Positions 1 to 12,536 of a stretch of 12,536 nt of DNA are shown here, one piece after another (positions within the stretch are counted from its first letter, which is position 1; each line of letters starts with the position of its first letter). The translations under genes and the position numbers were made by a program. The notes beneath the pieces are model-generated. The model did not search any database. It was not told where the DNA came from and saw only the letters and a program-made list of their open reading frames with translations. The stretch comes from a virus (lineage: Duplodnaviria > Heunggongvirae > Uroviricota > Caudoviricetes), in the IMG/VR virus record IMGVR_UViG_2751185956_000013; one strand, 5' to 3'.

Positions 1-7827: not shown

Positions 7828-8731
7828 GTGCGCCCCCTGTGCGAATACGTCCGGCAAAAAAGCAAACGTGATCCCGCGCCAGAATGCGGCGGGCTTCCTG
7901 CTCAGTCTCTGCGGCGATATGGTGAATTTTGGCGGTAATTGTCGGCATATCGCGGCGAACTGCTGCGATAATCCAGATAAATTGCGGTTTTTGGGTAGGG
8001 GTAGTAGCCAGCATAGCGGCAGCCTCTGATTCATGGTTTTGAGAACCACCACCGGAAACGCCAATTTCGCTGGTGGTGAACTGTACAGGGTTGGCGTAAC
8101 CGGGAATCAGAGAAACCGGCGCGGATTGCTCCGCCCCCATACAGTCCACCATTGAACAGGTGTAACTGCGCGGCACAAAAAAACACGCATGGCGCGTGTT
8201 GTGCGCTCTGATAATTACCGGGACGCCAATCCCGACACCAGATTTTGCTGGTGCGCTATAACCATAAACCGGGTTGGCGATAGTCGGCAAGCCCTTTTTT
8301 ATGGACTCCAGAAACTCACCTTCGCGCGTGCGCGTACTGTTGCATAAATTCCCTGCATCTAGTGGTGATGTCAGAAAAATCTTCCCGCCTCGTGTAGTGA
8401 TGATGGGAAAATCTTCCTCGCGTAGTGACCCCCAATAAATCTTCGTGCGCGTACTGGTCTCGAAACTCTCCTCGTCACCACGACGAGAAAATGAGGAGCT
8501 GGCATTAGCTGGCACTGTTATGCCAGCTTCGCATTCATGCGCGTGCGTACTTGTCCCGAAAACACCAAGATTTGTAAAGATCTGGCGGTGGCAAATGTCA
8601 GGTTTTGACAGGTTCCAAACGTCGCTATTTGTCGCAATCTGGCGGCGGGCTGCTTTGCTCCAGACGTTAACATTTGCATACATCAGGCCAGCCAGGGGAA
8701 AGGCTTTATTCTGGATGGCGGCATTAAGCAT
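7820..8731 (-). CDS. hypothetical protein (303 aa) containing a degenerate tandem DNA repeat tract
   Basis: Long open frame with GGGGG RBS 7 nt upstream of ATG 8729-8731; start overlaps the AntA-type gene stop (ATGCTTAAT). No family recognised. The central part coincides with the repeat tract at 8311-8490, so the gene model is uncertain. Confidence 0.45.
   Translation of the reverse strand: MLNAAIQNKAFPLAGLMYANVNVWSKAARRQIATNSDVWNLSKPDICHRQIFTNLGVFGTSTHAHECEAGITVPANASSSFSRRGDEESFETSTRTKIYWGSLREEDFPIITTRGGKIFLTSPLDAGNLCNSTRTREGEFLESIKKGLPTIANPVYGYSAPAKSGVGIGVPVIIRAHNTRHACFFVPRSYTCSMVDCMGAEQSAPVSLIPGYANPVQFTTSEIGVSGGGSQNHESEAAAMLATTPTQKPQFIWIIAAVRRDMPTITAKIHHIAAETEQEARRILARDHVCFFAGRIRTGGAHA
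8311..8490. repeat. degenerate tandem repeat tract, about 6 units of 26-33 bp
   Basis: Plus-strand units beginning at 8311, 8344, 8374, 8407, 8435 and 8462, e.g. GAAAAATCTTCCCGCCTCGTGTAGTGATGATGG, GAAAATCTTCCTCGCGTAGTGACCCCCA, ATAAATCTTCGTGCGCGTACTGGTCTC. The GCGCGTACTG core recurs at 8330-8339 and 8447-8456. Unit lengths differ by non-multiples of 3, so copies are not in a constant frame of the 303-aa ORF. Confidence 0.45.
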
Positions 8732-9557
8732 GATTAGCCCCCAGATGTTTAGCTAACCAGCGCTGAGAGAGGCGGATTAGCTCGGCTTTACGCAGGTCAT
8801 ATCCCATACCCATATCAATTAACGTGATATTGGTGCTTTCGAGATAGGCGAGGTGTTCAAGCTGTGCTGCGTTCATGCTGTCCCGTGGTTCGCCAGTAAT
8901 GCCATTTGCCTGCGCCCACTGCTTCGCCGTCATGCCACCCAGCACGATACGGGCGATCATGTTGCTCTCGTTGCTGTAGTGGCGAGCCTGCGTCTGTTTA
9001 CCCTGTTCTGCGCGGGCGCTTTCCAGCGCTACGCACATCGGTTTAAACAGGTTGGCGGCACTGATACGGGCTTTTAGCTGGCGACGATAGCGGGCGGCGA
9101 TTTCAGGCACGCTACGCTGTAATTCTTCCTCGCACTGGATGAAATAACGGCGGATAGCGCGGCCCTGTTCAGTGCGTTCGATCATTGCCAGTTCTTTCGC
9201 CATTCCGACACTTAACAGATAGTCTTTGCCGGGTCTGCCAGAGTGCTTAATCTTGCTGTAAGCCGCGCCATTCGGGCTTTTCCCCAGATTTGGGGAAATT
9301 GTTTTATGGACTGAGTAATCGTGCCCAATGGTGAAGTCATATTCAGAGATGCGATCAGTGATCCATGTAGAGAAGTCTTTTCCCACGCCCAACGCTTTGT
9401 GTAACGCTTTTGCGCTAACAATATTGGCTTCACGCCCACCGATATGACCAGGAATAACCGGGACAATTGTGGCAAATTCATTACCGTTAATTGTTCCCTG
9501 ATAGGCGTTCAGATGAGGGGCGGCCTCAGAAATTAATCTGCTTTTTTCGATGTTCAT
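8724..9557 (-). CDS. phage antirepressor, AntA N-terminal domain plus KilAC/ORF6C-like C-terminal region (277 aa)
   Basis: N-terminal segment NIVSAKALHKALGVGKDFSTWITDRISEYDFTIGHDY fits the AntA antirepressor signature; downstream DYLLSVGMAKELAMIERTEQGRAIRRYFIQCEEEL fits the antirepressor C-terminal region pattern. GGAG RBS in the 12-nt gap after the 144-aa gene. Confidence 0.65.
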   Translation of the reverse strand: MNIEKSRLISEAAPHLNAYQGTINGNEFATIVPVIPGHIGGREANIVSAKALHKALGVGKDFSTWITDRISEYDFTIGHDYSVHKTISPNLGKSPNGAAYSKIKHSGRPGKDYLLSVGMAKELAMIERTEQGRAIRRYFIQCEEELQRSVPEIAARYRRQLKARISAANLFKPMCVALESARAEQGKQTQARHYSNESNMIARIVLGGMTAKQWAQANGITGEPRDSMNAAQLEHLAYLESTNITLIDMGMGYDLRKAELIRLSQRWLAKHLGANHA

Positions 9558-9569
9558 TTTCAGTCTCCG

Positions 9570-10004
9570 TTAGGCGGCGGTGAGATTGTCCGGGTATAGG
9601 TTGAGAATGTCGGCAATTTCAGGCTGAGAAAGTCCCTGATAGCCGCCAGCGTCGGCGTTATGGTTCACAAGCCGAATAACTTTTAGAACGTCACCGCGCC
9701 CGGTAAAGCGATAGCGTAAATGTGACCCTATCCCGTCGGGGTTCTTTTCGTCTATACGCTCAAGCTGAATATCAAGCCTGCGCTCTAACTCGCTGGCGTA
9801 GTTCCTTCCAGATGAAAGGCGGCAATATCGCAGAATGTCGTTTTCTGTCCATCCCTCTACGCCAGTACGCAGCATATAGACGCGGGCGCGGTGTTTCTTT
9901 GGGGTTCGCTTAGGTACTTGTACCGGGCTGGTGGTCGGCGTAATATCAGACGTGCGAATATCTGAGTTAGCCGCCTGCTGTACGGGGCGGTTTTTCTTTT
10001 TCAT
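9570..10004 (-). CDS. hypothetical protein (144 aa), basic N-terminus
   Basis: ORF MKKKNRPVQQAANSDIRTSDITPTTSPVQVPKRTPKKHRARVYMLRTG...; its ATG overlaps the AlpA stop (TAATG). No family recognised. Confidence 0.5.
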   Translation of the reverse strand: MKKKNRPVQQAANSDIRTSDITPTTSPVQVPKRTPKKHRARVYMLRTGVEGWTENDILRYCRLSSGRNYASELERRLDIQLERIDEKNPDGIGSHLRYRFTGRGDVLKVIRLVNHNADAGGYQGLSQPEIADILNLYPDNLTAA

Positions 10005-10207
10005 TACGCCACCTTTCCCCGGCGCTCCGCCAGCCAGTTATTAATCTCTACCGCATCAAAGGCGGTAATCTTCTCCCCCAGCTTTACCGGGCGCGGTAGC
10101 GAGCCGCTGCGAACTTTGCGATCAATGGTTGAAACACTAACGCCCAGCAATTCAGCAAGGCGGAAGCGTCTGATATAGCCTTTTGTAGGGATAGTGTCGA
10201 TGTTCAT
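10004..10207 (-). CDS. alpA: AlpA-family phage transcriptional regulator / excisionase-like HTH protein (67 aa)
   Basis: Translation RRFRLAELLGVSVSTIDRKVRSGSLPRPVKLGEKITAFDAVEINNWLAERR matches the AlpA/CP4-57 regulatory family pattern (L..vS.sTI.R.v..G.FP.PvKlG.r...W...ei..Wl). Located one gene away from the integrase, as in CP4-57-type islands. Confidence 0.75.
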   Translation of the reverse strand: MNIDTIPTKGYIRRFRLAELLGVSVSTIDRKVRSGSLPRPVKLGEKITAFDAVEINNWLAERRGKVA

Positions 10208-10259
10208 GATTCCCGTAACCTCTTAGCGGTAGTTGTTGCTTCGTTACGAGAAATCTAGC

Positions 10260-10273
10260 TGTATAGATATACA
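10260..10273. promoter_or_regulatory. dyad-symmetric operator-like site upstream of alpA
   Basis: TGTATAGATATACA: 6-bp arms TGTATA / TATACA around a 2-bp centre, in the 106-bp gap between the cargo-gene terminator and the alpA start. No convincing -35/-10 pair could be assigned by eye. Confidence 0.3.
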
Positions 10274-10302
10274 ATGAAAAGGTACTGTAATTTTGCAGTA
10301 CC
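10274..10302 (-). terminator. putative rho-independent terminator of the 316-aa cargo gene
   Basis: Perfect 7-bp inverted repeat GGTACTG (10281-10287) / CAGTACC (10296-10302) with an 8-nt loop, 11 nt after the stop at 10314-10316 and followed on the minus strand by TTTTCATT. Confidence 0.45.
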
Positions 10303-10313
10303 TCTATAGCAAG

Positions 10314-11264
10314 TTAACTATCCACTTTGCCATTTGCCGCAGATCGCAGCTGTTTAAGAATTACATCTTCATTAGTTATCATAAGTGGTGGAACTTCGTC
10401 TAAATGACGAACAAGACAGTCACGCCACTTCTCAGGGCTTATTTCTTTCCTTACTCCCCTGCATTCATTTGGATACTTACTAAGTATATAAATTGCAGAT
10501 TTTAATAGTTTCTCCCTATTGACTGCGTACCGTTCGGCACGTTTATTAACTTTTAGCGTATTTATATCATTGGATAACTTGTTTGCGGGTGGTTTGTGCA
10601 TGGGTCTGTCATAAATATATTTTCCTCCATTTATAAGAAGATTGTATTCATAGTCAGTTATATACATTTTATTTCGGCTTATTTCATACCAGCCGTCAAT
10701 ATAAAAAGCTCCGATTTCATAATTATTCGATTTGCTAAACTCGTCACATCTCGGAGGCGTCAGTTCGCATACGGAGATCTCCCAATCATCCCATTCTGAT
10801 AGCTCCCGCTCATCGTTATCTATGAACGCAGACGGAATTGCTAATAGACCGTTCCATCTTTCGATATCTCTTTCATCCTTCCCAACATTGTATCGCTCTA
10901 TAACTGAGAAATGTTCTGATTTGTATGAAAACCTCATAAAATACATATGGTTATCGCTATTTTTATAATCAAGCGGTGATAAGCCATATGATTCGAGATT
11001 ATCTGCCTCATTGCTCAGATTAAGAAGATAATTCTCATGTGCTGCTTTTGTATCTATATGAAAAATACTATCTGTTTCAACTTTAAGTAATTCTGGGTCG
11101 GCATCTTCATTTTTGGGGTAATGGTAAAACAATTCAATAGGTGGAATTTTTATACATATTTCTAAAACCCCAATTGCTGCATAGTGTATTAAATCGGATA
11201 CTTCACATCCGGCCAGTTTGGCTGCTTTATCCAAAGAATAATATTTATGCGCAGGTAATTTCAT
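10314..11264 (-). CDS. hypothetical protein (316 aa), AT-rich orphan cargo gene between integrase and alpA
   Basis: Clean 951-bp ORF starting 18 nt after the integrase stop, with GAGAGGAAAG RBS region and its own terminator. G+C about 35% in two 60-nt samples I counted (10561-10620, 10981-11040) versus about 57% in an integrase sample (12001-12060). Acidic, Tyr/Trp-rich protein; no catalytic motif recognised. Confidence 0.7.
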   Translation of the reverse strand: MKLPAHKYYSLDKAAKLAGCEVSDLIHYAAIGVLEICIKIPPIELFYHYPKNEDADPELLKVETDSIFHIDTKAAHENYLLNLSNEADNLESYGLSPLDYKNSDNHMYFMRFSYKSEHFSVIERYNVGKDERDIERWNGLLAIPSAFIDNDERELSEWDDWEISVCELTPPRCDEFSKSNNYEIGAFYIDGWYEISRNKMYITDYEYNLLINGGKYIYDRPMHKPPANKLSNDINTLKVNKRAERYAVNREKLLKSAIYILSKYPNECRGVRKEISPEKWRDCLVRHLDEVPPLMITNEDVILKQLRSAANGKVDS

Positions 11265-11282
11265 TATGAATCTTTCCTCTCA

Positions 11283-12536
11283 TCATGCTCTGATTGGCGT
11301 TACGTTGTAGTCTTTTCCGCTTTCCAGTGCCACCAGCAAATCACACCACTGCGCCAGCGCCGCTTTACGCTCATCAAAATACTGGTGACGGTTATAGATA
11401 CCTTCCACGCCTTTAATTTTGTGATTAAGGCATCTTTCTGCGACTACCGGATCAACGCCCAGCGCTGCTAAATGAGTACGTGCGGTGCGTCGGAAGTCGT
11501 GAATCGTGAAATTAGGCACATCCGGCATTTCAGCGCGAACCTTAGCCAGTGCTACGGGTAAAGTGCTTTCCTGAATATGTGGGATCATTCTGTTTTGCAT
11601 CTTCCTGGCTGGAAGCACCCATGCGCTGTTGCATGAGAACGTTTTAAGCTCTCTCAGCCATTCGACGGCTGGCGGTGCTAATGGGATGTCTATAGCGTCG
11701 CCGTTTTTGCTGCGTTCCTCTGGTAAATGCCATACGGCTTTATCAAAATCGAACTCCTCCCAGCGGGCGGCGCATAACTCCATTTTGCGGACGCATAACG
11801 CTAACAGTAATTTGAACGTGATTTCGTTCTGACGGCTGAATCCCTTAGCCGTGCGCATAGCCTGAAACAGTCGGATTAGTTCGCCACGTGTTAACCAGCG
11901 GTCGCGGGAAACTTCTTTCCCTCCGGCGTCTGCCACCTCAAAGGCTGAACACGGGTTAATCTCCAGTGCGTGCCGCTTAATGCCGTAGTCAAATATGCGG
12001 CGTGTCCAGCGCAGAACGTCCGTTGCTATGGTCGGCGCTCCACGGTCAACAATACTTTTCAGCATGTCGTCGATATGGCGCGGCTTCACGTCCTCCACCT
12101 TCATGCTGCCAATGCATGGGTTTATATCTTTGTCGATACGGCGGCGGAGTATATCGGGGTGCTTCCAGCGCGGGAGGATCTGACGCTCAAAGTATTCAGC
12201 GGCAAGCTCTGAAACGCGCATAGCGTTCTTCTCTGCTTCCATCTTCGCCAGTGCTTCGGTTTTGCGCTTCTGCTTCTCTCCTGCAACGTCATAGCCCAGC
12301 GCAACGCGAGCCGATAGCTCTTTGGCTGTCTCTCTGGCCTTTGATAGTGATAGCTCGGCATATGAGCCAATCAGCATGGCGCGGGGTTTCCCTGCGAATT
12401 TATAGCGGAATCGCCAGACGGGGGTCTGGTAGTTTTCGCGGTATGAAAGATAAAGCCCGTTACCGTCAGAGCGTCCCTCGAATCGCTCCCCGGCCTTTAT
12501 CCATGCGCGGATCTGCATGTCTGTGAGTTTTGGCAT
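11283..12536 (-). CDS. int: tyrosine-type site-specific integrase, P4-like (417 aa)
   Basis: Full ORF with ATG exactly at the window edge (12534-12536) and TGA at 11283-11285. Arm-binding-type N-terminus (GLYLSYRENYQTPVWRFRYKFAGKP) and catalytic-domain motifs HDFRRTARTHL (H-x-x-R) and GIYNRHQY (tyrosine nucleophile region). Confidence 0.9.
   Translation of the reverse strand: MPKLTDMQIRAWIKAGERFEGRSDGNGLYLSYRENYQTPVWRFRYKFAGKPRAMLIGSYAELSLSKARETAKELSARVALGYDVAGEKQKRKTEALAKMEAEKNAMRVSELAAEYFERQILPRWKHPDILRRRIDKDINPCIGSMKVEDVKPRHIDDMLKSIVDRGAPTIATDVLRWTRRIFDYGIKRHALEINPCSAFEVADAGGKEVSRDRWLTRGELIRLFQAMRTAKGFSRQNEITFKLLLALCVRKMELCAARWEEFDFDKAVWHLPEERSKNGDAIDIPLAPPAVEWLRELKTFSCNSAWVLPARKMQNRMIPHIQESTLPVALAKVRAEMPDVPNFTIHDFRRTARTHLAALGVDPVVAERCLNHKIKGVEGIYNRHQYFDERKAALAQWCDLLVALESGKDYNVTPIRA

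What the first reader, a model, noticed from the sequence alone, without database searches (positions are those of the whole stretch)
8311..8490. Frame-inconsistent tandem repeat tract inside the 303-aa ORF
Six degenerate units of 26-33 bp share the core AAATCTTCC..CGCGTAGTGA / GCGCGTACTG. Because unit lengths differ by 1-4 nt, the repeat is not maintained in one reading frame, which is atypical for a protein repeat and suggests selection at the DNA or RNA level. Candidate roles are a protein-binding array, a cis-acting replication region analogous to P4 crr, or an embedded regulatory RNA. Alternatively the 303-aa frame is only partly coding.
Basis: seen in the sequence. Interest (0 to 1): 0.5.

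Follow-up and report, generated by a model that had tools for sequence, protein, structure and literature searches.

The report
DNA repeat array inside satellite read-through gene
The repeats are real short DNA elements sitting just upstream of the immunity promoter of a phage satellite island, inside a long frame that is kept open but whose amino acids are not conserved; what the repeats do is still unknown, and most related islands lack them.

Summary
The repeat is real: 17 shared 7-mer pairs in 8311-8490, against 1.5±1.7 in shuffles. The window is an E. coli P4-like/Gram-negative PICI satellite.

The 303-aa ORF (7820-8731, minus strand) is the counterpart of P4 eta. It starts on the stop codon of the upstream antA/B gene. 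It then runs across an internal promoter, the isrK/seqA RNA (8254-8178) and the C4/CI immunity RNA (8156-8069), and ends as the nested 64-aa Icd/Kil gene.

Only the Icd part shows a coding substitution pattern. The rest, tract included, does not, yet the frame stays open in nearly every related island.

The tract lies at -57 to -236 from the isrK start. Each unit has a T-run, the core CA[C/G]TACGCG and a purine/T-run. Cores are spaced 28-32 nt apart, so they fall in different frames. The same unit recurs only in this position in many genera, and it is inverted in the commonest E. coli type. Copy number changes by recombination between units.

It is not the replication origin or a crr analogue, and not an RNA target. 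The best reading is a dispensable double-stranded DNA array, probably regulator-binding sites. The binder and the function are unproven.

The parts
8311..8490 (.). Repeat tract at -57 to -236 relative to the isrK 5' end (8254). It holds five direct units plus a palindromic sixth. Each unit has a T-run, 5-8 nt, the core CA[C/G]TACGCG, a GC-rich spacer and G-R-A-G-R-TTT.
8448..8456 (-). Core of unit 1 (CAGTACGCG), read in the ORF as S-T-R. It lies in the upstream copy of the 13-nt direct repeat CAGTACGCGCACG, which bounds the 117-nt deletion allele.
8419..8427 (-). Core of unit 2 (CACTACGCG), out of frame relative to units 1, 3 and 5 (read as S-L-R-E).
8391..8399 (-). Core of unit 3 (CACTACACG), read as T-T-R.
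8359..8367 (-). Degenerate core of unit 4 (CACCACTAG), out of frame (read as S-P-L-D).
8331..8339 (-). Core of unit 5 (CAGTACGCG). This promoter-proximal unit, at about -85, is shared by most related islands. It lies in the downstream copy of the 13-nt repeat.
8471..8487 (.). It sits in a block that is nearly invariant across genera.
8508..8527 (.). Inverted repeat GCTGGCA-TAACAG-TGCCAGC in the same conserved block upstream of the tract.
   Evidence: (I1)
8540..8552 (-). Distal degenerate core (AAGTACGCACGCG). Together with unit 1 it bounds another natural deletion allele (P0001).
7820..8731 (-). 303-aa eta-like read-through ORF. Its ATG (8731-8729) overlaps the antA/B stop codon (8726-8724). 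It contains the promoter, isrK and C4, and ends as Icd.
8261..8302 (-). Putative constitutive immunity promoter (P4 PLE / PisrK equivalent). It has an A-run ATAAAAAAGGG (8302-8292), -35 TTGCCG (8290-8285), an 18-nt spacer and -10 TATGGT (8266-8261), with +1 at 8254.
   Evidence: Read from the sequence. Same layout as P4 TTGCCT-18-TATAGT ahead of the P4 isrK match. The consensus scan did not call it. Conserved in more than 500 E. coli records.
8178..8254 (-). isrK / seqA-type leader RNA with an intrinsic terminator (stem 8200-8182 followed by a T-run).
   Evidence: (81.1 bits)
8069..8156 (-). C4 / P4 CI-type antisense immunity RNA. Its loop CUCUGAUUC (8112-8104) is complementary to GAAUCAGAG (8031-8023) at the icd ribosome-binding site.
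   Evidence: (76.7 bits), (positive control: 4 of 300 shuffles)
7820..8014 (-). Nested Icd/Kil-like gene (64 aa, ATG 8014-8012), in the same frame as the long ORF. It is the only part with a protein-coding substitution pattern.
8724..9557 (-). antA/antB-family gene whose stop codon overlaps the start of the eta-like ORF (translational coupling).

Best explanation
The tract is an array of short double-stranded DNA elements immediately upstream of the constitutive immunity promoter of a P4-like/Gram-negative PICI satellite. The array is embedded in the N-terminal part of the island's eta-like ORF.

Shown here:
- The ORF is homologous to P4 eta over its C-terminal 104 residues and shares its layout. 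It starts on the stop codon of the upstream gene. It contains the PLE-type promoter, the seqA/isrK leader and the CI/C4 RNA. It ends as the nested kil/icd gene.
- The frame is kept open in almost all relatives, but its amino-acid sequence upstream of Icd is not under purifying selection.
- The repeat unit recurs only at this location in many genera, in different frames and in both orientations.
- Copy number changes by recombination between units.

From the literature on P4 (not tested here): after induction, transcripts from the upstream promoter are translated through eta. That translation stops the immunity-dependent, Rho-dependent termination, so the replication genes are expressed. This explains why the frame only has to stay open, and why DNA signals can sit inside it without regard to frame.

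Inferred: the units are binding sites for a sequence-specific DNA-binding protein. That protein could be encoded by the island (the conserved 144-aa protein or the AntA/Bro-type protein are better candidates than the variable AlpA) or by the helper phage. Binding would tune the immunity promoter, or the passage of upstream transcription into it. The array is dispensable for the core circuit.

My confidence by step: ORF identity about 0.9; DNA-level nature of the repeat about 0.7; binding-array function about 0.4.
For: Context:
- isrK and C4 lie inside the ORF.
- Pfam Phage_ASH covers exactly the isrK+C4 stretch, and NCBIfam Icd-like covers aa 251-298.
- P4's own eta ORF (8168-8812) contains isrK and C4 and aligns with this ORF at E = 5e-11.
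- The eta/kil/CI/seqA scheme, and its extension to Gram-negative PICIs, is described in PMC10111431. IsrK is described there as a SeqA homologue in PMC4825925.
- Start-stop overlap with the upstream gene is seen in all annotated relatives.

Open frame without protein constraint:
- Codon-position counts are 5/8/7 in the tract and 9/8/35 in Icd.
- The same stretch carries 4-23 stops in each of the other five frames per locus (the zero in the eta frame there is by construction).
- 13 of 14 loci collected by a DNA pattern, not by ORF, keep an open frame of 239-356 codons through the promoter, isrK and C4.

DNA-level unit:
- There are 58 distinct unit instances.
- An nhmmer profile gives 93 hits within 600 nt upstream of the promoter, against 10 elsewhere in 354 kb. 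The loci are related, so this is not a probability.
- Cores occur in frames 2, 1 and 0.
- The base before the core's A is a conserved C even though the codon it ends encodes T, V, I or N.
- A two-unit segment is inverted relative to the promoter in the commonest E. coli island type.

Copy-number alleles bounded by unit sequences:
- A 117-nt deletion (L004 and many protein clusters), a 60-nt deletion (P0073) and a deletion in P0001.

Candidate binders:
- AlpA alleles differ (below 35% identity or no match) among islands that share the array. The 144-aa protein (77-94% identity) and AntA (70-90%) are conserved.
Against: - No binder is identified.
- The motif occurs nowhere else in the island, so there is no second target.
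- Core spacing is variable (24-34 bp across islands) and not helically phased, unlike Cox boxes or plasmid iterons.
- The tract is present in only 15 of 5426 complete E. coli genomes, while 1190 carry the isrK-C4-icd region. The commonest alleles have one unit, or only an inverted pair, so the array is not needed for the circuit.
- In orthologous arrays the cores are less variable than the rest (1/36 vs 13/131 columns; 4/36 vs 23/124), but not significantly (p = 0.31 and 0.45).
- Most cores share one frame (S/T-T-R).
- The Serratia fonticola array is entirely in frame, with unit lengths 33, 33, 30 and 24 nt. A protein-level origin of the unit therefore cannot be excluded.
Confidence: 0.5

Rival explanations
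1. The repeats have no sequence-specific function. The N-terminal part of eta only has to stay open, so it tolerates duplication, inversion, frameshift pairs and deletion. The units persist because they act as short homology patches where mosaic exchange between islands happens (the 'dynamic' Bro zone), and because islands spread horizontally.
For: - The tract is present or absent between otherwise similar islands, and is rare in E. coli.
- Module junctions coincide with unit cores: unrelated upstream sequence joins at TTTNGNGACCAGTACGCGC in L010, L023, L025 and L026.
- The inner units are 63-72% identical to the reference unit.
- The tract is more variable than its flanks, which are nearly identical across genera.
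- There is no significant extra conservation of cores in orthologous arrays.
Against: - The same roughly 25-nt unit, including its T-run and spacing, is kept in distant lineages where the flanking sequence is only 33-50% identical at the amino-acid level (Buttiauxella L016, Serratia L018, Pluralibacter L014).
- It is also kept after inversion.
- Hits are confined to one position relative to the promoter.
Confidence: 0.27
2. The repeat is a protein repeat of Eta (motif F-x-[TI]-[ST]-T-R-x-x-E-G-x-F). The out-of-frame units are decayed copies.
For: - About three quarters of the cores are in the S/T-T-R frame.
- The S. fonticola array is fully in frame, with unit lengths that are multiples of three.
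- Differences between unit types include ACT/ACA/ACC, ACG/ACA and CGC/CGA, which are synonymous in that frame.
Against: - There is no third-position bias or synonymous excess in the tract (5/8/7; 6 synonymous to 14 non-synonymous) while Icd shows both.
- Independent out-of-frame units keep the nucleotide core (window type, L007 type, L014, L016, L021).
- Inverted copies cannot encode the motif.
- No Pfam, NCBIfam or PHROG family covers aa 1-143.
- Alleles lacking the repeat are the commonest.
Confidence: 0.1
3. The tract acts as RNA in the upstream (induced) transcript. It could be a decoy or target for isrK or C4, a protein-sequestering array of GGA/SD-like motifs, or a structured element.
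For: - Units contain GGA/GAGG-like purine runs followed by U-runs.
- AGAUUUU is complementary to the AAAAUCU stretch spanning the loop and 3' stem base of isrK hairpin 1 (I3).
- The fold z-score is -2.54.
Against: - Duplex energy with isrK or C4 is no better than for shuffles (148/300 and 192/300). The known C4-isrK and C4-icd-RBS pairs stand out (3/300 and 4/300).
- The opposite strand folds equally well, z -2.58.
- Units are inverted in other islands.
- No Rfam match appears at E<=1.
Confidence: 0.04
4. The tract is a second binding region for the replication initiator, analogous to P4 crr.
For: - P4 has iteron clusters at two places.
- ATCACTAC in units 3 resembles the origin iteron ATCCCTAC in 7 of 8 positions.
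Against: - The origin candidate (3400-3655, at least 12 copies of TATCCCTAC) lies downstream of the primase gene and uses another motif.
- Related islands have origin iterons GTGGTTCA or GAACCAAC but the same tract core.
- The array type does not follow the primase type.
Confidence: 0.02

Closest known systems
P4 eta with nested kil in the P4 immunity region (PLE, seqA, CI RNA, timm; Forti et al. 1999 J Bacteriol 181:5225, as summarised in PMC10111431)
   Same: A long ORF that starts on the stop codon of the upstream gene, spans the constitutive internal promoter, the seqA/isrK leader and the CI/C4 RNA, and ends in frame as a roughly 64-aa Kil/Icd protein. The C-terminal 104 aa are homologous (E = 5e-11).
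   Different: In P4 eta starts only about 70 nt upstream of the PLE start and follows vis directly. Here it starts 477 nt upstream and follows antA/B. The extra N-terminal part carries the repeat array and two conserved palindromes, which P4 lacks.
P2 Cox boxes upstream of the P4 PLL promoter and at P2 Pc/attP (PMC3936717)
   Same: Six or more copies of a short box clustered next to a satellite promoter. Orientation of the boxes differs between targets. They are recognised by a small phage-encoded DNA-binding protein.
   Different: Cox boxes are 9 bp (TTAAAG/CNCA) spaced 10-11 bp apart. Here the core is CA[C/G]TACGCG with an accompanying T-run, spaced 24-34 bp. No binder is known, and the array lies inside an ORF.
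P1/P7 immI operon (c4 - icd - ant)
   Same: A C4 antisense RNA processed from the leader blocks the icd ribosome-binding site. Icd-like and Ant-like genes are present in the same region.
   Different: The gene order differs (ant is upstream here). An isrK/seqA leader and a read-through ORF are present. No repeat array is described in immI.
Gifsy-1 isrK locus of Salmonella (PMC4825925)
   Same: An isrK RNA with its own promoter and a leaky terminator, followed by a small ORF and an anti-repressor-like gene.
   Different: There is no C4 RNA or eta-like read-through frame in the described locus, and no upstream repeat array is reported.
Plasmid/phage iteron arrays (for example P4 ori/crr type I repeats)
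   Same: Clustered, imperfect short repeats in both orientations.
   Different: The motif differs from this island's own origin iterons and does not co-vary with them. The location is at a promoter, not at an AT-rich unwinding region.

Membership tests
P4 eta/kil-type read-through ORF of satellite immunity regions | A long ORF that begins upstream of the constitutive immunity promoter and ends, in the same frame, as the small Kil/Icd gene. | tested here: met
   The ORF is 8731-7820. The Icd-like domain covers aa 251-298, and the in-frame ATG is at 8014.
P4 eta/kil-type read-through ORF of satellite immunity regions | Contains the seqA-type leader and the CI/C4 RNA gene. | tested here: met
   isrK scores 81.1 bits and C4 76.7 bits inside the ORF. 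The same pair lies inside P4 eta.
P4 eta/kil-type read-through ORF of satellite immunity regions | The start codon is coupled to the end of the upstream gene. | tested here: met
   ATGCTTAA: the ATG at 8731-8729 overlaps the antA/B TAA at 8726-8724. Overlaps are seen in all annotated relatives.
P4 eta/kil-type read-through ORF of satellite immunity regions | Sequence homology to P4 Eta. | tested here: met
   BLASTP gives E = 5e-11 and 35% identity over 104 aa at the C-terminal end (C4 + Kil). There is no similarity in the N-terminal part that holds the tract.
P4 eta/kil-type read-through ORF of satellite immunity regions | Translation of the ORF prevents immunity-specific transcription termination. 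| not testable with these tools
   Only indirect support: the frame is kept open in 13 of 14 loci sampled without regard to ORFs, and it shows no amino-acid constraint.
P4 crr / origin iterons | The same iteron as at the element's origin, bound by the initiator. | tested here: not met
   The origin iteron TATCCCTAC (3400-3655) differs from the tract core. Origin iterons vary between islands while the tract core does not.
Protein tandem repeat | Units in one reading frame, with lengths that are multiples of three. | tested here: not met
   Core spacings in the window are 29, 28, 32 and 28 nt, and units 2 and 4 are out of frame. The feature is met only in the S. fonticola relative.
Protein tandem repeat | Amino-acid conservation with synonymous drift. 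| tested here: not met
   Codon positions 5/8/7 and 6 synonymous to 14 non-synonymous in the tract, against 9/8/35 and 35:17 in Icd.
Embedded regulatory RNA / antisense target | Match to a known RNA family, strand-specific structure, or complementarity to the immunity RNAs. | tested here: not met
   No Rfam match at E<=1. The z-score is -2.5 on both strands. Duplex energies are no better than shuffles. Units are inverted in other islands.
Operator / Cox-box-like binding array | Several copies of a conserved short box clustered next to a promoter, in either orientation. | tested here: met
   Five to eight units lie at -57 to about -400 in several lineages. There are 93 of 103 profile hits in this position, with inverted copies in the L024 type.
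Operator / Cox-box-like binding array | Regular, helically phased spacing. | tested here: not met
   Spacings range from 24 to 34 bp and differ between islands.
Operator / Cox-box-like binding array | A protein that binds the boxes. | not testable with these tools
   Candidates come only from conservation. The fold of the 144-aa protein is inconclusive.

The most novel reading that the evidence does not exclude
The tract is a dual-use stretch in which the DNA sites are what is selected, while the overlapping frame only has to stay open. Unit lengths are not multiples of three, so gain or loss of a single unit would shift the eta frame and create a stop. By the P4 precedent, that would make the induced transcript terminate before the replication genes. 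Unit-number change would then act as a heritable on/off switch of satellite inducibility, on top of the sites' role as a regulator-binding array at the immunity promoter.
Probability: 0.12. Interest if true: 0.65.

Novelty: new variant of a known kind. Interest (0 to 1): 0.4.

Why it matters
The immunity region of P4-like satellites and Gram-negative PICIs decides whether the island stays silent or replicates and hijacks a helper phage. How the constitutive immunity promoter is handled during induction is not known for PICIs.

A conserved, orientation-independent DNA element clustered right upstream of that promoter is a concrete handle for finding the missing regulator. The island's conserved 144-aa protein has no assigned function and is one candidate.

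The locus also matters for annotation:
- PGAP names this ORF variously 'Icd-like' or 'ash family', or leaves the tract unannotated.
- The Pfam family Phage_ASH corresponds here to the translation of two RNA genes.
- Reading frames of this kind should be treated as read-through frames that carry DNA and RNA signals, not as ordinary proteins.

If the repeats turn out to be neutral, the finding is ordinary.

Tried and rejected
- Tandem Repeats Finder does not detect the array. I used k-mer sharing against shuffles, and an nhmmer profile built from 22 hand-cut units, instead.
- RNA hypotheses were tested by folding both strands, duplex energies against isrK and C4 with positive controls, and Rfam at a permissive threshold. 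None supported them.
- The origin/crr hypothesis was rejected on motif, position and lack of co-variation.
- No other copies of the cores were found elsewhere in the window.
- I looked for a gene family whose presence follows the array type. All islands share AlpA, the 144-aa protein and an AntA/Bro-N protein, so there is no discrimination at family level. Only the degree of conservation separates them.
- The test of core versus non-core variability in orthologous arrays was underpowered (p = 0.31 and 0.45).
- A second motif cluster about 10 kb downstream in L034 and L041 looks like a remnant of another eta N-terminus rather than a second regulated promoter. I did not resolve it.
- The primary P4 papers (PMC94026, PMC176756) are not held. 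The eta mechanism is cited from my own knowledge of Forti et al. 1999 and from its summary in PMC10111431.
- One literature search returned only noise.
Full report
**What the window is.** The window matches an E. coli chromosomal island inserted next to yicC and dinD. All its genes lie on the minus strand:
- tyrosine integrase (11283-12536)
- a 316-aa gene
- AlpA-type HTH (10004-10207)
- a conserved 144-aa gene (9570-10004)
- antA/antB (8724-9557)
- the 303-aa ORF (7820-8731)
- several small genes
- a P4-family primase (3669-6167)

This is the integration / 'Bro' / replication layout described for Gram-negative PICIs and P4-like satellites (the role of AlpA is covered).

**The observation.**
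- On the transcribed strand the cores CA[C/G]TACGCG (two of them degenerate) start at 8456, 8427, 8399, 8367 and 8339. The spacings are 29, 28, 32 and 28 nt.
- Each core is preceded by a T-run and followed by a GC-rich spacer and G-R-A-G-R-TTT.
A further degenerate core lies at 8540-8552.
- The tract shares 17 pairs of 7-mers, against 1.5±1.7 in 1000 dinucleotide shuffles. None of the shuffles reached the observed value.
- Tandem Repeats Finder misses the array because the copies are only 63-72% alike.
- Units 1, 3 and 5 are read as S/T-T-R, and units 2 and 4 in other frames.

**What the 303-aa ORF is.** Rfam finds two complete RNA genes inside it: isrK (8254-8178, 81 bits) and C4 antisense RNA (8156-8069, 77 bits).
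- Pfam Phage_ASH matches aa 157-250, which is exactly the isrK+C4 stretch. NCBIfam Icd-like matches aa 251-298.
- The C4 loop CUCUGAUUC is complementary to GAAUCAGAG at the ribosome-binding site of an in-frame ATG (8014). That ATG opens a 64-aa Icd-like protein (duplex control).
- In phage P4 itself, the ORF 8168-8812 contains an isrK match (8692-8615) and the C4/CI match (8507-8420). It ends as the 65-aa Kil and aligns with the window's ORF at E = 5e-11. That P4 ORF is eta.
- PMC10111431 summarises Forti et al. 1999 as follows. [quoted passage not shown] Full-length Eta is translated only from an upstream promoter. [quoted passage not shown] Its translation prevents termination, so the downstream genes are expressed. 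The authors note CI and seqA homologues in PICI 'Bro' genes.
- IsrK is described as a structural homologue of P4 SeqA in PMC4825925.
- The window shows the same coupling: the ATG at 8731 overlaps the antA/B stop codon. So do all annotated relatives.
- By alignment with P4 PLE (TTGCCT-18-TATAGT), the window's promoter is TTGCCG (8290-8285), 18 nt, TATGGT (8266-8261), with the isrK 5' end at 8254 and an A-run just upstream. The generic consensus scan did not call it.
- The tract therefore lies at -57 to -236 from the start of the immunity transcript.

**Coding or not.** A protein search with the N-terminal 159 aa found more than 500 clusters of 225-279-aa ORFs in Enterobacter, Klebsiella, Citrobacter, Salmonella, Serratia and others. 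These ORFs run from the same start to the Icd end.
- I compared 14 loci codon by codon. The Icd part has variants at codon positions 1/2/3 of 9/8/35 (35 synonymous, 17 non-synonymous).
- The tract has 5/8/7 (6:14). The conserved block upstream has 12/8/9, the promoter block 4/5/3 and isrK 6/10/8.
- So nothing upstream of Icd evolves like a protein.
- Yet the frame is open everywhere, while each of the other five frames carries 4-23 stops per locus over the same stretch.
- In 14 distinct loci collected from viral contigs by a DNA pattern, and so without bias towards open frames, 13 keep a frame of 239-356 codons through the promoter, isrK and C4.
- This is what the eta mechanism predicts: the frame must be translatable, but its product is not constrained.

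**The repeat in relatives.** Loci from 14 species and 19 viral contigs, plus four contigs found through proteins, show a mosaic region.
- The promoter block, and an upstream block with two palindromes, are almost invariant across genera. The tract is a module that is either present or absent.
- L004 and many other alleles lack exactly the 117 nt between the two copies of CAGTACGCGCACG. P0073 lacks 60 nt between units 1 and 3. P0001 lacks the stretch between the distal core and unit 1. All three are recombination products between units.
- A second array type (L007, L021, L022, L033) has different spacers but the same cores, one of them again out of frame.
- Distant lineages carry five to eight units in otherwise diverged sequence: Buttiauxella L016, Pluralibacter L014, Enterobacter L010 and Serratia fonticola L018.
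- A profile built from 22 units finds 93 hits within 600 nt upstream of the promoter and 10 elsewhere in 354 kb.
- In the commonest E. coli island type (L024-like) a two-unit segment of about 60 nt is present in inverted orientation relative to the promoter and the ORF. It keeps the T-run, the spacing and GTCACTACGCGAG.
- Cores appear in all three frames. The C preceding the core's A is conserved even though the codon it closes encodes T, V, I or N.
- Together these points favour a double-stranded DNA element over a peptide or an RNA.

**Counter-evidence.** Several results keep the functional claim modest.
- Most cores share one frame, and the S. fonticola array is fully in frame.
- Spacing is irregular.
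- Orthologous comparisons are too shallow to show extra constraint on cores.
- The tract occurs in only 15 of 5426 complete E. coli genomes, all at least 99.4% identical, while 1190 genomes carry the isrK-C4-icd region.

**Alternatives tested.**
- *Origin or crr.* The island has an obvious origin candidate downstream of the primase gene: at least 12 copies of TATCCCTAC in both orientations around an AT-rich centre (3400-3655). Other islands have GTGGTTCA or GAACCAAC iterons there but the same tract core. The tract is therefore not an initiator-binding region.
- *RNA.* There is no Rfam match. Both strands fold equally well. The tract has no excess complementarity to isrK or C4, while the known pairings stand out.
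- *Protein family.* None covers aa 1-143.

**Who might bind.** AlpA alleles differ strongly among islands that share the array. AlpA's own promoter region carries no copy of the motif. The 144-aa protein (77-94% identity, no annotation) and AntA/B (70-90%) are conserved. The model of the 144-aa protein gave no significant fold match. The binder remains unknown.

**Verdict.** The repeat itself is an undescribed, dispensable, recombination-prone array of DNA elements at that promoter. A regulator-binding array is the best-supported function, at about 0.4. Neutral homology patches in an unconstrained frame are the main rival.

Noticed in passing
window 3400-3655: At least 12 copies of the 9-nt iteron TATCCCTAC, in both orientations around an AT-rich centre, lie directly downstream of the P4-family primase gene. 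This is probably the island's replication origin. Related islands carry different iterons at the same place (GTGGTTCA, GAACCAAC).
   Followed up: partly
window 7982-8263 (aa 157-250 of the 303-aa ORF): The Pfam family Phage_ASH (PF10554) matches exactly the stretch that encodes the isrK and C4 RNAs, and that stretch shows no coding substitution pattern. Here the 'Ash' family looks like the conceptual translation of RNA genes inside the eta frame. PHROG hits labelled 'transcriptional repressor' cover the same part.
   Followed up: partly
window 7820-8731 and its copies in E. coli genomes (H1-H15, H56-H70): PGAP annotation of the identical sequence is inconsistent. It appears as a 303-aa 'Icd-like protein', as 'ash family protein' plus a separate Icd-like protein, or with no feature over the tract.
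   Followed up: no
window 8444-8530: A block upstream of the tract is almost invariant from Escherichia to Lonsdalea, while its neighbours are mosaic. It contains the inverted repeat GCTGGCA-N6-TGCCAGC and the 17-bp palindrome CTCGTCGTGGTGACGAG. It shows no coding signature, so it may be a further DNA-level signal.
   Followed up: partly
window 8296-8302 (minus strand): The heptamer A-AAA-AAG lies in the eta frame (ATA AAA AAG), like the dnaX -1 frameshift site. A -1 slip would end at the TAG at 8259-8257, just before the isrK start. The same bases form the A-run directly upstream of the -35 hexamer, which may be the whole explanation.
   Followed up: no
L018 2880-3100 (Serratia fonticola): Five well-kept units, all in one frame, are followed by CCATAAAAAAGGGC. 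After that there is no -35, isrK, C4 or icd. The frame continues into a 707-aa ORF. This is an array without the immunity cassette.
   Followed up: partly
L041 13100-13520 and L034 2640-2950: A second cluster of four to five unit-like elements lies about 10 kb downstream of the immunity promoter, in an apparently non-coding stretch. It is possibly a remnant of another island's eta N-terminus.
   Followed up: partly
L002 and L038 (E. coli GDSC2239PM type): This is a natural variant in which a different isrK-C4 allele breaks the eta frame, giving 199-aa and 119-aa ORFs. It could serve as a natural test of whether the read-through frame is needed.
   Followed up: no
L024-type islands (L017, L027-L045): Here the eta-like frame passes through the icd region in a different frame and continues into the next gene (356 codons). 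The read-through frame does not always end as Icd.
   Followed up: no
window 9570-10004 (minus strand): The 144-aa protein is highly conserved across Enterobacterales PICIs (83-97% identity in the 120 best of 685 clusters), and has no family in Pfam, NCBIfam or PHROGs. The model has a disordered N-terminus followed by a helix-helix-helix-hairpin-helix-helix order. No significant structural match was found.
   Followed up: partly
window 10208-10400 and L005-L018: The int-alpA RNA motif (RF02996) is found upstream of alpA in seven related loci but not in the window, even at E<=1.
   Followed up: partly

What the first reader, a model, noticed from the sequence alone, without database searches (positions are those of the whole stretch)
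10314..11264. AT-rich orphan 316-aa gene in the integrase-alpA cargo slot: candidate uncharacterised defence or accessory system
This gene is compositionally foreign (about 35% G+C against about 57% in the adjacent integrase), is a single insulated unit with its own terminator, and occupies the integrase-proximal variable slot of P4-family islands, a position where anti-phage and other accessory genes are reported to accumulate. The protein is acidic and Tyr/Trp-rich with no catalytic motif I can recognise; the N-terminal YSLDKAAKLAGCEVSDLIHYAAIGVLE may be HTH-like, which is my inference only.
Basis: partly seen in the sequence, partly recalled or inferred. Interest (0 to 1): 0.8.

Follow-up and report, generated by a model that had tools for sequence, protein, structure and literature searches.

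The report
Hypervariable phage-satellite gene beside integrase
This is a real, AT-rich 316-codon gene sitting directly after the integrase of a phage-satellite island; it is not an orphan but belongs to a large, unannotated, fast-evolving protein family found only in that one slot, and it is a plausible but untested phage-interaction (defence or helper-sensing) factor.

Summary
The ORF (10314-11264, minus strand, 316 aa), its low G+C (0.36 against 0.53 in int), a 3' hairpin terminator and an N-terminal winged-helix-like unit are all confirmed. "Orphan" and "insulated unit" are not.

- **Family.** It has 47 close clusters and 640 clusters in an exhaustive profile search. All are unannotated, with no Pfam, NCBIfam, PADLOC or PDB sequence match and no significant Foldseek match.
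- **Transcription.** The gene starts 18 bp after int with no promoter-like site, so it is probably co-transcribed with int.
- **Position.** In every locus examined, across about 12 Enterobacterales genera, several integration sites and at least three integrase types, it lies int→gene→alpA (or Bro-N)→replicase. It is absent from the phage and plasmid collections.
- **Slot content.** In E. coli the slot always holds one small low-GC gene. Six allele groups cover 322 genomes, and none is a recognisable defence system.
- **Cassette behaviour.** The allele moves between diverged island backbones and evolves fast in its middle domain.

Best reading (about 0.4): a non-enzymatic, satellite-specific factor that binds a phage component, acting as an anti-phage or helper-interference cassette in the known PICI 5' accessory region. 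Main rival (about 0.25): a helper-sensing gatekeeper of alpA. No phenotype was tested.

The parts
11283..12536 (-). Tyrosine integrase of the island (417 aa), immediately upstream and co-oriented
   Evidence: Pfam Arm-DNA-bind_3, Phage_int_M and Phage_integrase; annotated integrase next to yicC in L001
11265..11282 (-). 18-bp int-to-gene junction with a GAGGA Shine-Dalgarno at 11275-11279. The int-alpA RNA motif that fills this gap in related islands is missing here.
   Evidence: Sequence; gaps of 93-141 bp holding the motif in related loci; Rfam RF02996 hits in L005, L007-L010 and L019 but not in the window
10314..11264 (-). The 316-aa gene (stop codon included); low G+C (0.363)
   Evidence: intact homologues at 30-97% identity in many genera
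11130..11264 (-). Residues 1-45: conserved N-terminal winged-helix-like unit (strand 8-10, helices 11-18 and 22-30, strand 36-39); A14 and D24 nearly invariant
10620..11129 (-). Residues 46-215: variable, acidic, beta-rich middle region. The only conserved islands are GLW-type (~139) and DLxIT-type (~199-203) motifs. Most amino-acid differences between near-identical alleles fall here.
10545..10619 (-). Residues 216-240: predicted disordered linker (pLDDT below 50)
10317..10544 (-). Residues 241-316: strongly conserved, basic C-terminal helical domain (20 of the 21 invariant columns of alignment A1). It is shared at 70-80% identity by alleles whose first two-thirds are unrelated.
   Evidence: present in 119 of 5426 E. 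coli genomes
10278..10305 (-). Hairpin followed by a T-rich tail: putative intrinsic terminator separating the gene from alpA
   Evidence: z = -3.2; equivalent hairpins after most other alleles; not called by the consensus scan
10260..10273 (-). Perfect 14-bp palindrome TGTATA-TC-TATACA, 12 nt upstream of the conserved alpA leader; a possible operator of uncertain significance
   Evidence: 59 of 2000 shuffles do as well; only 2 of 8 alleles have a comparable palindrome
10208..10247 (-). About 40 bp conserved leader directly upstream of the alpA ATG (GTAAC...GTTAC); right-hand boundary of the exchangeable cassette
10004..10207 (-). alpA (67 aa), the regulator gene that follows the slot
   Evidence: Pfam Phage_AlpA and HTH_17; role of AlpA in Gram-negative PICIs from PMC6092414 and PMC11773190
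10137..11336 (.). Approximate tract that is about 98% identical in islands whose flanks are only 74-90% identical: the unit exchanged between island backbones
   Evidence: segment identities and 60-bp sliding identity against L035

Best explanation
The gene is the occupant of the 5' accessory slot (between int and alpA) of a PICI-type phage satellite integrated between yicC and dinD. It encodes a soluble, acidic protein with no detectable enzymatic domain and three modules: an N-terminal MerR/excisionase-like winged-helix unit, a hypervariable beta-rich middle domain, and a conserved basic three-helix C-terminal domain. I infer that it is made together with integrase while the island is quiescent. 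I infer that its variable middle domain recognises a phage-encoded component, from the helper or from a competing phage. I infer that it interferes with that phage by binding, not by catalysis, with the conserved ends providing nucleic-acid binding, oligomerisation or coupling to the island. Alleles are swapped between islands as a cassette and diversify quickly, as expected in an arms race. SHOWN: position, family, architecture, cassette exchange, fast protein evolution. INFERRED: co-transcription with int, phage recognition, interference by binding.
For: Island type: int, alpA, AntA, P4-family primase plus C4/isrK RNAs. Literature places PICI accessory and immune genes in exactly this slot (PMC10085698; PMC11364771). 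Variable content with sharp conserved boundaries: the end of int on one side, and 41 bp upstream of alpA or just inside alpA on the other. The same allele at about 98% identity sits in backbones that are only 74-90% identical. Codon differences between those alleles are 11 nonsynonymous to 4-5 synonymous, against 35 to 157 in int, and most fall at residues 56-169. Low G+C in all slot occupants, 0.36-0.43. Modular recombination inside the gene: the C-terminal domain is 70-80% identical while the remainder is unrelated. The slot is dispensable in some islands: L022 has none, and EcCICFT073 has alpA as ORF2 (PMC6092414). That fits an accessory gene better than a core gene. No catalytic or known domain in the query or in 122 diverse relatives, and no invariant residues in the middle domain. 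A precedent for defence by binding in PICIs is Tai (PMC11364771).
Against: There is no phenotype. No PADLOC model matches the query or 122 relatives. The family was seen only in the int-proximal slot of satellites, in every locus examined. It is absent from 50,697 phage records, and the only hit among 72,556 plasmid records is a 4.9-Mb record that is probably a mislabelled chromosome. Defence genes usually also occur in other contexts. The slot never held a recognisable defence system, and its size is constant at about 0.85-1.1 kb, unlike P4-type hotspots. Two slot families with no detectable overall sequence similarity share one architecture, which suggests a dedicated role tied to satellite biology. 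No effector domain is evident. The helix expected to contact DNA lacks basic residues.
Confidence: 0.4

Rival explanations
1. Helper-sensing gatekeeper of island induction, a functional analogue of SaPI Stl. The protein holds alpA off through the terminator and promoter region that travels with it in the cassette, and it releases control when its variable middle domain binds a helper-phage protein. Allele diversity would then set helper specificity.
For: The gene sits directly upstream of alpA in every locus. About 65 bp of allele-specific non-coding DNA, lying between the gene and a conserved alpA leader, is co-inherited with it. DNA-binding-like modules sit at both ends: a MerR/Xis-like fold and a basic C-terminal domain. 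The family is exclusive to satellites. A 14-bp perfect palindrome lies where an alpA promoter would be expected. The literature states that how helpers induce alpA, and whether Gram-negative PICIs have a repressor, is unclear (PMC6092414).
Against: Some islands lack the gene. EcCICFT073 (alpA is its ORF2) and EcCIMP1 (only a tiny unrelated gene in the slot) are still helper-inducible (PMC6092414 and PMC11773190), and L022 has no slot gene. Six of eight alleles have no palindrome beyond chance. The island already carries a P4-type C4/isrK immunity RNA system. The gene is co-oriented with alpA, not divergent as stl is. The putative recognition helix is not basic.
Confidence: 0.25
2. Another accessory function unrelated to blocking phage or inducing the island. 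Examples are a regulator of host genes (as PerC-type island regulators are), an anti-defence factor that helps the helper or the satellite, or a factor for competition between satellites that use the same attachment site.
For: HTH-like modules. PICIs carry host-directed regulators: a PerC-family gene is in this window, and a PICI-encoded putative transcriptional repressor that silences virulence genes is reported in the abstract of PMC11773190. There is exactly one copy per genome, always chromosomal.
Against: Nothing specific points to this. Rapid diversification and cassette exchange are more typical of conflict genes than of host regulators.
Confidence: 0.2
3. Integrase accessory factor. 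The Xis-like N-terminal unit binds att DNA or Int and modulates the direction or timing of integration and excision.
Against: Integrases 91-96% identical to each other are paired with unrelated alleles, and the same allele is paired with integrases only 82-90% identical. There is therefore no co-variation with int. AlpA is required for excision in a related PICI (PMC11773190). The protein is five times the size of an excisionase.
Confidence: 0.08
4. A decaying or non-functional remnant.
For: A raised nonsynonymous-to-synonymous ratio between close alleles.
Against: Full-length intact ORFs persist at 30-60% identity across many genera, with 21 invariant columns in A1. Structure predictions are confident.
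Confidence: 0.02

Closest known systems
PICI 5'-end accessory or immune genes (Fillol-Salom et al. 2022, Cell, as cited in PMC11364771; also PMC10085698)
   Same: Same element type and same location, between int and the alpA regulator. Single genes or small units of unknown family that vary between related islands.
   Different: No phenotype is known for this family. I could not compare sequences because that paper is not held. Here the slot holds one architectural class, not a mixed repertoire.
Tai (tail assembly inhibition) proteins of PICIs, P4-like satellites and phages (PMC11364771)
   Same: Satellite-borne, single-protein, non-enzymatic immunity that is proposed to bind a phage structural protein. 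Diverse alleles were missed by DefenseFinder and PADLOC when first found.
   Different: In PICIs, Tai lies downstream of pri, and most homologues are in phages. This family is int-proximal and absent from the phage collection. No sequences were compared.
SaPI Stl / PICI Rpr master repressors (as described in PMC6092414)
   Same: A gene next to int in a phage satellite, with an HTH-like N-terminus followed by a highly divergent remainder. The rival model works like Stl.
   Different: Co-oriented with the regulated genes, not divergent. Absent from some inducible islands. No sequence similarity was tested, and the operator evidence is weak.
MerR / excisionase (HTH_17) winged-helix domains
   Different: No Pfam HTH_17 or MerR match. 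The second helix lacks the usual basic residues and carries an invariant Asp.
P2/P4 defence hotspots (Rousset et al. 2022, PMC9122126)
   Same: An integrase-proximal variable region of a satellite with conserved flanks and cassette-like exchange.
   Different: P4-like satellites are defined by the psu-delta-sid operon (PMC10085698), which this island lacks. From memory, P4 hotspots hold many different known systems of varied size; here the slot holds one small gene of one class.

Membership tests
Described or candidate anti-phage defence systems (PADLOC-DB v2.0.0, 2023) | HMM match to a component of a listed system | tested here: not met
   No hit at E<=1 for the protein and none at E<=0.001 for 122 diverse relatives
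PICI 5' accessory or immune region gene | Lies between int and the regulator (alpA) of a PICI-type island | tested here: met
   int 11283-12536, gene 10314-11264, alpA 10004-10207, P4-family primase 3669-6167; definition in PMC10085698
PICI 5' accessory or immune region gene | Content of the region varies among closely related islands | tested here: met
   Six allele groups in E. coli islands whose int is 82-96% identical
PICI 5' accessory or immune region gene | Confers resistance to phages when expressed | not testable with these tools
   Needs plating assays
PICI 5' accessory or immune region gene | Sequence identity to one of the systems validated by Fillol-Salom et al. 2022 (from memory, DefenseFinder 'FS_' models) | not testable with these tools
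   The paper is not held; text searches for the model names were uninformative
P4-like satellite hotspot cargo | Island carries the psu-delta-sid operon | tested here: not met
   None annotated in the near-identical island L001 (window and L001 are 99% identical over most of their length); definition in PMC10085698
P4-like satellite hotspot cargo | P4-type primase and CI (C4) immunity RNA | tested here: met
   Primase domains; C4 at 8069-8156 and isrK at 8178-8254
MerR / excisionase (HTH_17) winged-helix domain | Strand-helix-helix-strand winged-helix fold | tested here: met
MerR / excisionase (HTH_17) winged-helix domain | Match to the Pfam family models | tested here: not met
   No Pfam hit at E<=0.1 and none in 122 relatives
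MerR / excisionase (HTH_17) winged-helix domain | Basic DNA-contacting recognition helix and DNA binding | tested here: inconclusive
   The family consensus CExxDLxHWAxIG has an invariant Asp and no Arg or Lys. Binding itself is not testable here.
Stl/Rpr-type satellite master repressor | Transcribed divergently from the operon it represses | tested here: not met
   All genes from int to the primase are on the same strand
Stl/Rpr-type satellite master repressor | Present in all inducible islands of the lineage | tested here: not met
   L022 has no gene in the slot; EcCICFT073 has alpA as ORF2, and EcCIMP1 has only a tiny unrelated gene
Stl/Rpr-type satellite master repressor | Cognate operator next to the regulated promoter | tested here: inconclusive
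   A palindrome stands out in 2 of 8 alleles only
Stl/Rpr-type satellite master repressor | Derepression by binding a helper-phage protein | not testable with these tools
   Needs genetics or biochemistry

The most novel reading that the evidence does not exclude
The int-alpA slot of enterobacterial PICIs is not a general cargo bay. It is a dedicated locus for one architectural class of hypervariable proteins (winged helix, variable beta domain, three-helix bundle) that act as the satellite's phage-recognition determinant. This could be the long-sought link by which Gram-negative PICIs sense their helper and gate alpA. In most islands the Rfam 'int-alpA' RNA would then be the cis-acting leader of this gene, not a free-standing small RNA.
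Probability: 0.2. Interest if true: 0.85.

Novelty: new variant of a known kind. Interest (0 to 1): 0.55.

Why it matters
Phage satellites shape which phages can grow in E. coli and its relatives, and they move defence and virulence genes. A family of at least 640 sequence clusters with no Pfam, PADLOC or PDB sequence counterpart and no significant fold match is confined to one position in these elements, and it evolves and recombines like a conflict gene. If it blocks phages, it is a new non-enzymatic immunity family carried by about 3% of complete E. coli genomes. If it gates alpA, it addresses the open question of how helper phages induce Gram-negative PICIs (PMC6092414). Either way, natural domain-swapped alleles are available for specificity experiments. 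The work also suggests a role for the int-alpA RNA motif, whose function is unknown to my knowledge.

Tried and rejected
- **Homology.** Pfam, NCBIfam, PHROGs and PADLOC on the protein: nothing, apart from a PHROG of unknown function at E = 0.02 over residues 1-44. Pfam and PADLOC on 122 diverse relatives: nothing.
- **PDB by sequence profile.** Only chance hits to AT-rich Plasmodium peroxiredoxins.
- **Operator hypothesis.** Allele-specific palindromes upstream of the alpA leader beat chance in only 2 of 8 alleles, so the idea is not supported as a general feature.
- **One superfamily for all slot occupants.** The L019-type family aligns with the query superfamily only over the N-terminal 43 residues (hhalign E = 5.6e-4, probability 30%). 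Single-sequence comparisons for the L018 and L021 types were null. Homology is unproven, although the L019-type model has the same architecture.
- **Excisionase or Int partner.** Rejected as the leading idea because alleles do not co-vary with int.
- **Known PICI genes in this slot.** EcCIMP1_002 is a tiny unrelated protein.
- **Searches that did not reach far.** The genome-contig scan returned only 4 loci because its peptide patterns were narrow. The second word-indexed protein search added only 2 new proteins.
- **Literature.** No hit for the protein accession. Searches for DefenseFinder 'FS_' names gave noise.

Full report
**1. Observation**

The ORF is real and lies at the stated coordinates: 10314..11264, minus strand, ATG start, 316 aa.

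- **Composition.** Its G+C is 0.363 (GC3 0.30), against 0.529 (GC3 0.572) for the adjacent integrase. Sliding windows read 0.33-0.39 across the gene and 0.49-0.55 on both sides.
- **Protein properties.** It is acidic (pI 5.3) and Tyr-rich (22 of 316). It is not notably Trp-rich (5 of 316).
- **3' end.** A hairpin 9 nt after the stop (window 10278-10305) folds at -12.8 to -14.3 kcal/mol (z = -3.2) and is followed by a T-rich tail. The simple terminator scan did not call it.
- **5' end.** The ATG is 18 bp after the int stop codon and is preceded by GAGGA. No promoter-like site was found on that strand. The gene is therefore probably co-transcribed with int and is insulated only at its 3' end.

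**2. The element**

The window is 99% identical over most of its length to an island in E. coli O6:H16 M9682-C1 that lies between yicC and dinD.

- **Gene order.** int, this gene, alpA, a 144-aa gene, an AntA-family gene, an Ash/Icd-like gene, small genes, a P4-family primase, SSB, PerC, a pRiA4b-ORF3-like gene and an island-borne dinD copy.
- **Regulatory RNAs.** Rfam finds isrK (8178-8254) and C4 antisense RNA (8069-8156) on the minus strand. These are the families that PMC10111431 uses to detect P4 CI and seqA relatives.
- **Classification.** No psu, delta or sid gene is annotated. By gene content this is a PICI-type satellite and not a P4-like one (definitions in PMC10085698).

**3. Not an orphan**

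- A word-indexed search found 47 clusters, all in Enterobacterales and all named 'hypothetical'.
- An exhaustive profile search of 1.84 billion representatives found 640 clusters at E<=0.001 and 155 at E<=1e-10, nearly all of 270-350 aa.
- None of 122 diverse members matches any Pfam or PADLOC model.
- The query has no NCBIfam hit and no meaningful PHROG hit.
- It has no relative among PDB sequences.

**4. Architecture**

The AlphaFold model (pLDDT 79, pTM 0.63) has four parts:

- **N-terminal unit.** Strand-helix-helix-strand at residues 8-39.
- **Middle region.** A long helix (72-91) followed by a beta-rich domain (109-203).
- **Linker.** Disordered, residues 216-240.
- **C-terminal domain.** Helical, residues 241-311.

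Foldseek found nothing significant in the PDB or BFVD for the remainder of the protein.

Conservation across the family has four features:

- It is concentrated in residues 1-40, a GLW-type motif near 139, a DLxIT-type motif near 199 and the C-terminal domain.
- Twenty of the 21 invariant columns of the close family lie in residues 244-311.
- By my count from the translation, the C-terminal domain is net basic.
- No conserved residues suggestive of catalysis occur in the middle domain.

**5. Genomic position**

In every locus I could examine, the gene lies immediately downstream of an integrase, on the same strand, and upstream of alpA (or a Bro-N gene) and a replicase.

- **Taxa.** E. coli, Salmonella (an island with capsid and protease genes), Enterobacter (embedded among prophage late genes), Pantoea (two species), Kosakonia, Intestinirhabdus, Tatumella, an Enterobacteriaceae MAG, Rosenbergiella, Yersinia, Klebsiella and an unassigned metagenome contig.
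- **Diversity of backbones.** These loci span several chromosomal sites and at least three integrase types with 30% identity or less to each other. Replicases are of the Toprim/D5-type primase, D5_N-only, DUF927 and AAA_25 kinds.
- **Absence elsewhere.** tblastn found no match in 50,697 phage records. The only 'plasmid' hit is a 4.9-Mb record that is probably a mislabelled chromosome.

**6. What occupies the slot in related islands**

A total of 441 of 5426 complete E. coli genomes match the int and/or alpA flanks, and 41 carry this allele.

Sampling 19 related islands always showed a single low-GC 'hypothetical' gene of 216-321 aa, with two exceptions: one island at tRNA-Thr with no annotated slot gene (L022) and one degraded island (L023) (G+C 0.36-0.43).

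| Allele group | Family | Genomes |
|---|---|---|
| Query type | query superfamily | 41 |
| L008 type | query superfamily | 76 |
| L009/L011 type | query superfamily | 37 |
| L010/L017 type | query superfamily | 33 |
| L018 type (216 aa) | third family | 111 |
| L019/L016 type (293 aa) | second family | 24 |

The first four groups match the broad family profile at E 1e-41 to 1e-58. No recognisable defence system was seen, and the cassette span is constant at about 0.85-1.1 kb.

The 293-aa family has no detectable sequence similarity to the query beyond a weak in-register N-terminal alignment (hhalign E = 5.6e-4, probability 30%). It occupies the same slot in Providencia and even in Neptunomonas. 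Its model (pLDDT 86) has the same layout of N-terminal unit, beta-rich middle and C-terminal three-helix bundle.

**7. Cassette behaviour**

- **Boundaries.** Homology between islands breaks within the last ~10 bp of int on one side. On the other side it breaks 41 bp upstream of the alpA ATG or just inside alpA. The gene, its terminator and about 65 bp of non-coding DNA therefore travel together.
- **Exchange between backbones.** The query allele plus these flanks is about 98% identical in islands whose int is 82-90% identical and whose alpA and orf144 are 74-85% identical.
- **Recombination inside the gene.** Some alleles share only the C-terminal domain and downstream DNA, which shows recombination at the domain boundary.
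- **Rate of change.** Between near-identical alleles there are 11 nonsynonymous and 4-5 synonymous codon differences, against 35 and 157 in int. Most of the slot changes fall at residues 56-169. My rough estimate is a dN/dS near 0.7 for this gene and below 0.1 for int; the counts are small.

**8. Interpretation**

*Shown:* a real, conserved-by-position, hypervariable and exchangeable gene of an unannotated family, specific to the int-proximal slot of PICI-type satellites, with no detectable enzymatic domain.

*Inferred:*

- **Leading reading (about 0.4).** It is expressed with int in the quiescent island, recognises a phage component through its variable middle domain and interferes by binding. 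This is an anti-phage or helper-interference cassette of the known PICI 5' accessory region (PMC11364771; PMC10085698).
- **Main rival (about 0.25).** It is an Stl-like gatekeeper of alpA. This is attractive because the family is satellite-exclusive and always abuts alpA with co-inherited non-coding DNA, and because the literature leaves open how helpers induce alpA (PMC6092414). It is weakened by inducible islands that lack the gene, by the weak operator evidence and by the C4/isrK system already present.
- **Minor rivals.** Another accessory role (0.2), an integrase accessory factor (0.08; no co-variation with int) and a decaying remnant (0.02).

**9. Comparison with what is known, and novelty**

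The kind of thing is known: a variable accessory or immune gene at the 5' end of a PICI. What appears undescribed is the family itself, its confinement to this slot, the monopoly of one architecture there, and its relation to the int-alpA RNA motif.

I could not compare it with the systems validated by Fillol-Salom et al. 2022, and that is the main caveat on novelty. I rate it as a new variant of a known kind, with interest 0.55.

Noticed in passing
L008:2769-2835, L009:2789-2855, L010:2815-2881, L019:1569-1635, L007:7914-7980, L005:7914-7979; absent at window 11265-11282: The Rfam 'int-alpA' RNA motif (RF02996, classed as an sRNA) lies between int and the slot gene in six related islands. It ends 18-21 nt before the slot gene's ATG whichever protein family occupies the slot, and its conserved 3' tail ends in AAGG. 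The fixed spacing suggests a cis-acting leader of the slot gene. The window, L002, L021 and L024-L026 lack it, and there the gene starts 4-18 bp after int in the window and in L024-L026.
   Followed up: partly
window 8069-8156 and 8178-8254, minus strand: C4 antisense RNA (76.7 bits) and isrK (81.1 bits) sit inside the ORF 7820-8731, which has a Phage_ASH domain and is annotated Icd-like in L001. PMC10111431 uses these Rfam families to detect P4 CI and seqA relatives. The island therefore seems to carry an RNA-based immunity circuit.
   Followed up: partly
window 1-825, minus strand; L001:26870-27694 and L001:28036-28860: The island ends with its own dinD copy next to the chromosomal dinD, which suggests integration into dinD with replacement of the interrupted end. 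The 274-aa product has a Bro-N domain. It matches the PADLOC candidate model PDC-S13 at E = 3e-126 and a 'Specificity_I' model at E = 1e-121.
   Followed up: no
L018:1566-2686 (also L037-L039): The commonest E. coli slot allele (111 genomes, all at least 99% identical) is a 216-aa protein of a third, unannotated family. Its start overlaps the int stop codon, and it is followed by about 470 bp of very AT-rich DNA (G+C 0.34) with no annotated gene before alpA.
   Followed up: partly
window 10208-10247, minus strand: About 40 bp directly upstream of alpA are conserved across islands with different slot alleles and contain the inverted repeat GTAAC...GTTAC. This may be the alpA 5' leader or a regulator-binding site.
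   Followed up: no
window 10260-10273, minus strand: A perfect 14-bp palindrome, TGTATA-TC-TATACA, lies between the terminator and the alpA leader (59 of 2000 shuffles do as well). L010 has ACAAT-AG-ATTGT at the same distance from the leader, but six other alleles have nothing comparable.
   Followed up: yes
window 2688-3356 against L001: The window and the otherwise 99%-identical island L001 differ by a replaced segment around the SSB gene, downstream of the primase. This is the region that PMC11364771 describes as a further PICI accessory hotspot.
   Followed up: no
L002:1-16963: The Enterobacter homologue lies in a satellite inserted among prophage late genes (terminase, portal, Mu_F-like), consistent with the 'helper-embedded PICI' configuration of PMC10111431. 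A reverse-transcriptase gene (RVT_1) lies at the far end of that locus.
   Followed up: no
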